Assembly: GCA_965263355.1 (NCBI GenBank) | Contig: CBDHHL010000056.1 | Span: 128,001 to 192,000 of the forward strand | Origin: Leptolyngbyaceae cyanobacterium | GTDB taxonomy: Bacteria; Cyanobacteriota; Cyanobacteriia; Phormidesmidales; Phormidesmidaceae | Direction: 5' to 3' | Length of the DNA: 64,000 bases | In this document: piece after piece, positions 1-64,000 of the stretch | Layout of the letters: each line of letters opens with the position of its first letter | Numbering within the stretch: position 1 is the stretch's first letter | Made by a program: the position numbers and the translations under genes | The notes under the pieces: generated by a model | Seen by the model: the letters and a program-made list of their open reading frames with translations, nothing else | What the model was told of the DNA's origin: nothing | Database searches by the model: none

Positions 1-114
1 GAACTATTTCCAGAAAGGGAACACGGAGGGACCCCAAGCAACATCTTAAAACTCCCCACCAACACTTACGCCACGTTTCCTAAACAGCCTCTCTAGCCAG
101 TAATACCCAGGACC

Positions 115-1197
115 ATGCTGAAAACAAAAAAGCATAAACAAACCGTGCTCAAGCGGCTGTGGGACACTCATCTTTCAGACTACGTAACCACCGTTACCTG
201 GTCCCCCGATGGCACTCACCTCGCCGCCAGTTCTGGCGCAGGCGAGGTGTTACTCTACACCCCTGAAACAGACAAATCCACCTACCTACAAAGCCCTCAG
301 GGAGAGTCTGTAGACGCCCTAGCCATCTCCGCCGATAGCCAATTTCTAGCCGCTGGAGGACAGGCCGGTACAGTCTGGATCTGGCAAATTGACAGCGATT
401 CACCCACACTGCTAACAACTTTAGAACATGCCCGCACCTGGATTGACCGTCTACAATGGCATCCCCACTCACCGGAACTCGCCTTTAGTTTTGGTCGCTA
501 CGTTCAGGTATGGCATGCCGTTGATCAAACAGTTGTCACCACCTTAAATTTTGAAGACTCTTCTGTGTTAGACCTGGCCTGGCATCCCCAGGGAACAGAG
601 CTATCACTGGGCGGTAACCAGAGCATCAAAACCTGGCAGTCCCAGGACTGGGACAAGGACCCAGAGGTGAGGGAATTGGGTGGAGCTAGCGTGGCGGTTG
701 CCTGGTCACCAGACGGCACCTATCTGGCATCGGGCAACAATGATCGGTCGGTTTTGGTGTGGGAAAAAGATCATCCCGCTCCCTGGCGGATGCAGGGATT
801 TCCTGGCAAAGTGCGACAGTTGGGTTGGTCAAAACCTACGGTAAGGGATGCACCGCTGCTAGCATCGATGAGTGGAGAAGGAATTGTTGTGTGGACAAAA
901 GCGGCTGATCCATCAGAGGGCTGGACTCCTAAGGTACTGGATTTACATGAGGGGACGGTGCAGGCAATTTCGTTTCGGCCCGGTACTCTATTACTAGCCT
1001 CTGCGGCTGAGGATGGTTGTTTGTATTTGTGGCAAAAGGCCCGTCGGATGGCGCAAGTTTTGGAAGGTGCCTCTAGCGGATTTTCGTGTCTAGATTGGTC
1101 TGCCCAGGGCACAATGCTAGCCGCTGGCGGTAGTGGCGGAGAGCTGTTTGTATGGACCGAAACAACCAAAGGAAAAGGATTTAGAACTCTTAGATAA
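115..1197 (+). CDS. WD40-repeat protein (type often found beside CobW/COG0523 genes in cyanobacteria)
   Basis: Repeated WD40 blades (AWSPDG..LASG..D..V.VW). Confidence 0.85.
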   Translation: MLKTKKHKQTVLKRLWDTHLSDYVTTVTWSPDGTHLAASSGAGEVLLYTPETDKSTYLQSPQGESVDALAISADSQFLAAGGQAGTVWIWQIDSDSPTLLTTLEHARTWIDRLQWHPHSPELAFSFGRYVQVWHAVDQTVVTTLNFEDSSVLDLAWHPQGTELSLGGNQSIKTWQSQDWDKDPEVRELGGASVAVAWSPDGTYLASGNNDRSVLVWEKDHPAPWRMQGFPGKVRQLGWSKPTVRDAPLLASMSGEGIVVWTKAADPSEGWTPKVLDLHEGTVQAISFRPGTLLLASAAEDGCLYLWQKARRMAQVLEGASSGFSCLDWSAQGTMLAAGGSGGELFVWTETTKGKGFRTLR

Positions 1198-1334
1198 TTT
1201 TTAATGAGTTATCTATTCCATAAAGTAGGATGGATATCATACTCGACACAATGTGTTGCCTTGGCGATATTAGGTAGTTCTTAAAGAGTAGGGCTATCGG
1301 TTGTGATAGCTGTAAGCTAAGGCGTATCTACTCG

Positions 1335-2144
1335 ATGGAGCTAACTATGTTAACTGAGCCTCTCAATCTCAAATCGCTTCAGGCTAAAAAAGCCTTTATC
1401 TGCGATATGGATGGCGTCATTTACCATGGCAATCAGCTACTACCAGGTGTATCTGAGTTTGTCGATTGGCTACACCAGAACAACAAAGCCTTTTTGTTTT
1501 TGACTAATAGTAGTGAGCGATCACCTCGTGAGTTAAAAGAAAAGCTCAGCCGATTAGGTATTGAGGTATCGACCAGCAACTTCTACACCAGCGCCCTAGC
1601 GACTGCTGCCTTTCTTGCTCAGCAAAAGCCTGGTGGCAGCGCTTTTGTGGTGGGAGAACCAGGCTTAATCAACGCTTTATATGAGGCAGGGTTTTCCATC
1701 AACGATACAGCTCCAGATTATGTGGTAGTGGGCGATACTCGTAGCTATAGTTACGAAAAATTAGAACAGGCCTGCTTTTTGGTGCAGAAGGGGGCAAAAC
1801 TGATTGGCACTAACCCAGATGTCACGGCTCCGTCAGAGAAAGGTATTGTTCCAGCAACAGGGGCTCTCATCTCTCCTATTGAGCAGACAACAGGCGTTAA
1901 TGCTTACTACGTGGGGAAACCCAACCCACTAATGATGCGAAACGGTCTCAAGAAGCTAGGAACACTTCGAGAGGACACAGTAATCATTGGAGACCGTATG
2001 GATACGGATATTATTGCGGGCATTGAGTCAGAGATTGAAACGGTGTTGGTGTTTAGCGGTGTTACACAACCAGAAGACCTCCACCGCTTTGCCTATCGGC
2101 CCAACTATCAGGTCTCTGGAGTAGGAGAGATTGTACCGCAGTGA
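1335..2144 (+). CDS. HAD-IIA family hydrolase (NagD-like)
   Basis: DMDGV motif I, LTNSS, GKP, IGDRMDTDI motifs. Confidence 0.9.
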   Translation: MELTMLTEPLNLKSLQAKKAFICDMDGVIYHGNQLLPGVSEFVDWLHQNNKAFLFLTNSSERSPRELKEKLSRLGIEVSTSNFYTSALATAAFLAQQKPGGSAFVVGEPGLINALYEAGFSINDTAPDYVVVGDTRSYSYEKLEQACFLVQKGAKLIGTNPDVTAPSEKGIVPATGALISPIEQTTGVNAYYVGKPNPLMMRNGLKKLGTLREDTVIIGDRMDTDIIAGIESEIETVLVFSGVTQPEDLHRFAYRPNYQVSGVGEIVPQ

Positions 2145-2706
2145 GGCGCTATGTTTTAATTCTTCTCAATTGACACGTCCTGCGAGCTATCAGCATCAGT
2201 AATCGTAGATTCCATGGTGTAGCCTCAAGCCGACACCATACAGGGCACACTGACCTGACTTTGTGGCTAGATCCCCGTTATCATACTTTTTGATCATGTA
2301 ATTTCTGTGCTTGCAGAGTAGTGCGGTATACGGTTCTGCCAGCAATACATTGCAACTAAGCTGTGGCATAGGAGTTTGGCTCGTTCCTCGCCCACATCCT
2401 ACGCTATCTCTCATAGAGGACTTATTCTGACTTCCGTAAAGGTTTGCTCTTCTCGAAGAGTATTCACTCCTAGTCGAGATTTTCTGACTTAGGTTGTTAC
2501 CTGATTGAACGACTCCAATTCAATGCTCAGAGGATAGTGACAGTGAGCGCTTAAGGTTGACAGGACAATACTGTTCGGCATAAATCCACGCATCGCCAAT
2601 AACGTTGGTCAGAGAATGGATATATCGTAGGGCAATGTTGGATTTGACAAATTTCTATGCCCAGGGGATAGAAGGTGCAGAAATGATTTGCACGTTTATG
2701 ATAAAA

Positions 2707-2721
2707 TGATAATCATTCTCA
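2707..2721. promoter_or_regulatory. Putative Zur/Fur-family operator upstream of cysS
   Basis: TGATAATCATTCTCA is the 7-1-7 palindrome TGATAATnATTATCA with one mismatch, ~70 bp before the ATG. Confidence 0.65.
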
Positions 2722-2789
2722 TAATACTGGATGTCTGTCCTAGTTCACCCTTGCGCTCCCATTACTGTTTTTAGTTAACACCATTCTCT

Positions 2790-4094
2790 ATGAACCTCAC
2801 CCTTCATAACACCCTGACAGGCCGAAAGGAGCCATTTGTCTCTATTCATCCGGAACAAGTGGTGATGTATTGCTGTGGTGTGACGGTCTATGACCATTGC
2901 CACTTAGGGCATGCTCGTTCATACATGGGTTGGGATGTGTTGCGACGTTATTTGCAGTGGTGTGGATACACAGTGCGCTATGTGCAGAACTTTACAGATA
3001 TTGACGACAAGATTCTCAATCGTGCCAAGGTAGAAGGGGTAACGATGCAGGAGGTGAGCGATCGCTACATTGCTGCCTATTTTCAAGATATTCGCCGACT
3101 CAATATTCTCGATGCCGATGACTACCCTCGTGTGACAGAGCACATCCCTGCCATTCATCAATTGATCCAGGCACTAGAACAGCAAGGATACGCCTATGCG
3201 ATCGATGGTGATGTTTACTACAGCGTGCGGCAGTTCGAAGAGTATGGCAAGCTCTCTGGACGGAAGCTGGAGCAACTGCAGGCGGGTGCCGGGGGACGGG
3301 TTGCTCCTGATGCTCCAGGCCAAAAGAAGCGCGATCCGTTCGACTTTGCTCTATGGAAATCGGCAAAACCGGGTGAACCTGCCTGGGAGTCGCCTTGGGG
3401 AATGGGACGACCAGGGTGGCACATTGAATGCTCGGCCATGATTCGGGCGCGATTGGGCGAAACCATTGACATTCACGGTGGGGGAGGCGATCTGGTGTTT
3501 CCCCACCATGAAAACGAGATTGCTCAATCAGAAGCGGTAACTGGACAACCGCTAGCGCGTTACTGGCTGCACAATGGGATGGTGACGGTGAATGGGGAAA
3601 AAATGTCGAAATCCCTGGGCAATTTCACTACGATCCGGGACCTGCTGGATGGGGTGTGGGCAGAATATCCGCAACCGATAGACCCGATGGCGGTGCGACT
3701 GTTTGTGCTGCAGGGGCATTATCGGAAACCGTTGGATTTTACGAAGGATGCGATCTCAGCTGCGGTCAACGGTTGGCAAACGCTAAAAGCTGGACTTCTC
3801 TTTGGCAACCATCATCAAGCCGCATTGGCATGGCCAGACATCCAGTCTTTCCCACAGGAACCCAGCTCAGAAGACCCGTGGGTCAAACGGTTCCAAGCCG
3901 CCATGGACGATGATCTGAATACATCAGGTGCTCTGGCGGTGCTGTTTGAGCTGGCCAAAGGGCTGCAGCGAGAGGGGAATCGTCTGGTGCACGAAGGGCA
4001 GACTCAAGTCAGTCCGGAGCTGCTTTGGCAGCAGTGGCAAACTTTGGTGTATCTGGCTCAGGTTGTGGGGTTAGAGTTCGATATATTTACCTAA
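2790..4094 (+). CDS. cysS: Cysteine--tRNA ligase, lacking the usual C-terminal ~50 aa
   Basis: [31 protein letters not shown] motifs; ends at ...GLEFDIFT (434 aa). Confidence 0.85.
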
Positions 4095-4339
4095 TTTGAG
4101 TGTATTATGTGGACAACTTGCAGCCTATCCACCTGACTTGGCGAGATATACTGCGAAGAATCAATATATTCACCCTGTTTCAGGCAGATAGACTGAAACT
4201 ATCAGTCTAATAAGAGTTAGCTGGCTTTACTTCTATGCGTGTAGAGTTCTGCTAAGTTACTTGAGAGGGACTAATCAGTTACTCCTTAGCGCGCCAAACT
4301 TTGACTATGCATTCTAGATTTAAAGAAGATTTAAACAAC

Positions 4340-4431
4340 TAAGTAGGTGGCCAAAACTATTCAATATCCCGAATACTGCCAGATAGGCAGCTTAGCGATT
4401 CAGAGCTACGTTTACTTATGGCACCTACTTA
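4340..4431. repeat. MITE-like element with terminal inverted repeats
   Basis: TAAGTAGGTG at 4340 and CACCTACTTA ending at 4431; non-coding interior. Confidence 0.65.
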
Positions 4432-4526
4432 AGATGTTGAGGCAACATATAATTTGAAAGCCTTACTTAACTTAGGGTTAGGAGTTGATAGAAGAACCGA
4501 GTCCAATAACTAAGTAAAATATTTTT

Positions 4527-5348
4527 ATGGCATTTATCCTCGATCTTGAGCCACTACGTCAAAAACTAGCTATAGGAACTAATTTAAGGGTACTTCGGAA
4601 GGAATGGATGGCTTACCTAGCTTTCTATCTCAAGCCTTACCCTCCTGAGCAGATACGTATTGTCCTATTTGCTCAGGGTCGTACAGGTAGCACACTCCTT
4701 GAAAATCTAACTTGCTCGACAAACAAGTTTCAAGAAAATGGGGAACTACTCTCTTGGCGTAATAGTCCATTTAAACGGAGATTTCTTCTGCCATATCAGT
4801 ATGTTTGCGGCCTTGCTAAACTTTCAAAAAAGAATTTCATATTTCATGTGAAGCTTTATCATCTTACTGAAGAGCAGAAAATCGAGCCATCATTTTTTTT
4901 ACAGAAACTAGCCGAGGCAAGATGGAAGATAATTTATTTACATAGAGAGAATAGAGTTATGCATGTAATATCTAATCTTTTGGCCAAGAAACGTAAGGGT
5001 TACCATAAGTTTAAAGACGACGAAGAAGACTTACGCATAAAAGTTGATCTTAGTCATTTTGTTGCAGGGATTAACAAAAGGGAAAGATACTTTCAGGAGG
5101 AACAAGAATGTCTAAAATCTTTAGAGCATATTGAAATTGTCTATGAAAGAGATCTAAAGGATAGCTCATCACATCAGGAAACAGCTAATAAGATTTTTGA
5201 CTTTCTCGGGATAAGTCATCAGAATGTCAATACAAAACTAAGAAAAATAAATACGCAGTCACTAAAAGATATTGTGATTAACTATAGTGAATTTAGACAA
5301 TGTATTTTCGATAATGGATGGGATATGTTCCTAGAGGAGGAAAGATAA
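4527..5348 (+). CDS. Sulfotransferase family protein (Stf0-like)
   Basis: PAPS-binding loop LFAQGRTGSTLL, IIYLHREN, YE motif; AT-rich. Confidence 0.75.
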   Translation: MAFILDLEPLRQKLAIGTNLRVLRKEWMAYLAFYLKPYPPEQIRIVLFAQGRTGSTLLENLTCSTNKFQENGELLSWRNSPFKRRFLLPYQYVCGLAKLSKKNFIFHVKLYHLTEEQKIEPSFFLQKLAEARWKIIYLHRENRVMHVISNLLAKKRKGYHKFKDDEEDLRIKVDLSHFVAGINKRERYFQEEQECLKSLEHIEIVYERDLKDSSSHQETANKIFDFLGISHQNVNTKLRKINTQSLKDIVINYSEFRQCIFDNGWDMFLEEER

Positions 5349-5488
5349 TCTAAACTTCATAAAATATGATTTATCTTCTGATGTGTGGACGTTGATTTTT
5401 TTTAAGTTTCTAACAAGAACATTTGGGATTCAAGAGTAACGAAATATAATAACCCCTAAACTGAAAGTATGTGGAAGACGCTACATCT

Positions 5489-5797
5489 CTATGATTTTAT
5501 GCTACATATTAAACTTAGCGAGGTGTAGGCGAGAAACTGAATCTTATAACGGCTGGTTAGACCAATATGTTCTCCAATGATCCTTGGTGTAAGTGGACCA
5601 TCTTCCAAAAGATTAAGCGATCGCAAATCATTGCGGTGTATGCCGAAGTGTTCGGAAATTGCATAGTCAATCGCATTGCAGGCCGCATGGATCCTTCGGC
5701 CTGCAATGATTAAGGTTTCGAGGTTTTTACTGTCATTCAAAATATTTGCCTTGACGATCAAGATTCTTTGGGCTCTACTTGTATCAAGTATGGACAA
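5489..5797 (-). pseudogene. MarR-family regulator, truncated within the wHTH
   Basis: ..GIHRNDLRSLNLLEDGPLTPRIIGEHIGLTS then unrelated sequence. Confidence 0.6.
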
Positions 5798-5856
5798 CTT
5801 GCATTAAGGAATGGGTGTCAAGATATAGCCGTCATCAATCTTGAATGGAGAAATAA

Positions 5857-6120
5857 ATGGGAATTGTTCTGTCTGGGGTGATCTGGCTCGTCGTTTTATT
5901 ACTCATGCTAGTGATCTTTCTGCCTAATGCTGTCCGAGATTCAGAGAAGATTGTTGTTAACGTCCCAGCCGAGCAAGTGTATGACAATATCCGATGGCAA
6001 GCGAGACTGATGCAATGGTCTCCATGGCCTGAAGCAACTGGCTCAACCTGTTCGGTCGAGAATACGGATGGGAGAGTTGGTGCCCGGACTATCTTTTCAA
6101 GGTTTGAAAACTTATTCTGA
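5857..6120 (+). pseudogene. SRPBCC/polyketide-cyclase family protein, 3'-truncated
   Basis: TM + IVVNVPAEQVY..WSPW..GRVGA, only 87 aa. Confidence 0.55.
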
Positions 6121-6193
6121 ATTACGAAAAGCCCTGTAATGTGCTGGTTTCTTGTTGATCGTTTTTTGATGAAGGGTTAGTGATTTGAGTGAG

Positions 6194-6277
6194 ATCTAAC
6201 AATGCCCATACACTCGATCGAGAGGTTTTCAGTGAGCATTCAAGGTCATTTACGGTGGTTAATGGTCAACGTTAGGC
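6194..6277 (+). other. attC-like recombination site
   Basis: R'' ATCTAAC (6194-6200) ... R' GTTAGGC (6271-6277), 84 bp imperfect palindrome. Confidence 0.55.
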
Positions 6278-6370
6278 AATTCATTTTGTCTGGTTTTTCA
6301 AATACCTAAGGAAACTACTTGCCTAGCGATGTACTGATAAGGTAATAATCAAGACAGATAAGGAGGCTAC

Positions 6371-7225
6371 TTGAACAGTTCACTTCGTGTATGGTTAGGC
6401 GCTAAGAAACGTCGAATGAAAAATATCGTCGGGTTGCCTCGCCAAAAAACTTCATCGCCTCCTCCACCGCCCCCAGGACATGTGATTGGTGCGCCTGACT
6501 TTGTCGGCATCGGAGCGCAAAAATCGGGGACCTCGTGGTGGTATCACGTACTAACAGCTCACCAAGGAGTTTATCACCCGTCCTGGATGGACAAATACGT
6601 CCATCCATCCTATCTAAACAAGGAACGTCACTTTTTTGATAGCTTCGCGGAACGCTCTTGGGATCCAAGCCACATTGAAGAGTATCACGCTTGGTTTCCC
6701 CGCCCTGCCGACACTATTACTGGGGAATGGACACCTCGATATCTTTGTGACTTCTGGACCCCACCACTCTTGAAGCAAGCGGCACCTGAAGCCCGAATTC
6801 TTGTCATGCTGCGAGATCCCGTCCAGCGGTTCTTCTCGGGACTTCAACACTCACAGCGTGGCAGTGAGAGATTGACACTGGATAAGTTTAACGAACACGC
6901 AGCACGTGGGCTGTACAGCCAAGGTCTTCACTACTGGTTGAATTGGTTCGACCCCGCTCAGATTCTCGTACTTCAGTACGAGCGTTGCATAGCTGACCCA
7001 ATGCCACAACTTGTCCGCACCTGTAACTTCCTCGGGTTAGATACTACATCACTTAAGGCGTGCGAGAAACGCTTCGGCCTTCGAATCAATGCAGGTCTGC
7101 CAAAGTCAGTATCGCTAAAGTCACATTTGGTCGAGCCCCTTAGAGAGTACTATCGAGCCGATATCCTCAGTTTGGTCGAGTCTTTCCCATCCATTGATCC
7201 AACTCTGTGGCTGGAATCCCGTTAA
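6371..7225 (+). CDS. Sulfotransferase (Sulfotransfer_1 type)
   Basis: PDFVGIGAQKSGTS 5'PSB loop, KE.HFF, GEWTPRY, LRDPVQRFFS 3'PB; AGGAGG before TTG. Confidence 0.85.
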   Translation: MNSSLRVWLGAKKRRMKNIVGLPRQKTSSPPPPPPGHVIGAPDFVGIGAQKSGTSWWYHVLTAHQGVYHPSWMDKYVHPSYLNKERHFFDSFAERSWDPSHIEEYHAWFPRPADTITGEWTPRYLCDFWTPPLLKQAAPEARILVMLRDPVQRFFSGLQHSQRGSERLTLDKFNEHAARGLYSQGLHYWLNWFDPAQILVLQYERCIADPMPQLVRTCNFLGLDTTSLKACEKRFGLRINAGLPKSVSLKSHLVEPLREYYRADILSLVESFPSIDPTLWLESR

Positions 7226-7372
7226 CGATGAATTAGCCCTCAAAGGAGTACTTTGTAAGTCAAACCGAGAAAATTTTCGATTATCTATCTTGGCGATGAT
7301 GATGAGTGAATGGCCTCCTCTAGAAAGTTGGTTTCAGTAGATTCCTTCTAGGAAATTAAGAGAGCTTTAGAT

Positions 7373-7933
7373 ATGAAAAAAAAATCTAAACCAAAGATAT
7401 TTAGTAAGTGCAAGTTTGTACTACTTATCCTGCTATTAATCATGGGATTGACTATACCCTACGGTCTTAAATTTTTATCGCCTCGTTTGGAGCCTTATCC
7501 AGCAATTATTTTTCCTGCTGGATCCGGAACGGTTAGACAGTCTGAGGGTAAGTTTAGATTTAGAACTATTAATATTTACTGCCTTGATTTATCGACGGAG
7601 GAGTGGATGAAACAAGACACATCTAGCTTCTTATCACCAATTCCTCGTCGGTATTTTAGCGCTATCGTAAAGAATGAATTTGGGCTAAACCCTAATTTAA
7701 AGCATACGGTAAAGTTTAGAAAAAACATTTTTCCGAGCTTTACTTATATGAACTCTAATGCTTTGGATGCAGCAAACATAGACCGTACTAAAGCGTGGCT
7801 TAGAGGTAAGCTTCTAAAACATGGGTGCAAAGATGACTCCTTGTTAATAAGAACAACACTGATGTCAGCGAATTTAAAAACTAAAGTGGTTTCTGAAATT
7901 AAGATTATGGATGAACAACTCTTTAAGTTATGA
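7373..7933 (+). CDS. Hypothetical protein with N-terminal TM, coupled to next gene
   Basis: 186-aa ORF overlapping the start of the 7930 ORF (ATGA). Confidence 0.6.
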   Translation: MKKKSKPKIFSKCKFVLLILLLIMGLTIPYGLKFLSPRLEPYPAIIFPAGSGTVRQSEGKFRFRTINIYCLDLSTEEWMKQDTSSFLSPIPRRYFSAIVKNEFGLNPNLKHTVKFRKNIFPSFTYMNSNALDAANIDRTKAWLRGKLLKHGCKDDSLLIRTTLMSANLKTKVVSEIKIMDEQLFKL

Positions 7934-9051
7934 AAAGCCCTGTTCTATTTGCTGAAAAAATCATCAAGAAGATCCTTACAAGAATTCAGAGATCAGTCCC
8001 CATCCCCGAATGGCATTCATCAATTTTCCGAATATTTCTTGGGATATACATTCTTCTTTTTTCCATTTCCGAATTTGGATGGATAAATGACGTTCCTAAA
8101 AGTTTATTTAACCCTCCTCTTATTAGCTTGTCTAGATTATTTTCTGGTTTTCCGTCTGGAATTCTATTTTATCTAAACATTCTGATTGTCTTGTTTGCAG
8201 TATTCATCACATTAGGTATTCGTTCACGAGCTTCAAGTCTTACCTTTGTCGTAATTAATATATTTGGCGATTCATTCATATATAGTTTTGGCAAAATAGA
8301 TCATGGCGGAGTCATGCTGATAGCGACTCTTGTTTGCTTCTCATTTTCAAATTGGGGAACTAAGAATGCTCTCATCCCAGATAAGTATTGCCCATATCAC
8401 AAACTCTCTAGTGTGCTACTAGCCATATTATTGGCATTTGGGATGTTTACAGCAGGATTTGAAAAGCTCATATTCTGGGTAGATTTTGACTTAAGCACTA
8501 ACGGGTTTTTAAGCTGGTTCTACCCTGGATACTTTAATTTGGGTAAGCAAGAACTTTTGGCTAATTTAGTCTTCTATCTTCCTACACCATTTCTAGAGAT
8601 ACTTGATTATTCCGCTGTCATATTTGAACTAGCACCCTTTTTATGCTTGATAGCTGGTGCCCGCTTTTGGAAGTCTTGGCTCTTACTAGCTTGTGTATTT
8701 CATCTAGCGAACGCATGTCTCTTAAATATTACGTTTCTTAACCACCTTCCAATATATTGTGCTTTCTTTCTGTATCCAACGCTAGATCGAGCAAAGCTTG
8801 AGAAGACTATGCAAATGAAGAGGCTGATAAGGTTTACTTATATTTTAGCTATTTTATTAGGTGCCATGCATATTGCTCTTCGGCTTAGGGGGGATGGTGT
8901 TGCCTCTCTTTTAATATCTGCCGATGGTATCTCAAAACTTTGGTTCTCTTTAATCCTTTGGCCTGGAGCAATTATTCTAGGTTTTCTTGGCTTATTTTCT
9001 CACCACAGAAAACCTTTTAACCTCTTCAACTTGAACCATGAGAAATCATGA
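7930..9051 (+). CDS. Multi-TM membrane protein, HTTM-like
   Basis: Many hydrophobic segments, SFGKIDH, AG.EK, FELAPF, FHL motifs. Confidence 0.55.
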   Translation: MKSPVLFAEKIIKKILTRIQRSVPIPEWHSSIFRIFLGIYILLFSISEFGWINDVPKSLFNPPLISLSRLFSGFPSGILFYLNILIVLFAVFITLGIRSRASSLTFVVINIFGDSFIYSFGKIDHGGVMLIATLVCFSFSNWGTKNALIPDKYCPYHKLSSVLLAILLAFGMFTAGFEKLIFWVDFDLSTNGFLSWFYPGYFNLGKQELLANLVFYLPTPFLEILDYSAVIFELAPFLCLIAGARFWKSWLLLACVFHLANACLLNITFLNHLPIYCAFFLYPTLDRAKLEKTMQMKRLIRFTYILAILLGAMHIALRLRGDGVASLLISADGISKLWFSLILWPGAIILGFLGLFSHHRKPFNLFNLNHEKS

Positions 9052-9331
9052 ATGTTGTCTAACATAGTCCCTGAGGCGGACGAGGTCAATAGCAAAGGCT
9101 AAACTTCTTTTTCTAGTTAAGCTTGAGTCTGTATTCAGACATGCAGGATTAACCTGATACTCAGTTGTTCAGGGAGGAGATTGTTCTCTCTCAGAGAGGG
9201 CTGCTTTGCTGTATGACCGTGAATACGGGTTAGCTGTTCATCGGATATTGCTCCAAGTGATTACATCGAGTGCTCGATCTTGTTGTTGTAGTTGTAGTAG
9301 TTGTTGTTATCTGCCTTTAAAGTATTACTTG

Positions 9332-10675
9332 TTATTTTTGTGATTGTTGTTTAGGTTGTTGTTGAACGCCCAATAACTTTGCTAGTGGGGACTTTTTGCG
9401 TCTCAGTACAGCTATGTATTTTTCTTCATCATAAGGGACACCATCTTGCCAACAGCGCCAGAGAATTCTTCCCCACTTATAGGCCAAGGCACGAATCGCT
9501 TTAGGATGACTTTTACCTGATTGCTTCTGCTGTAGATAAAAGGCTTGGGACCAAGTCGAATGTCGACGCGCTTGATCGACCCATTCAACAAAGGTTTGTC
9601 TGAGGAAAATTGGACATGACCAACGCCAATGAACCCAGCACTTTTTGCCGCTTTCCTCCTTGACAGGGGCAATACCGATATAGCTCATAAAGGCCTGAGC
9701 CGACGTAAAGCGCGTGCGGTCTTCGCCAAAGGCGACTAACAGTCGTGGCGCTAGATGCGGTCCGGCTCCCGGTAAGGCCTGAAATAACTCGGCATCTGGC
9801 AATGACTCAAACAGGTTAGCAATCTGTTGGTTAAATTCAGTTAATTGTTGTAAAACAACCTTAAGCAGAGTGATTAGACTTAAAGTCAGTGTTTTAGCCG
9901 GTATCACAATGGCGTCATCCTCAGTCAGCGGTGGGCCTGCGTCTTTGATTTGCTGAATCCTACGCTGAATCGTCGTCCGTCGAACAACATGATGGCGATG
10001 GAAAAACTGAGTGATTGTTTCAGGGGTTGCTGCTTGGGCCGCTTTGACATCGTCGAACTGCTCAATAAACTCACAAAAGACCTGCGTATCTTTATCTCTA
10101 AACCAATCAAGAACTTGAGGAAAATAGGATTTGAGTGATGCGGTGATACGGTTAGTCAAACGCACCTTTTCGCCCACTAACATCCGACGCGATTCTACCC
10201 ATTGTCTGAGGGCACGATGTTCAGGGCACCCTGCCACCCAAGCCTTTAGTTTATTGCCATGCTTACGCATTAACTCCACCAGAATACGGGCATCTACGGG
10301 GTCGGATTTGGCTCGTGATGGCTGAAACGCTTTTCGATAGTTGGCCACCGTTCTGGGATTAATGGGAAACAGCACTAAATTGTCATACTGACACAGCGCA
10401 TAGAGTAGAGGCCCTCGCTGTTGTTCAAGAGCAACCGCAATTTTGCCAGGACCATACCGTTCTCGGAGTTGTGTGACCCAATCCAGAATAGCTTGAGGAT
10501 GGTTTTGAATAATACTATTTTTCCAGGTGTCTGTTGCACAGTCATATACCGCAATGTCATTTTTTCGGTCAGCCCAGTCAATGCCCACATAGGCCACATA
10601 GTCAATCGACTCGATGGCCTTAGGCATAGGTGTTTCTGAAGCTGAGTCTGTAGTTATGGTTGGGGCTATTGTCAT
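9332..10675 (-). CDS. IS110-family recombinase/transposase
   Basis: RuvC-like DEDD (GIDWAD, ALEQ, KSDPVDA) and Tnp domain PGAG..LA, GIAPV..ESG. Confidence 0.93.
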   Translation of the reverse strand: MTIAPTITTDSASETPMPKAIESIDYVAYVGIDWADRKNDIAVYDCATDTWKNSIIQNHPQAILDWVTQLRERYGPGKIAVALEQQRGPLLYALCQYDNLVLFPINPRTVANYRKAFQPSRAKSDPVDARILVELMRKHGNKLKAWVAGCPEHRALRQWVESRRMLVGEKVRLTNRITASLKSYFPQVLDWFRDKDTQVFCEFIEQFDDVKAAQAATPETITQFFHRHHVVRRTTIQRRIQQIKDAGPPLTEDDAIVIPAKTLTLSLITLLKVVLQQLTEFNQQIANLFESLPDAELFQALPGAGPHLAPRLLVAFGEDRTRFTSAQAFMSYIGIAPVKEESGKKCWVHWRWSCPIFLRQTFVEWVDQARRHSTWSQAFYLQQKQSGKSHPKAIRALAYKWGRILWRCWQDGVPYDEEKYIAVLRRKKSPLAKLLGVQQQPKQQSQK

Positions 10676-10706
10676 TGTGTTAGATTAGAAGCCAATTTGT
10701 TTAACA

Positions 10707-10989
10707 GGGGTACGTCTGCTACCTACTTGAAGAGCGAAAAGATTATGGAAGCGATTGAATCCCCTTCCCTGAGAGTTCGTTTAAGACAAGTAGGACAAAG
10801 ACCAGAGGCGAGGCGATATGTTAGTAGTCATTGACTGACGTGCGTTGGATAGTCGTCCTCTAGTCCTAGCAGACAAGCCCCATTTTTTGACTTTACGCTT
10901 TTCTTGACAGTTGGGATGAGTGAAGATGAGGAGCGATGCGATATGTTAGTAGACATGCAGGCTGTCGCTCGTTGCATAGTCGTCTCCTC
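10707..10989 (-). ncRNA. Predicted IS110 bridge RNA (two target-binding loops + one donor-binding loop)
   Basis: Hairpins 10928-10989, 10801-10864, 10722-10794; closing helix 10714-10721/10867-10874; loop segments match the reconstructed target and donor. Confidence 0.75.
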
Positions 10990-11281
10990 GGTTCGTCCCC
11001 CCATAACCCGTTGGGGCGGACGTATAAAAGGCGTCGCAAGTACTGTACAAGATATCGGTCGCCGCTCAACTTAGCCGTTAGTTGGGTATGGGTCTGGGTA
11101 TGGAGTTACGAATCGTAATGAGATTAGCTTCTGGGTTAGAGATCGTTGATTTTCATCTTTGACGCTGAGGGTGGATAACATAGCCTCTGAGGCAGATGAG
11201 GGCAATTTCACACTGCTTGACAGCTTCCTTTCCCGTGATTACATTGTAATTACATTTTCCTGTTCGCAAGTATCTAATTCT

Positions 11282-11542
11282 ATGGGCACAATTGTCAGAA
11301 CTCGGATCGTTAAAATTGGCAATTCTCAAGGCATTCGTATTCCTAAGCTCCTCTTGGAGCAAAGTGGTATTCATGAAGACGTTGAGATTGAAGTACAGGG
11401 TGATTGTCTGACTATTCGCAAAGCACAATGTTGGCGTGCCGGATGGGATGAGGCCTTTGCTGCAATGGCTGAGAATCAAGATGATGTACTTCTAGATGAC
11501 GTCAACACTACTGACTGGGATCAATCTGACTGGGAATGGTAG
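11282..11542 (+). CDS. AbrB/MazE-family antitoxin
   Basis: RTRIVKIGNSQGIRIPK; start reassigned to ATG 11282. Confidence 0.88.
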   Translation: MGTIVRTRIVKIGNSQGIRIPKLLLEQSGIHEDVEIEVQGDCLTIRKAQCWRAGWDEAFAAMAENQDDVLLDDVNTTDWDQSDWEW

Positions 11543-11859
11543 TCAAGCGTTTCGATGTTTTTCTGGTCAACCTAGACCCCACTGTTGGCAGTGAAATTCA
11601 GAAAACACGCCCCTGTGTTGTTATATCACCGGATGAGATGAACCGTTATATCGCTAAGGTTATCATTGCTCCAATGACTACGAAAGGTAAGCAATATCCC
11701 ACTCGTGTTGTCTGTCAATTTCAGGGCAAAAATGGGCAAATCGTTTTAGACCAAATCCGCACAGTAGATAAAAATAGATTGGACAAAAAGATTGGCCAAA
11801 TCAGTCAAGATGAGCAAAAAATGCTTCTTGCGACCTTAGCTGAGATGTTTGCTGAATAG
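11536..11859 (+). CDS. PemK/MazF-family toxin
   Basis: LVNLDPTVGSEIQKTRPCVVIS, DQIRTVDK. Confidence 0.92.
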   Translation: MVVKRFDVFLVNLDPTVGSEIQKTRPCVVISPDEMNRYIAKVIIAPMTTKGKQYPTRVVCQFQGKNGQIVLDQIRTVDKNRLDKKIGQISQDEQKMLLATLAEMFAE

Positions 11860-11862
11860 GTT

Positions 11863-11939
11863 TCCTAATAAGGGCTTGCAACGGAACGGAGATATAAATT
11901 CAGAGAAGTAGGATGCGCGCTGCTCACAGCAAGCTATGA
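11863..11939 (+). other. Degenerate attC-like site
   Basis: TCCTAAT AAGGGCTTGCAACGG ... GCTATGA right after the toxin stop; both R boxes mismatched. Confidence 0.35.
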
Positions 11940-12033
11940 CAATATTTAACCTCTTATTTTTCTGAGATTCAGCTGTTTTTTTACAATTTTATAACTCACA
12001 ATTTTAAAGAAAAAGATGTGAGAATTATCCCTT

Positions 12034-13698
12034 ATGCTGAGTCCATTCCATTCTCGCCTGGCTAGTCTGTCTGATCGTGTTTATTCCTGGTTGGGAATGC
12101 GATCGCACTCCTGGTTAGGGATTACCCTGGGACTGTGGCTGATCCTAACCTGGGCACTTCCTGCCTCAGCCCTTACGGTACAAGATATTCCCAGCCCACG
12201 AGCACACGGTGGCTGGGTCAGCGATACAGCGGACCAAATTTCGCCCCCCATGGAGCGGCGACTCAATGGCCTGATCACCTTTTTGGAAGCGAAAACCACC
12301 TCAGAAATGGCGGTGGTAACAATTTCTGACACACCCCCAGACATCTCCCCAAAAGACTTTGCCACAGAATTATTCAATACCTGGGGAGTAGGAAAAGTAA
12401 AGAAAAATAATGGCATGCTAATGCTGTTGTCGATGAGCGATCGCCGTATCGAGATCGAGCTTGGACGGGGCATGGAAGATGTGCTACCGAACGATTACCT
12501 TGCCAGCCTGATCCAAGATACCCTGCGTCCATTGCTCCAGAGTAGGGATGTGGATCAGGCATTGTGGGCGGGGGTAGGGGCAATCGTCGCCGACCTCACA
12601 GGCATTGACCCCAATGCCCCAACAGTTTTGCCCTGGGCACCTACCAGCTACACAATCTTTCTAGTTCTGGGCATCCCCTGCCTAGTGGGCAGTATCCTCC
12701 GCCTCCGCTGGCAGTATCAGCAACTTGCTCCGCTTCCTCCCACAGGCAGCGAGCCATTCTCTGGGTCCCTAAAGCTTTCGGAAATCGATTTTGATCGCCT
12801 GGTCCAAACAACCTCCCATTGTCCCAAACGCCCCTTCTTGCCGCTGCTGCTCCTTGTCTGTAGTTTCCCTCTGATAGCCCCGGCACTGACCTTCTGGGTT
12901 ACCTCCCTCTGGGGTGCCCCTTTCGATACCCGCACAGACCTCTTCCTTGACTTGATGGTGATTCCAGCCAGTGCCTACGGATTGCTCCTAACGCTCTATC
13001 TAGACCCCTGGCTGCACCCTGTTCCTGGCAACCGTCCCTTCAACCTGTTGGAATTTTTGGACAGCATTGACAGCAGCCAGCAAACGACCTGGCAAGATCG
13101 CATTGTAAAATGGGCCATCAAGCTTTTAATACTCAATTACTTCGTTCTCCTTATCGGTGGTGGGCCGTTTCTTCTGTGGCTTATCTATAAGCAGCTCTGG
13201 ATGCTGGCAACACCATTCACCCCCGCTTTACGGATTTCGGTTGCTGCCCCCCTATTCGTTGCTCTGGGAAATGTCGCGATCGCGACCTTCTACATCCAAG
13301 CAGAACGCTGGAGCAGCCGCCCTACCCCTGGCTATTGCTGCACAATCTGCCAGGGCGACATCGTCGATTTAACCAGCTATTCATCCGAACTTCGCAAGTT
13401 ACTCCCCTATCGGCCAAATACCACCTATCGGGCATGGCACTGTCCCACCTGTTATCCCACCCTCAGCCAAGACGGCATCTTCCTTTTCACCGAAGAAAAG
13501 TCTCCATCGACCCCGTCCAGCGTTTCAGCAAGGTCCCAAAGCCGTCACTCAAAGAGGTCCCAAAGCCGTCGATCAAAGCCCCGCCAGTCCAGCTCCTACA
13601 ATGACTCCAGCAACTCTGTTGGATCAATCTTATCCTCCGACAGTAGCGACTTTGGGGGGGGTAGCAGTGACGGTGGTGGCGTAGGAGATAACTGGTAA
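12034..13698 (+). CDS. TPM-domain membrane protein with C-terminal Cys pairs and Ser/Gly tail
   Basis: ELFNTWGVG..NNGML..DRRIEIELG.G; CTIC..CPTC; FGGGSSDGGGVGDNW. Confidence 0.85.
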   Translation: MLSPFHSRLASLSDRVYSWLGMRSHSWLGITLGLWLILTWALPASALTVQDIPSPRAHGGWVSDTADQISPPMERRLNGLITFLEAKTTSEMAVVTISDTPPDISPKDFATELFNTWGVGKVKKNNGMLMLLSMSDRRIEIELGRGMEDVLPNDYLASLIQDTLRPLLQSRDVDQALWAGVGAIVADLTGIDPNAPTVLPWAPTSYTIFLVLGIPCLVGSILRLRWQYQQLAPLPPTGSEPFSGSLKLSEIDFDRLVQTTSHCPKRPFLPLLLLVCSFPLIAPALTFWVTSLWGAPFDTRTDLFLDLMVIPASAYGLLLTLYLDPWLHPVPGNRPFNLLEFLDSIDSSQQTTWQDRIVKWAIKLLILNYFVLLIGGGPFLLWLIYKQLWMLATPFTPALRISVAAPLFVALGNVAIATFYIQAERWSSRPTPGYCCTICQGDIVDLTSYSSELRKLLPYRPNTTYRAWHCPTCYPTLSQDGIFLFTEEKSPSTPSSVSARSQSRHSKRSQSRRSKPRQSSSYNDSSNSVGSILSSDSSDFGGGSSDGGGVGDNW

Positions 13699-13777
13699 GC
13701 ATCGGGCTAATATCAAGTCAGGTTAAACACCCGCAATTGATCACCGAACCATTCCATCGTGAACTCGGAAACTAAAA

Positions 13778-14683
13778 ATGAGCCGCCCACCAGTCATACT
13801 ATTCCCACACGAGCCTTCTTCACCTGACACAATCGACTCTGAGTTTGTTGTTGAAGTTGAGGCCGCACGATCGGTTGGATTTTCGACAGGGTTTTACGAT
13901 CACAAGGCTGTGGCAGCAGGCAACCCAAAAGAGGGCCTGGCTAGCCTTTGTTCCTGCGAAACTCAACAATCATTAATCCTGCGTGGCTGGATGCTGCCTG
14001 GGCAGACCTACTCATCACTCTATTCTACTTTGGTTACGAAGAATTATTGCCCAGTGACTGCACCGGACGATTACGCACAGGCCCATTACTTACCATTTGC
14101 CTACCCACTGATAGACGGTCATACGCCTCGGAGCGCATGGATTGAAGGAGATGATCCGGATGCTGCCTGGGAACTGTACCAGGGATTCCGTGCCAAGGAT
14201 TCAATCATTAAAGACTGGGTTAAGTCGGCCAAGAAACGTTGGCAGGAAGCTTGCTACATCCCTGCCAATACTGACGAAACACGATTCCGTGAAATATATC
14301 GTGCCTTTCGAGCAGAAAGAGGTAAGTTGTTTAATCGAGGTGTTGTTCTGCGTGAGTTTATGCCCATCGTCGAGCGTGGGAGTGACATTAGAGGTTTACC
14401 CATTGTGGAAGAAATTCGACTGTTCTTCTGGCAGGGAAAGGTGCTTGTTCGACCTGAGGAAAGATCGCCATCACCGATGGACGAGGCTGATCGATGGGAG
14501 GAAATTGCCTCTAGATTCACGTCGCCATTTATCACGATTGATGTTGCTTATTTGACCGACGGTACATGGAAAATTGTTGAGGTTGGAGATGGTGGCGTTT
14601 CTGGACTTCCCATGGGAATGGAACCAACACGCTTCTATGCCGCCCTGTGGGAACATACAAAACTAAGTTGTGTATCGGCGTAA
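13778..14683 (+). CDS. ATP-grasp domain protein (R2K-like)
   Basis: LRGWML, IIKDWVKSAK, EIRLFF, FITIDVA, IVEVGDGGVSG. Confidence 0.75.
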   Translation: MSRPPVILFPHEPSSPDTIDSEFVVEVEAARSVGFSTGFYDHKAVAAGNPKEGLASLCSCETQQSLILRGWMLPGQTYSSLYSTLVTKNYCPVTAPDDYAQAHYLPFAYPLIDGHTPRSAWIEGDDPDAAWELYQGFRAKDSIIKDWVKSAKKRWQEACYIPANTDETRFREIYRAFRAERGKLFNRGVVLREFMPIVERGSDIRGLPIVEEIRLFFWQGKVLVRPEERSPSPMDEADRWEEIASRFTSPFITIDVAYLTDGTWKIVEVGDGGVSGLPMGMEPTRFYAALWEHTKLSCVSA

Positions 14684-14688
14684 TCTGT

Positions 14689-15576
14689 CTATGCTGATAT
14701 TTCTGCTTCAGAACACACTGCATTGGCCTGCATCTCCAGGTAACAATGTAAGTATTCTGACAGAACGCCGTGTAGGAGAAGATTATGGGCTGCGGCAAAA
14801 GGACTATTTGGTGCTAAAGGATAACGATTGGTAATCAAGTGATTCCAGCTGTAGTCCCCGGTCAGCTTACTGAAATATAGGCCAAAGCTCTCATCAAACT
14901 GTAACGACACCACTGCCCGGTGGAACTCGTCACTGGTGACGCATAGGGAGTAACAAATTTTGAATAACTCCAATGCCGATTCCATATCTAACACCTGCAA
15001 CCAGCCCCGTTGACTCACGTCAATATTCAATTTGATCGGGCGAATGCTGCGGTAGGTCAGTCCTTGCTGCTGGACGTTTGATAACCAATTTGGATAACGC
15101 TGTTGCGCGGCATGGTAGTCCAGCACAAAGTTATACAAAATCAAGTCGTGCTCCAAAAAGGCATTGTCTGCTAATTCCTCAACTGTAGAGGGATACAAAT
15201 CAGAGCGTGGCATATTGGGGTCCGGGCCATTGTCCACCAGAAAGTTGACAATGTTTGAGCCAATCCACAAGTGGCGCACAATGAGATAACAGGCTTCTGG
15301 GGTGGTAAACGTGTTGAGGAACCAGACTGCCATGTAGTGCATAAACCAGTAAGAGCGGAACTGAAATGGCAGCAGACGCTTTATGGTCATGATGAGCCCC
15401 AGTCCGATGTTGGCGATCACCTTGATGGGCATCAGCAAATAGCTGCGTGACCAGCTTTGCAGGTCTTTGACCATATAGGCTTTGGCTTGAGGATCGACGG
15501 GAATGGCACTATCGAAATAGATAGCGTCCCACATACTAGGATCCCGACGATCTCGGGGAGCACTGGTCCAAGTCAC
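14689..15576 (-). CDS. Conserved hypothetical protein coupled to the ketosynthase (DUF6999-like by recall)
   Basis: GTG start overlaps the ketosynthase TAG; HDLILYNF, SLQFDES motifs. Confidence 0.6.
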   Translation of the reverse strand: MTWTSAPRDRRDPSMWDAIYFDSAIPVDPQAKAYMVKDLQSWSRSYLLMPIKVIANIGLGLIMTIKRLLPFQFRSYWFMHYMAVWFLNTFTTPEACYLIVRHLWIGSNIVNFLVDNGPDPNMPRSDLYPSTVEELADNAFLEHDLILYNFVLDYHAAQQRYPNWLSNVQQQGLTYRSIRPIKLNIDVSQRGWLQVLDMESALELFKICYSLCVTSDEFHRAVVSLQFDESFGLYFSKLTGDYSWNHLITNRYPLAPNSPFAAAHNLLLHGVLSEYLHCYLEMQANAVCSEAEISA

Positions 15577-17468
15577 TAACCGATTTCCTCCAGTTGCAAG
15601 CGATACAAACGAGCGGTTACCTTTGCAGTCTTCACTATGCGATTTCCAATCTCCGGAGTCATCCAGTCAGCTTCGAGAAAGGTATTTAGCTTCTGGATAT
15701 GGGCTTCGTCATTATCAGCGTGGTAGCCCAAAAAGGACACCTGTTGTTTGGTCAGTCCCAGGGTTTGCCGAATTAGCTCGGCCCACTGTCCAGCCAGTCG
15801 ATTTCCTAACCCCTCGATAATGAACATACTGCCCAGTAAGTCAATGGGATTTTCATGGGACGCTCGATGAAAAATATAGGCCGATAATGCTTCGGAACCA
15901 ATGTTTTGTTGAGCATTGACAATGTCGTTCAGGTCGCCGCCTATGGATACATAATCTCGCTCTAACATCTGGAAATCTCGGTGTTCGTCGCGGGCATGGT
16001 GAATCATGAGCGATCGCAACGAGAAATTGGTAGCATTGGACGCCGCTCGAGTAATCCATCGGGCACCTTCTACCACCTGAGGTCGTAAATTACGCAGCAG
16101 GGCTTTGTAGTCCTCCAGGGTAAACTCGCCCCGATGGAGGCGTTGCACAATCGGTACAGACCGCAGTTGACGATCAAACTCTAGCCATACCAGCATCAGT
16201 TGCCGCAGCAGCTCGGCAGACCCTGTGAATGCTGCGGCTGGGGGAGCAGTGATAGGGTTGGGTGCAACCTGGTAAGTCAGCGCTGGCACTGGCGCGCGCT
16301 GGTGAGCAACCACTGTCAGCAGCATATATGCGGTAGTAAATCGCCCACTTTCAGGTACAAAGCAGAAAATCGTTTGCCCTGCTTGCAGTTTGCCAGAGTG
16401 GAAAAGTTCTTCCAACATCAAATAGATGGAAGCACAACCCGTATTGCCACGGGTATAGAGGTTGGTAAACCAACGATCTTCCGGAATCATGCAGTCTGCT
16501 TTTGTTAACAAATCAATAATTTGACTGCGGAAAAAGTGAGATGAGTAGTGACACAACAACCAGTCAATCTCGTCGGGCTTCACCCGTTTGGCCTCAATCA
16601 AGCGTAACCAACCTTCCACACCCAGCTGCATCACCGTGTCTAATAGGCGAATGTTTTGTCGCAGGTCAATGGCCCCATCTCGCGTCGCCTCGGTTTGAGA
16701 TGGATAATCCATCCAACTGGTAAGCAAATTGGGATTGTCCACCCCAGCATACATACAGACTGGATAAGCATTGGCGTGAGACACTAGTTCAATCCATTCC
16801 ACTTTGAGACTGAGACCGTTGGCCGCTGGGCGATCACTTACCAAGACGGCACCGGCACCGTCCGATAGCATCCAGCGCAGAAACTCGGTATCAAAGGACA
16901 GCTTCTCCCCAGCTTGTACCGAGGTTTCCGCCTCAAATCGAGTATGCTTAAACAAGCGAGAGGCTAACTCTGATGCCACTGCGATCGCTCGTCGCTTTTT
17001 GCCTAACTGTACCTGCGATGTCGCATACTTTAATGCCGCCACCCCAGCACAACAGACTCCCTGATGCGTTGTTGCTTCCAAGGGAGACAGTTCGGGCAAC
17101 TCACCATGCACCATACTGCCAAATCCTGGCACCAATAAGTCAGGCCATGTAGTACCGCAGGCCAACAGGTCAATGTCACAGGGAGGAATACCGGTTTTTC
17201 CCAAAATATCGCGCACTGCGATCGCGGCCATTTGACTATTGCTATGGGTGCTCTGCTGCTGTTGGTTCAGGGCGTAATATCGCTGTTGAATACCATTGCT
17301 CTTAAGAATCCGACCTTTAAACCGTGAGGTTTGACCATTGACTCTGCCTAAATAGGCTTCCATGGCGTCATTGCCAATAGGATCGCCAGGTAGACACTTA
17401 CCGACCTGGGTAATATAAGCCTGACCCGGTGCGTAAGGATGGGTCGTTTGAGATGCTTGAGATTGCAT
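15576..17468 (-). CDS. StlD/DarB-type KASIII ketosynthase fused to a heme-oxygenase-like iron-redox domain
   Basis: GVCCAG, CHYSS, GNTGCAS triad, FLRWMLSDGAGA, VPESGRF; C-terminal QVVEG, HARDEHRD, IIEGLG, HADNDEAH; start at ATG 17468 behind GAGG. Confidence 0.82.
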   Translation of the reverse strand: MQSQASQTTHPYAPGQAYITQVGKCLPGDPIGNDAMEAYLGRVNGQTSRFKGRILKSNGIQQRYYALNQQQQSTHSNSQMAAIAVRDILGKTGIPPCDIDLLACGTTWPDLLVPGFGSMVHGELPELSPLEATTHQGVCCAGVAALKYATSQVQLGKKRRAIAVASELASRLFKHTRFEAETSVQAGEKLSFDTEFLRWMLSDGAGAVLVSDRPAANGLSLKVEWIELVSHANAYPVCMYAGVDNPNLLTSWMDYPSQTEATRDGAIDLRQNIRLLDTVMQLGVEGWLRLIEAKRVKPDEIDWLLCHYSSHFFRSQIIDLLTKADCMIPEDRWFTNLYTRGNTGCASIYLMLEELFHSGKLQAGQTIFCFVPESGRFTTAYMLLTVVAHQRAPVPALTYQVAPNPITAPPAAAFTGSAELLRQLMLVWLEFDRQLRSVPIVQRLHRGEFTLEDYKALLRNLRPQVVEGARWITRAASNATNFSLRSLMIHHARDEHRDFQMLERDYVSIGGDLNDIVNAQQNIGSEALSAYIFHRASHENPIDLLGSMFIIEGLGNRLAGQWAELIRQTLGLTKQQVSFLGYHADNDEAHIQKLNTFLEADWMTPEIGNRIVKTAKVTARLYRLQLEEIG

Positions 17469-17782
17469 GCAAGGAACCTCTAGAATTATAGTTTTAATAA
17501 GGTCATGGGGCATTGTTATCGATGCTATTGATGCCATTCTTGTGGTTAAATGTGTGAAGCTACAATGACAACAATGCAGCACTAGAAAGCATTTGCCAGT
17601 GCTAGGAAAATCTCAGTAGCCTTCAGTAGAGGCAGAAGTTCTCCGAAGTTTTAGATGGATAAGGCTATTGAACAGCTACACACGGCTTAAATCATACGTT
17701 TACACCGTTACGTTTTGCCGTTATGATTTTACTCAACTCTCATTAGATTTTCGCAAAATGGACAAATTAGTTTCTGTAAACC

Positions 17783-18724
17783 ATGGGGAGAACTCAGAAA
17801 ATCTGGCTGGCGCTTAAAATTTTTGCTGTGATTGTAGCTGTATATATGGGATTTACAGCCTATCAGCTCTATCAACTTTTTGAACAAATCGATAATACGG
17901 TTCCCCATGGTGACCAATGCTTGGCAGAATTGCAGGGTGAAAACTACCGCTGTTGGGATCTGTTTGTGCCAGATGATTTAGGCGACGAGGCTGTACCGTT
18001 AGTTATTGATTTGCATGGATACTTTAACTCTCCGAAGACGCAACGTGGTTACTCTAATTTTGAAACACTTGCTGCTGAGGAAAAGTTTATTGTTGTTTGG
18101 CCTTATGGCATTGACTATAGTTGGAATGGAGGTGGTGAGCCTTGGCCTGAGAAAAATAAACCAGCGCAAGTGGTTGGCGAAGGATGCTGTGGCCCTGCCC
18201 TTTTTTATAGCATTGATGATGTCGGGTTTCTTGTTGATATGGTCAAACAGTTAGTGCAAGAGCAACCCATTGATGAGCAAAGAATTTATCTGTCTGGTTT
18301 CTCTACGGGCTGTGTTATGGCACAACGACTAGCCTCTGAGCATAGTGAACTGTTTGCAGGTTTGGCATGTATGGCAGGCACGGTTATGGTAGATGCTGCA
18401 TCAGATTACTCGCCCCTATCAATTCTAGAGATACGTGGCTCTGAAGATGACACGGCTCCCTATGAAACAGACTACTGGCTTGGCGCGATGGACAATTTCG
18501 AGACGTGGAAATTGCGTAACAACTGTCATGGCTCAACAGAGATAGTTTGGCAGGAGGGTAACCATAGGATGATACGGACCAATGATTGCACTAACGGCAC
18601 GCTAGTTGCACAACTGACTATCATGGGCGCAGGGCATCTTGTCTATGAAGATGCTGGAGAGATCGACATAACTAGGATAGCGTGGGACTTTCTGGTCGGC
18701 GAAACTGAGGTATCAAAACCATAG
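17783..18724 (+). CDS. LpqC/PHB-depolymerase-type esterase
   Basis: PLVIDLHG, DDVGFL, GFSTG nucleophile elbow, GAGH. Confidence 0.8.
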   Translation: MGRTQKIWLALKIFAVIVAVYMGFTAYQLYQLFEQIDNTVPHGDQCLAELQGENYRCWDLFVPDDLGDEAVPLVIDLHGYFNSPKTQRGYSNFETLAAEEKFIVVWPYGIDYSWNGGGEPWPEKNKPAQVVGEGCCGPALFYSIDDVGFLVDMVKQLVQEQPIDEQRIYLSGFSTGCVMAQRLASEHSELFAGLACMAGTVMVDAASDYSPLSILEIRGSEDDTAPYETDYWLGAMDNFETWKLRNNCHGSTEIVWQEGNHRMIRTNDCTNGTLVAQLTIMGAGHLVYEDAGEIDITRIAWDFLVGETEVSKP

Positions 18725-18736
18725 ATAAATCACACA

Positions 18737-19753
18737 CTAAGCCTCAACGCGATTTCGTCCGTTGCTCTTGGCGCGATAGAGGTTCTTATCACTGCGCTTC
18801 ATCCAGGTCGTCCAATCTTCTCCCGATTGTAGCGTCGCTATCCCTACACTGACCGTTACCGAACGCTTTGGCAATAACTCCAACAATGAAATCCGATGGC
18901 GTAGTTCCTCTGCCACTGTCCGAGCATTCTCTCCATCCGTTCCATGGAGTAATATCAAAAACTCTTCACCACCTAATCGAAACGCCTTATCCACCTGCCG
19001 AATCCGTGATTTGATAAATTGGCTTACCCCTTGCAAGACCTTGTCCCCCACATCATGGCCAAAGGTATCATTCACCGCTTTGAAGTGATCAATATCCAAT
19101 GTAATCAGAACCATTGGCAGATCCAGACGCTTGGATTGCTCAATTGCCCAGTCCAATGTCGTATGTAGTAATGTTCGATTTAACAAACCTGTAAGTGGGT
19201 CAGTTGTTGCCTGTACCCTGAGTCGATACTGCTGTTCGCTAATGACCCGTACAAAAATAGCTGTTGCAATGCTAACCAATGCTAGGGTAGCAATCACTCT
19301 CATAGCCAGGTCCAGGGTGATAAAGATACAAATAAGTGGTATTGCAAGTACAAACAACAAGGCCGTAGCCGCCCAGGCTTTGCCTCTAGGCAACATAAAA
19401 TGAAATGACCCTGCTGCCGGATAACACCAAAAAATGCCAATTATTTCTTTATTGCTTAATAGAAGAACTAACAACAAGAGAATGGCAGGCACCAGGCCAA
19501 ATTGGGTGACAACAATCCGGTAGTGATTATGCCGAACAATTGACCAGGCATTAAATGCGAAGATAATTAGAATAACACAGCAAACTGTACCAATTAAATA
19601 ACGTGCCCCGATTAGATTGTGGATCGTAAAGGGAGTTATAACGGCAAGCGCTACTATGGCAAGGCGCAAAAACGACTTGCGTAGAAATTCGGATCTGGAT
19701 TGGAGCTGCTTTGGATATAAATCCATGCTGAGTTCCTGAGTGTGATAATCCAA
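18737..19753 (-). CDS. Membrane diguanylate cyclase
   Basis: TM region + DPLTGLLNR, GGEEF, RxxD I-site. Confidence 0.9.
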   Translation of the reverse strand: MDYHTQELSMDLYPKQLQSRSEFLRKSFLRLAIVALAVITPFTIHNLIGARYLIGTVCCVILIIFAFNAWSIVRHNHYRIVVTQFGLVPAILLLLVLLLSNKEIIGIFWCYPAAGSFHFMLPRGKAWAATALLFVLAIPLICIFITLDLAMRVIATLALVSIATAIFVRVISEQQYRLRVQATTDPLTGLLNRTLLHTTLDWAIEQSKRLDLPMVLITLDIDHFKAVNDTFGHDVGDKVLQGVSQFIKSRIRQVDKAFRLGGEEFLILLHGTDGENARTVAEELRHRISLLELLPKRSVTVSVGIATLQSGEDWTTWMKRSDKNLYRAKSNGRNRVEA

Positions 19754-19903
19754 GGTATTCAGATTCGGATAATATCCCGCCTAAGGCTTTAAAGATACCA
19801 CCTGCCCTTAGCAAAAAATTTTCCAGGAATATGGATTAAATCCAAGATCAGTCCACAATTTACCCTATTACTCAAAGTTTTTAGTTTGACGCAATACCAT
19901 CCC

Positions 19904-20818
19904 TTAGCCTAAGTCAATTCCAAATACCCAATCCTGATACTGCTGATCTCGACCTTCTGTAATTGCCGTCAGCTTATCTCGAATCTGATCAGTTACAGGC
20001 CGCACCGTCGGTAGTGTGTAGTTTTCCACCTGTCGGACAGGGGTGACCTTAGCCGCTGTACCACTAAGAAATACCTCATCAGCGATCAACAACTCTGACT
20101 TATCGACAGGGCGCTCTATGACATCAATGCCCAAGTCTTGAGCAACCCGTAGTACGCTATCACGGGTGATTCCCTCAAGAATATCTTGTTCAAAGCCTGG
20201 GGCGATCAGTTTACCATTACGAACAATAAAGATGTTCATGCCTGAGGCTTCACTTACTTTGCCCTGGGAGTTCATCAAAATAGCTTCGTCAAAGCCTGCC
20301 TCGACTGCTTCAGTTTTGGCTAGAGATGATGTGATATAAGCACCGCTGATTTTACCCCGCAGCGGCAGACTGCGATCCTCCTGGCGATACCAAGAACTCA
20401 CTCGGCAACTGACGCCTTCCGGTGAGAGATAGTCCCCTAGCTCTAGACCATAGACAAAAAAGTCTTTTGTCACATTGTGTAATCGTGGGGAAATTCCCAG
20501 GTCCGAAGTATAGACAAAGGGACGAATGTAAAAGGAGGTCTTGGGACTGTTCTTTTTAACAAAGTCTGTAATTACGTGCTGAATTTTGTCCGCCGGTAAA
20601 TCAAAATTCAATAGGTGAGCGCTTTTGCTCAGTCGCGCACAGTGACGATCTAACCGAAATAGCAAGGCCCGATTTTCATTCTGAGGATCGGGTATGCCTC
20701 GCAACCCACCAAAGGCACCCGTGCCATAGTGTAAGGCATGGGTAGCGATGGAAATTTTGGCATCTGCAAATGGACAAAACTGACCCTCAAAATAAGAAAT
20801 CGGCAGAAAGTTGTGCAT
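19904..20818 (-). CDS. ilvE: Branched-chain amino acid aminotransferase
   Basis: HALHYGTG, GKISGAY, EASGMNIF, LEGITR. Confidence 0.93.
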   Translation of the reverse strand: MHNFLPISYFEGQFCPFADAKISIATHALHYGTGAFGGLRGIPDPQNENRALLFRLDRHCARLSKSAHLLNFDLPADKIQHVITDFVKKNSPKTSFYIRPFVYTSDLGISPRLHNVTKDFFVYGLELGDYLSPEGVSCRVSSWYRQEDRSLPLRGKISGAYITSSLAKTEAVEAGFDEAILMNSQGKVSEASGMNIFIVRNGKLIAPGFEQDILEGITRDSVLRVAQDLGIDVIERPVDKSELLIADEVFLSGTAAKVTPVRQVENYTLPTVRPVTDQIRDKLTAITEGRDQQYQDWVFGIDLG

Positions 20819-20925
20819 TGGACCGGTGGCTTCAAGAAATCGTTCTCCCTAGGATAGAGGAGTTCTTGGTTAAACGGGAGATTGGTGGTGGGAATGTAGA
20901 GGTTCTTTAAGGTTTCCACGTAGAG

Positions 20926-21765
20926 TTAATTTTGCCCCTGCACCAGGGTAATGGCTGTAATTTCTGGATTACAAAACAATCGCCCTGGTGCATAGCTGCC
21001 TAAGCCTCGATTGACATAGAGTAAATTCTGCCCCACGCTGTGTAGGCCTAGGGCCCACTCCCAACGCTGGACCAAGTTGGCACACCGGTCGCTAATAAAA
21101 GGAAACCCACTTTTGCGGATGAATCTGGGTAGCTGCTGACGGAACTGAAACCAATGCTGGGCCATATTGCCAATGCCCGGCAGGATAATTTGGCCACCGT
21201 GGGTATGACCGGAAAGCTGCAGGTCAATGCGCCAGGGCATCATGACTTCAGCTGTATCGGGATTGTGGGATAGGACGATGCGCGGCAGAGAATTGGGTAA
21301 CTGGTCTAATATCTGCGGGGTAAAGTCTGGATGATAATAATCAGCGAGACCTACCAGGGCGAGGTCATGGCCCAATGGGTAGGCAATTTGGTTCCAGAGA
21401 ACGTTGATGCTGTTGTCAGTTAGGGCAGTGGTGACCTCCTGGTGGGCTGTGGGCCAGTAGTTATCGTGGTTGCCTAGAATGGCATAGGTGGGAAATGCTT
21501 TGGCGATGGGGCGAAGCTGAGCTGCTAGATGATAAATTGGTTCAGGGTCGCTAGTAATAAAATCCCCGGTAAACACCACCAGATTTGGGTTTAAGGTGAG
21601 TACGGTTGCGATCGCATCCGCCAATAGCTTGTCTGACAGCCGTTGCTTATCGTAGTGAAAATCTGATAGCTGTACGATAACGTTACCCTGGAGCCGTTGA
21701 GGTAAATTCTGAATGGGGATTTGTAACGACTCGACCGTAAGCGGACCGACAAATAATGGGCGCAT
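20926..21765 (-). CDS. Metallophosphoesterase
   Basis: SDFH, TGD, GNHD, SHNPD, GHTHGGQ. Confidence 0.9.
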   Translation of the reverse strand: MRPLFVGPLTVESLQIPIQNLPQRLQGNVIVQLSDFHYDKQRLSDKLLADAIATVLTLNPNLVVFTGDFITSDPEPIYHLAAQLRPIAKAFPTYAILGNHDNYWPTAHQEVTTALTDNSINVLWNQIAYPLGHDLALVGLADYYHPDFTPQILDQLPNSLPRIVLSHNPDTAEVMMPWRIDLQLSGHTHGGQIILPGIGNMAQHWFQFRQQLPRFIRKSGFPFISDRCANLVQRWEWALGLHSVGQNLLYVNRGLGSYAPGRLFCNPEITAITLVQGQN

Positions 21766-22129
21766 AGTTTGAGGAACTGGACCTATAGTCTCAGGAACAA
21801 AAGTTTTGTTACTTAACTTAACTCTAATGATGATGAGCCATCATAGTTACCTGACATCGTTAACCAGCTCATTTGCCAGTTAGCAGACTGGTCTAGGTGA
21901 GCCCACAGGTGCAGAGTTTACCGACAAAACTATAAAATCCACATGAATTTAATTTTGAGTTTTAAGGTTTAAATTTTGGGGCCAGTGGTTGGAAATATCG
22001 CAGAAAAATGACATCAAGATTACATTGATGCTTATCTGTATTATCTGTATTAGCAATGCTCCAGCTCAAACCTCAAAATTAAAAACTCACTAAAGGCGCT
22101 TCTAGACACCGTTTTACAAGGACGTTTCT

Positions 22130-24052
22130 ATGACTGTTGGCACACTTACGCCCCAAGAACAAAGCAATCTCGCCAAGGCAATTGACTATAGTCATGTCCA
22201 GTCGGTGGCTGACATTTGGCCCATCGTTGCTGAGCAATATCCTAACCAAATCGCCCTGGAAGATCCCCATGGGACACAGCTGACTTTGACCTACGGTGAA
22301 CTGGCGCAGCAGATCCAACAGTTTGCCGCTAGCCTTCAGACCTTAGGGATTCAACCCCAGGACAAAATTGCGCTATTCTCAGACAATCAGCCCCGCTGGT
22401 TAGTGGCAGACCAGGGTATCATGACCGCCGGTGCCGTCGATGCCGTGCGCGGGTCCCAAGCCGATCGCGATGAGCTGGCCTTTATCCTCGACAATAGCGA
22501 TGCCGTGGCGATGATTGTGCAGGATCAGGCCACCTTAACTAAACTGGCTGACTGCATTGGGGATAAAAATCTGCAGTTTATTGGGCTGCTGTCCGATGAA
22601 ATTCCCCAGCTGGAGACCCCGGTTAAGCTCCTAAACTTTAATCAGCTGATGGCATTGGGGGACGGTGTCGCGGTCAAATCGGTGGAACGCGATCGCACCA
22701 ACCTAGCCACCTTGATGTACACGTCTGGCACCTCCGGTAGACCCAAGGGGGTCATGCTAAGCCAGGGAAACCTGCTATCCCAAATCGCCGGAGCCTGCAG
22801 CGTTGTGCATCCAGGTCCCGGTGAAAAAGTCATGAGTATTTTGCCTATCTGGCACTGCTACGAGCGCACCTTTGAATACTTCACCCTTTCCCAGGGCGTC
22901 CATCAGATTTATACAACTATTCGCTACGTTAAAAAAGACCTCAAGGCCTACAAACCTAACTATATGGTGGGTGTTCCTCGGCTGTGGGAATCCATTTATG
23001 AAGGCGTTCAAAAACAGTTTCGTGAGCAGCCCAAAAGTAAGCAAAAACTGATCAACTTTTTCCTGCATCAAAGTGAGCGCTACATTGCCGCCAAACGCAT
23101 TGCCAATAACCTCAGTATTGACCAAACCCCCAACGCCTTTGACCGCATCATGGCCAGCACCCAGTGTGCCGTTCTATGGCCTTTTCATAAATTAGGCGAC
23201 ACCATTGTCTACAAAAAAGTCCGCGAAGCCACTGGCGGTGATATTAACTTTGTTGTCAGTGGCGGTGGTTCCATTGCCGACCACCTCGAAGACTTTTACG
23301 AAATCATTAGCGTTGATATCCTTGGCGGTTACGGCCTCACCGAAACCTCACCCATCACCCATGTGCGTCGCCCCTGGCAAAATCTGCGGGGAGCAGACGG
23401 CCAACCCCTCCCTGGCACTGAAACCCGCATCGTCGACCTTGATAATCGCCAGGACGTCCCCCAAGGTCAGCAAGGATTAGTTCTGATTCGTGGTCCCCAG
23501 GTGATGCAGGGTTACTACAAAAACCCTGACGCCACCACCAAAGCCATTGACCCTGACGGCTGGTTCGACACAGGTGACCTCGGTAAAATCACTGCCAATG
23601 GCGACCTAATTATTACCGGTCGTGCCAAAGACACCATTGTTCTTACCAACGGCGAAAACATTGAACCCCAACCCGTCGAAAATGCTTGTGCCCGCAGCAA
23701 ATATATCGACCAAATTATGCTTGTTGGTCAGGACCAGAAAGTCCTTGGAGCCTTGATCGTGCCTAATCTAGAAGCCCTTAATCAATGGGCCTCTGACCAG
23801 AGTATTACGATCAACGAAATCAATCCTGCCGAGGCCCTCAACGACCCCAAGGTCGAAACCTTGTTTAAGCAAGAACTCGCCCGCGAAGTCAAAGCCCGTC
23901 CCGGCTATCGCCCCGATGAACGCATTGGCCCCTTCACATTACTCAGCGAACCCTTTTCTGTTGAAAATGGTATGCTCACCCAAACTTTAAAGATCAAACG
24001 CCCCGTCGTCACCCGAAATTACCAGGCCGTGATTGATAGGTTATTTGAATAA
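22130..24052 (+). CDS. aas: Long-chain acyl-ACP/CoA synthetase
   Basis: YTSGTSGRPKG, GYGLTE, WFDTGD, GRAKDTIVL. Confidence 0.85.
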   Translation: MTVGTLTPQEQSNLAKAIDYSHVQSVADIWPIVAEQYPNQIALEDPHGTQLTLTYGELAQQIQQFAASLQTLGIQPQDKIALFSDNQPRWLVADQGIMTAGAVDAVRGSQADRDELAFILDNSDAVAMIVQDQATLTKLADCIGDKNLQFIGLLSDEIPQLETPVKLLNFNQLMALGDGVAVKSVERDRTNLATLMYTSGTSGRPKGVMLSQGNLLSQIAGACSVVHPGPGEKVMSILPIWHCYERTFEYFTLSQGVHQIYTTIRYVKKDLKAYKPNYMVGVPRLWESIYEGVQKQFREQPKSKQKLINFFLHQSERYIAAKRIANNLSIDQTPNAFDRIMASTQCAVLWPFHKLGDTIVYKKVREATGGDINFVVSGGGSIADHLEDFYEIISVDILGGYGLTETSPITHVRRPWQNLRGADGQPLPGTETRIVDLDNRQDVPQGQQGLVLIRGPQVMQGYYKNPDATTKAIDPDGWFDTGDLGKITANGDLIITGRAKDTIVLTNGENIEPQPVENACARSKYIDQIMLVGQDQKVLGALIVPNLEALNQWASDQSITINEINPAEALNDPKVETLFKQELAREVKARPGYRPDERIGPFTLLSEPFSVENGMLTQTLKIKRPVVTRNYQAVIDRLFE

Positions 24053-24111
24053 GAAAGATTCTGGCAAAGATGACTTAGTCTCTCCAGAGGCATCCACAAT
24101 CCCTGCTCATA

Positions 24112-25020
24112 CTATTCATCGACCAATGCTCTTTTCTGAGCGAATAGAGTTGCAAAGATAGCTTCAAAAGGTTTGCCGTTACTGTCTTTTCGGTGGAATG
24201 TTCCCAATTCTTCTCGATACTCACAGATCTGCCAATGGGCATAATAGCGGCGTAACTCCTGAGGAGCGAAGGTAAACGAAAAGTCAATAGAGCAAGGGAA
24301 CTCGGCTGAGGAGACAGGGGCAATAATAAAATGGTAGCCGTATTGATTGGTGTGGGCTTGCATATCCTCAATCACAGGAGCCAATGTGCTGCGTCTTAAA
24401 AACTGAAAAACAACTGTAGAGACAATGAGATCATAGTGATCCTCAAGGGTCGCTGATTCAATGTCATATTCCCGTGCTTTAAATCGATCTCCCGCATTTT
24501 CCATTTCAATAACCGTCTGTAAGCGATTAATCGAGTCAACGTTTTTATCCAATGCTGTAACCAGGTGTCCCTGATCATATAGGTAGATTGCGTTGCGACC
24601 TTTTCCACAGCCTAAATCCAAGATGCTCATGTTGGTTTGGTCTGCTAACGGTCCTTGAATTAAGGCTTGGATATCCCGATGGGGAGCTGCGAACTGATAT
24701 TTCTTTTGCAAATAGTTCTCCATGCGACAGTAAAACTCAACAAAACAGCGTAATGTTCCCAATGGCTTAACCCGATGCCAAACCCCCGGTGATACAAAAA
24801 AATCTGTGTGCTGCGGTGTAATAATCTCTGTAGATGAAACTTCTCCAGTTTCACTCAACACATCGTATTGCAATCGCCCCGCTTCTACCGTAATTTTTGC
24901 CCAAGTCCCTTGTTTCGTGTTGTGCCGAGTTTGAAATGACTCTGGTAGAGTTGTTTCTGTCCATGTGGGCAAGGTTTTATATTTGACCAGTAAGTCTGAA
25001 GTTGCCATAGATTCTGTCAT
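24112..25020 (-). CDS. tehB: Tellurite-resistance methyltransferase TehB with N-terminal cupin-like domain
   Basis: HNTKQGTWAKI..WHRV; LDLGCGKGRN. Confidence 0.8.
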   Translation of the reverse strand: MTESMATSDLLVKYKTLPTWTETTLPESFQTRHNTKQGTWAKITVEAGRLQYDVLSETGEVSSTEIITPQHTDFFVSPGVWHRVKPLGTLRCFVEFYCRMENYLQKKYQFAAPHRDIQALIQGPLADQTNMSILDLGCGKGRNAIYLYDQGHLVTALDKNVDSINRLQTVIEMENAGDRFKAREYDIESATLEDHYDLIVSTVVFQFLRRSTLAPVIEDMQAHTNQYGYHFIIAPVSSAEFPCSIDFSFTFAPQELRRYYAHWQICEYREELGTFHRKDSNGKPFEAIFATLFAQKRALVDE

Positions 25021-25357
25021 AACGATTACCCTGAACAGATAATTAACTATCTAGCCTCATAATAGAGCGATCATGCCGCCTCGTAGGCTGGGCTGGGCAA
25101 CAAAATTCGGCAGTTACAAGTATTTGTAAGCTTGACAACTCAAGATGAACAATTTGAATATTTCAGGCATTGGGCTAACTCTATCGACCAGTGCAATGGC
25201 AAATGGGAATGCAACTACGAACATTAACATACCCCTTGGATTTCGGTAATTAAGACGATAACCATTCATTGTGACGGTGTGATTCTTGCATCAGTCGCAG
25301 ATGATTTGCTTTATGCCCCTGGCAGAGATAATGTCAAGGGGATTTATTCCTACTGAA

Positions 25358-26059
25358 TCATCCATTACTCTCATCAGAGATGTATGCCTTAAAGTAGTCA
25401 TTATTCAAATCATTTGCTCCTGGTATTTCCAAGAAGTTTGTCCAGTACTTAAAAAACTCAAAGGTCACTAAATTCCGGGTTACTTCATATGCAGCCGCGA
25501 TCTGTGCCTGTAAGCTATCAAATGAAGTTGCTGTTTTTCTAGAAGAATCAGCAAAAGATTCTATATTTGCCCACATATCAATTCCGGCATTATCACAAGC
25601 CTTTTTCATGGCTTTCATGTAGGCTGTCACCACATCAAGGGGAACGCCTTTTGCCCCAACTCCATCTTGTAGCATTAATACAGTCAGGGATGTTTCTCCC
25701 AAAAAACTGCTATAAACCTTGTCAGTGATTTCTGATTCTTCTGATGTAAATTTATTAATGAACGGAGAGGTTGATACTTGCAGCCTATCGTTCTTCGCGC
25801 TGCAATATCTACTCACCTCAATTAAATAATTTTTCAAATAGCCAAGTTCGCCATTATTTCCTGGTGTCCACCCTTCAAGTGAAAGATAAAAGCCATCAAA
25901 CGAATCTTTCTCTCCCCATTCAGTCCAAATTAGATCGGCAGAACACTTGCTTCGCTTAATAATATCTTTTATTCGGCCCTCGTCTTGAAGACATACTTCA
26001 TCTCCAGAACAATCTTCCAGGAGGGCGAGGCCTATCCAAACTTTCATCGCCCAGGTCAA
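25358..26059 (-). pseudogene. DUF4434-like glycoside-hydrolase-fold protein, N-terminus missing
   Basis: MKVWIGL, GFYLSLE, LQDGVG, WANIESF motifs; begins mid-domain. Confidence 0.5.
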
Positions 26060-26489
26060 AACCTCAGATAAATAGAAAACAAAGAAAATGACTATTTTGT
26101 GAGTCTCCTCACCGTCTGTTGATCTGCATCACTTCACGTTAATTCTGTTTTATGTATCCAACCCAAAATCAATCGTTTTATATCACTTAAAGTATGTTTC
26201 GTTCCTTAAACAACTAAACAATAAAAATAATAGAATTAACTGAAGCCGAAAAGTCTTAACTAGATTAGGAATCAACACTCAGAGAGCAAAGTTCAGGACA
26301 TTCTTAATTCCAGAGTCCTGACCACTATCCTTGGGAAAACTTCCTGATTCAAGTCGGCAATCAAAAGAATTAAACCAATCGATTATTGACATCGATCACA
26401 CAAGGCAGAGGATAAATGGTTTTTACTGAATTGAGATGGTAAAAATTATACATTATGCTCACATTATTCGATTCTCTCATCTCTAACTC

Positions 26490-26585
26490 TTAAATCTCGT
26501 CCATGTCCAGAATTAGAGTTTTTCCGTAGAGGGAACTGCAGGTTTTCACTAAACCATAGTTTCACTGAACCATAGTTTGCTTTAG
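26490..26585 (+). repeat. ~74-bp MITE-like family, copy 1 (right end degenerate, 16-bp tandem duplication)
   Basis: TTAAATCTCGTCCATGTCCAG...CCGTAGAGGGAACT..GGTTTT similar to the 30534 copy. Confidence 0.55.
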
Positions 26586-26800
26586 TCAGTCACGAACTTT
26601 TTGCAGAAATCACTTGACTTAAAACCGATAATGTTATCAACTTTGTTATACTTCTCTACTCCCTTTAAGACGGGAATTACCATAACTATAATCTATCTTA
26701 TTTATAATAAAATAACACCGATTTTAAGGTTCTTGTTTTAAATCCTTATGGAATCTTCTTTTTTAATTTGTAGTAAATTCAAACAGTAAGGAACACGATA

Positions 26801-27718
26801 ATGATGAGCAAAGCTGAACAACTTCCAGTTGGGTTTGTGTTTACACTACAGCGTCTAGTCCACATATTTATTTCACAGCAATGGAAACAACTGGAATCTC
26901 GTGTCAGTTCGATTATCGTAGGACTTGCAGTTGCTTATATTTTATTAGAACTTATTCCTGCTGTTAATTATGAATATACGGCGTTTGGAAAACAGCTTTA
27001 TTGGCTATTGTTGCTAATATTGAGCCTGTATCCAGGACTTAAACAAGTTCTTCCATATCATTTCTCCTATGGCTTTCTATATCAACGTATCAGCAACCAG
27101 AATGCTCACCTGAAGAAAACGAATCAACAGCTTTGCCAAATTCTCCAAGAGCAAGAAATAACGAAGCAGGCGCTCGAAAAAGAGAATCAAACGTTATACA
27201 GGCTAGCAACTATTGATGAGTTAACCCAAATCCAGAACCGTCGTTTCTTTGAGCAACAGATCCAGCATGAGTGGCAACAGCTTCAGCGAGAAGGACGTCC
27301 GATTTCTTTAATTCTATTCGATGTGGATTACTTTAAACGCTACAACGATCACTACGGACATCTTGCTGGAGATAATTGCCTGCAGAAAATTGCCCGAGCC
27401 GCCAAAAAGAGTCTTCAGAACACAACTGATTTTGTAGCTCGATATGGTGGAGAAGAATTTGCTGTAGTTTTGCTAGATACTGATGAGCAAGAGACGGTTA
27501 AAATCGCACAAACTATTCAACAGGCTGTGCAAACTTTGGCTATCCCCCACGCCCAATCCGACATCAGTCCTATTGTCTCCATTAGCCTTGGCATCACCAG
27601 TCTCCTGCCTACACCAAAGGACTCATACAAGACGTTAATAAACCTGGCTGATCAAGCTCTATATAAAGCCAAACGCCAGGGTCGCGATCGCTATGTAGTC
27701 AGCAGCTGTAATAGATAA
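26801..27718 (+). CDS. Diguanylate cyclase (TM + coiled coil + GGDEF)
   Basis: DELTQIQNRR, GGEEF. Confidence 0.9.
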   Translation: MMSKAEQLPVGFVFTLQRLVHIFISQQWKQLESRVSSIIVGLAVAYILLELIPAVNYEYTAFGKQLYWLLLLILSLYPGLKQVLPYHFSYGFLYQRISNQNAHLKKTNQQLCQILQEQEITKQALEKENQTLYRLATIDELTQIQNRRFFEQQIQHEWQQLQREGRPISLILFDVDYFKRYNDHYGHLAGDNCLQKIARAAKKSLQNTTDFVARYGGEEFAVVLLDTDEQETVKIAQTIQQAVQTLAIPHAQSDISPIVSISLGITSLLPTPKDSYKTLINLADQALYKAKRQGRDRYVVSSCNR

Positions 27719-28048
27719 ATCAATTACGCGTACTCTCAGGTAAGAGCACGCCTTTGTGGATACCCTGTTATGGCCAAGCCAACAAAATCCATCGCGTCAA
27801 TGATGTTAAAGACCTTGCATGATCACAGAGGTTCAGCCATTCAGCCGTCTAAGAACTTGTGAAAATTAAGCTCATGGCTTTAGCTGAAATAAGCCGTAAT
27901 TTTGAATATAAATGCCTTATCCTTAATAACCCCCGTGAATTATCAGAAGATTAGCAAAGGTAACGCTATGACATTGTCGAAGCTGTTCACTATATCTATG
28001 ATCAATAGGCTAGTTCTTTTACTATCAAAATAGTTTCATATCGATGCC

Positions 28049-29065
28049 ATGGTGAGGCCGTCCGTTCCATCTAACCCGGATGCGTTCAAACTCATAAAAG
28101 CCTTGGAGCTTTTTGCGCAGACATTTGGTAGCTCTCAATCTCAGTTAGAGCTACAGGCTGCTATTGGAGCCCTGGCGGTAGTAATGGACCTGAATGATGG
28201 CAATTTAAATGTTTTGGTTCATCAGGTAACTAGCTATTATCAACAAACTCAGCTTCACGATAAATCAGTTGAAGCAGCAAACGACCAGATATCTACGGCA
28301 ATTATTCAAACAGCCAAGGAACGTCTGACAGACACAGAAGAAACCCTAATCTTATTAATTCGTACCTATTTACAACGGGTGTCGGCCAAACTGTCGGCCA
28401 TAGAATTTATTGAATTGACAAAAGCTGCGATCGCACTCCTAGATCACAGTTCACCTGATCCCAAGCAGCCTGCACCACAACTGAGCCTACCTGAACGCAA
28501 ACGCCTGTTATATATAGCGGTTCAAACCTTTAGCAATCAGTTATCCCAACCCATTCCTGTCATTGGAGAAACAGTTCCCAAACCCATTGCCAGACTCCTT
28601 GCCAGACTGGTCCGACATCAAAAAATAATCCGTACCGACGGGGTGAAAGCGGTCTTTGCCAAACTAGTGGCTCAAACCTTGGCAGCTAAGGTCCCAGGAC
28701 TAAGCCTCAGCCTAATTCGCACCGCATTAAAAAATGACCACATAACCATCGCCCCTGACCTTGATACCCAGGATGGGTTAGACGACTTTGCCAGGGTCCT
28801 ATGGTTCGAAACGCAGCTCCAAATGCCATCCCCAAAAGGAATGAAGTCCGCAAAAGCTATTGCCGAACAAGTAAATCAAGCTATTGCTGACTTTAAGGCC
28901 AGGTATCAACCGCTAGCCGATGTGACTCAGCCTAGATGGGATAACGAATTATCCGTTAGCAGCCCATTTTTTACCCCCAGCAACCTAGAAATAACCAGCA
29001 ACGAATTTACCTGGCCACCGCAAAGTTACACCCCAAAAACTTTAAAAGACGAAACAAATTCGTAG
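28049..29065 (+). CDS. Hypothetical protein
   Basis: 338-aa ORF containing a HIP1 site; no recognised motif. Confidence 0.6.
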   Translation: MVRPSVPSNPDAFKLIKALELFAQTFGSSQSQLELQAAIGALAVVMDLNDGNLNVLVHQVTSYYQQTQLHDKSVEAANDQISTAIIQTAKERLTDTEETLILLIRTYLQRVSAKLSAIEFIELTKAAIALLDHSSPDPKQPAPQLSLPERKRLLYIAVQTFSNQLSQPIPVIGETVPKPIARLLARLVRHQKIIRTDGVKAVFAKLVAQTLAAKVPGLSLSLIRTALKNDHITIAPDLDTQDGLDDFARVLWFETQLQMPSPKGMKSAKAIAEQVNQAIADFKARYQPLADVTQPRWDNELSVSSPFFTPSNLEITSNEFTWPPQSYTPKTLKDETNS

Positions 29066-29296
29066 CATTCTGTTTTATTTACATTCAAATAAAACATTCT
29101 TAACAATATTCTGAGCCAGGGCTTTTCGTTTTGTCTGGTCATAGTGAGGTTGGCCATGATTAATTCCAGGTGTAAATAAGATGGCCCCTTACAAAAAAAT
29201 GGAGTCCCCTTGTAGGAGTTGTGCATTATGCAAGAACTGTGCCTGATGCCAGCCCAGGGGCTTTGAGATTAATAGTTTCCTTATTGGTACAAATTT

Positions 29297-29324
29297 TAGG
29301 GGCACCCACAAGGGGAGCCCCTAC
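29297..29324. repeat. REP-like palindrome related to those at 34.6 and 51.3 kb
   Basis: TAGGGGCACCCACAAGGGGAGCCCCTAC. Confidence 0.5.
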
Positions 29325-29673
29325 GGGATAACGCAAACTAGGCAAAGGTTTAATTACCTCTTATATGGCTACGCCATTTAAATCACCGGACTAAAAACGG
29401 AAATCCTTTCTAGACAAGAGATATAGCCAATAGAAATAATTTGTCTTTTGATCTACTTTTTATATAAGTGGTTATCAAAATTCCTATTTAGGCTCTGATA
29501 TAGCCTAATCAAGGATTAGGAAAAACCAGGGCTATTTACGGGCTTTAGGATGTGCTAGGAAGCTTTTTACATAGTCATACATTTTTTGCCCCTCTATTCA
29601 ATCACCAACTTATTGACCACAATGACCTCCAGATAGGGTCCAAGCGACCACTCACCAAAAGGAGACAACGAGC

Positions 29674-30537
29674 GTGAAACTCTCGGTCTACGGCAAAGGC
29701 GGCATTGGCAAATCCACCACCAGCTGCAATATATCGGTCGCATTGGCTAAACGCGGCAAAAAAGTCCTGCAAATCGGCTGTGACCCCAAACACGACAGCA
29801 CATTTACCCTCACGGGCTTTTTAATTCCCACGATTATTGACACCCTGCAAGAACGGGACTATCACTACGAAGATATCTGGCCCGAAGATGTGATCTATCA
29901 AGGCTATGGCGGTGTTAGCTGTGTAGAGGCCGGAGGTCCCCCGGCGGGTGCAGGCTGCGGCGGCTATGTGGTCGGTGAAACTGTTAAGCTGCTCAAGGAG
30001 CTAAACGCCTTTGATGAGTATGATGTCATCCTATTTGACGTCCTAGGTGATGTGGTCTGTGGCGGATTTGCGGCCCCCCTTAACTATTCTGACTATTGCA
30101 TGATCGTCACTGATAATGGCTTTGATGCGCTGTTTGCGGCTAATCGCATTGCGGCATCAGTGCGCGAAAAAGCTCGGACTCACCCACTGAAGCTGGCCGG
30201 TTTAATCGGCAACCGCACGTCTAAGCGAGACCTGATTGATAAGTACATCGAAGCCGTACCTATGCCCGTGCTCGAAATTTTGCCCTTGATCGAAGATATT
30301 CGTGTCTCACGGGTAAAAGGTAAAACTATGTTTGAGATGGCTGAAACGGATCCTTCGTTAGAGCCCGTATGTCAGTACTATCTAAACATTGCCGATCAGC
30401 TCATTGCTCAGCCCGAGGGTGTGGTACCTAATGATGCAGCTGACCGTGAGCTGTTTGCACTGCTTTCGGACTTCTACCTCAACCCACCGGAAGATGCGCC
30501 TGCTCAGCAAAATGAAATGGATCTGATGCTGGTTTAA
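29674..30537 (+). CDS. chlL: Dark-operative protochlorophyllide reductase Fe protein
   Basis: [31 protein letters not shown]. Confidence 0.97.
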
Positions 30538-30608
30538 ATCTTGTCCACGTCCAGAACTGTAATTTTGCCGTAGAGGAAACTCTGGGTTTCAACTTGGACG
30601 TGGATTAG
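30534..30608 (+). repeat. ~74-bp MITE-like family, copy 2 (overlaps chlL stop)
   Basis: TTAAATCTTGTCCA ... TGGACGTGGATTAG imperfect TIRs. Confidence 0.65.
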
Positions 30609-30741
30609 CTTACATTCTCCGGTTAATTCGATAGGTTGCTAATCGTTGTATTCGCTTTGAGTTTCTCAAAAGACTGGCCATTCTGACGCTGAGGTGCTAC
30701 ATTGCTGCGTGCTTAGTTAGTTTTAGAAACAGTCTCAAGAT

Positions 30742-31098
30742 ATGGCCTTTTTTGAGAATTTCACCACTGCCATCCGCGACAAGTGGTTGAACTATGTGCA
30801 AGATAATCGCGCCTGGTTAGAGCTGCAGATGAGTAACGTCTCCGTTAGAACGCCTGACGGTGGTCGGCGTCCGTCTTCGCTGTTGATTTTAGGCGTGATC
30901 AATGCCATAGAGCCAAAGCTATCAAACTTGATGGTGCCGTTCTACAAGCTCAACTCTGATGAAGATGCACTCGTCGAAGTACTGGGTCTAAATTTTGATC
31001 CTGAAATGGCCTTAGACGGCAAGGGTGACGTTGGCCCTACGCTAGATGCTTCTCCAGATGACGATACTCCACTGTTGGAAGGCTTAGACGGTCTCTAG
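30742..31098 (+). CDS. Conserved cyanobacterial protein between chlL and chlN (DUF5331-like)
   Basis: KWLNY..NR.W, GGRRPSS, LGLNFDP. Confidence 0.75.
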   Translation: MAFFENFTTAIRDKWLNYVQDNRAWLELQMSNVSVRTPDGGRRPSSLLILGVINAIEPKLSNLMVPFYKLNSDEDALVEVLGLNFDPEMALDGKGDVGPTLDASPDDDTPLLEGLDGL

Positions 31099-31181
31099 TC
31101 GATTCAGCAACCGATCGGATTATGGCTCAGCGAACAATTGCTGGAGAGGTTTTTATGCGCCTTTGTTATGTGCCTAATTAG

Positions 31182-32657
<1,476 letters not shown>

Positions 32658-32673
32658 GAAACAGCCCCCAAAA

Positions 32674-32712
32674 GCCATCAGATATTGCGCTTCAAGTACA
32701 ATATCTGACGGT
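32674..32712 (+). terminator. Intrinsic terminator-like hairpin after chlN
   Basis: GCCATCAGATATTG...CAATATCTGACGGT followed by a T-rich tract. Confidence 0.55.
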
Positions 32713-33214
32713 TTGTTATTTCTAAACTCTCTTTAGTACCAATTGAATTCAAAAATATTTGGCAGTAATTTATAACAACCTGTTGAAAGGTAAACTCACA
32801 GCTCTGGCTATGCAAGGCAACCCCGAATTGGAACCTTTGCAACAGTAATTAGTAAGACAGGCTTCGAGCTTGTTGAAAAAACTTGGGATAACTCAAAAGT
32901 TTACAAGGTAAGGATTGACTGGTTAGCCATTGGTGTTTGATAAAAGAAGCTAAATTTTGCGGAATCAATATAGATTAGTAAAATATAGCTACGAGACTTA
33001 ATCACTATAAGATCTTAACCTTGAATTGCGGGTTACAACTTCTATTGTGAAGAATGCAACCTTGTTAACCAGAAACACATCAGATTTTGGAAAAATTAAG
33101 GAGTTATCGATAAATGACTGGTCAAGCGTGTAGAAGATAATAGTCGGATTTAGCGGATGCCTAACATTAGCATGAAGTCTCCATAAGACATACGTCAACT
33201 CACTATCTTAAGTT

Positions 33215-34351
33215 ATGGCCTCTAGTATCTCACTCATTTTGCATCCAGGACATGGGAAATGTGGTTCAACAAGTATTCAAGACGCTATTTATAAACAAGA
33301 AAACTGGTTAAGAGAACAGGGGATCTATATTCCAGATTCAGAGTTTCAATTTAAGTTTGAAAGAAAAATAGGGACCGCTACTGCGTATCCACCTCATCGA
33401 TTATTTGCTGATTTATTAGCCGGTAAGACAAATATCCAAGATTTTGAGCAAAGGCTGGACCAAATTTTAAGTCAAGCAGTTAACTCAGACTGTAAATCAC
33501 TCATTATCTCAACAGAACGACTTTCTGCCAAAACGTCGTCTTTTTCAAACAGCTGTCATCAAGTCCTAGCTTCAAAATTTCAGGATATAAAAGTAATCTA
33601 CTACATCCGTCGCCAAGACGATTGGCTGCTGTCAAGTTGGCAACAGTGGGGGCATAAGGAAGGCAATTCACTCCAAGAATGGTTAGATTTTTGTTTAAAT
33701 AAAGGGTTACCAGGATTTTTAGAATTTTCTAATTTCTTCAAACGTATTTATGGTGAGTCTCATCTGTCTGTAGTTCCTTTACATAAAACTGCATGGCATA
33801 AGGAAAATTTGATAGCCGACTTTTACCATCGTATTGGTATTGAGTTTCCCGAGAACATAAAAACAGATAGAAAGGCTAACATGGCTTTGAATCCCCATCT
33901 TTGTGATTCTTTATCCAGAATTCCTAACCTTTACGAGTCAGCAGAAGATATCTCAATTAAAAATTTACTTCATAAGTATATAAATTCTAGAGAACTCTTA
34001 TTTCGCAGGGATGCAAGTTTTTTTCCTTTAAATCTACGTCAAAAGGTTATGACTAGCTTTTATAACGAGAATCAAGAATTACATCATCAGTTTTTCCCCC
34101 TTCTGGACTTTGAGTGCTTATTTGGCGTAGAGCCAAAAGCGCAGAAAATTGCTTTCGATGAAACTGCAGATAACACTTTAAATGATATTGAATCGATCAA
34201 AGAGGTTCTTGCTATTCAAACTGATTTACTTGTCAGTATCCTCAGGCACCTGGAGAATCAAAAAGCGATCAATAGTCGAAAGTTATTAAGTTTTCAGCAC
34301 CTCAAAAGGTATTTATCCAAGCTTATTAAGTCTACTAAAACTACAAGATAA
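33215..34351 (+). CDS. Sulfotransferase-like P-loop protein
   Basis: LILHPGHGKCGSTSIQ, IISTERL, YYIRRQD..L.S.WQQ. Confidence 0.6.
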   Translation: MASSISLILHPGHGKCGSTSIQDAIYKQENWLREQGIYIPDSEFQFKFERKIGTATAYPPHRLFADLLAGKTNIQDFEQRLDQILSQAVNSDCKSLIISTERLSAKTSSFSNSCHQVLASKFQDIKVIYYIRRQDDWLLSSWQQWGHKEGNSLQEWLDFCLNKGLPGFLEFSNFFKRIYGESHLSVVPLHKTAWHKENLIADFYHRIGIEFPENIKTDRKANMALNPHLCDSLSRIPNLYESAEDISIKNLLHKYINSRELLFRRDASFFPLNLRQKVMTSFYNENQELHHQFFPLLDFECLFGVEPKAQKIAFDETADNTLNDIESIKEVLAIQTDLLVSILRHLENQKAINSRKLLSFQHLKRYLSKLIKSTKTTR

Positions 34352-34588
34352 AAGGGTATCCACTCAAGCCGGGAAATTCTGGTTAACTAGGAATCTAGAA
34401 TCCAGGAGCCAGAATGGAGAAGGGATATGGCTTCTGGCTCCTGACTTCTGACATCTATCCTTGGTAAAATTTCCCGCTTTAAGTTGGTACCCAGATAAAA
34501 AATAAGGGCTCTGCCAAAAAATAACATCCCTGGCTTAGATAAGTGAAAGGTAAAGGGTACAGGGTAAAGGGCGCTCGGTTGGTATGTT

Positions 34589-34648
34589 ATACGAAATCCT
34601 GACTGATAGCGTCTGGTATCGCAAGGCATCCACAAGGGAGTGCCCCAC
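34589..34648. repeat. Partial copy of the ~107-bp element at 51269
   Basis: ATACGAAATCCTG..GATAGCG..GGTATCG..GGCATCCACAAGGGAGTGCCCC. Confidence 0.6.
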
Positions 34649-34706
34649 CAACGACACTCAGCCTACCGGTATGTTAAGTACTGGAGACTGTGTATGAGAC
34701 TACAAT

Positions 34707-35774
34707 CTATCTCAGTGGCTGAACCCGATCGGGTGGCCAGTAGATTTTATAGGCTGCCCCTAGAATGTTAGCTTCAGGTACATATCCCCAAACATGGGAA
34801 TCAGAGCTGTTGTTGCGGTTATCGCCCAACACAAAATAACTGTTGGCAGGTATTGTTTCAGGTCCCCACCCATAGGCCGGTGTTGACTGGGCGTAAGGTT
34901 CTGAGAGCGGGCGATTGCCGACATAAACGCGACCTTCCTTAACGGCTATCTGTTGCCCCGGCAGACCAATCACTCGCTTTACATATAGTAGATCTTCGGT
35001 TTGTGTTTTTTCAGAAAGATCGAGCAGCGCGTCATCGGGTGGGATAAAAACAATAATATCACCGGTTTTAGGACGGTACGTTGACTGCCGCCGGACAAAG
35101 AGACGATCGTCTCTTTGTAGCGTCGGAGCCATCGATTCACTGGGCACAATACATTGTTCAACCGCCTGCTGAACCCAACCTGGTATTGCCCCTAGGGACA
35201 GCCGAACCAACAAAAGACCAATAACAAGAAGTGCGATCGCACCTGATTGATGCCTAGTGCGATGGGGAAAACTGACGTACACGTGATAACAGCTCAGCGC
35301 CCAAATCAATGGTGGAATCGATACCAATTGGGGAACAGAATTCGCTAGCCAAGCTGTCAGAACACCTGTGAGCAGAAATAGTCCCCCAGCCAACGCCTGT
35401 TGAAGATACAAATGCCCTAATCCAGGCAGCAACTGTGATAAAAAAACAGCATACCAGGGGTCGGAAATCCCCTGAGGCACAGAGATCCGAGTAGCGTATC
35501 CCTGTTGGGTACCACGATAGGCATCCAAGATACTGAAACTATACAGAATGAGTAAGCATCCTATCGTCCAGAATCCCACCATGGTTTGGCCATTTGCCCC
35601 AAAAATGGACCAAGTAGCATAGCCGATCATAACAACTGCTATCAGGACTAGGCTGATTCCTTTCACCCAGAAAGCGCTATACAGCTGTCCTAACCCCGGA
35701 AACACTAGCGAATAGTTCACTGCCAGCCATGGGTTTAGGCGATTTGACGGGGTTGACGAAAAAGATGATTGCAT
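34707..35774 (-). CDS. lepB: Signal peptidase I with extended multi-TM N-terminus
   Basis: PSESMAPTL, YVKRVIGLPG, LGDNRNNSSDSHVWG. Confidence 0.88.
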   Translation of the reverse strand: MQSSFSSTPSNRLNPWLAVNYSLVFPGLGQLYSAFWVKGISLVLIAVVMIGYATWSIFGANGQTMVGFWTIGCLLILYSFSILDAYRGTQQGYATRISVPQGISDPWYAVFLSQLLPGLGHLYLQQALAGGLFLLTGVLTAWLANSVPQLVSIPPLIWALSCYHVYVSFPHRTRHQSGAIALLVIGLLLVRLSLGAIPGWVQQAVEQCIVPSESMAPTLQRDDRLFVRRQSTYRPKTGDIIVFIPPDDALLDLSEKTQTEDLLYVKRVIGLPGQQIAVKEGRVYVGNRPLSEPYAQSTPAYGWGPETIPANSYFVLGDNRNNSSDSHVWGYVPEANILGAAYKIYWPPDRVQPLR

Positions 35775-35997
35775 TCCTCAAGTATCGGCCATGTGAAAAA
35801 ATTAGTATTCTGTGGCGTAAGGTTACCCACTTTCAAACATGGATGAGTCGATGGTCATTGCTACCTGAGCCTTTTACAAACCTGTAAAATGGACTTGAAA
35901 AGGAGGTAAAAATAAGCTTATCCATCATTGAGCAATTCAGATGAGTTAATACTAATGCATGATGCTATCGAAGAAGGTTGCGGGCAGGTAGATTTGG

Positions 35998-36780
35998 ATG
36001 AGTGGTAGCTATTATGACGAAAAGGCGGCGAGGGACCTTGAGCGCAGTTATAGCACACCGGAGGTCGCGCAACAGCGAATCCGGACTCTAAAGGGTCTGG
36101 CACTTCAGTCTGGCGAACATGTCCTAGATGCCGGTTGCGGGCCAGGTTTCCTCACCCAAGAGCTGGCAATGATGGTGGGGTCGCACGGTCTCGTAGTTGG
36201 TGTCGACAACAGCCTGGATATGCTTGATTTAGCGACAAAGCGGTGTAAAGGGCTACCTCAAGTTCAATTAAAACAAGGTAGCGTGGTAGAACTGCCAGAG
36301 CGGGAAGAACGCTTTGATGCTGTGACATGCATTCAAGTTTTGGGGTATGTATCCCAAGTGTCAAGAGCGCTTGCAGAGATGCATCGCGCTCTGAAACGCG
36401 GTGGCCGTATTGCTGTGCTCGAAACCGACTGGCATGGCGTTGTTTTGAATAGTTCCGACGAAGTACTTAGTCGCCGAATGTTTGCAGCTTGGGACAATGC
36501 TGTCCCAAGTCCCAATCTCCCAGCAAAATTGAGAATGCTCCTGCAGGCGCAAGAATTCGCGGCCATTCGTGTGGAGGCCATTCCAATTCTCAACACCAGC
36601 TACGTGCCTGGGAATTTCGCAGTCGGTGCGCTTGAGTGGATTGCTCGACATGCCCAAGAACAGGGGGCGGTTTCTGAAGAAGAGACTACAGCATGGTTAG
36701 ACGACCTAATGGAATTAGACAAGAACGGGACATTTTTCTTCTGCGTAAACCGGTTTCTTTTCACGGCTGTCAAACTATGA
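35998..36780 (+). CDS. Class I SAM-dependent methyltransferase
   Basis: VLDAGCGPG, RALKRGG. Confidence 0.85.
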   Translation: MSGSYYDEKAARDLERSYSTPEVAQQRIRTLKGLALQSGEHVLDAGCGPGFLTQELAMMVGSHGLVVGVDNSLDMLDLATKRCKGLPQVQLKQGSVVELPEREERFDAVTCIQVLGYVSQVSRALAEMHRALKRGGRIAVLETDWHGVVLNSSDEVLSRRMFAAWDNAVPSPNLPAKLRMLLQAQEFAAIRVEAIPILNTSYVPGNFAVGALEWIARHAQEQGAVSEEETTAWLDDLMELDKNGTFFFCVNRFLFTAVKL

Positions 36781-37000
36781 GCGAGTATCAGATCTAACAA
36801 GATTATCTTTTTACCACTCAACAACATAACCAGACTGTGTTTATCTCAACCAGGAACGAATATAACAATTTTCTAAGCCAATGCTAATTTAATAAGTCTT
36901 TTTACTCATGGGAGATTCAGATTGGACCTGTTTACTAACAACTGTCAGCCGGTCATCCACGGTAACTCAAGTCCTTCTACATACTTTTCTAGGTAATCAC

Positions 37001-37621
37001 ATGAAACTTACTTACTTTGCAGCCCTTGCTGTTTCCTCCATGCTTACTGTTAGTACAGCTGTTGTTACCAATAGCTTTCAGCCTGCCTATGCTTCCCCCT
37101 GTGCCGCTGCTTCTGTAAACCCTTGTGCTGCTAACCCCTGTGCTGCTAACCCTTGTGCCGCTGCTGTAAATCCCTGTGCAGCAAATCCTTGCGCTGCTGA
37201 TCCTTGTGCCGCTGCTGTAAATCCCTGTGCGGCAAATCCTTGCGCTGCTGATCCTTGCGCTGCTGCAGTAAATCCCTGTGCGGCGGCAAATCCTTGTGCG
37301 GCGGCTGGAACAGGAAACTTTGTTGCCGTATCCAGTGATACTGTTGGGGGCGTCACTATCGTTGAAGAGAATGGTAAGCGCTATCTTGAATTTGATGAAA
37401 CATTCAGCACTGAGGATGGTCCTGACCTATTTGTATTACTACACAAAGAATCTACACCCCAAAGCTATAGCTCTGACCAGTTTGTAAATCTTGGGGATCT
37501 ACAATCTATTTCCGGTAGCCAGCGTTATGAGATTCCTGAAGATATCTCTATTGATGCCTTTAAGTCCGCTGTTATTTGGTGCCGTCAGTTTAATGTCACC
37601 TTTGGCGTTGCCGCAATTTAG
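37001..37621 (+). CDS. Secreted DM13-domain protein with Cys-Pro-Ala repeat linker
   Basis: Signal peptide from ATG 37001; 12 x (S/N/D)PC; GPDLFV, G.QRYEIP, VIWCRQFNVTFG. Confidence 0.85.
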   Translation: MKLTYFAALAVSSMLTVSTAVVTNSFQPAYASPCAAASVNPCAANPCAANPCAAAVNPCAANPCAADPCAAAVNPCAANPCAADPCAAAVNPCAAANPCAAAGTGNFVAVSSDTVGGVTIVEENGKRYLEFDETFSTEDGPDLFVLLHKESTPQSYSSDQFVNLGDLQSISGSQRYEIPEDISIDAFKSAVIWCRQFNVTFGVAAI

Positions 37622-37678
37622 GTAGCATTAAGTTTCGGATATCAGCCTAAGGCGAGACGTTTTCCAAAAAATAGGAGT

Positions 37679-37717
37679 CAGGGGCCAGAAGCCACAACTT
37701 TAATGCTTCTGGCCCCT
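37679..37717. terminator. Hairpin downstream of the DM13 gene
   Basis: CAGGGGCCAGAAGC...GCTTCTGGCCCCTG perfect 14-bp stem. Confidence 0.5.
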
Positions 37718-37807
37718 GGCCTATAGTAGTGTTTTTTAGCTCTATTGAATAATCCTGGATAATGGGAGAATACATCAGCTGTTGCTTATTTATTCCTTCA
37801 ATTTCCC

Positions 37808-38686
37808 TTGATGGTAAACACTCTACCCGCTGATGCTCAGCATTTGACAGAAGATACTTCGGTGGCCTTATCTGGCCAGATCCAATTTGTTGATGTTTCC
37901 ACTCCCCTAACAGATCAAGCTATTGCTACTAGCCATGTATGTGTAGGCACGGGCAAACCAATTTTGCTGCTCCATGGGTTTGATAGCTCAGTATTTGAAT
38001 TTCGTCGATTAGTACCCCAGCTAGGCAACAATGCCCAAGTATGGGCCATGGATCTACTGGGTTTTGGATTTACGGACCGGACGACGGATGCACCCATCAC
38101 CCCCGTTGCCATCAAGCAGCATATCTATAGTTTTTGGCAACAGCAGATTGGCGAACCAATGATTCTGGTAGGTGCGTCTATGGGTGGAGCAGCGGCCATT
38201 GACGTTACCTTGGACTTTCCAGACGTGGTGGAAAAGCTAGTCCTGCTGGACAGTGCAGGGTTTGCAGCAGGACCGGCCATGGGAAAATTAATGGTACCGC
38301 CATTGGATAGCTGGGCAACTGCATTTCTTAGAAATCCAGGGGTACGACGACGGATTAGTCAGCAGGCCTATTGCGATCGCACCTTCGTCACTGCAGACGC
38401 CGAACTTTGTGCGGCCTTACACTTGCAGATGCCCAACTGGAAAGAAGCCCTGATCGCTTTTACCAAAAGTGGTGGCTACAACTTCTTAGACAGCTATATT
38501 CAGAAACTTACACTACCCACCCTAGTTATATGGGGTGAACAGGACAAAATTTTAGGCACCAAAGACGCCAAACGATTTGAGCAAACCATTGCGAATAGCC
38601 AACTGGTGTGGATTGCTGATTGTGGCCATGTTCCCCACCTGGAAAAACCAAAGGCTACCGCTGAGGCAATCGTAGCGTTTATCTAG
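37808..38686 (+). CDS. Alpha/beta hydrolase
   Basis: LLHGF, GASMGG, GHVPHLE. Confidence 0.9.
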   Translation: MMVNTLPADAQHLTEDTSVALSGQIQFVDVSTPLTDQAIATSHVCVGTGKPILLLHGFDSSVFEFRRLVPQLGNNAQVWAMDLLGFGFTDRTTDAPITPVAIKQHIYSFWQQQIGEPMILVGASMGGAAAIDVTLDFPDVVEKLVLLDSAGFAAGPAMGKLMVPPLDSWATAFLRNPGVRRRISQQAYCDRTFVTADAELCAALHLQMPNWKEALIAFTKSGGYNFLDSYIQKLTLPTLVIWGEQDKILGTKDAKRFEQTIANSQLVWIADCGHVPHLEKPKATAEAIVAFI

Positions 38687-38689
38687 CCC

Positions 38690-38764
38690 TTAAACCTGGT
38701 CCACGTCCAAAACGGTCATTTCTCCCTAGCGGAACCTCCAGGTTTCAACTTGGACGTAGTTTAG
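38690..38764 (+). repeat. ~74-bp MITE-like family, copy 3
   Basis: TTAAACCTGGTCCA ... TGGACGTAGTTTAG. Confidence 0.65.
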
Positions 38765-38921
38765 TAGGGAGGATAACAGTAGAAAATTTTACTTTTGTGG
38801 TATGTATATTAGGACATTGGACCTAGGATATACACATCACCGAGGGACTCAGTGCATACTCAACTACAGTTAGACATTCTGTTCTACTGCCTACCTCCAC
38901 TAATCGTGCATACCCCCTGAA

Positions 38922-39710
38922 ATGATTCTAGATGTTTGTCAAACTGACATTCGTGTCATCCAGTGGCTTCAGTTTACTCACTCAGTGTCTAACTGGTTGA
39001 CGAGGTCTCCCCTAGCTTATCTATTAATTGGGGGTACCTTTATCCTCTGCTTTCTGATCATCAGCGGCCTGATCATTCGCGGCTTTACTATATTGAGGCG
39101 AGGCCGATCAGTCAAGCGTCTTTGGATTTGGGGATTTCCCATCGCCCTTTTTCTCAGCCTTTCGCCGCTACTGATCGGGGAACCACTGTTGACCCAGTTT
39201 CTGCCAACCTATAGGGGGCAGACGGCAGATGCGGTGGTTGTGCTCGGACGGGGCATTCATTTGAGAACAGACCGAGTAGCCAAAGCAGCAGAACTGCTAT
39301 GGACAGAGCGGTCAACTCGAGTATTTGTGAGTGGTCATAACGATGCTCCCCAGATGGCAGCGATGCTCAATCAGTTGGGCGTTCCCGCGACTCAAATATC
39401 CGGTGAAAATTGCTCACTAACCACTGAAGAAAATGCCCAGTACACAGCTCAGCAGTTGATGCCCGATGGGGTAAAGTCCATCATTTTAATTAGCGATCCG
39501 TCCCATCTATTGCGATCGCAGCTTGTCTTTAGCAGCCTTGGCTTTGAGGTCATTCCTTACGCCAGCCCCTTACCTAGGGAGCTAAGCCTCCACCATCGCC
39601 GACTACTTGCCATGCGTGAATCCCTAGGTCTAGTGACCTATGGCCTGATGGGCCGCTACTGGCCCCGCCCCCAGACCATTGCCTCGGTGGATACGGCCAT
39701 CACACAGTAA
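38922..39710 (+). CDS. YdcF/DUF218 family protein
   Basis: DAVVVLGRG, ENCSLTTEENA, SDPSHLLRS. Confidence 0.85.
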   Translation: MILDVCQTDIRVIQWLQFTHSVSNWLTRSPLAYLLIGGTFILCFLIISGLIIRGFTILRRGRSVKRLWIWGFPIALFLSLSPLLIGEPLLTQFLPTYRGQTADAVVVLGRGIHLRTDRVAKAAELLWTERSTRVFVSGHNDAPQMAAMLNQLGVPATQISGENCSLTTEENAQYTAQQLMPDGVKSIILISDPSHLLRSQLVFSSLGFEVIPYASPLPRELSLHHRRLLAMRESLGLVTYGLMGRYWPRPQTIASVDTAITQ

Positions 39711-39814
39711 ACTAAACGATGTCCACTGCTAGAACCCTTGTTGTTTAGAAGCTTCAAGGTATTATCTGGCATTGGTGCATTGGTAAAACCTAGTTTGCTG
39801 GAGGTGCGATCGCA

Positions 39815-41515
39815 ATGGGGTCAGATTCATCATACTCATCTGCCCGTTGGGTTGCCATTATTGCTGTGGTTTTAACCCTGTTTATCGCCTTTTTCTGGCG
39901 TTTAGACAGTATCGGCCTGGTGGATGAAACGGAACCTCTATTTGCCGAAGCATCACGCCAGATGTACCTTACTGGCGACTGGATTACCCCCTATTTCAAC
40001 GGTGAAACCCGGTTTGACAAACCACCTTTGGTGTACTGGGGCATGGCCTTAGGCTTCCAACTTTTTGGCGTTGGCGAATGGGCCGTGCGGCTGCCATCGG
40101 CCCTAGCTGCGGCTGGTCTGGCTGGGTTTAGCTTTTATACTCTGGAACGATACGGCCACCCCCATGGGGCACAAGCTACACCCTTACTAGACAAACAGCC
40201 ATCAGACAAACAGCAAGCCTTTACGCTAGCAGCCTTAGTGGGCACAGTTGCCATGGTGCTTCATCCAGAAACCCTGGTCTGGGCCCGCACAGGTGTCTCA
40301 GATATGCTGCTGTCAGGCTGTATGGGAGCGGCACTGCTATGTTTCTTTTGGGGCTATGCCCAAGGGGGCAAGGCCCGCTGGTATTACGGCTTTTACACAT
40401 TTGTCGCCCTGGCTGTATTAGCCAAAGGCCCTGTGGGGGCTGTTATTCCAGGGCTGGTGGTGTTTGCCTTTGCCGCCTATCTGGGGCAGATGCGCAACCT
40501 GTTTAAGGAAATCAAGCTGCTGTGGGGCAGCCTGCTGGTACTACTGTTAACACTGCCCTGGTTTATCGCTGTAATTGTCATCCATGGCCAAACCTATATT
40601 GACAACTTTTTTGGCTACCACAACTACGAGCGGTTTACCGAAGTCGTCAATGGTCACGCCGCCCCTTGGTACTTTTACTTTGCCGTCGTCGCGGTGGGCT
40701 TTTTACCCTGGTCACCAGGGTTGCCCTTTGCCATAGTGCGGCTACGGCCCTGGTCCCTGGGTTACTGGCGACGTCAACCTCGAGAGAAACAGCTAGGATT
40801 GTTTGCCCTGATTTGGTTTCTCGCCATCTTCTGCTTTTTTACAGCGGCGGTTACCAAGCTACCAAGCTATGTGCTACCACTGATGCCAGCGGCAGCCATT
40901 ATGATTGGCCTTATGTGGGCTGGCCCCCGTCAGCGAGGCACCTGGCTTAGCGCCCTGGTGAGCATAGTGTTTTTTGCCCTGTTATCAATCGCCTCTTACC
41001 TAACGCCAAACTGGCTCGGTGGCGATCCGGTGATGCCTGATTTTCCAGAGCTAGTGCGCAATTCCCAAGCTATGTTACACGGCTCAATAGTGTGGGGACT
41101 GGCCACATTGGCAGGCTTAGTATTGTTGTTAATGCGGCGAGCGCGATGGATGTGGACCGTTAGCTTGATTGCCTTTATAGCCTTTACCCTGGTTTCAATT
41201 TTGCCCATGGCAACCATTGCTGACAGCCAACGCCAGCTGCCCCTGCGACAGCTGGCCGAGACCATCCAAACAGAACAACAGCTTGATGAACCCATCGCCA
41301 TGGTCGGATTTATGAAACCGAGTCTGGTGTTTTACACGCAGCAGCCAGTTTTGTATACCTATAACCCTGATTCAGAGAGACTACAGGCCTTAGGCCAGGC
41401 CCTAGTCGTCGGTCACCCCGATGAGATTGCCACAGCCATTGGGGTGAGCCAGTCAGGAAAGATTTTACAAGCAGCAGGCACCTATCAATTAGCGCGATTA
41501 ACCTTCACACCATAG
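39815..41515 (+). CDS. ArnT/PMT-family (GT-C) glycosyltransferase
   Basis: DETEPLFAEASRQM, FDKPPLVYW, LAKGPVG, TKLPSY. Confidence 0.88.
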   Translation: MGSDSSYSSARWVAIIAVVLTLFIAFFWRLDSIGLVDETEPLFAEASRQMYLTGDWITPYFNGETRFDKPPLVYWGMALGFQLFGVGEWAVRLPSALAAAGLAGFSFYTLERYGHPHGAQATPLLDKQPSDKQQAFTLAALVGTVAMVLHPETLVWARTGVSDMLLSGCMGAALLCFFWGYAQGGKARWYYGFYTFVALAVLAKGPVGAVIPGLVVFAFAAYLGQMRNLFKEIKLLWGSLLVLLLTLPWFIAVIVIHGQTYIDNFFGYHNYERFTEVVNGHAAPWYFYFAVVAVGFLPWSPGLPFAIVRLRPWSLGYWRRQPREKQLGLFALIWFLAIFCFFTAAVTKLPSYVLPLMPAAAIMIGLMWAGPRQRGTWLSALVSIVFFALLSIASYLTPNWLGGDPVMPDFPELVRNSQAMLHGSIVWGLATLAGLVLLLMRRARWMWTVSLIAFIAFTLVSILPMATIADSQRQLPLRQLAETIQTEQQLDEPIAMVGFMKPSLVFYTQQPVLYTYNPDSERLQALGQALVVGHPDEIATAIGVSQSGKILQAAGTYQLARLTFTP

Positions 41516-41559
41516 GCATCTTAAAGATTGCCCACCTGCAAAATTGAGTGTAAGCGATG

Positions 41560-41588
41560 GGAAGTGGTGCGTGAGGCACGCTACGCTT
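41560..41588 (-). repeat. Degenerate REP copy (left boundary of the REP region)
   Basis: GGAAGTGGTGCGTGAGGCACGCTACGCTT resembles the units at 43.5-43.8 kb. Confidence 0.55.
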
Positions 41589-41683
41589 ACTAAATGAATA
41601 TTCAGAATTTGACATTATCAACATTGTCAACCATGGTTGATTACTGTATGATTGATATACTAAGTTACAAAAAAGAGTAACCT

Positions 41684-41884
41684 ATGGCTCCAACCAAACG
41701 AGAGCGACAAATGGTAGATATTGGCGAACTTGTTGCCGATATTGATCGCTATCCTGAGGCGGCAGGGATTGATGCTGACATCTGGCAAACTTTAAGCTAC
41801 ACCCAAAAGGTCAAAATTCTTATTCAGCGACAGCTTCAATCTGTCCAACAGCATTTGGATAAGGTTGACGAAGACGATGAGTGA
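41684..41884 (+). CDS. Small hypothetical protein
   Basis: 66-aa ORF overlapping a downstream ATG. Confidence 0.45.
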   Translation: MAPTKRERQMVDIGELVADIDRYPEAAGIDADIWQTLSYTQKVKILIQRQLQSVQQHLDKVDEDDE

Positions 41885-42300
41885 TAAGAAAGATATTCAG
41901 GCGTTGAAAGCAGCTGTCCAAGATCTAAAAGATGCTCAGACGATGCTGCTGCAATAGGTGGATGCCATTGATAAAAGTCAAGAAACTCAATTTGCTGAAC
42001 TTTCAGAGTTGATTCAGGTGCTCATTGATGAACAACGATATGGTCATACGGAACTGAGGAAACATATTAATGAACTCCAATGCCAAATTTCAGGCTCAGA
42101 TTCAGAGTATGAGGACTCAGATTGAGGAAATGCATGCTGAGACTGAAGCGTTTTCTAAACAATTTAATGCTTGGGTTGTTGAACAAAACCGGCAAAAGTC
42201 TCAATCGAAGATTGTTAGGGTTCGTTCTTTCCTACGCCGCGCTTTAGTAGCGTCGAGACATTTTTTTCTATCTCAAGTAACCAAGACACGAGCCAAGTAG
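41877..42300 (+). pseudogene. Coiled-coil protein remnant
   Basis: ATG 41877 frame with in-frame TAG at 41955; apparent frameshift into the 42070 ORF. Confidence 0.4.
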
Positions 42301-42405
42301 TATGACACTGCATGGCTTGGGTGGTTGGCTTGATATGATTTACATTGTACCTCATGCAGATTTTGCGATCGTGCCCACCATTGTTATTCGTATAGACAAT
42401 AAAAC

Positions 42406-42458
42406 GTAGGGTGCCGTATAGTGCGTTATCTCTTGGAAGTGGTGCGTGAGTCACGCAC
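42406..42458. repeat. Fragmentary REP pair
   Basis: GTAGGGTGC ... GTGCGTTATCTCTTGGAAGTGGTGCGTGAGTCACGCAC. Confidence 0.55.
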
Positions 42459-42496
42459 TGAGAAACACGATAGATGTGTCGTGACAATTATTGCGG

Positions 42497-42832
42497 CTAG
42501 TTTAACGTAGTATTATCAAGGATAGGGCCTGACCCGAGATCTGAAATCTCACATACGAAGGTTATATCAAACCAATCGCAAAATATTTCAAATGTTCGGT
42601 TGATGGGCCAGTCTGATGTCTGTGTGTGCCATGCGTGGAGTTCGGTATCGAAAATGGAATCGTAAATTTGTTCGAGGATTGCCCAGGCGGATAAATCATC
42701 ATTGTATTCAGGGATTAGATATATTGTTGGTTCGTCGTTTTGGTCGGGCATAATGTTGGCGTTGTCTAGCTGAGATGCCCAATTTATGTATGGTTGTTTT
42801 GGGCGGACAATAACGGCACTTCTATTAATCAT
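42497..42832 (-). CDS. Conserved hypothetical protein
   Basis: MINRSAVIVRPKQPY..W, W.T..SDWP..R.F..F.DWF; start at ATG 42832. Confidence 0.6.
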   Translation of the reverse strand: MINRSAVIVRPKQPYINWASQLDNANIMPDQNDEPTIYLIPEYNDDLSAWAILEQIYDSIFDTELHAWHTQTSDWPINRTFEIFCDWFDITFVCEISDLGSGPILDNTTLN

Positions 42833-42950
42833 GGAAGTAGATGTGTGGCAACGCACCAACAATAGCATTCGCTCGAGGCAGGCAACGCATCAACAACAGC
42901 ATTCGCCATAAAGTTGGGCATTCTAGTCTAAATGATAGATCCAAATCAGG

Positions 42951-43460
42951 ATGCCTAACTACCGTCGTCCTTACATTCCTGGGGGGACATACTTTATCAC
43001 TCAGGTCACCTATCAACGGGTGCCTTGGTTATGTCGTGATGTGGGCCGTCGAGCACTCAGAGAGGCGATTATTACTGTCAAAAAGAGTCATCCATTTTCG
43101 GTAGATGCCATTGTTTTACTACCGGAACATTTTCATTGTTTGTTGACGCTACCCCCTGATGATGCGGATTTTTCGATTAGATTAAAGTTGATTAAAATCC
43201 ATGTAACCAGGCATTATGGTTCGGCATTGAATATTAATCGACCTGTTTCTCGATCACGACAAAAGCGAGGAGAACGTAATCTTTGGCAGCGTCGGTATTG
43301 GGAACATTGGATTCGTGATGAGCGAGATTTTGCGACACATTGTGATTATATTCATTACAATCCGGTACGCCATGGGTTGTGTAAGAATCCTCGGGATTGG
43401 AAGTATTCCAGTGTGCATCGGTTTATTGCAGAGGGCATTTATCCACCGAATTGGTATTAA
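42951..43460 (+). CDS. REP-associated tyrosine transposase (RAYT/TnpA-REP, Y1 HUH)
   Basis: MPNYRR..PGGTYFITQVT, PEHFH (HUH), LWQRRYWEH, DYIHYNPV. Confidence 0.92.
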   Translation: MPNYRRPYIPGGTYFITQVTYQRVPWLCRDVGRRALREAIITVKKSHPFSVDAIVLLPEHFHCLLTLPPDDADFSIRLKLIKIHVTRHYGSALNINRPVSRSRQKRGERNLWQRRYWEHWIRDERDFATHCDYIHYNPVRHGLCKNPRDWKYSSVHRFIAEGIYPPNWY

Positions 43461-43825
43461 GAAGAGAGCCCCGAAATCCCCCACGACGTTTGGGATAAGG
43501 TGTAGTGTAGTTATCTTTTGGAAGTGGTGCGTTGTCACGCACCCTACGCTTGTTGGAAGGTATAGGCGGAAGTGGCACGGTGCTAGCTCTTGGAGGCGAT
43601 GCGTGAGTTAAGAAGAGAGCCCCGAAATCCCCCACGACGTTTGGGATAAGGTGTAGGGTGTGTGTAGCGAAGCGGAACGCACCGGATTAGAGAGTTTTGG
43701 AGTGGTGCGTTATCTTTTGGAAGTGGTGCGTTGTCACGCACCTACGCTTGTTGGAAGGAAGTGCGTTATCTTTTGGAAGTGGTGCGTTGTCACGCACCCT
43801 ACGCTTGTTGGAAGGTATAGGCGGA
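43457..43825. repeat. REP cluster with tandem duplications
   Basis: GGTGCGTTGTCACGCAC(C)CTAC at 43526, 43725, 43781; opposite GTAGGGTG..ACGCACC at 43653; 49-bp direct repeat at 43457 and 43608. Confidence 0.85.
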
Positions 43826-43986
43826 TAGTGCCGTTCTCTCCCGCGCAAGTTCAGCCTCTTGCTCCCTTACAGAAATCTCCTCCTCCCGCTGCTGAGCCCG
43901 ACTAGCCGCCAAAAACTCCCGATCCTCAGCACTCAGCGTCACTTTCTCATCCGCCCACCCCTCAGCCTCCGTCAGCGCCCCACCCC

Positions 43987-45514
43987 CAGGGTAATTGCAG
44001 TTATTTAGTATAAATTGTACTTGACAGAAAGTATTAAATAGTGGGTCAGTGTGATCACCAAATGATTCTAAACCCAATGCTAATAACAAGTGTTAATATG
44101 CAGCTCAATTTAGAACCCATGCAACATGACCTCTTAACAGAATGATGTGAAGTTCTCTCAATCCAGATTCGTGTTGTGCTCAGCATTAACACACCAGAAA
44201 CACTACACCTCAGCTTCAGTGTCAGCACTAGCCATGAGTAACGACAAAAGATAATTATTATCCATGGCAGCCCGATACCGCTTTGTGTTGATACTACCTT
44301 TGCTAGAATCTCGTTTTATGAGATTGATGCACAAACGTCGAAGTAATCCTATATTCTCCGGTCCATGGTCTTTTCGAATTCGACTTTGGTCCTCTTTGAA
44401 GGTCACATCTAGAACCCAATGGAGACTATTTTCAATACTCCAATGGGACCGAATCGATTGCCCAAAAACACTGGCATCTGATTCTAAACTGCTGATATAA
44501 AAGCAGATGTTTTCTTCTTCTTTGTTCGGTAGAATTCGTCTACGACGAACCATCACAATACTCTTTAACCCTTTCCATTTCTGCACATTGGGGAGGTCTG
44601 GCACTTGCTCAATCGAGACAACCCACACCTGACGATGCTCAATGCGATCATGTCCTGCTTCAGTAGTATGCTCATAACTATAGTCAATGTCCTGCCATTC
44701 ATTGGCTCGGGCCTGTTCAAAAAAATCTTTAACACCCTGATAGAGATTGTCTTGATTCGCCTTGAGCGCCAATATATAGTCCCCTCCACCCTGAATAATT
44801 TGCTCTGCAATGGCCGTTTGCGTCCCCATCGCATCGATGGTGATGATTGTTCCTTCTAAGGACAACATTTCAAGCAGCTCAGGAATGGCCGTAATCTCAT
44901 TGGATTTGGTATCGACCCGTTGCTGAGCTAACACTAAGTGATGTTCTGATGCCCAGGCACTCACGCTATGGAGTGCTTTACCCCCCACCTTCCGATCCTT
45001 CGACCCCCGCAAGGTCTTGCCATCGATATGGATGACTTTGATCTGTAATTGGGTTGTTATTTGCTCTATCCAACCCAAGAAAAACTGATGAAACTGCTCT
45101 GGGTCGATCACTCTAAACACCCTTGAGAAAGTATCGTGCGACGGGATGCCATGGGGCAATTCCAAAAACGTCGATAACCATTCCTGTTTTGCCTCACCAT
45201 AGGTTTCGACCTCCGTCATCGTGTTGGACCCAGCTAAGGTCGCAAAGATGGCGATGGTGACGATATCAATCAGTAAATGGAGGGGGTTTCGTTTCGTACG
45301 AGGGTCATCCAGGTTCTTGATCTCATCAAGCATCGTGTGCTTGAGCGTTGGGGTGGGACTGGACTTGGATAGGGGCAACGATGGTGGACCAAACCCTTTT
45401 GACATAAAGCTAAACCCGTACTGGGATGGTTGAAGGACAAGTTTTGAAGCTAGCAAACTCCAAGCCCTATCCACCATTCAATCAGTACTAATTGTCAAGT
45501 ACAATTTATGGCTG
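43987..45514 (-). mobile_element. ISAs1-family insertion sequence with 8-bp TSD
   Basis: CCCACCCC at 43979-43986 and 45515-45522; CAG..CTG termini; 17-bp IR at 44010-44026 / 45493-45509. Confidence 0.9.
44203..45405 (-). CDS. ISAs1-family DDE transposase
   Basis: GIPSHDTF, IDGKTLRGS, KSNEITA, IDAMGTQ, HWSIENSLHWVLDVTFKED. Confidence 0.93.
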   Translation of the reverse strand: MSKGFGPPSLPLSKSSPTPTLKHTMLDEIKNLDDPRTKRNPLHLLIDIVTIAIFATLAGSNTMTEVETYGEAKQEWLSTFLELPHGIPSHDTFSRVFRVIDPEQFHQFFLGWIEQITTQLQIKVIHIDGKTLRGSKDRKVGGKALHSVSAWASEHHLVLAQQRVDTKSNEITAIPELLEMLSLEGTIITIDAMGTQTAIAEQIIQGGGDYILALKANQDNLYQGVKDFFEQARANEWQDIDYSYEHTTEAGHDRIEHRQVWVVSIEQVPDLPNVQKWKGLKSIVMVRRRRILPNKEEENICFYISSLESDASVFGQSIRSHWSIENSLHWVLDVTFKEDQSRIRKDHGPENIGLLRRLCINLIKRDSSKGSINTKRYRAAMDNNYLLSLLMASADTEAEV

Positions 45515-46698
45515 CCCACCCCGCAACAAACGAGAACTATCCACCTTCCCAGAACCAACCCAGGCCCTAAAACTTTCCGCATAGGGCCGTAACTTCCGCA
45601 GCTCACCATCAATCCAGGCTTCATCAAAAACAGCCCTATAGATCGGATTATAAACCCGTAACCGACTGCCTCGCTTCACCACCAAGCCCGACAATTGCAG
45701 CTCTCTCTCTTCAGGCTGATTATTCGCCGCAATCGCTTCCGCCTGTCGAATTTGCCGATACAGCTCCAGCAAATACCCCGCTTTCCGCTCATCATCCAGC
45801 AACCGTTGCCGAATCGTCTTTAAATGCTCTTGATGATCCTGAGTTTCCCAACTATCAATCAGCCGTGCGTTTACCAACCCATCAATCGCAACCGCTTCAC
45901 TCCCCGCTGCAATTGCCCCATCTGAGTCCACCACCAACTGACATAACCGCTGGGTCAAAAACGGCTGTCCCCCCGTCCATCGCAAAATCTCTTGCAACAC
46001 CGTCTCTGGCTGCTCTGCTTTCCCCCGTAACCCAGCCGCCAAAGGCAACGCTTCCTCACGCGAAAACCCCTTCAAATCAATACTTTTACCCACATTAAAG
46101 GGAGTCCGCTTTGCATCCCCAATCAACTCCGACGGGGCCGCCACCCCCAACAACGCAAACGTCAGTTTCTTATACGCAGAGTTCTCCGCCCGCTTGTTAT
46201 AACACCCCCGAATCAGTGCAAAAAAATCATCGGTAAACGGCAAACTGAGGGTGCTATCAATCTCATCAATAAAAACAACAATCGATTCCTCAATCCCTGA
46301 CAACAGAACCGTATCAATAAATTCCGCTAAACGCTCCACTGGCGCAATAAAGTCTCGTTCCTTTAGCCAACTGCGAAACGCTTGCCGATCCAGCAACCCA
46401 AACTGCCGATTTAACTGATTAATAATGCCGTCATACCACCGATCTGGCCGATCAACCTGACTATCCTTCGCCGAAAAATCAATAATAATTCCAGCCCAGC
46501 CTGCAGCCTGTAGCTTAGCCAGGGTTCTCACCATCAGGCTGGTCTTCCCCATCTGCCGAGAGTTCAGCACATAGCAAAACTCCCCCGCCTTCAGCGCTTC
46601 ATACAACTCCATATCACTTTCCCGCATCACATAGGAGGGCACATCCTGCGGTAACGCCCCACCCACCTTATAAAACGAGGAACTTATGGGTGATTCAC

Positions 46699-48160
46699 TC
46701 ATTCCGCCATCCTCAACCGCGAACGAAAATAAGGCCGATACAGAGGTTCATGGCGCAGCACCACCCCATTCCCCTGCAGATTTACCAACCCCATGCCATT
46801 GAGCTTAAACGCCAGCATCGACTTTAGCTCCACCGGCTGCTCAGACACAATCACCTGCTCAAATGCCTGGGCCAGCTCTGGGTGCTGCTGCAAATTCCAT
46901 AGGTGTCGCCGCAAATGTTCCCCATAAATCCCGGCATCCGTAGGTGCTTCCTTCAGCAGTTGCTCCAGGGTCAAATCCTGTTGAGCAATATGATACAGCG
47001 CCAGCCGCACCAGATAGGGATGTCCCCCCACCATGGCCATCAGGTCATCCACCTCTGCTGGGGTCCAATTCAGACCATGCTTTGCCACCAGCTCCAATAC
47101 CTGGGCCGCCGTAAACTCCGGTAGCTCCACCGCCAGCCCCACATTAAAGGGCGACACATTACTTTCTAAAACAATATAAGATTCCGTCGAATGGGCAATG
47201 GCCAGCTTCAACTTGGCCCATGTAGCATCCACCTTGGCTTTCTCATTCCAGGACCGCAGTAGGGTTAAAAACTCCTTAGAAACTGCTTCATAGGGAAACA
47301 GGCGATCCAATTCATCCAGGGCCAAAAATAAGGATGTGTCAATCTTAGGGAGGATATACTCTTCAAAGTAATCAGTGCAGTTTTCCTTGGGGCCAAATAA
47401 CTCCTCATCCCAAAACTCCGTCACCTTTCGGGGCGAGAAGCCCAACTTTTTGCTGACCAATGCACAGAGTCGTTTTAGGAAAATGCTGGAGTCGGTAAAG
47501 GTGCGTTCATCGGTCTCTAGAAAATCCAGCGTGACGATTCGATAGTTAAGTTTATCCGCCCGGTCTCGAATACGGGCCAGCAGAGACGTTTTACCCATCT
47601 GTCGCGGAGCCTTTACCCGCACTAGCCCACCGCGATTTTCAATTTCCTGCAGACAGCGGCTATCCCAGGGTTCTCGCAGGATATAAAACGCAGATTCTAG
47701 TGGCATGGTGCCCCCTGGCAGCTCTAGATCTGCCACGGGTAAAGGAGGCCGCTGGAGGGTGGACGGTTTTATTGACCGTTGGCCGTTTTCTGCTGCTGCT
47801 GCAGGCATCTGCCCAGAGCTAATCAATGCCAGAATATTGTCCACCAGCTGGGGTGTATCCCCAGGCGTTTGCCAAAATTTTTGTTGAATGGTCTGTAAAC
47901 TGCTTCTCAATTCGGGGTTAAGCGGGTCATCTAGAGGTAAGTTGAGCCGAATGGGCAAAATTATCGGCTTACCCAGCGTATTCTGCAGTTGCTTAGCCGT
48001 TTGCACCTCGCCCGCCACCATATCACTGGTCACCGACTGCTCCGACAGCAGCAGCACAAAGTAATTACATCGCTTCAGTTCCCGATGGATTCGCTGCAAG
48101 GACTACAATCTTCCGCTTAGTCATAGAGGGCTGGGACTCAGGAATAGATAGTGTAGCCAT
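46699..48160 (-). pseudogene. (CHAT)-TIR-AAA_35 protein with internal deletion/frameshift near the N-terminus
   Basis: ATG 48160 gives ..KRKIVVLAANPSGT then stop; another frame gives QRIHRELKRCNYFVLLLS (TIR half), [14 protein letters not shown]. Confidence 0.7.
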
Positions 48161-48240
48161 ACTACAGCGCTAAACGGGGGATTTACATTTCCTAAAGAAA
48201 AAATTCGGCTCTAGACAAAGGCGTCAGATGCTGTTTAACG

Positions 48241-48591
48241 TCATGCTTCATACTGAGCCAGGATAGTTTTTACTGTGTTTAGGTCAATATCCGATTGATC
48301 CGACTTTGAATAAATTGTTACTAGAATAACATTCTCTTTTGTCTTCAAATAATAAACAACTCGATACCCTGCACTTTTACCTTTTTGAATATCGCTATTC
48401 TTTAACCGCACTTTGAACAATGTCAACTTTATCCCAGCAATCTGATCACCAGGGAGTTCACCCGTTTCAAGTTGTTGAATTAGCGGCTGCACATCACTCC
48501 GAATTCGTCGATAGTGCTTAGCCAGGGTTCTGAGGTCTTTTTGAAAACGAGATGTAAGCGCAACCTCAACCGATGGAGACTCATTCGACAT
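48241..48591 (-). CDS. RelE/HigB-family toxin
   Basis: KVRLKNSDIQKGKSAGYRVVY, LVTIYSKSDQ. Confidence 0.85.
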   Translation of the reverse strand: MSNESPSVEVALTSRFQKDLRTLAKHYRRIRSDVQPLIQQLETGELPGDQIAGIKLTLFKVRLKNSDIQKGKSAGYRVVYYLKTKENVILVTIYSKSDQSDIDLNTVKTILAQYEA

Positions 48592-48826
48592 CGATACCGT
48601 CCCACATATTTGCCACTGGGATAGTCTGGCCAGCTAAGGCTTCCTCTAATCCTTCCTGTAGCCCTGCTAAAACCACAGCATCAGGGGTATCATCAGAAGC
48701 CGGTTCATCCGCTTCCGCTATCAACACAATTACCCTCACTCGCTGGTGGGCATTCACCATCAATGGACGATCTAAAGACAACTGCCCCTGTTCATCAATC
48801 GTAGCCGTCGTTTCAATCGCTTTCAT
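48581..48826 (-). CDS. Putative antitoxin
   Basis: Small acidic ORF overlapping the toxin start; MKAIETTATIDEQGQL, GQTIPV..MWDGI. Confidence 0.7.
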   Translation of the reverse strand: MKAIETTATIDEQGQLSLDRPLMVNAHQRVRVIVLIAEADEPASDDTPDAVVLAGLQEGLEEALAGQTIPVANMWDGIDVE

Positions 48827-49049
48827 ATCAGCTTTTTACTCTAAATTCGTATTTCTCTATTATGGGCTGACTGTCAAACAGGTTAGTCATTCTTAAGCTC
48901 CAATTTTGCAGTAGTTCTCAGTGATTTCCTTGCCCGTTGCGTTGAACCCTGGCCTGGTAAATTTCATAGAATTGCAAACTGTGAAGCGAACCCCGTTAGC
49001 ATTTGCTTCGCGACGACTAAAATAAGTAGCCGATGAATTTCAAGCATCT

Positions 49050-51257
49050 ATGGCCACTGCACCAACTATTGCCTCGTTCCCATCCTTAGAAACTGCCCTT
49101 AAGCACTTCTTTGGCTATGACGAATTTCGCCATTATCAGCGAGCCATTATTGAGCAGGTGCTAAAAAACCGCGATGTGTTGGTGATTATGCCCACAGGTG
49201 GAGGCAAGTCCCTGTGTTATCAGCTACCGGCCTTACTGCGTGTCGGCATCACCATTGTGGTGTCTCCCCTGATAGCCCTGATGCAGGATCAGGTACGTAG
49301 TCTAAAGGACAATGGTATTGCTGCTACCTATATCAATAGTAGTTTGACCTTTAACGAGGTGCGCGATCGCGAACAGTCCCTACTCAACGGTGAAACCAAA
49401 CTGCTTTACCTGGCCCCAGAGCGTCTGATGAACCCAAGCTTTTGGCCATTTTTAGAACAGATGCAGCAAACCGTCGGCATTAGCACCTTTGCCATTGATG
49501 AGGCCCACTGTGTTTCAGAATGGGGCCATGATTTTCGCCCCGAATATCGCCAGCTGTTTCAAATCAAACAGCAGATGCCCCAGATCCCCATGATGGCATT
49601 GACCGCCACCGCCACTGAACGGGTTCGCCAGGATATCAGTCAACAGCTTCGCCTCAACGATCCTCAGGTATTTGTCTCGGGGTTTAACCGGCAAAATCTT
49701 TACTACGAGGTAAAACCCAAAACAAAACAGAGCTACGACCATTTACTTAAACTCGTCAAAGAGCAATCAGGGTCCGGTATTATCTATTGTCTGAGCCGCA
49801 AACGGGTGAATGAAATATCCTTTCGCCTTAAGCAAGATGGAGTTTCTGCCCTGCCGTACCATGCGGGTCTGACGGCCCAGGAACGCCAGGAAAACCAGGA
49901 ACAGTTTATTCGAGATGATGTGCGCATTATTGTCGCCACCATTGCCTTTGGCATGGGCATTAATAAGCCCGATGTGCGATTTGTGATTCACTATGATTTG
50001 CCCCGCAACATCGAAAGCTACTACCAAGAGTCAGGTCGGGCTGGTCGGGATAACGATCCAGCTAACTGCACCGTTTTCTTTAGCTACGCTGATGTGGCCA
50101 CCGTTGAATATCTGATTAACCAAAAGCCAGATGAACAGGAACAGCGCATTGCCCGTCAGCAGCTACGCCATGTAATTAACTATGCCGAGAGCGCAGTTTG
50201 TCGGCGTAAAATTCAGCTTAGCTACTTTGGGGAGAGTTTCCCAGGGGACTGCAAAAATTGTGACAACTGTCTAAACCCTGTCCCGTTAGAAGATTGGACC
50301 ATTGAAGCTCAGAAATTTCTCTCCTGTGTCGCCCGCTGTCGGGAGCGGTTTGGCATGAACCATGTTATCGATGTACTCAGGGGCTCTCGCAAAAAGCGGT
50401 TGGTAGAACTGGGGCACGATCAGCTCTCTACCTATGGGATTGGCCAGGATCATAGTGTGGATGAGTGGAGGCAGCTATGTCGGTCGCTGCTACACCAGGA
50501 GTTGTTGTCTGAAACCACCGATGGTTATTCTGTACTCAAGCTCAACTCAGGTAGCTGGCAAGTCTTAAAGAAACAGATTTCCGTCAATATCCATGTCTTT
50601 AAACGAGCTGAATCGACCAAGGCCACTAAAGCCAGTGAAGAAGTCCAACTTAGTGCCGACGAAACTCTGTTACTAGGACAGCTGCGTAGTTTACGCAAGC
50701 GGCTAGCCGATGAACAATCGGTACCGCCTTACATTGTCTTTGCCGATGCTAGTCTCCGACAAATGGCCCAGCAACGCCCCATTACCACCGATGCATTTGC
50801 CACCATCTCCGGTGTGGGTAGACGTAAGCTGGAGCAATATGGCCAGGTCTTTACCCAGGAAATTCAACACTTTTGCCAGTCCCATAATCTCACCCCCAAC
50901 AATATTACTGCTAGCCCCCCCGCAACCGAACCTCGCCGCACGTCGACCGAACTCACATCTACATATATCACTACCCACCAGCTACACCAACAGGGTCTAT
51001 CACCATCAGAAATCGCTCTGGAGCGTGGCCTACGACTAGGCACCATCATCGAACATCTGGGCCAGCTGATTGAAATGGGGCAAGATGTGGATCTCAACAG
51101 CCTGGTCTCACCTGAACGCCAGGTACCGATTTTTGAAGCTATTGAAAAAGTAGGGGCCCACTCCCTAAGAACCATCCGCGATGAACTGGGCGAAACCTTT
51201 GACTACAATGAAATTCGCCTGGTCAGGGCAATCTGGGAAAAACAAAATTTATCTTAA
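49050..51257 (+). CDS. recQ: ATP-dependent DNA helicase RecQ
   Basis: MPTGGGKS, DEAH, QESGRAGRD, RQC and HRDC regions. Confidence 0.96.
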   Translation: MATAPTIASFPSLETALKHFFGYDEFRHYQRAIIEQVLKNRDVLVIMPTGGGKSLCYQLPALLRVGITIVVSPLIALMQDQVRSLKDNGIAATYINSSLTFNEVRDREQSLLNGETKLLYLAPERLMNPSFWPFLEQMQQTVGISTFAIDEAHCVSEWGHDFRPEYRQLFQIKQQMPQIPMMALTATATERVRQDISQQLRLNDPQVFVSGFNRQNLYYEVKPKTKQSYDHLLKLVKEQSGSGIIYCLSRKRVNEISFRLKQDGVSALPYHAGLTAQERQENQEQFIRDDVRIIVATIAFGMGINKPDVRFVIHYDLPRNIESYYQESGRAGRDNDPANCTVFFSYADVATVEYLINQKPDEQEQRIARQQLRHVINYAESAVCRRKIQLSYFGESFPGDCKNCDNCLNPVPLEDWTIEAQKFLSCVARCRERFGMNHVIDVLRGSRKKRLVELGHDQLSTYGIGQDHSVDEWRQLCRSLLHQELLSETTDGYSVLKLNSGSWQVLKKQISVNIHVFKRAESTKATKASEEVQLSADETLLLGQLRSLRKRLADEQSVPPYIVFADASLRQMAQQRPITTDAFATISGVGRRKLEQYGQVFTQEIQHFCQSHNLTPNNITASPPATEPRRTSTELTSTYITTHQLHQQGLSPSEIALERGLRLGTIIEHLGQLIEMGQDVDLNSLVSPERQVPIFEAIEKVGAHSLRTIRDELGETFDYNEIRLVRAIWEKQNLS

Positions 51258-51268
51258 ATACATAACTA

Positions 51269-51375
51269 ATACGAAATCCTGCTTGATAGCGCCCGGTATC
51301 GAAGGGCATCCCCAAGGGAGTGTCCCTACAGGATTGTCCATTTTTAATCGGGTTTAATGAATTCGGATTGGGTAT
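51269..51375. repeat. ~107-bp MITE-like element with internal REP-like palindrome
   Basis: ATACGAAATCC ... GGATTGGGTAT ends; internal GGGCATCCCCAAGGGAGTGTCCCTAC. Confidence 0.6.
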
Positions 51376-51407
51376 AAGAAATCGTTTCCTCAACAGTCCC
51401 TCTGAGC

Positions 51408-52532
51408 TTAACCAGCAAGCAGTGCCAGGACCTGTTGTGCTTTAACAATATGTCCCTGTTCAAACAGCACATCTGCTAACGCATGATAGGTGCCAGAAAC
51501 CTTATCTGTGTAGGACTTAAGCAACGCTTCATCGGTAAAATCTTGCCGCATCTCTTCCTGCACCTTGACCGCTTGTGTGTAAAAAATAATTGCCAGTTCT
51601 GGTTGTTCTTGGGTCTTAAAGAGAAACCCTAAATTTCTTAGTGTGTTTTCTTCTCCCTGGCGATCACCAGTCTCACGGGCAATCACCAGTCGGTCCTCAT
51701 ACATCTCAACCGCCTGCTCATATTGTTCTAAGTTACGATAAGCGACGCCTAAATTTCCTAGGGCATTTCCTTCTCCCTGACGGTCGCCAATCTCCCGGAC
51801 AATCACCAACTGCTGCTCATAAAGCTCAATTGCTTGCTGCTGTCGATCCAGGGTCAGGTAGATATTGCCTAAATTTCCCAGGGTATTTCCTTCCCCCTGG
51901 CGATCGCAAATTTCACGAGCGATCGCAAGTCGTTGCTCATACACTTCAATCGCCTGTTCATACTGCCCCAGGTTAAAGTAAGCAAATCCCAGATTGCCTA
52001 GCGCCTTACCATGTTCCGCTGGGTCCCCAAGGGCACAAACAATTACGAGCCGTTGCTTAAACAGGGCAATAGCCCGCTGATGCTGGCCCAGACTAAAGTA
52101 AGTACTGCCCAAATTTCCCAGAACTATTCCTTGCCGCCGTTGATCCCCAACTTCGCGAATAATTGCCAGACTTTGTTCGTAACATTCAACAGCCCGCTGA
52201 TACTGACCTAAACTGTTGTAAACCAGGCCTAAATTACCAAATACTCGGCCTTCCCCGAGCCGATTGCCAAGTTCGCTATACAGGTCTAAGGCCAAATGCC
52301 AATTTTTAAGTGCCCGGTGAAAAAGACTCGATTGATGTTGTTCAATCCCCCGCTGCAGTAGCTCATCAGCCTTAGACTTGATGGCAGCCCGATAGTTAAC
52401 CGGTTTGGCTGCCTGAACATCTTTTGTTGGTTGGATCAACGGGTTAAATGCAATGTCAGGTAGAACCGTTGATTCAATTGCTTTGGTGGTGAGTAAATGC
52501 ATGTTTGAGCCTCGGCAAACTGCCCAGTACAT
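51408..52532 (-). CDS. Tetratricopeptide-repeat protein
   Basis: 40-aa repeats (GDRQGEGN.LGNLG..Y..L.QY.QA). Confidence 0.88.
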   Translation of the reverse strand: MYWAVCRGSNMHLLTTKAIESTVLPDIAFNPLIQPTKDVQAAKPVNYRAAIKSKADELLQRGIEQHQSSLFHRALKNWHLALDLYSELGNRLGEGRVFGNLGLVYNSLGQYQRAVECYEQSLAIIREVGDQRRQGIVLGNLGSTYFSLGQHQRAIALFKQRLVIVCALGDPAEHGKALGNLGFAYFNLGQYEQAIEVYEQRLAIAREICDRQGEGNTLGNLGNIYLTLDRQQQAIELYEQQLVIVREIGDRQGEGNALGNLGVAYRNLEQYEQAVEMYEDRLVIARETGDRQGEENTLRNLGFLFKTQEQPELAIIFYTQAVKVQEEMRQDFTDEALLKSYTDKVSGTYHALADVLFEQGHIVKAQQVLALLAG

Positions 52533-52700
52533 ACATTGATCATGGGTGATATTCCGAGTGGAATTACTCTAGCTGTTACTAATCAAAATAAAAGACTGAC
52601 GGATTGTGGCGATTGTTGTTTTTCTTATGAAGTTTATTGACTATGCAAACAATTATGTAGCAAATAAAATCTGTCCACTGTCCGGTGGGCTGTGCTCACC

Positions 52701-53936
52701 CTACTTTTTGACTTGGGTAACACGCCAGCTGAGTTTTAGGTTCATCCAGAAGTTCCAGGCGGTGACTACTGCGATCGCAATTAAATTTGCTAAATACCGA
52801 TATTGCTGACCAAAGAAAATATTAAAGATTAGATTCAGTAGCAGCACATTCAGCACCAGCCCTGACAGGCAGACAATATTGAACTTTAGAAACCGCTTAA
52901 GTCGAGCCGCCATACCTTGCTGCGATCGCGAAATATCTGCAAAGGTCCAGGCATCATTCCATAAAAAGTTATTGAGAATTGCTACCTCACCCGCCATAAT
53001 TTTGCTGCGGGTCAGGCCCCAAGCCAGGGTACTGGGGTCGCTCAGTAAATACAGCACCGCCATATCTACGAAGACGCCGCTCAGCCCAACAACGCCAAAC
53101 CGTAGAAATCGCCCAATGGGAAACTTTTGACGAATGCGGGCAATACGTCCTTGGGAACGTAATCTGACCAAATGGCCCAAATACTCAATGTATTGCTTCC
53201 AGGTGACCTTGCTTTCCCCGGCTTTGCGCTCTTGGAAAACATAGCCCACCTCGGCAATGTCCCCCACCTGTCCACGGCCAATGACCTCTAGTAGAATTTT
53301 GTAGCCCAACGGATTTAGGGTGGGTCCGGCAATGGCACTGCGCCGCACCATAAAATAACCGCTCATGGGGTCCGTAACCCGACCCACCACGCTCGGTAAA
53401 ATCAGCAGCCCTAACATTTGGGCTCCCCGTGATAAAAACCGTCGCAGGGGACTCCAGTCACTAACGCCTCCCCCTTCCACGTGACGGCTAGCCACGGCTA
53501 AATCAGCCCCAGTCTGGACCTGTTTAACCATTTGTTTTAAGGTGTCAGGCGGATGCTGTAAATCTGCATCGATCACTCCCAAAATTTCTCCCTGAGCTAC
53601 CTGCCAGCCTCGGATCACGGCTGATGATAACCCCCGCTCGTCCTGCCGTCGCATCACCCGCAGCTGATGATAATGGGATGTCAACTGTTGGGCTACGTCC
53701 CAAGTCCGATCCGGGCTATCATCATCTACCAAAATCAGTTCATACTGGTCTGGCAAAAGATTGTCCAATAGGGCTGAGAGGTGGGAAACCAGCTTGCCCA
53801 CATTTTTGCTTTCGTTATAAGTAGGAATTACTAGGGAAAACGTCAGACTGGCGGGAGTAGATGCAATCTTGAGTGGTCCCTGGGGCGGTTTAACTAGCTC
53901 AGAGATATAGGAAGTCATCGCATACAGGGGGGACAA
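52701..53936 (-). CDS. GT2 polyprenol-phosphate glycosyltransferase fused to GtrA-like domain
   Basis: IPTYNE, VDDDSPD, DADLQHPP, DPMSG; RFGVVGLSG..NFLWN. Confidence 0.88.
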   Translation of the reverse strand: MSPLYAMTSYISELVKPPQGPLKIASTPASLTFSLVIPTYNESKNVGKLVSHLSALLDNLLPDQYELILVDDDSPDRTWDVAQQLTSHYHQLRVMRRQDERGLSSAVIRGWQVAQGEILGVIDADLQHPPDTLKQMVKQVQTGADLAVASRHVEGGGVSDWSPLRRFLSRGAQMLGLLILPSVVGRVTDPMSGYFMVRRSAIAGPTLNPLGYKILLEVIGRGQVGDIAEVGYVFQERKAGESKVTWKQYIEYLGHLVRLRSQGRIARIRQKFPIGRFLRFGVVGLSGVFVDMAVLYLLSDPSTLAWGLTRSKIMAGEVAILNNFLWNDAWTFADISRSQQGMAARLKRFLKFNIVCLSGLVLNVLLLNLIFNIFFGQQYRYLANLIAIAVVTAWNFWMNLKLSWRVTQVKK

Positions 53937-54001
53937 ATAACCCTATGAAGGCGTTGTGTGAACGCCTCTACCAAAGGGATTGATAATAACTTAAACTACC
54001 T

Positions 54002-55648
54002 TTAAGGTGATGGATTAACGCTTATCAGTCCACGATAGAACGGATATTTACCAAAGGTACCCAATGATCTAAAGGATATGCTCATTGCACCTTCATCGTC
54101 ACCTAGCTGTTTTGAGGTCAGGATGCCCTCATTGGGCGTAGCGCAGGGGACCGCTGGCTCACAAATGTATAAAAAGGATGACTCTCCCTGGTTAACTAGT
54201 TCCGCAGCTAGTTGCCTGACGGCCTCATGGGTTTCAGTGCGGAAAAATGTCTTAAATCGAAGGCTGGGCCAAAGCTGATGGGCTACCTGCTGTTGTGATA
54301 TGGCTACCCAGCGTTCGTTGTAGTGGGCCAGGGCCGCAATCGCTGGGGCAACAGGGGCATGGTTACTGGGTAGGGAGATGGAGTTGGTTTGTTGATCGCG
54401 GTAGACGTGCAATCCACCTTTGATAACGTTGATATGAAACCCCAAGGCCATCACTAGGGCAAGGGCGATCAGTAGTACCTGACGTTTTTGGCGCACTGAC
54501 CACAGGTGTTGCAGGCCAGCGGCGACCATTAGACCGGTCATGGGCACCAAAATAAGGTACAGTCTGGGACCCCATTGCATATCTGCGGTTCCCGATGGAG
54601 CGATTAGGGGAACTGCGATCGCAAATAACCCGCCGATAGTCATCAACACGATGCCCGTAGCCCGAGCCCGTCCCTGCATAAACCAAGGTAGTCCCAGGGC
54701 TAATACAACAGCCGGAAAATACCGCAGCAGTGAGATGATCATAAAACCATAGTTCTGCCAGATTTGAACACTCCGTTGTCCAATAGATGAACTCCCTTGC
54801 AGGCCATATATACCCAAGAAACGGCCATACATGACACCGTTAATTCCTAATAGACCAAGTATGGTTAAGGCCATTGCGCCAGTGAAGGCGACTACTAAAC
54901 CTAGGGTTAAGCCCCGAGGGATAATCCCCTTTAACTGGGCAGGGAGCCAAGGGCAACGGCTGGCCATAACAGTGACAGCCAAAATCAGACCTAAACATAT
55001 AAATTCTGGTCGAAACCATAGGGCCAGCCCAACGCAGACACCGTCAACCATCGCTTCATTCAAACTGATGCGATGGTTTTGTCCCTCCGGTAAGACATGA
55101 AGTAATAGGCCCGACAGCCCCCAAAACGCTAAGGCAGTCGCCAGGGTATGCTCCCAGTACATGGCCCCATAGAGAGTTAACGGTGAGGCCAAAATTACCA
55201 GTCCCATGCCTAGGGCCGTGATTGCTGAATGGATTCGCCACACTCGACACACTTGCCATAGCCGCAGCCAGGTAACCCATAACGATACCAGGGGCACCAC
55301 ATAAAGACCGTGGTAACCCATCAGCTTATAAAACGAGGCCGTAATTGCAGGAAACGTAAATGGAAAGGTGATAAAGTAAGTGCCCTGCTGCTCGTAAACA
55401 TAGGGGGGAGCCAATGGATAAAGCCCCTGTTGCCATAGGATTTTCACCCAAGTTGGTTGGGAAATATCCAGAGATGTTTGCAATTTACCTGTACTAAATT
55501 GCTGCGCCAATAGGGCTTTTAACCCGGCATCACTGCTAAAAAATACTCCGTCGCGGTTGTAGATCTGCAGTCCTAGACTTAACCCTATTCCTAGTAGGAA
55601 AACAAGCCCAGGTAATACCCAGGACAGCCACTTCCTCGATTTGAACAT
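54002..55648 (-). CDS. Multi-TM putative GT-C glycosyltransferase
   Basis: SSDAGLK, MYWEHT, WFRPE, QWGPRLY; many TMs. Confidence 0.6.
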   Translation of the reverse strand: MFKSRKWLSWVLPGLVFLLGIGLSLGLQIYNRDGVFFSSDAGLKALLAQQFSTGKLQTSLDISQPTWVKILWQQGLYPLAPPYVYEQQGTYFITFPFTFPAITASFYKLMGYHGLYVVPLVSLWVTWLRLWQVCRVWRIHSAITALGMGLVILASPLTLYGAMYWEHTLATALAFWGLSGLLLHVLPEGQNHRISLNEAMVDGVCVGLALWFRPEFICLGLILAVTVMASRCPWLPAQLKGIIPRGLTLGLVVAFTGAMALTILGLLGINGVMYGRFLGIYGLQGSSSIGQRSVQIWQNYGFMIISLLRYFPAVVLALGLPWFMQGRARATGIVLMTIGGLFAIAVPLIAPSGTADMQWGPRLYLILVPMTGLMVAAGLQHLWSVRQKRQVLLIALALVMALGFHINVIKGGLHVYRDQQTNSISLPSNHAPVAPAIAALAHYNERWVAISQQQVAHQLWPSLRFKTFFRTETHEAVRQLAAELVNQGESSFLYICEPAVPCATPNEGILTSKQLGDDEGAMSISFRSLGTFGKYPFYRGLISVNPSP

Positions 55649-55850
55649 TACATAGCCAGATTGAATAGTCAGATTGAAGGCTCAATTGTAACTAGTGTTA
55701 CTAAAGCTGTGCTTAGCAACAATATCTACAGGCAAGGCCTCAGCTAAAACCTGAGACTATCCAAGTTCAACGAAGGCGATATCCGATCTCAGTAAAGACA
55801 GCCGTGGATTATCCTACTCTTTAAGATCACCCTATTTATGCAAAGCTTTT

Positions 55851-56657
55851 CTAAGGAAGAGCAACGTGACCCACTACCTGAGTCGTGGCAAACAGTTGTT
55901 GAGCTTGCCAAAATACATAGGCTGACATCACGGCTAAAAAGATCCTGAAAATCAATTTCACAATCTTATCCGGTAGTTTTGGTAAGAAACGAGCACTCAA
56001 ACGCACACCAAATAAACTACCTGTTCCTAAAATCAGACCTGGGGCAATTAGCAGATTGCCCTTGCTGGCATGTACGATACTGGCAAATAGGGCCACAATA
56101 ACTAACACACCTAAGCTAGTTTGGATGGCTTCTTTAATGTGTCGCCCTAATAACAGCATTTGCAACGTGATCATCACGATGCCACCACCTACGCCTAGAA
56201 TTCCGGTCAGTAGCCCAGCAATACTACCAACCAGTAATTCAGATACTAAGGGGCTTAAGGATAACGCGTGAGTTTTTTTGTCTTTGATGGCTAAGCGTTG
56301 TCGACAATCAATCAAGTAAATATTAGCTAACAAAAATATCCCAAACATCAGCAAGATGATGTGAGGTGGGATGTTTGTGGCTATGCGTACACCGATCTGA
56401 GCTGTGACTAGCGCAGGCACTGCTAAATAGATTACCCGAGTCAAATCAAGGCAACCCATTCTCCAGTTTTGAATGCTACCTGCAAATGCTGTAATGGTAA
56501 TCGCCAAGCTACTGGTAGCGACCACCTTAATCGGGGCATAGCCAAGGGTAATCATTAGAGGGACCAGAATGATGCCGCCGCCAATGCCCAGTAGTCCGGC
56601 CAACATTCCTGTCACCACACCGCCGCTGGCCAATAATAGCCAACTTTCTAATACCAT
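55851..56657 (-). CDS. TauE/SafE-family permease
   Basis: Duplicated GLLGIGGG / GILGVGGG motifs, ATSS / QTSL. Confidence 0.85.
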   Translation of the reverse strand: MVLESWLLLASGGVVTGMLAGLLGIGGGIILVPLMITLGYAPIKVVATSSLAITITAFAGSIQNWRMGCLDLTRVIYLAVPALVTAQIGVRIATNIPPHIILLMFGIFLLANIYLIDCRQRLAIKDKKTHALSLSPLVSELLVGSIAGLLTGILGVGGGIVMITLQMLLLGRHIKEAIQTSLGVLVIVALFASIVHASKGNLLIAPGLILGTGSLFGVRLSARFLPKLPDKIVKLIFRIFLAVMSAYVFWQAQQLFATTQVVGHVALP

Positions 56658-56828
56658 TTGTAGAGCACCTTGTAACTTGATCAAGCGTGCATGCACACTT
56701 GGACGTTTTCAGATTGGTTATAAACCCATTGTTGGGAATCCATTGCAGATAGCCACCTGTCAGCGTTTTTACGGACAGATGGCTATCGACAAGGCTTTAA
56801 TCTACCCATATTGGGTAAGGTTTTGTAG

Positions 56829-56903
56829 CTAAACCATGTCCACGTTCAAACCTGTAGATTCTTCGCCGGAAAAACGACCGGTCTATACCTGGACAAGGTT
56901 TAA
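56829..56903 (-). repeat. ~74-bp MITE-like family, copy 4 (inverted)
   Basis: CTAAACCATGTCCA ... TGGACAAGGTTTAA; reverse complement aligns with the 38690 copy. Confidence 0.6.
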
Positions 56904-56919
56904 TACATCAGGTAACCCC

Positions 56920-58092
56920 TTAGACCAAAGCAGGTGATTGCATAGACTCAACTAGAATCTCAGCAATCTCGGGGCGAGTGAACTCGGCAGGGGGCCTCTT
57001 GCCTTCCTTAAGCATGGCTCGCACTTTGGTACCGGAAAGGTGAATGCGATCTTCTTTGGCACTGGGGCTAGTTTTGGCAGTGGCCATCCCCTTAGTCAGC
57101 TTGCAGTAGAAGGCATGCTCAAACTTAACAGGCTTAATCTTTAATTCGTCGGAATTAAATTCTTCAAACATTTTCTGGGCGTCATAGGTGCCGTAGTAGT
57201 CACCGACACCAGCATGGTCACGACCGACGATAAAGTGAGTGCAGCCATAGTTTTGACGTGCGATCGCATGCATAATCGCTTCCCGAGGACCGGCATAGCG
57301 CATAGCTGCAGGAAAGACACCCAACAAAGTGCGATCTTTAGGATAGTAAAGGCTCATGATCGTCTCGTAGCACTTCACTCGCACATCAGCGGGAATATCA
57401 TCAGCCTTAGTCATCCCCACCAATGGGTTAATAAAGAGTCCATCAACAGTCTCAAGGGCTGTCTTAGTGATGTACTCATGGGCTCGGTGAATAGGATTTC
57501 GAGTCTGGAAAGCAACAACAGTATTCCACTCGCGATTAGCAAACTCAAGTCGAGTCTGCACGGGACTTAAACGATACTGCTGAAAGTTATCGTAGGGAAC
57601 GTCGTTAACCAAAGAAATAGGCCCACCCAAGTAAACGGGCCCCTCAGCTTTCATCGCTTTCACACCAGGGTGGGCATCCTCAGTTGTGAGATACACCTGC
57701 TGCGCTTCATGGTCCTGGTCAGGGGTAAACTTGCTCTCAACCGTCATCACCGCCAGAATGTCTCCGTTGGGATGGGCAAGGGCAATCTGACTATCCAGAC
57801 GGCACTTTTCAGCCTCTGATTCAGGGATTTGCAATGTTACAGGAATGGACCATGCCAGCCCATTGCTGAGACGCATATTATTAACAATAAGATTGTACTC
57901 AGCTTCAGTTACAAACCCTTCCAAAGGGCTGTAAATACCCGTAGCAATACACTGTAAATCAGCAATGTTGCGCTTCGAAAGCGTAATCCGTGGCAGCGCA
58001 TGGGCCTTTTCAAATGTATCCTGACGTTCGTTGCCCTCTAAAGCACGATTAACCAACTGCTGACCATGGGGCTCAATCAAACCTAAAGACAT
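56920..58092 (-). CDS. sat: Sulfate adenylyltransferase
   Basis: FQTRNPIHRAHE, MRYAGPREA, VGRDHAG, LSGTKVR. Confidence 0.95.
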   Translation of the reverse strand: MSLGLIEPHGQQLVNRALEGNERQDTFEKAHALPRITLSKRNIADLQCIATGIYSPLEGFVTEAEYNLIVNNMRLSNGLAWSIPVTLQIPESEAEKCRLDSQIALAHPNGDILAVMTVESKFTPDQDHEAQQVYLTTEDAHPGVKAMKAEGPVYLGGPISLVNDVPYDNFQQYRLSPVQTRLEFANREWNTVVAFQTRNPIHRAHEYITKTALETVDGLFINPLVGMTKADDIPADVRVKCYETIMSLYYPKDRTLLGVFPAAMRYAGPREAIMHAIARQNYGCTHFIVGRDHAGVGDYYGTYDAQKMFEEFNSDELKIKPVKFEHAFYCKLTKGMATAKTSPSAKEDRIHLSGTKVRAMLKEGKRPPAEFTRPEIAEILVESMQSPALV

Positions 58093-58178
58093 AATGCAAC
58101 TCCACTGCGTCTCTTCGTCTACTTAACAATCTCAACAATCGAAAGCTAAATACCCAACTCAAATCTCTAGCTGACCAT

Positions 58179-58514
58179 TTACAGAAAATCCAAATCAGGA
58201 TTCTGACTCAAAATTTCGAGCGCTTGCTTAGTCTCGGATACCTCGTGGTTAAACACATCTTTCAAAAAGCGACTATAGGCCGTATAAACCGCCTCAGTCC
58301 CATCCTCTCGCTCAACGATAAAAAATGGAGCTGATTCCACACTATGCTGCACAGCAAGCTTAAATCCCTCACTTCCAGGATTTCTTTCATCAGCAGCAAC
58401 AACTCGGCCAATTGACCGCAACAGTCCTAAATTTTCTAATTCTGAAAGTACATCAGCGGACTTCCGACAAGGATTACCATCTGATTTGACCTTCTTGACC
58501 ATTGTGATATTCAT
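58179..58514 (-). CDS. Small thioredoxin-like hypothetical protein (CxxS)
   Basis: PCRKS motif, APFF cis-Pro-like motif; inside the operon. Confidence 0.5.
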   Translation of the reverse strand: MNITMVKKVKSDGNPCRKSADVLSELENLGLLRSIGRVVAADERNPGSEGFKLAVQHSVESAPFFIVEREDGTEAVYTAYSRFLKDVFNHEVSETKQALEILSQNPDLDFL

Positions 58515-58613
58515 TTATTGACGCTTCCTGGTATTGATGTGCTAACCCACACCCATAATTTAATTCAAAGTAATCAATTTTGGATGCGGGGAAGATTTAT
58601 TAAAACAGAACCA

Positions 58614-59363
58614 CTAGTTCGCTTTCTCTGAATTTATGGAATGAAATCCACACTCTTTCTCAGCACTATTCTCCCACCACCAGCGGCCTTCACGCTCATG
58701 TTGACCAGGCAACACAGCTATTGTGCAAGGTTCACAACCAATGCTAACAAATCCTTTCTGATGAAGTTCATTGAAAGGCACTTTGTTAAAACGGATGTAC
58801 TTCCAAACCTGGGCAGAGGACCAATTTGCTAACGGATTAAATTTGACTAATGAATGCCCTGGCGTTGAGAAAGCTGTATCAGCTTGAATCACTGGAATAC
58901 TTGCACGAGTATCGGGGCTCTGGTCCTTACGTTGGCCAGTTACCCAAGCATCAACATCGGCTAACTTCCGACGCAAAGAGTCAACTTTGCGAATAGCACA
59001 ACACTCCTTATGACCATCCTTATAGAAACTAAACATCCCCTTTGCCTTAACCAGCGCCTCAACCTTTGCTGTATCAGGGAAGAGAACCTCAATCTCCAGA
59101 TTGTACTTTTCCCTCACCTTCTCTAAAAACTGGTAAGTTTCTTTATGAAGACGACCAGTGTCAATCGTAAACACCTTAATATCATCGCGAACCTTAGTCG
59201 CCATATCAATCAGAACGACGTCCTCTGCTCCACTAAAGGAAAGTGCGATATTCTCAAACTGCCCTAGAGCAAACTCAAGAACTTGCATCGGAGACTTTTC
59301 TGCATATTTCTCCTGCAGCGCTTCAATATCTAAGCCCTGCTGCTTTACCGGGGTCTGAACCAT
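58614..59363 (-). CDS. cysH: APS reductase ([4Fe-4S]-type CysH)
   Basis: SFSGAED, ECCAIRK, SIGCEPCT, REGRWWWE, ECGFH. Confidence 0.9.
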   Translation of the reverse strand: MVQTPVKQQGLDIEALQEKYAEKSPMQVLEFALGQFENIALSFSGAEDVVLIDMATKVRDDIKVFTIDTGRLHKETYQFLEKVREKYNLEIEVLFPDTAKVEALVKAKGMFSFYKDGHKECCAIRKVDSLRRKLADVDAWVTGQRKDQSPDTRASIPVIQADTAFSTPGHSLVKFNPLANWSSAQVWKYIRFNKVPFNELHQKGFVSIGCEPCTIAVLPGQHEREGRWWWENSAEKECGFHSINSEKAN

Positions 59364-59384
59364 AACCTATGTTTCTCCTCTCAA

Positions 59385-60479
59385 TTAAGCAATTGCTTGA
59401 AGTTTACTCTGCTGAGAAATTTCTGGACGCTGATCTTGAGAATTTGCCAAGCGTTGCTTGAGCATACCAAGATAATCAGCCCGGAACTGTCTTAGCTGAT
59501 AATCCTGAGGATCATCCGCCTTTAAATCCATCCAAGCCTTACGCTTGCCCAGAGCACTTCGTTCTTTGGCAGCGTCAATCATCTCATCAGTAACGGTAGT
59601 GGAGGCAGATGTCATGCGTCCATAGCCATAGAGATCCATATAGTCCTTGGTGACTGTCTCAATAATTTCAATCTCTTCGGTACTTAATGCCTGTTTGAAT
59701 TTGTCAATGTTGGCAGAGATGGGGGCAAAACAGTTGTTTTCCCACAGGGCGGATCTGCCCGCAATACTTTGAGCCTCTTGTGATGAAGAAATGTCCAACA
59801 TTGTCGGCAAAAACTCAATGCCAAAAAACTCACATACCTTTCGAAGAACAGCCTCCTGACTCATCAAAAAGTCCTCATAACGGATTGTGAGCACTCGATC
59901 AGGAAACTTTTCAGCAAGCGTCTTAGCCGCATCATGAGCCCTAACCCATGTCAAGCTATTTAATAACGCATCAAAGTCATGGATTATGGCACGATTAATG
60001 CTACAAATCTGCGCCCTGGGGTCTCTCACAACATTCAAGAACAACATGTCATCAAAGAGAGAAATCAGATCTGACGCATAATGAATATTGTCTAAGGACT
60101 TATCCATCACAACTTTCGCATCGTTCTGTTCCCCTGCTTGGAATAGCATTTCCCAAGCAATCATGTGAACATTTCGAGGCTTGTCCTTAACAGCTTCAAA
60201 AATACTGACAGGATCGAGAGCCACCTTGTCCCACTTAACCATTGTCGAATTTTGCAAACCCACCAAATCAATTGCTAATTGGAAGTAATTCCAATCATCA
60301 GCAAGATCTCCATAAGCAGGTACCAGTGGCATAAAATCCACTATGTGCATAGGATACGGTGAATAAAAATCTGAACTAACATTTAACCGCAGACGTAGTG
60401 CATGACTGCCACACCGCCTAATCGGAATCATTAGAACAGGAGTAGGCCGTTTCCCTTGCACACCAATTCCCTGAGACAT
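59385..60479 (-). CDS. Sulfotransferase family protein
   Basis: IRRCGSHALR, DKS, VRDPRAQ..S, IRYED. Confidence 0.8.
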   Translation of the reverse strand: MSQGIGVQGKRPTPVLMIPIRRCGSHALRLRLNVSSDFYSPYPMHIVDFMPLVPAYGDLADDWNYFQLAIDLVGLQNSTMVKWDKVALDPVSIFEAVKDKPRNVHMIAWEMLFQAGEQNDAKVVMDKSLDNIHYASDLISLFDDMLFLNVVRDPRAQICSINRAIIHDFDALLNSLTWVRAHDAAKTLAEKFPDRVLTIRYEDFLMSQEAVLRKVCEFFGIEFLPTMLDISSSQEAQSIAGRSALWENNCFAPISANIDKFKQALSTEEIEIIETVTKDYMDLYGYGRMTSASTTVTDEMIDAAKERSALGKRKAWMDLKADDPQDYQLRQFRADYLGMLKQRLANSQDQRPEISQQSKLQAIA

Positions 60480-61482
60480 AGATGCAATCTCCTAAAAACC
60501 AGAAATCATTATTTGTACGCTATAAGCCTGAACATGCAGATAGGCTCAACTATACCCCCGATAAATATCGAAACCATTTCTAGGGCAAACTAGAGCATTC
60601 TTCTGCAGATGCTAGAAAGATATACCACCACGCATTGGTAACCTCCTAAAAAATCATAAAATGCACTAAGGACAGTACTGCTTCGCTATATCAATTTTAC
60701 ATGTGTGAAAATCTTTGAAAGATAATAAAACCTCTAGAACCACGCTAATTCAACTATTTTTGAAAAGTGACCCAGGAATCTGACTGCTGATTAAGGAATA
60801 CGATTAAATATATCAGAAATATATCAGATAAATACTTTAATCAGGTGGACCCCCTAGTCACCAAACTATTAAACATCAAACAGATCTAGCAAAAATGATT
60901 ATAAATGAACTAATTACCAGACCAATAAACTGGCGGTGTTGAAAAAACTTTGAAATTGATAAAATGCCTAACTCATCAAAAATTTGAAAAAAATCGCTAG
61001 CTCAGATATACTGAAAGATTAGTCTCGTGACGTACATACAACCTTTCTTAAAGAAATGAGAAGCTTGCGAAGCGTAGAAAACCTGTAAGACGGTAAAAGT
61101 TTAAGTACCTACTTGATAGATTTCCTAGAAACGAACACTCTCTTTGCATAATCTTAGCATTTATTTATTAACTCTTAAATTACGGATTTAAGGCTATTAT
61201 TCCTTCAAGTTATTTGCTGTCTTTTGTGATACATAACAATAGGGTTATTATCTATGCAGTCCCATTGATTACTATCTGTTCAAAGGGTCTAAAAGCTGGT
61301 TTTGCTATGCCTATATTGAAGCAAAGGTAGACTCTCAAAGCTTTGATTCTAGGTGTATGTACCCTTACGTACGTATATAACTATACTTTCGACTATTGGC
61401 TTTTCCAGTACAGAATGTAGGGGCAAATCAGCCTTCAAATATTTATACGACTTGTGTGAACCAGTGCAACATAAAAAATGAA

Positions 61483-61514
61483 CCACGAGCATTTCCTTGA
61501 GGTTTTGCTCGTGG
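61483..61514 (-). terminator. Intrinsic terminator after cheW
   Basis: CCACGAGCA...TGCTCGTGG stem followed on - strand by TTCATTTTTT. Confidence 0.55.
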
Positions 61515-61550
61515 CTATTGCTGTATTAAGCTAAGCTGGCTATCAAATTA

Positions 61551-62135
61551 CTAGATAGTGGGCGGCAACAAAGGTTGCGTGCGTAAAAGTTGCTCTGGAT
61601 TTAAGAGAAATAGAATAGGTTGATTGTCAGACTGAACAATTAACCCACTAACGCATTGAATATTTACTCTGGCTGCATAATTAGACGGTAGTGGTACGAT
61701 TTCCGACTGGGCAAACCGTCGTACAGTTGGAGATGATACAACCGGCAAACCAAATAATTCTTCCTGACGATTGCGAATAATTAGTAGATATCCGCTAGCA
61801 GACGGCGACTCTGACACCTGCTCTAACCACTGACTAGAGCGTCGTGCTCTCGGATTTTCTAATGGAAGACTCACTGGACTCGCGTGATTACCAAGATTGC
61901 CAAAAACTTGATGGCTGATATCCAGAACCAGTAGTTCTTTACCTTCGTAGACGGTTAATCCTGTACCAGAATTATTATAATTACCTTGGGTGTCGCTTTG
62001 GGGTACAACTTTTTTAACGGCAAAAATTGGTAACGCAAACCATTCATGTTGAATTTGGAAAACGATCACCTGCTGAGTCGTTTCACTTTTGTGAGTTCTT
62101 AGACGGCGAGACTTTAAGGGAGATAGAATAGCCAT
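61551..62135 (-). CDS. cheW: CheW-like protein
   Basis: IVFQIQHEWFALPI..VKKV; follows the CheA-like gene. Confidence 0.75.
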   Translation of the reverse strand: MAILSPLKSRRLRTHKSETTQQVIVFQIQHEWFALPIFAVKKVVPQSDTQGNYNNSGTGLTVYEGKELLVLDISHQVFGNLGNHASPVSLPLENPRARRSSQWLEQVSESPSASGYLLIIRNRQEELFGLPVVSSPTVRRFAQSEIVPLPSNYAARVNIQCVSGLIVQSDNQPILFLLNPEQLLRTQPLLPPTI

Positions 62136-62143
62136 AGGGATTT

Positions 62144-64000
62144 TTACACTGCACTAAGGGATTCTTTTTTAAGTACCTGCTCAATCATTTGCAGAAGCTC
62201 ATGATCCTGATAAGGTTTAGTGATATAGGCATTTGCGCCCAATCTCATAGCAAGCTGGCGATGTTTTTCGCTACCGCGAGAGGTCAGCATAATAATGGGT
62301 AAGTTCTTGAGTCTAGAATCAGCTTTTACCTCTGCCAACACACCGTATCCATCTAGTCGAGGCATTTCAATATCACAGACAATTGCGTCAACAGTTAATC
62401 CCCCGAGCAATTGGTCTACGGCATCCTGACCATCTTTGCCCTGTTCTACGCTGTACCCAGCCTGCTCTAGGGTTGTTCTCAGCAGCTGACGCATATTGAT
62501 AGAATCGTCAACTACCAAAATATTAGTTTGTTGAGCTTGGGGTAATGCTAGCTGTTGAGGTGGCTCTCGATCTGGACTAGGTTGGAGCAAATGCTGCCAA
62601 CGTTGGGGACTTCTAGGAGTAACCTCTTCTTCATCGTCGCTATCGATCCATTCCAATAATTTAGCAGCATCGGCTAAGGGCACTACATGACCATCTTCCA
62701 AAATGGTACAACCGTTAAAGCCTGGGGGTAAGCTGATCACATTTTCAACTTGTCGGATAACAACTTCTCGTTCTCCCCAAAAGCGTTCGATATAAATGCC
62801 AGTTAAACGTTCCCCACGATTGACAATCAGAATCGATGGCTCATTAATGATAGGTGTCGTTTCTGTTGTCGTTGGTCGCAACGGGCAGCGAAATTCTAGC
62901 CACTGTTCTAGATGAATCAAGGGTACTGTCAAACCTTCCCAATTAATGACTTTTTGATCTGGGGAATCAAAGACCTGTACAGCATTAAGGCGGATCATTT
63001 CTTCAATTCCATCGGTGGGAAATGCCAGTCGCATCCCACCACTTTCGACCAACAGAACTCGCATAATAGATAGAGTAAACGGCACACTGATAGTAAATGT
63101 TGTGCCTACTCCAGGCTGAGTATCAACTTTAATCTCACTTCGAATTTGTTCGAGGTTAGTGCGGACCACGTCCATACCAATACCTCTACCCGATAAGCTG
63201 GTAACTTGGGAAGCTGTGCTGAAGCCAGGCTCAAAAATCATACCGAGAAGTTCGCTCTGACTCATACTATCGAGCAGTTCATCTGTCAGACCCATCTGGT
63301 AGGCACGACTGCGGATTTTAGTCAGGTTAATGCCTGCCCCATCATCACTGATGGAAATTAGGGTTTGATTACCTCGATGAGCGGCGCGAATTTCAATTGT
63401 GCCTTGGGGGAGTTTACCCTGTGCTTGACGAGTTTCAGCATCTTCAATACCATGATCAAACGCATTTCGCAGCAGGTGCATGAGGGGGTCTCGGAGGTGC
63501 ACTGCAACAAAGCGATCAATTAGGGTAGCCCCACCAGCAATCTTTAACTCTACTGTTTTTCCATATTGTAAAGATAACTCTCGCACAGTCCTGGGAAAAC
63601 GTTCAACAAGATCAGATAAAGGTCGCATTCTAGCCCGCGTTACATTGATTTGTAGAGCTTTTGCGGTACGATTTAAGTTACTGGAGGCCTGCTTAATCTC
63701 TCGCATGTTAAGCTTTACATCACTTGTAACCTCTCGCAGCTGAACTAAGGTTTCTCGCTGATCTTGAGATAGCAGATGCAGATCACTGTAGCGATCAAGT
63801 TCTAAGCTATCAAATGAGTGTTCCGTTGAGGCAACTTGACCGATTGACTCATCAGCTGAGCTGTCTTGAAGAGGAAATGCCCCTGTGAAGGCTAATTGTG
63901 ATTTCAATGCCTGTTTTAGCTGGTTGGTCGCAGCTCCGTTGCCGGATTTTGAGCGAGGGACAGAGGTATCAATAGACAGCTGATTGCAAAACATCTGTAG
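62144..64000 (-). CDS. cheA: Hybrid CheA-like kinase (HATPase-CheW-receiver), 5' end outside the window
   Basis: HLLRNAFDHGIE, DDGAG, GRGIGMDVV, VVDDS, DIEMP. Confidence 0.9.
   Translation of the reverse strand, partial: LQMFCNQLSIDTSVPRSKSGNGAATNQLKQALKSQLAFTGAFPLQDSSADESIGQVASTEHSFDSLELDRYSDLHLLSQDQRETLVQLREVTSDVKLNMREIKQASSNLNRTAKALQINVTRARMRPLSDLVERFPRTVRELSLQYGKTVELKIAGGATLIDRFVAVHLRDPLMHLLRNAFDHGIEDAETRQAQGKLPQGTIEIRAAHRGNQTLISISDDGAGINLTKIRSRAYQMGLTDELLDSMSQSELLGMIFEPGFSTASQVTSLSGRGIGMDVVRTNLEQIRSEIKVDTQPGVGTTFTISVPFTLSIMRVLLVESGGMRLAFPTDGIEEMIRLNAVQVFDSPDQKVINWEGLTVPLIHLEQWLEFRCPLRPTTTETTPIINEPSILIVNRGERLTGIYIERFWGEREVVIRQVENVISLPPGFNGCTILEDGHVVPLADAAKLLEWIDSDDEEEVTPRSPQRWQHLLQPSPDREPPQQLALPQAQQTNILVVDDSINMRQLLRTTLEQAGYSVEQGKDGQDAVDQLLGGLTVDAIVCDIEMPRLDGYGVLAEVKADSRLKNLPIIMLTSRGSEKHRQLAMRLGANAYITKPYQDHELLQMIEQVLKKESLSAV

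Follow-up and report, generated by a model that had tools for sequence, protein, structure and literature searches.

The described system with which the present element can be compared most closely is IS621. According to the available parts of the reports on it (PMC11208160, PMC11208158, PMC13626964), IS621 encodes a two-domain DEDD and Ser enzyme and has the region for its guide RNA within the left end, with the target loop ahead of the donor loop, the left guide ahead of the right guide, handshake bases past the right guides and a -35 hexamer in the right end. The accessible text also describes the target and donor loops as separate modules (PMC11208158) and a strong preference for matched cores and contiguous pairing (PMC11208160). 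A different set of elements, the IS1111-attC group, is known to insert in an RNA-guided manner at a fixed point of attC; in the part of the source available, its guide RNA lies downstream of the transposase and its guides are in reversed order (PMC11187229). Tandem guide units have been reported, again in the portion available, for the IS110-related, RNA-guided TIGR-Tas arrays (PMC12045711). The nearest named relatives among the matches listed are ISEsa2, ISCfr13, ISCps4 and ISCps5, which are 40% identical to the transposase analyzed here and fall in a sister clade.

The cyanobacterial element lies in a window of 64,000 nt, by which we mean the whole stretch of DNA that was analyzed and to which all positions refer. 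It resembles IS621 in its enzyme, in the placement of the guide RNA region, in the order of loops and of guides and in the -35 hexamer, and the bases past its right guides are handshake-like. Unlike IS621, which has one target loop, it has two; its target is attC, its target and donor cores differ, and its left guide ends short of the cut, leaving a variable gap. Given the preference of IS621 for matched cores and contiguous pairing, an unmatched core and an unread gap set the element apart from this model. Like the IS1111-attC elements it enters attC at a fixed point, under guides that are here predicted from sequence, and unlike them it carries those guides upstream of the transposase. The ISEsa2 subgroup has the same donor-loop scaffold and the same CTCAGGG donor guide, but its target guides differ, its flanks are not attC, and no tandem target loop was seen in it by eye. 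In contrast to TIGR-Tas arrays, there are just two units, fused to a donor loop and serving a recombinase. The main new feature is a predicted pair of tandem target-binding loops with one donor loop in the upstream noncoding region. Within the literature covered, which comprised sources other than subscription papers and bioRxiv supplements, we found no published description of attC targeting by the IS110 group and none of tandem target loops; bioRxiv supplements might show two-loop RNAs (e.g. Fig. S12 of 10.64898/2026.10.21.760802).

The element is an IS110-group insertion sequence of 1,942 bp on the minus strand (9064-11005), which starts with TATGG and ends with GACTAT, and both ends are conserved across relatives. 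Its transposase, or bridge recombinase (447 aa; 9332-10675, minus strand), is an intact frame with the Pfam domains that define the IS110 family, DEDD_Tnp_IS110 and Transposase_20 (PF01548 and PF02371), and the catalytic positions are occupied as expected (D33, E84, D125, D128 and S342). Protein similarity to IS621 is distant, the IS621 and ISCro4 chains matching at E 7e-13 and 3.5e-12. The right end (9064-9089, minus strand), as read in the integrated form, contains the donor site and an outward -35 hexamer, TTGACC (9089-9084). By analogy with described elements, circularized ends would form a promoter in which TTGACC is separated by 17 bp from a TATTAT -10 hexamer. A candidate subterminal inverted pair is the 6-bp word GGACGA at 9078-9083 and 10993-10998; the range given for IS1111-attC elements in the available part of one report is 7-17 bp (PMC11208160). 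The noncoding DNA downstream of the transposase is 268 nt long and, judged by eye, conserved over no more than its last ~35 nt. An Rfam search of 5500-12500 gave no match.

Read depth in the likely source runs, which are not independent of the window, is 104 over the element and 16-21 over its flanks, and several different flanks were found, arguing that the element is multicopy in these runs. In the contigs of the same runs the other flanks appear as short loose ends, with no joint across the element. One 20-nt loose end at 9057, in run X3, is similar to the L'-side arm of attC and hints at insertion in the other half-site.

The 270 nt upstream of the transposase gene contain two tandem copies of one unit followed by a donor loop. 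All guides lie within 10741-10977 on the minus strand, in agreement with the initial annotation, which had placed guide-matching sequences upstream of the transposase; the second target-binding loop had been overlooked there. Predicted target-binding loop 1 (10928-10989) has its left guide at 10967-10977 (ATGCAACGAGC) and its right guide at 10941-10949 (CTAACATAT), and predicted target-binding loop 2 (10804-10861) has its left guide at 10840-10850 (ATCCAACGCAC) and its right guide at 10816-10824. The predicted donor-binding loop (10735-10780) has a left guide (10765-10773) that matches the right end of the element and a right guide (10741-10748; CCATAATC) that complements the left end preceded by an AT dinucleotide. 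Internal loops predicted to pair with target and donor are as expected of the IS110 group. The presence of two target loops in all 29 aligned elements departs from that group's rule of one per RNA.

These loop boundaries come from the alignment and consensus fold of the 29 elements. RNAalifold gives both target loops one architecture, namely an outer stem, a 13-nt strand, a 4-bp hairpin and a 15-nt strand, and in the structure that we assigned 90.8% of cells pair vs 38-46% in slid controls. Twelve of the 38 pairs change on both sides, nine of them in the outer stem of loop 2; this covariation is to be read with the caveat that related sequences can beat shuffles, and one 3-pair helix is partly misplaced. 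Invariant scaffold bases and right guides are kept in both loops across the 29 elements, and the right guide, complementary to AT-GTTAG, is identical in the two loops. The left guides of loops 1 and 2, on the other hand, differ in 40/40 two-loop elements. Guides also covary with what they would pair with: the donor guide changes together with the right end within the CTCAGAGG subclade and, by eye, the right guide does so with the flank in those one-loop subclades whose cut lies one base farther off. In most of the aligned elements, the linker between the loops (window ~10880-10905 and relatives) shares an A-rich motif around AAAGT that is conserved and may be a processing site or an internal promoter. 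A palindromic insert of ~25 nt occurs within the donor loop of two relatives (L177 and L211) and just past loop 2 of another (L093).

The DNA split by the element is an attC site, for which we use the usual box names R''-L''-L'-R'. The R'' box (GTCTAAC; 9057-9063, plus strand) begins 6 nt past the stop codon of the ORF at 7930-9051. The remainder of the site follows the element at 11006-11083 on the plus strand, with a spacer remnant at 11006-11009, L'' at 11010-11017, L' at 11064-11070 and R' at 11077-11083. The boxes are thus normally spaced and lie directly after a cassette gene, as expected of attC. A covariance model, built by aligning 40 uninterrupted paralogous palindromes from loci of relatives, finds exactly two matches in the whole 64-kb window: the split site (11001-11083; 46.5 bits, E 8e-9) and an intact attC of the same small array (6194-6277, plus strand; 38.6 bits, E 6e-7). 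Between the two sites lies cassette content on the plus strand (6371-9051) consisting of a sulfotransferase gene and two ORFs without a Pfam match. A folding-based attC test had been tried and did not discriminate (34/48 junctions vs 80/241 control positions), and the covariance model was used instead; the reconstructed site, folded as DNA without constraints, failed to yield the attC hairpin.

Pfam detected no integrase gene among the 50 window ORFs scanned, so this appears to be a small array without its integrase. In a related genome (G331), repeats of this family come after a complete integron integrase (IntI above the TIGR02249 cut-off), arranged divergently as is usual, and each of the four element copies there is no more than about 15 kb away from intI or a fragment of it; IntI scored above the cut-off in 3/5 genomes tested. 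The same G331 integron array also contains a distant member of the IS110 family (L312:1489-2550), whose gene is followed by a long noncoding region. Past R' of the window site, the DNA at 11079-11158 is an inner fragment of an unrelated minus-strand gene that is intact in other cyanobacteria (the matching gene interior is present in 5/172 genomes). It is joined at GTT, which would agree with IntI integration at a secondary site. Further on, at 11176-11206 (minus strand), the right-end remnant of a second, related element is fused to an R''-like box; its donor is of the CTCAGAGG type, as in a one-loop subclade. A MazE/MazF pair lies beside the array (11159-11859), and a RelE/ParE-type toxin gene is found elsewhere in the window (48241-48896).

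The exact position of the ends depends on how the short repeats at the junctions are read. The initial annotation described a precise insertion into an attC-like palindrome with CATA on both sides, and much of this description holds: the word is present at 9063-9066 and 11002-11005, removal of the DNA between its copies gives an 88-nt GTCTAAC...GTTAGTT palindrome with arms at 11010-11019 and 11062-11070, and the covariance model matches both this site and the one at 6194-6277 that it was said to resemble. CATA is, however, probably not a duplicated core, since each end of the element has its own TAT and the C on the right lies inside the element. If CATA were instead a 4-bp core common to donor and target, the empty site would keep ATA and the circle would have one TAT. 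This arrangement would account for CATA on both sides, and a natural site with an extra TAT before GTTA does exist (L230, G331:C1:1705853-1705877; 1/31 rows), but that site is situated ~4 kb from a copy of the element and more plausibly represents a scar of excision or deletion. The reconstruction with a CATA core also gives an R''-L'' spacer of 7 nt. Among site-family pattern matches in 172 genomes, the spacer is 5 nt in 60/63, 8 nt in one and shorter in two, one of which was checked and is an element end. The 51 uninterrupted bottom-strand sites in fetched loci, a count that excludes 20 mis-anchored top-strand readings, have spacers of 5 nt (32) or 6 nt (19) with no TAT, and several interrupted sites have left junctions that recur identically, but lacking TAT, in intact sites. 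The donor guide, moreover, complements ATTATGG, and a good -10 hexamer would require both TATs. A shared CATA core is therefore very improbable in our estimation.

The spacer counts, the intact twins without TAT, the donor guide CCATAATC and the predicted spacing of TATTAT lead us to place the element at 9064-11005. Because the intact paralogous sites have 5-6-nt spacers and no extra TAT, the empty allele and circle junction proposed earlier are probably off by 3 nt. The insertion point is fixed beside R'', but the precision claimed for it is not complete: the spacer remnant of the window site is 4 nt, below all intact sites counted and equally short in 2/30 interrupted relatives, so that one T was probably lost. 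A search for an integrated end-to-end element junction in 401 genomes found none, two matches in viral contigs being due to chance, and no empty allele with the right flank was found in 172 genomes.

Relatives were collected by genome and metagenome searches, the cyanobacterial ones being 52-91% identical and the proteobacterial ones 40-50%. Of 69 cyanobacterial loci, six were missed by the left-end pattern; among the remaining 63, 40 adjoin a full match to the attC model and 23 do not; some of the latter retain a half-site or a diverged site, and others lie in DNA unrelated to attC. It follows that attC is the main but not the sole target, and the occurrence of copies in unrelated sequences, which had been named as evidence against attC targeting, applies to a minority of loci. 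The proteobacterial sister loci give no attC-model match (0/31); the model is cyanobacterial, although flanks and guides also differ by eye. The insertion point within attC is constant. On the right, read in the orientation of the element, the sequence is CTCAGRG-NNN-AT and then flank, with AT in 47/48 distinct ends, and the flank begins with GTTA in 37/48. At the left junction (n=44) the dinucleotide before TATGG is TT in 27 cases, GT in 12, AT in four and GC in one, its final T being present in 43/44. The 2-nt cores of donor (AT in 47/48) and target are therefore unequal. In one relative (L036), the right end, downstream of the transposase, is joined to the inverted DNA of the element's own target loop at the right-guide sequence, an apparent case of self-targeting. 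Three copies in another genome (L198, L308 and L314 of G021) have a common non-attC left flank of ~95 nt and are perhaps part of a larger composite unit.

The two target loops match different versions of attC. For the 37 two-loop elements with flanks, loop 1 is the better fit in 21 and loop 2 in 15, and the best-of-two guide score is 6.64 vs 5.87 when targets are shuffled. When loop 1 is kept and loop 2 is shuffled, the score falls to 6.36 (p about 0.002), and the contribution of loop 2 persists when each guide pair is represented by a single element (n=21; p 0.005-0.007). These permutation tests ignore relatedness and the attC pool of each host, and the guide score and its offsets were devised after the data had been seen. 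At a score of at least 6.5 of 8, loop 1 explains 16 sites, loop 2 explains 13 and either explains 27/37, with the other 10/37 matching neither guide; each target loop would thus explain insertion sites left unexplained by the other. The window site fits loop 2 better (6.5 vs 5.5 for loop 1), and a nearly identical copy, in run X6, occupies a site better matched by loop 1, so one element uses both site classes; the same is seen when L215 is compared with L176 and L197/L175. Over the 32 best-fitting pairs, the match rate is 0.91-1.0 at guide positions 2-8, partly as a result of selection, and about 0.3 at positions 10-11; most offsets are 1 or 2. This argues that the spacer beside the cut is not read. 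One element therefore likely seeks two target variants.

An intact IS110-group element lies between R'' and the spacer, and we think it likely that its predicted bridge RNA, with two target loops, gives it two attC specificities. The mechanism we propose builds on the ends, the insertion point, the two loop copies, the guide-target matches and the single origin of the duplication (see below), and is modeled in its steps on IS621. The element would circularize, and the abutted ends would complete the promoter from which the RNA is made. The donor loop would then engage the joined ends, and a target loop the R''/L'' half of attC. Since the loops of IS621 are separate modules, a second target loop could plausibly serve as an alternative one. 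In either target loop, the constant right guide would pair with the GTTAG core and the variable left guide with 7-8 nt of L'', and the 1-4 spacer bases left unread would allow both 5- and 6-nt spacers to fit. Top strands would be exchanged beside a 2-nt core that need not match (NT in the target, AT in the donor), and the product would be repaired on the top strand. Left junctions keep the two bases of the target and right junctions those of the donor, as would be expected if exchange of the top strand is followed by its use as the template for repair. The split attC would no longer fold for IntI, and the upstream cassette would be locked in place. On balance we lean towards a broader reading, namely a natural multi-guide bridge RNA with two independently programmed target loops and one donor loop, in which divergence has been selected to cover variable targets, the left guide spans a gap and core identity is not needed.

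In an alternative reading, one of the two loops is a decaying duplicate and the other alone is functional, the spread of targets being due to recognition of the GTTAG core that is loose or satisfied by a half match. Loop 2 alone is weakly above shuffled targets (5.42 vs 5.18, p 0.03), insertions outside attC are common, and half-match insertion by IS621 is described in the available part of a recent report (10.64898/2026.08.31.748434), all of which would fit such decay. It is nonetheless unlikely, because scaffold bases and right guides remain invariant in both loops of the 29 elements, the stem of loop 2 has undergone compensatory changes, loop 2 improves the fit beyond what loop 1 achieves, and the left guides of the two loops are never identical. 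We regard as somewhat less probable still a requirement for the attC hairpin or cruciform, by which the element would, like IntI, attack the bottom strand in its folded form, with the guides limited to fine-tuning. The top strand exchanged by the element always corresponds to the bottom strand of attC, and a stem-loop gate at the target of ISPpu10 is mentioned in the part available of another report (10.64898/2026.03.19.712850). Against such a requirement, a guide match is retained by many copies whose target is a half-site or is not attC (L215 is one), and the proteobacterial sisters, at their non-attC targets, show by eye the same asymmetry of junctions.

The phylogeny bears on the suggestion in the initial annotation that this is a cyanobacterial lineage of attC-targeting, IS110-type elements independent of the IS1111-attC elements. 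A quick IQ-TREE run of 67 proteins, with SH-aLRT supports and no bootstrap, from which six loci with broken frames were left out, groups the 37 cyanobacterial attC-type rows in one clade (SH-aLRT 97), sister to a proteobacterial clade that contains ISEsa2. The transposase does not group with the IS1111 references: ISEc11 and IS5708, which stand in for the IS1111 side in a tree that includes no IS1111-attC member such as ISKpn4, fall far outside the cyanobacterial clade. In the portion available of the supplement of Durrant (PMC11208160), ISKpn4, ISPa21, ISPa25 and ISPst6 clustered apart from ISEsa2; plasmid searches for ISKpn4 and ISPa21 proteins found none among the 180 matches listed. With a clade that is sister to ISEsa2 and far from the IS1111-group references, attC targeting looks convergent, and the junctions of relatives, the linkage of the repeats to IntI and the tree together support the suggested independence. 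By eye, the noncoding region of ISKpn4 carries TAACAA and TTGAACG, which would fit the same R''/L'' half. The 22 two-loop rows also form one clade (SH-aLRT 97), nested among one-loop attC rows, a topology in which the two-loop form appears to have arisen once, from one-loop ancestors.

Current engineering of bridge recombinases for genome writing follows a model with one target loop and matched cores. A wild clade with a target loop duplicated once, differing guides and unmatched cores allows multiplexing and a relaxed core requirement to be tested directly. If the interpretation is true, it would provide a ready-made multiplexed, core-relaxed recombinase together with a second, convergent parasite of integrons. 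For integron biology, RNA-guided elements from both branches of the IS110 family have found attC, and their insertion is a possible route by which cyanobacterial cassette arrays become frozen.

Follow-up and report, generated by a model that had tools for sequence, protein, structure and literature searches.

Within the window, by which the whole 64-kb stretch of DNA analysed here is meant, an intact IS110-family element resides on the minus strand (Table 1), having the tetranucleotide TATG as core at each of its junctions. On this strand the left junction reads CCAACGGGT-TATG-GGGG with the core at 11005-11002 and the right junction reads CTCAGGGAC-TATG-TTAG with the core at 9066-9063, whereby the element starts with ..CCAACGGGT-TATG-GGGGGACG and ends with ..CTCAGGGAC-TATG-TTAGAC. 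A preliminary description of this DNA had joined the flanks at a shared TATG core, and both junctions were found to read as claimed there. The trinucleotide GAC was considered as alternative core and ruled out, as it is just some of the left flanks that end with GAC TT. The ends are also marked by two metagenomic relatives, L091 and L092, which are 98.2% identical over 1832 nt, their similarity starting and stopping at the TATG cores while their flanks are unrelated. TATG is found at the left junction of 34 of the 35 distinct relatives and at every right junction found, and the TTAG right flank is kept in most of them. The deviating left junction, that of L004, has GCAG in place of TATG; it reads ..GGTCGGGT-GCAGGGGAGACG, as though a small deletion had taken away some bases, those of the attC arm described below among them.

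Table 1. Features of the element and of the interrupted integron attC site, with positions referring to the window.
Feature	Position	Strand	Basis
Whole IS110-family element	9063..11005	-	Cores by sequence; L091/L092 identity ends at the cores; separate assembly contigs
Right part of the interrupted attC: TTAGACA, which with the core G gives the R' box GTTAGAC	9056..9062	-	Sequence; TTAG kept in most relatives
TTGACC, -35-like hexamer	9084..9089	-	Located in the right end, 17 nt before the core TATG
Recombinase gene, 447 aa	9332..10675	-	Pfam DEDD_Tnp_IS110 and Transposase_20; alignment to IS621
Canonical bridge-RNA body, closing helix 10881-10867/10721-10707 round B and D	10707..10881	-	Inverted-repeat search, MFE fold, RNAalifold
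Donor-type loop D	10720..10796	-	Guides match the right end CTCAGGGAC and the left-end start TATGGGGG
Target-type loop B	10797..10867	-	Model R1, 80.2 bits; stem covariation; left guide covaries with flanks
Conserved A-rich linker AGAAAAGCnUAAAGUmAAAAAA, between A and the closing helix	10883..10904	-	Nearly invariant columns in the left-end alignment
Target-type loop A, hairpin with internal loop, outside the closing helix	10922..10994	-	Model R1, 79.6 bits; RNAalifold; left guide covaries with flanks
Left part of the interrupted attC: R'' box AACTAAC, 5' arm, variable loop, 3' arm read by the left guides	11006..11096	-	Model R2, 63.6 bits; arms covary

In two public assemblies holding the window, the element forms its own contig of 1934 nt (9074-11007), the word depth of which is 104x and 73x as compared to 13-29x for the flank contigs, contig depth being a rough guide only to copy number. 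Several different right flanks join the element at 9057-9061 in these assemblies, which fits the existence of several copies with a common core and a few right-flank bases in common. Among the assembly contigs matched to the window neither a circle junction nor an empty-site joint was seen, and within the 64-kb window neither a second copy of the element nor another TATGTTAG site was found; copy number is low, i.e., 1-3 per genome. The sole RNA-library contig matched to the element covers 9313-9470, within the recombinase gene, with none matching the left end. The right end of the element is 265 nt in length, which is less typical for the IS110 group, and its conserved part in relatives comprises only the last ~50 nt, most of the remainder not being conserved. 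Its last 25 nt (..CGTCCGC, followed by 9 nt and TATG) resemble an attC 3' arm. Direct repeats of TTGTAGTTGTAGTAGTTGTTGTT (23 nt, three copies) overlap one another in the right end just past the recombinase stop, at 9277-9351. A 31-nt copy of right-end tip, core and flank (..CTCAGAGGC TATG TTA; 11176-11206, minus strand) was identified 170 nt upstream of the element in the mazE reading frame region, which is 84% identical to 9060-9090 and is possibly the footprint of an earlier copy. At 44203-48099 (minus strand) of the window a DDE_Tnp_1 transposase gene adjoins two AAA_35 genes, one of these with a TIR domain; this neighbourhood is unrelated to the element and may represent a defence-type pair.

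The recombinase matches the Pfam families DEDD_Tnp_IS110 (PF01548, E 4e-26) and Transposase_20 (PF02371, E 5e-16), both above the cut-offs, and its alignment to the IS621 transposase (PDB 8wt6) brought the motifs GIDxA (D33), DPVDAR (D125, D128) and ESG (S342) into register, whereby the position of E in this alignment is approximate only. Both the N-terminal DEDD RuvC-like domain and the C-terminal Tnp domain with its catalytic serine, as they are found in IS110-group recombinases, are thus present. So are the further hallmarks of this group, namely a long structured non-coding left end upstream of the gene (330 nt, with compensatory pairs), target loops whose left guides (those of A and B) covary with the flanks, and the same short core, TATG, at both junctions. 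Right guide and right flank match without covariation, as there is next to no variation in either. IS1111 and IS1111-attC elements are distinguished by a guide RNA downstream of the gene and by subterminal inverted repeats of 11-13 bp, neither of which was found here: all guide loops are located upstream of the recombinase gene, and the repeat search identified no inverted repeat of at least 12 nt pairing the two ends, a short CGTC/GACG match being discernible by eye. Rfam yielded chance-level matches only in 8500-11600, and a plasmid search returned distant IS110 genes only, e.g., of the ISEsa2 family. The assignment as an IS110-type bridge-RNA element is supported by these data.

The left end folds into three internal-loop hairpins, two of target type (A and B) and one of donor type (D), with 1 of 100 shuffles folding as well as the native 330 nt (z = -2.46). 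A covarying closing helix encloses B and D, and A, which is a full paralogue of B, is located 5' of this helix. Precisely this had been described before, i.e., an IS110 bridge-RNA-like element with two target loops and one donor loop, a helix round B and D and A outside of it, and on re-reading of the sequence all coordinates and matches hold. The closing helix was recovered as an inverted repeat (10707-10721/10867-10881, 15 nt, 80%), is part of the MFE fold and appears in the RNAalifold consensus, which was built on 32 left ends and consists of hairpin A alone, followed by the helix closing B and D (columns 161-173/351-362); here the changes are compensatory, as exemplified by pair 167/357 (GC 13, AU 11). 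In loop A the left guide UGCAACGAG is located at 10976-10968 and the right guide CUAACAUA at 10949-10942, the RNAalifold pairs being columns 33-40/86-92 and 55-58/66-69, while loop B carries its left guide UCCAACGCA at 10849-10841, the same right guide CUAACAUA at 10824-10817 and a basal stem in which pair 177/266 is GC in 10, AU in 7 and UA in 4 cases. The conserved A-rich linker between A and the closing helix is, at a guess only, an internal promoter or processing site.

The paralogy of A and B, which had been deduced from their common CTAACATA (10949-10942 in A, 10824-10817 in B), was borne out by direct repeats of 34 nt (82%) and 23 nt (83%), by an alignment over the full length of the loops and by a covariance model of the A/B unit (R1), a check that had been proposed earlier and that recovered exactly two copies in the 64-kb window (80.2 and 79.6 bits). 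The only sites in the window related to CTAACATA or its complement are loops A and B and the right junction. When 66 units were considered, the specified hairpin was found to be paired in 92.8% of cells as compared to 83.8% in shuffles (0/500) and 35-52% when slid. Moreover, A and B differ by fixed compensatory changes, with pair 13/68 being GC in 31 and AU in 30 units, pair 14/67 AU in 31 and GC in 30, and pair 34/46 UA in 32 and AU in 28; as these are double changes that keep the pair, both loops must have been kept as hairpins since the duplication.

Loop D has an exact stem (10794-10787/10729-10722, CCTACTTG/CAAGTAGG), a left guide CUCAGGGA at 10773-10766, which is identical to the last 8 nt but one of the right end, and a right guide CUUCCAUA at 10751-10744, which is complementary to TATGGGGG with two G:U pairs. 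The donor match, for which an 8/8 left match and a right pairing with two G:U had been reported together with the stem, was thus reproduced, comprising 8/8 positions in the same sense and 7-8 pairs in antisense including G:U, whereby neither guides nor ends vary. Across relatives the D guides CTCAGGGA and TTCCATA, the right end CTCAGGGAC-TATG and the left-end start TATGGGG are invariant, the sole variable donor position presenting one compensatory case (window and L001) and one mismatch (L089). The base after the D right guide (A; 10744-10741) complements the T directly preceding the core at 33 of 34 TATG junctions with 30-nt flanks, which recalls the handshake guides of IS621; the matching position of the target loops does not fit the donor.

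Relatives were gathered by scanning genome and metagenome contigs with the recombinase. In this way 48 loci with two A/B-type units and D were obtained, which after removal of duplicates represent 36 distinct elements including that of the window, and all 36 of these, having 71-91% protein identity and coming from many cyanobacterial families, keep A, B and D. More distant relatives, namely L025, L108 and L129 (52-54% aa), possess one target-type unit and D, and where A would sit a plain 5' stem-loop precedes the single target loop; they share with the element the CUAACAUA right guide, the CUCAGGGA donor guide, the order of parts and the flank type, e.g., GGTCGGTGTGCAACGAGAT-TATG in L129. Among relatives at 50% aa or below no R1 units were found, and a self-similarity scan of the left ends of these relatives gave no separation, with double-loop controls scoring 19-20/30 as compared to 17-22. 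In a tree of the 66 units 30 of 31 B units fall into one supported clade with the A units opposite, and units of one element never pair, the tree resting on few columns and leaving many forks unresolved. This fits a single old duplication, seemingly followed by no homogenisation within elements.

Which parts of the units have changed since is instructive. The right guide CTAACATA is present in 28/32 A units and 28/31 B units, and the left-guide columns are the least conserved of all (mean identity 0.73 vs 0.91-0.94 elsewhere), there being 20 distinct left guides among A units and 19 among B units. Counted by eye from the table of the 36 elements, TGCAT-type left guides occur in 24/36 A loops and 0/36 B loops, 19 B left guides begin with TGCAGC and 13 are of CAAC type, and no element has an identical left guide in A and B. 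Such a pattern bears on the idea that one target-type loop does the work, with the other being an idle preserved duplicate, e.g., a scaffold for folding or protein loading that replaced the ancestral 5' stem-loop. The plain stem-loop at A's place in single-loop relatives speaks for this idea, as does the fact that B alone occupies the canonical enclosed position and that three elements (L016, L019 and L101) carry one damaged loop each. An idle loop would, however, hardly be expected to keep the exact 8-nt right guide in both copies next to left guides that are hypervariable in both, and a guide-like pattern of this kind would not be expected to last across elements up to 29% apart in protein. 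In L016, which resides on an Altericista chromosome (locus 1131-1235 and 3542-4042), ~100 nt have been inserted into loop A, splitting it; the element is located ~575 nt from an intI fragment (residues 148-314, one TAG), the other half of intI lying ~770 kb away, and the same genome also holds an empty TATGTTAG attC (L171), which is an 8/9 match to the guide of the broken loop A.

The sequence into which the element is inserted had been guessed to be an attC-like repeat, and this guess was substantiated. Integron attC sites have boxes of the consensus RYYYAAC and GTTRRRY, with the crossover point lying between G and TT of the latter. At most loci the left flanks have ~90 nt in common, which begin with a ..CTAAC box, and in the target alignment the TAAC at the left end varies hardly or not at all (e.g., GCCTAAC, GTCTAAC, AACTAAC). 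The right flank begins with TTAGRC and together with the core G reads GTTAGAC or GTTAGGC; when all right flanks are considered, G/TTAGAC, G/TTAGGC or G/TTAGCC follow, the latter departing from RRR at one place. Between the boxes the target arms form 12 pairs, 10 of which show compensatory changes, with columns 86, 89 and 93 being unpaired, as is typical for the attC palindrome; the single empty attC-type copy in the window folds no better than shuffles. A covariance model of the target (R2) identified at least 83, 34, 27, 41 and 10 copies in five host genomes, which are arranged as same-strand arrays. In two of these genomes (G003 and G004) an intI gene scores above the TIGR02249 cut-off and R2 copies lie directly beside it, as on contig C6 of G004, where intI (40561-41499) is followed by R2 matches at 42440, 43465, 45592, 46334 and 46941; further R2 arrays are located on contig C8 of G001 (2666004-2696811) and on contig C50 of G004. 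A covarying hairpin in arrays adjoining intI having thus been found, the target is a real integron attC site. An IS605/TnpB element end or the tail of one gene family were considered as targets and ruled out; the genes upstream of the insertion loci vary (SbcC-like, AraC-like, none) with no common neighbour.

The window itself holds two attC-type copies 4.7 kb apart, and no integrase was found among the 38 ORFs scanned. The second copy (GCCTAAC ... GTTAGAT; 6198-6290, minus strand, R2 45.8 bits) is uninterrupted and lacks TATG as core; neither of the resident element's guides matches it, as would fit an empty site. In a cassette-like setting the two copies are separated by a sulfotransferase gene and two unknown genes, and a mazE/mazF (PemK) toxin-antitoxin pair (11159-11859, plus strand) directly adjoins the interrupted attC. 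A typical empty attC reads ..T/GTTAG and hence is without the TAT of the core; one empty attC with TATGTTAG was identified, namely L171 in G002. Insertion thus seems to be confined to a rare attC variant, maybe the reason for the low copy number of the element. If TAT were brought by the element, each insertion would be expected to retain one core of target type after conservative exchange at a mismatched core, and no such core was seen.

In order to follow the relation between guides and insertion sites, 34 of the 36 elements were used; the 16 nt on the left side of the core served as the flank against which each left guide was scored, and these flanks were reshuffled 20,000 times among elements; L004, whose left junction is without TATG, and L006, of which 1 nt of flank only is available, were dropped. 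As both elements and sites are related, the shuffle counts given here are not true probabilities and overstate significance. The A guide scored 5.65 against its own flank as compared to 4.60 when shuffled (0/20,000), the B guide 4.85 as compared to 4.27 (23/20,000) and the better of the two 6.56 as compared to 5.23 (0/20,000). For each loop the signal is retained where the other is silent: at the 13 loci with A at background (a score of 4 or below) B scored 6.00 vs 4.24 shuffled (0/20,000), and at the 20 loci with B at background A scored 6.50 vs 4.56 (0/20,000). The collection of insertion sites, which had been proposed as a means to sort them into loop-A and loop-B classes, yielded A as the better-matching loop at 20 loci and B at 12, with ties at 2; across relatives A, i.e., the loop outside the closing helix, is hence matched more often than B. 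Scores of at least 7 were obtained for 12/34 cognate A guides (non-cognate 11.8%) and 4/34 cognate B guides (non-cognate 7.1%), and the case for B rests on fewer loci than that for A. Among the loci scoring at least 6 the guide's first T is located 11 or 12 nt from the core in 24/28, and 9-10 nt from it in the other 4.

The most telling case is provided by L091 and L092, which possess identical guides. The flank of L091 (TGCATTGGG; site TGCATTGGGGT-TATG) matches A at 9/9 positions and that of L092 (TGCAGCGC; site TGCAGCGCGATT-TATG) matches B at 8/8, so that these near-identical elements split between an A-type and a B-type site, in line with the two-guide targeting of site variants that had been inferred previously. 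Further clear cases are L017, which matches A, and L019, which matches B, both at 9/9. Other flanks match neither of their own loops well (score of 5 or below), namely those of L002, L093, L099, L032 and L107, and also for the window's own insertion neither A nor B provides a clear guide: the left segments GCAACGAG and CCAACGCA each match CCAACGGG at 6/8 positions, as had been stated. The left guide, moreover, pairs at a distance of 2-3 nt from the core instead of being flush with it.

The scarcity of strong B cases (4/34 scoring at least 7) may be held in favour of an idle loop. Yet both left guides track the flanks, and L091 and L092 match different loops with the same set of guides; in combination with the retained right guides and the depth of conservation this renders an idle second loop unlikely. 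Alternatively, the guide-flank matches might have nothing to do with targeting and might reflect related elements sitting in related attC families of related hosts, i.e., co-inheritance, or chance look-alikes. A TGCA motif is indeed common to guides and flanks, non-cognate pairs score at least 7 in 7-12% of cases, and loci are not independent, as seen for L007 and L104, whose similarity runs on into the flanks. The shuffles, however, keep composition and none attained the score found for A or for the better of the two, the register clusters at 11-12 nt, neighbouring genes vary among loci, and L091 and L092, being 98% identical, lie in unrelated flanks that are matched by different loops. We therefore regard co-inheritance or chance as highly improbable. 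A regulatory role of the second target loop was considered as well, be it as decoy titrating the recombinase or as partner binding the same attC with one loop per arm. This would agree with the covarying arms of attC, due to which a left guide that is same-sense to the 3' arm is at the same time a complement of the top-strand 5' arm, and with the right guide being common to both loops. But at most loci only one left guide matches, the other being at a background score of 4 that equals the shared TGCA; joint binding of one site by both loops is thus not supported, and a decoy would need no left guide that tracks real sites. Such a regulatory loop consequently appears very unlikely.

Both loops are thus apparently in use, as far as can be judged from sequence comparison. 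The extra target loop, which had been proposed on grounds of this one element, is kept in 36/36 close relatives with compensatory stems and with both left guides covarying with the sites. Taking anatomy, conservation, stem covariation, guide-flank covariation for both loops and target identity together, the element is probably an active-looking IS110-group insertion sequence targeting integron attC, whose left-end RNA carries one donor loop D and two paralogous target loops A and B. By analogy with IS621 the following course of events may be suggested. In its circular form the element would rebuild a promoter across its junction, as is known for IS110 elements (PMC11208160). The candidate consists of the TTGACC of the right end, a spacer of 17 nt and TATG.., whereby TTGAC is kept in 16/18 right ends examined, TTGACC-17-TATGTT is read in the integrated copy and the candidate junction -10 box is TATGGG, without the usual final T. 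The whole left end would then be transcribed, probably from this circle-junction promoter, and would fold, although the transcription start might exclude A from the transcript of B and D. Loop D is predicted to pair with the joined ends of the element, CUCAGGGA with the right end and UUCCAUA with the TATGGGG of the left end. The fixed right guide CUAACAUA, common to A and B, would read TATG and TTAG, i.e., the R' box side of attC, and each loop's own 9-nt left guide would read the variable attC 3' arm ~11 nt upstream of the core. One recombinase dimer on D would hold the circle junction and another on a target loop would hold attC, with either A or B supplying the target half, which would result in two target specificities per element.

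For IS621 it was reported that separate target- and donor-loop RNAs support recombination in vitro, and the two loops of one synaptic complex are thought to come from different RNA molecules (PMC11208158). Since target- and donor-loop RNAs can be separate, a second target hairpin should function without other change, and outer loop A may act as a free-standing target module in trans. We consider it reasonably likely that the element represents a natural multiplexed bridge RNA, having two independently programmable target loops and one donor loop, which was kept while recombinases diverged by up to ~29% and which provides two attC addresses per element.

In comparison with known systems, the element resembles the IS621/IS110-group bridge-RNA elements (Durrant et al. 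2024, PMC11208160; Hiraizumi et al. 2024, PMC11208158) in its DEDD and Tnp recombinase and in the guide RNA of its left end, which lies upstream of the gene. Common to both are internal-loop hairpins, with a left guide that is same-sense to the top strand and a right guide that is the antisense of core and right arm (for IS621 see PMC11208160), the order of a target loop followed by a donor loop in one RNA, and a -35 box in the right end. Unlike IS621, which has one target loop and the core CT, the element possesses two target loops, the extra one replacing the 5' stem-loop, and a 4-nt core; its left guides stop 1-3 nt short of the core, whereas in IS621 the left guide runs up to it, and its target is a structured attC site. 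In the latter respect it is like the IS1111-attC group (ISKpn4, ISPst6; Tetu & Holmes 2008, Post & Hall 2009, cited in PMC11187229), which comprises DEDD-transposase elements that occupy a fixed place at one attC end and whose insertion is likewise guided by RNA from a non-coding region (PMC11187229). In these, however, the seekRNA is located downstream of the gene, subterminal inverted repeats of 11-13 bp are present and the strand-match order is reversed, while here the guides are upstream, follow the IS110-group order and include two target loops (PMC11187229). The element thus is not an IS1111-attC element, though the target class is common to both.

A duplicated target loop in a bridge RNA was not found described in the full-text literature, of which survey figures or supplements could already show one: the main text of PMC11208160 makes no mention of tandem or third loops, and section 2.4 of 10.64898/2026.10.21.760802 covers 86 models with some structures deviating from IS621, a duplicated target loop not being mentioned in that section. 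Bridge recombinases are in development as programmable genome-writing tools and were described with one target and one donor loop. A naturally occurring, conserved RNA in which two target loops are apparently in use suggests that target modules are stackable on one RNA and provides a ready-made scaffold on which this can be tested. It further points to a route of RNA diversification in which a loop is duplicated and its left guide alone subsequently drifts. At the same time an IS110-group lineage is added to the known attC-targeting elements, and the combination of a fixed guide for the R' box with two exchangeable guides for the variable arm may explain how such an element copes with sites that are conserved in shape and variable in sequence. 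If this holds true, bridge RNAs would evolve new specificities by loop duplication, and a single RNA would serve several targets.
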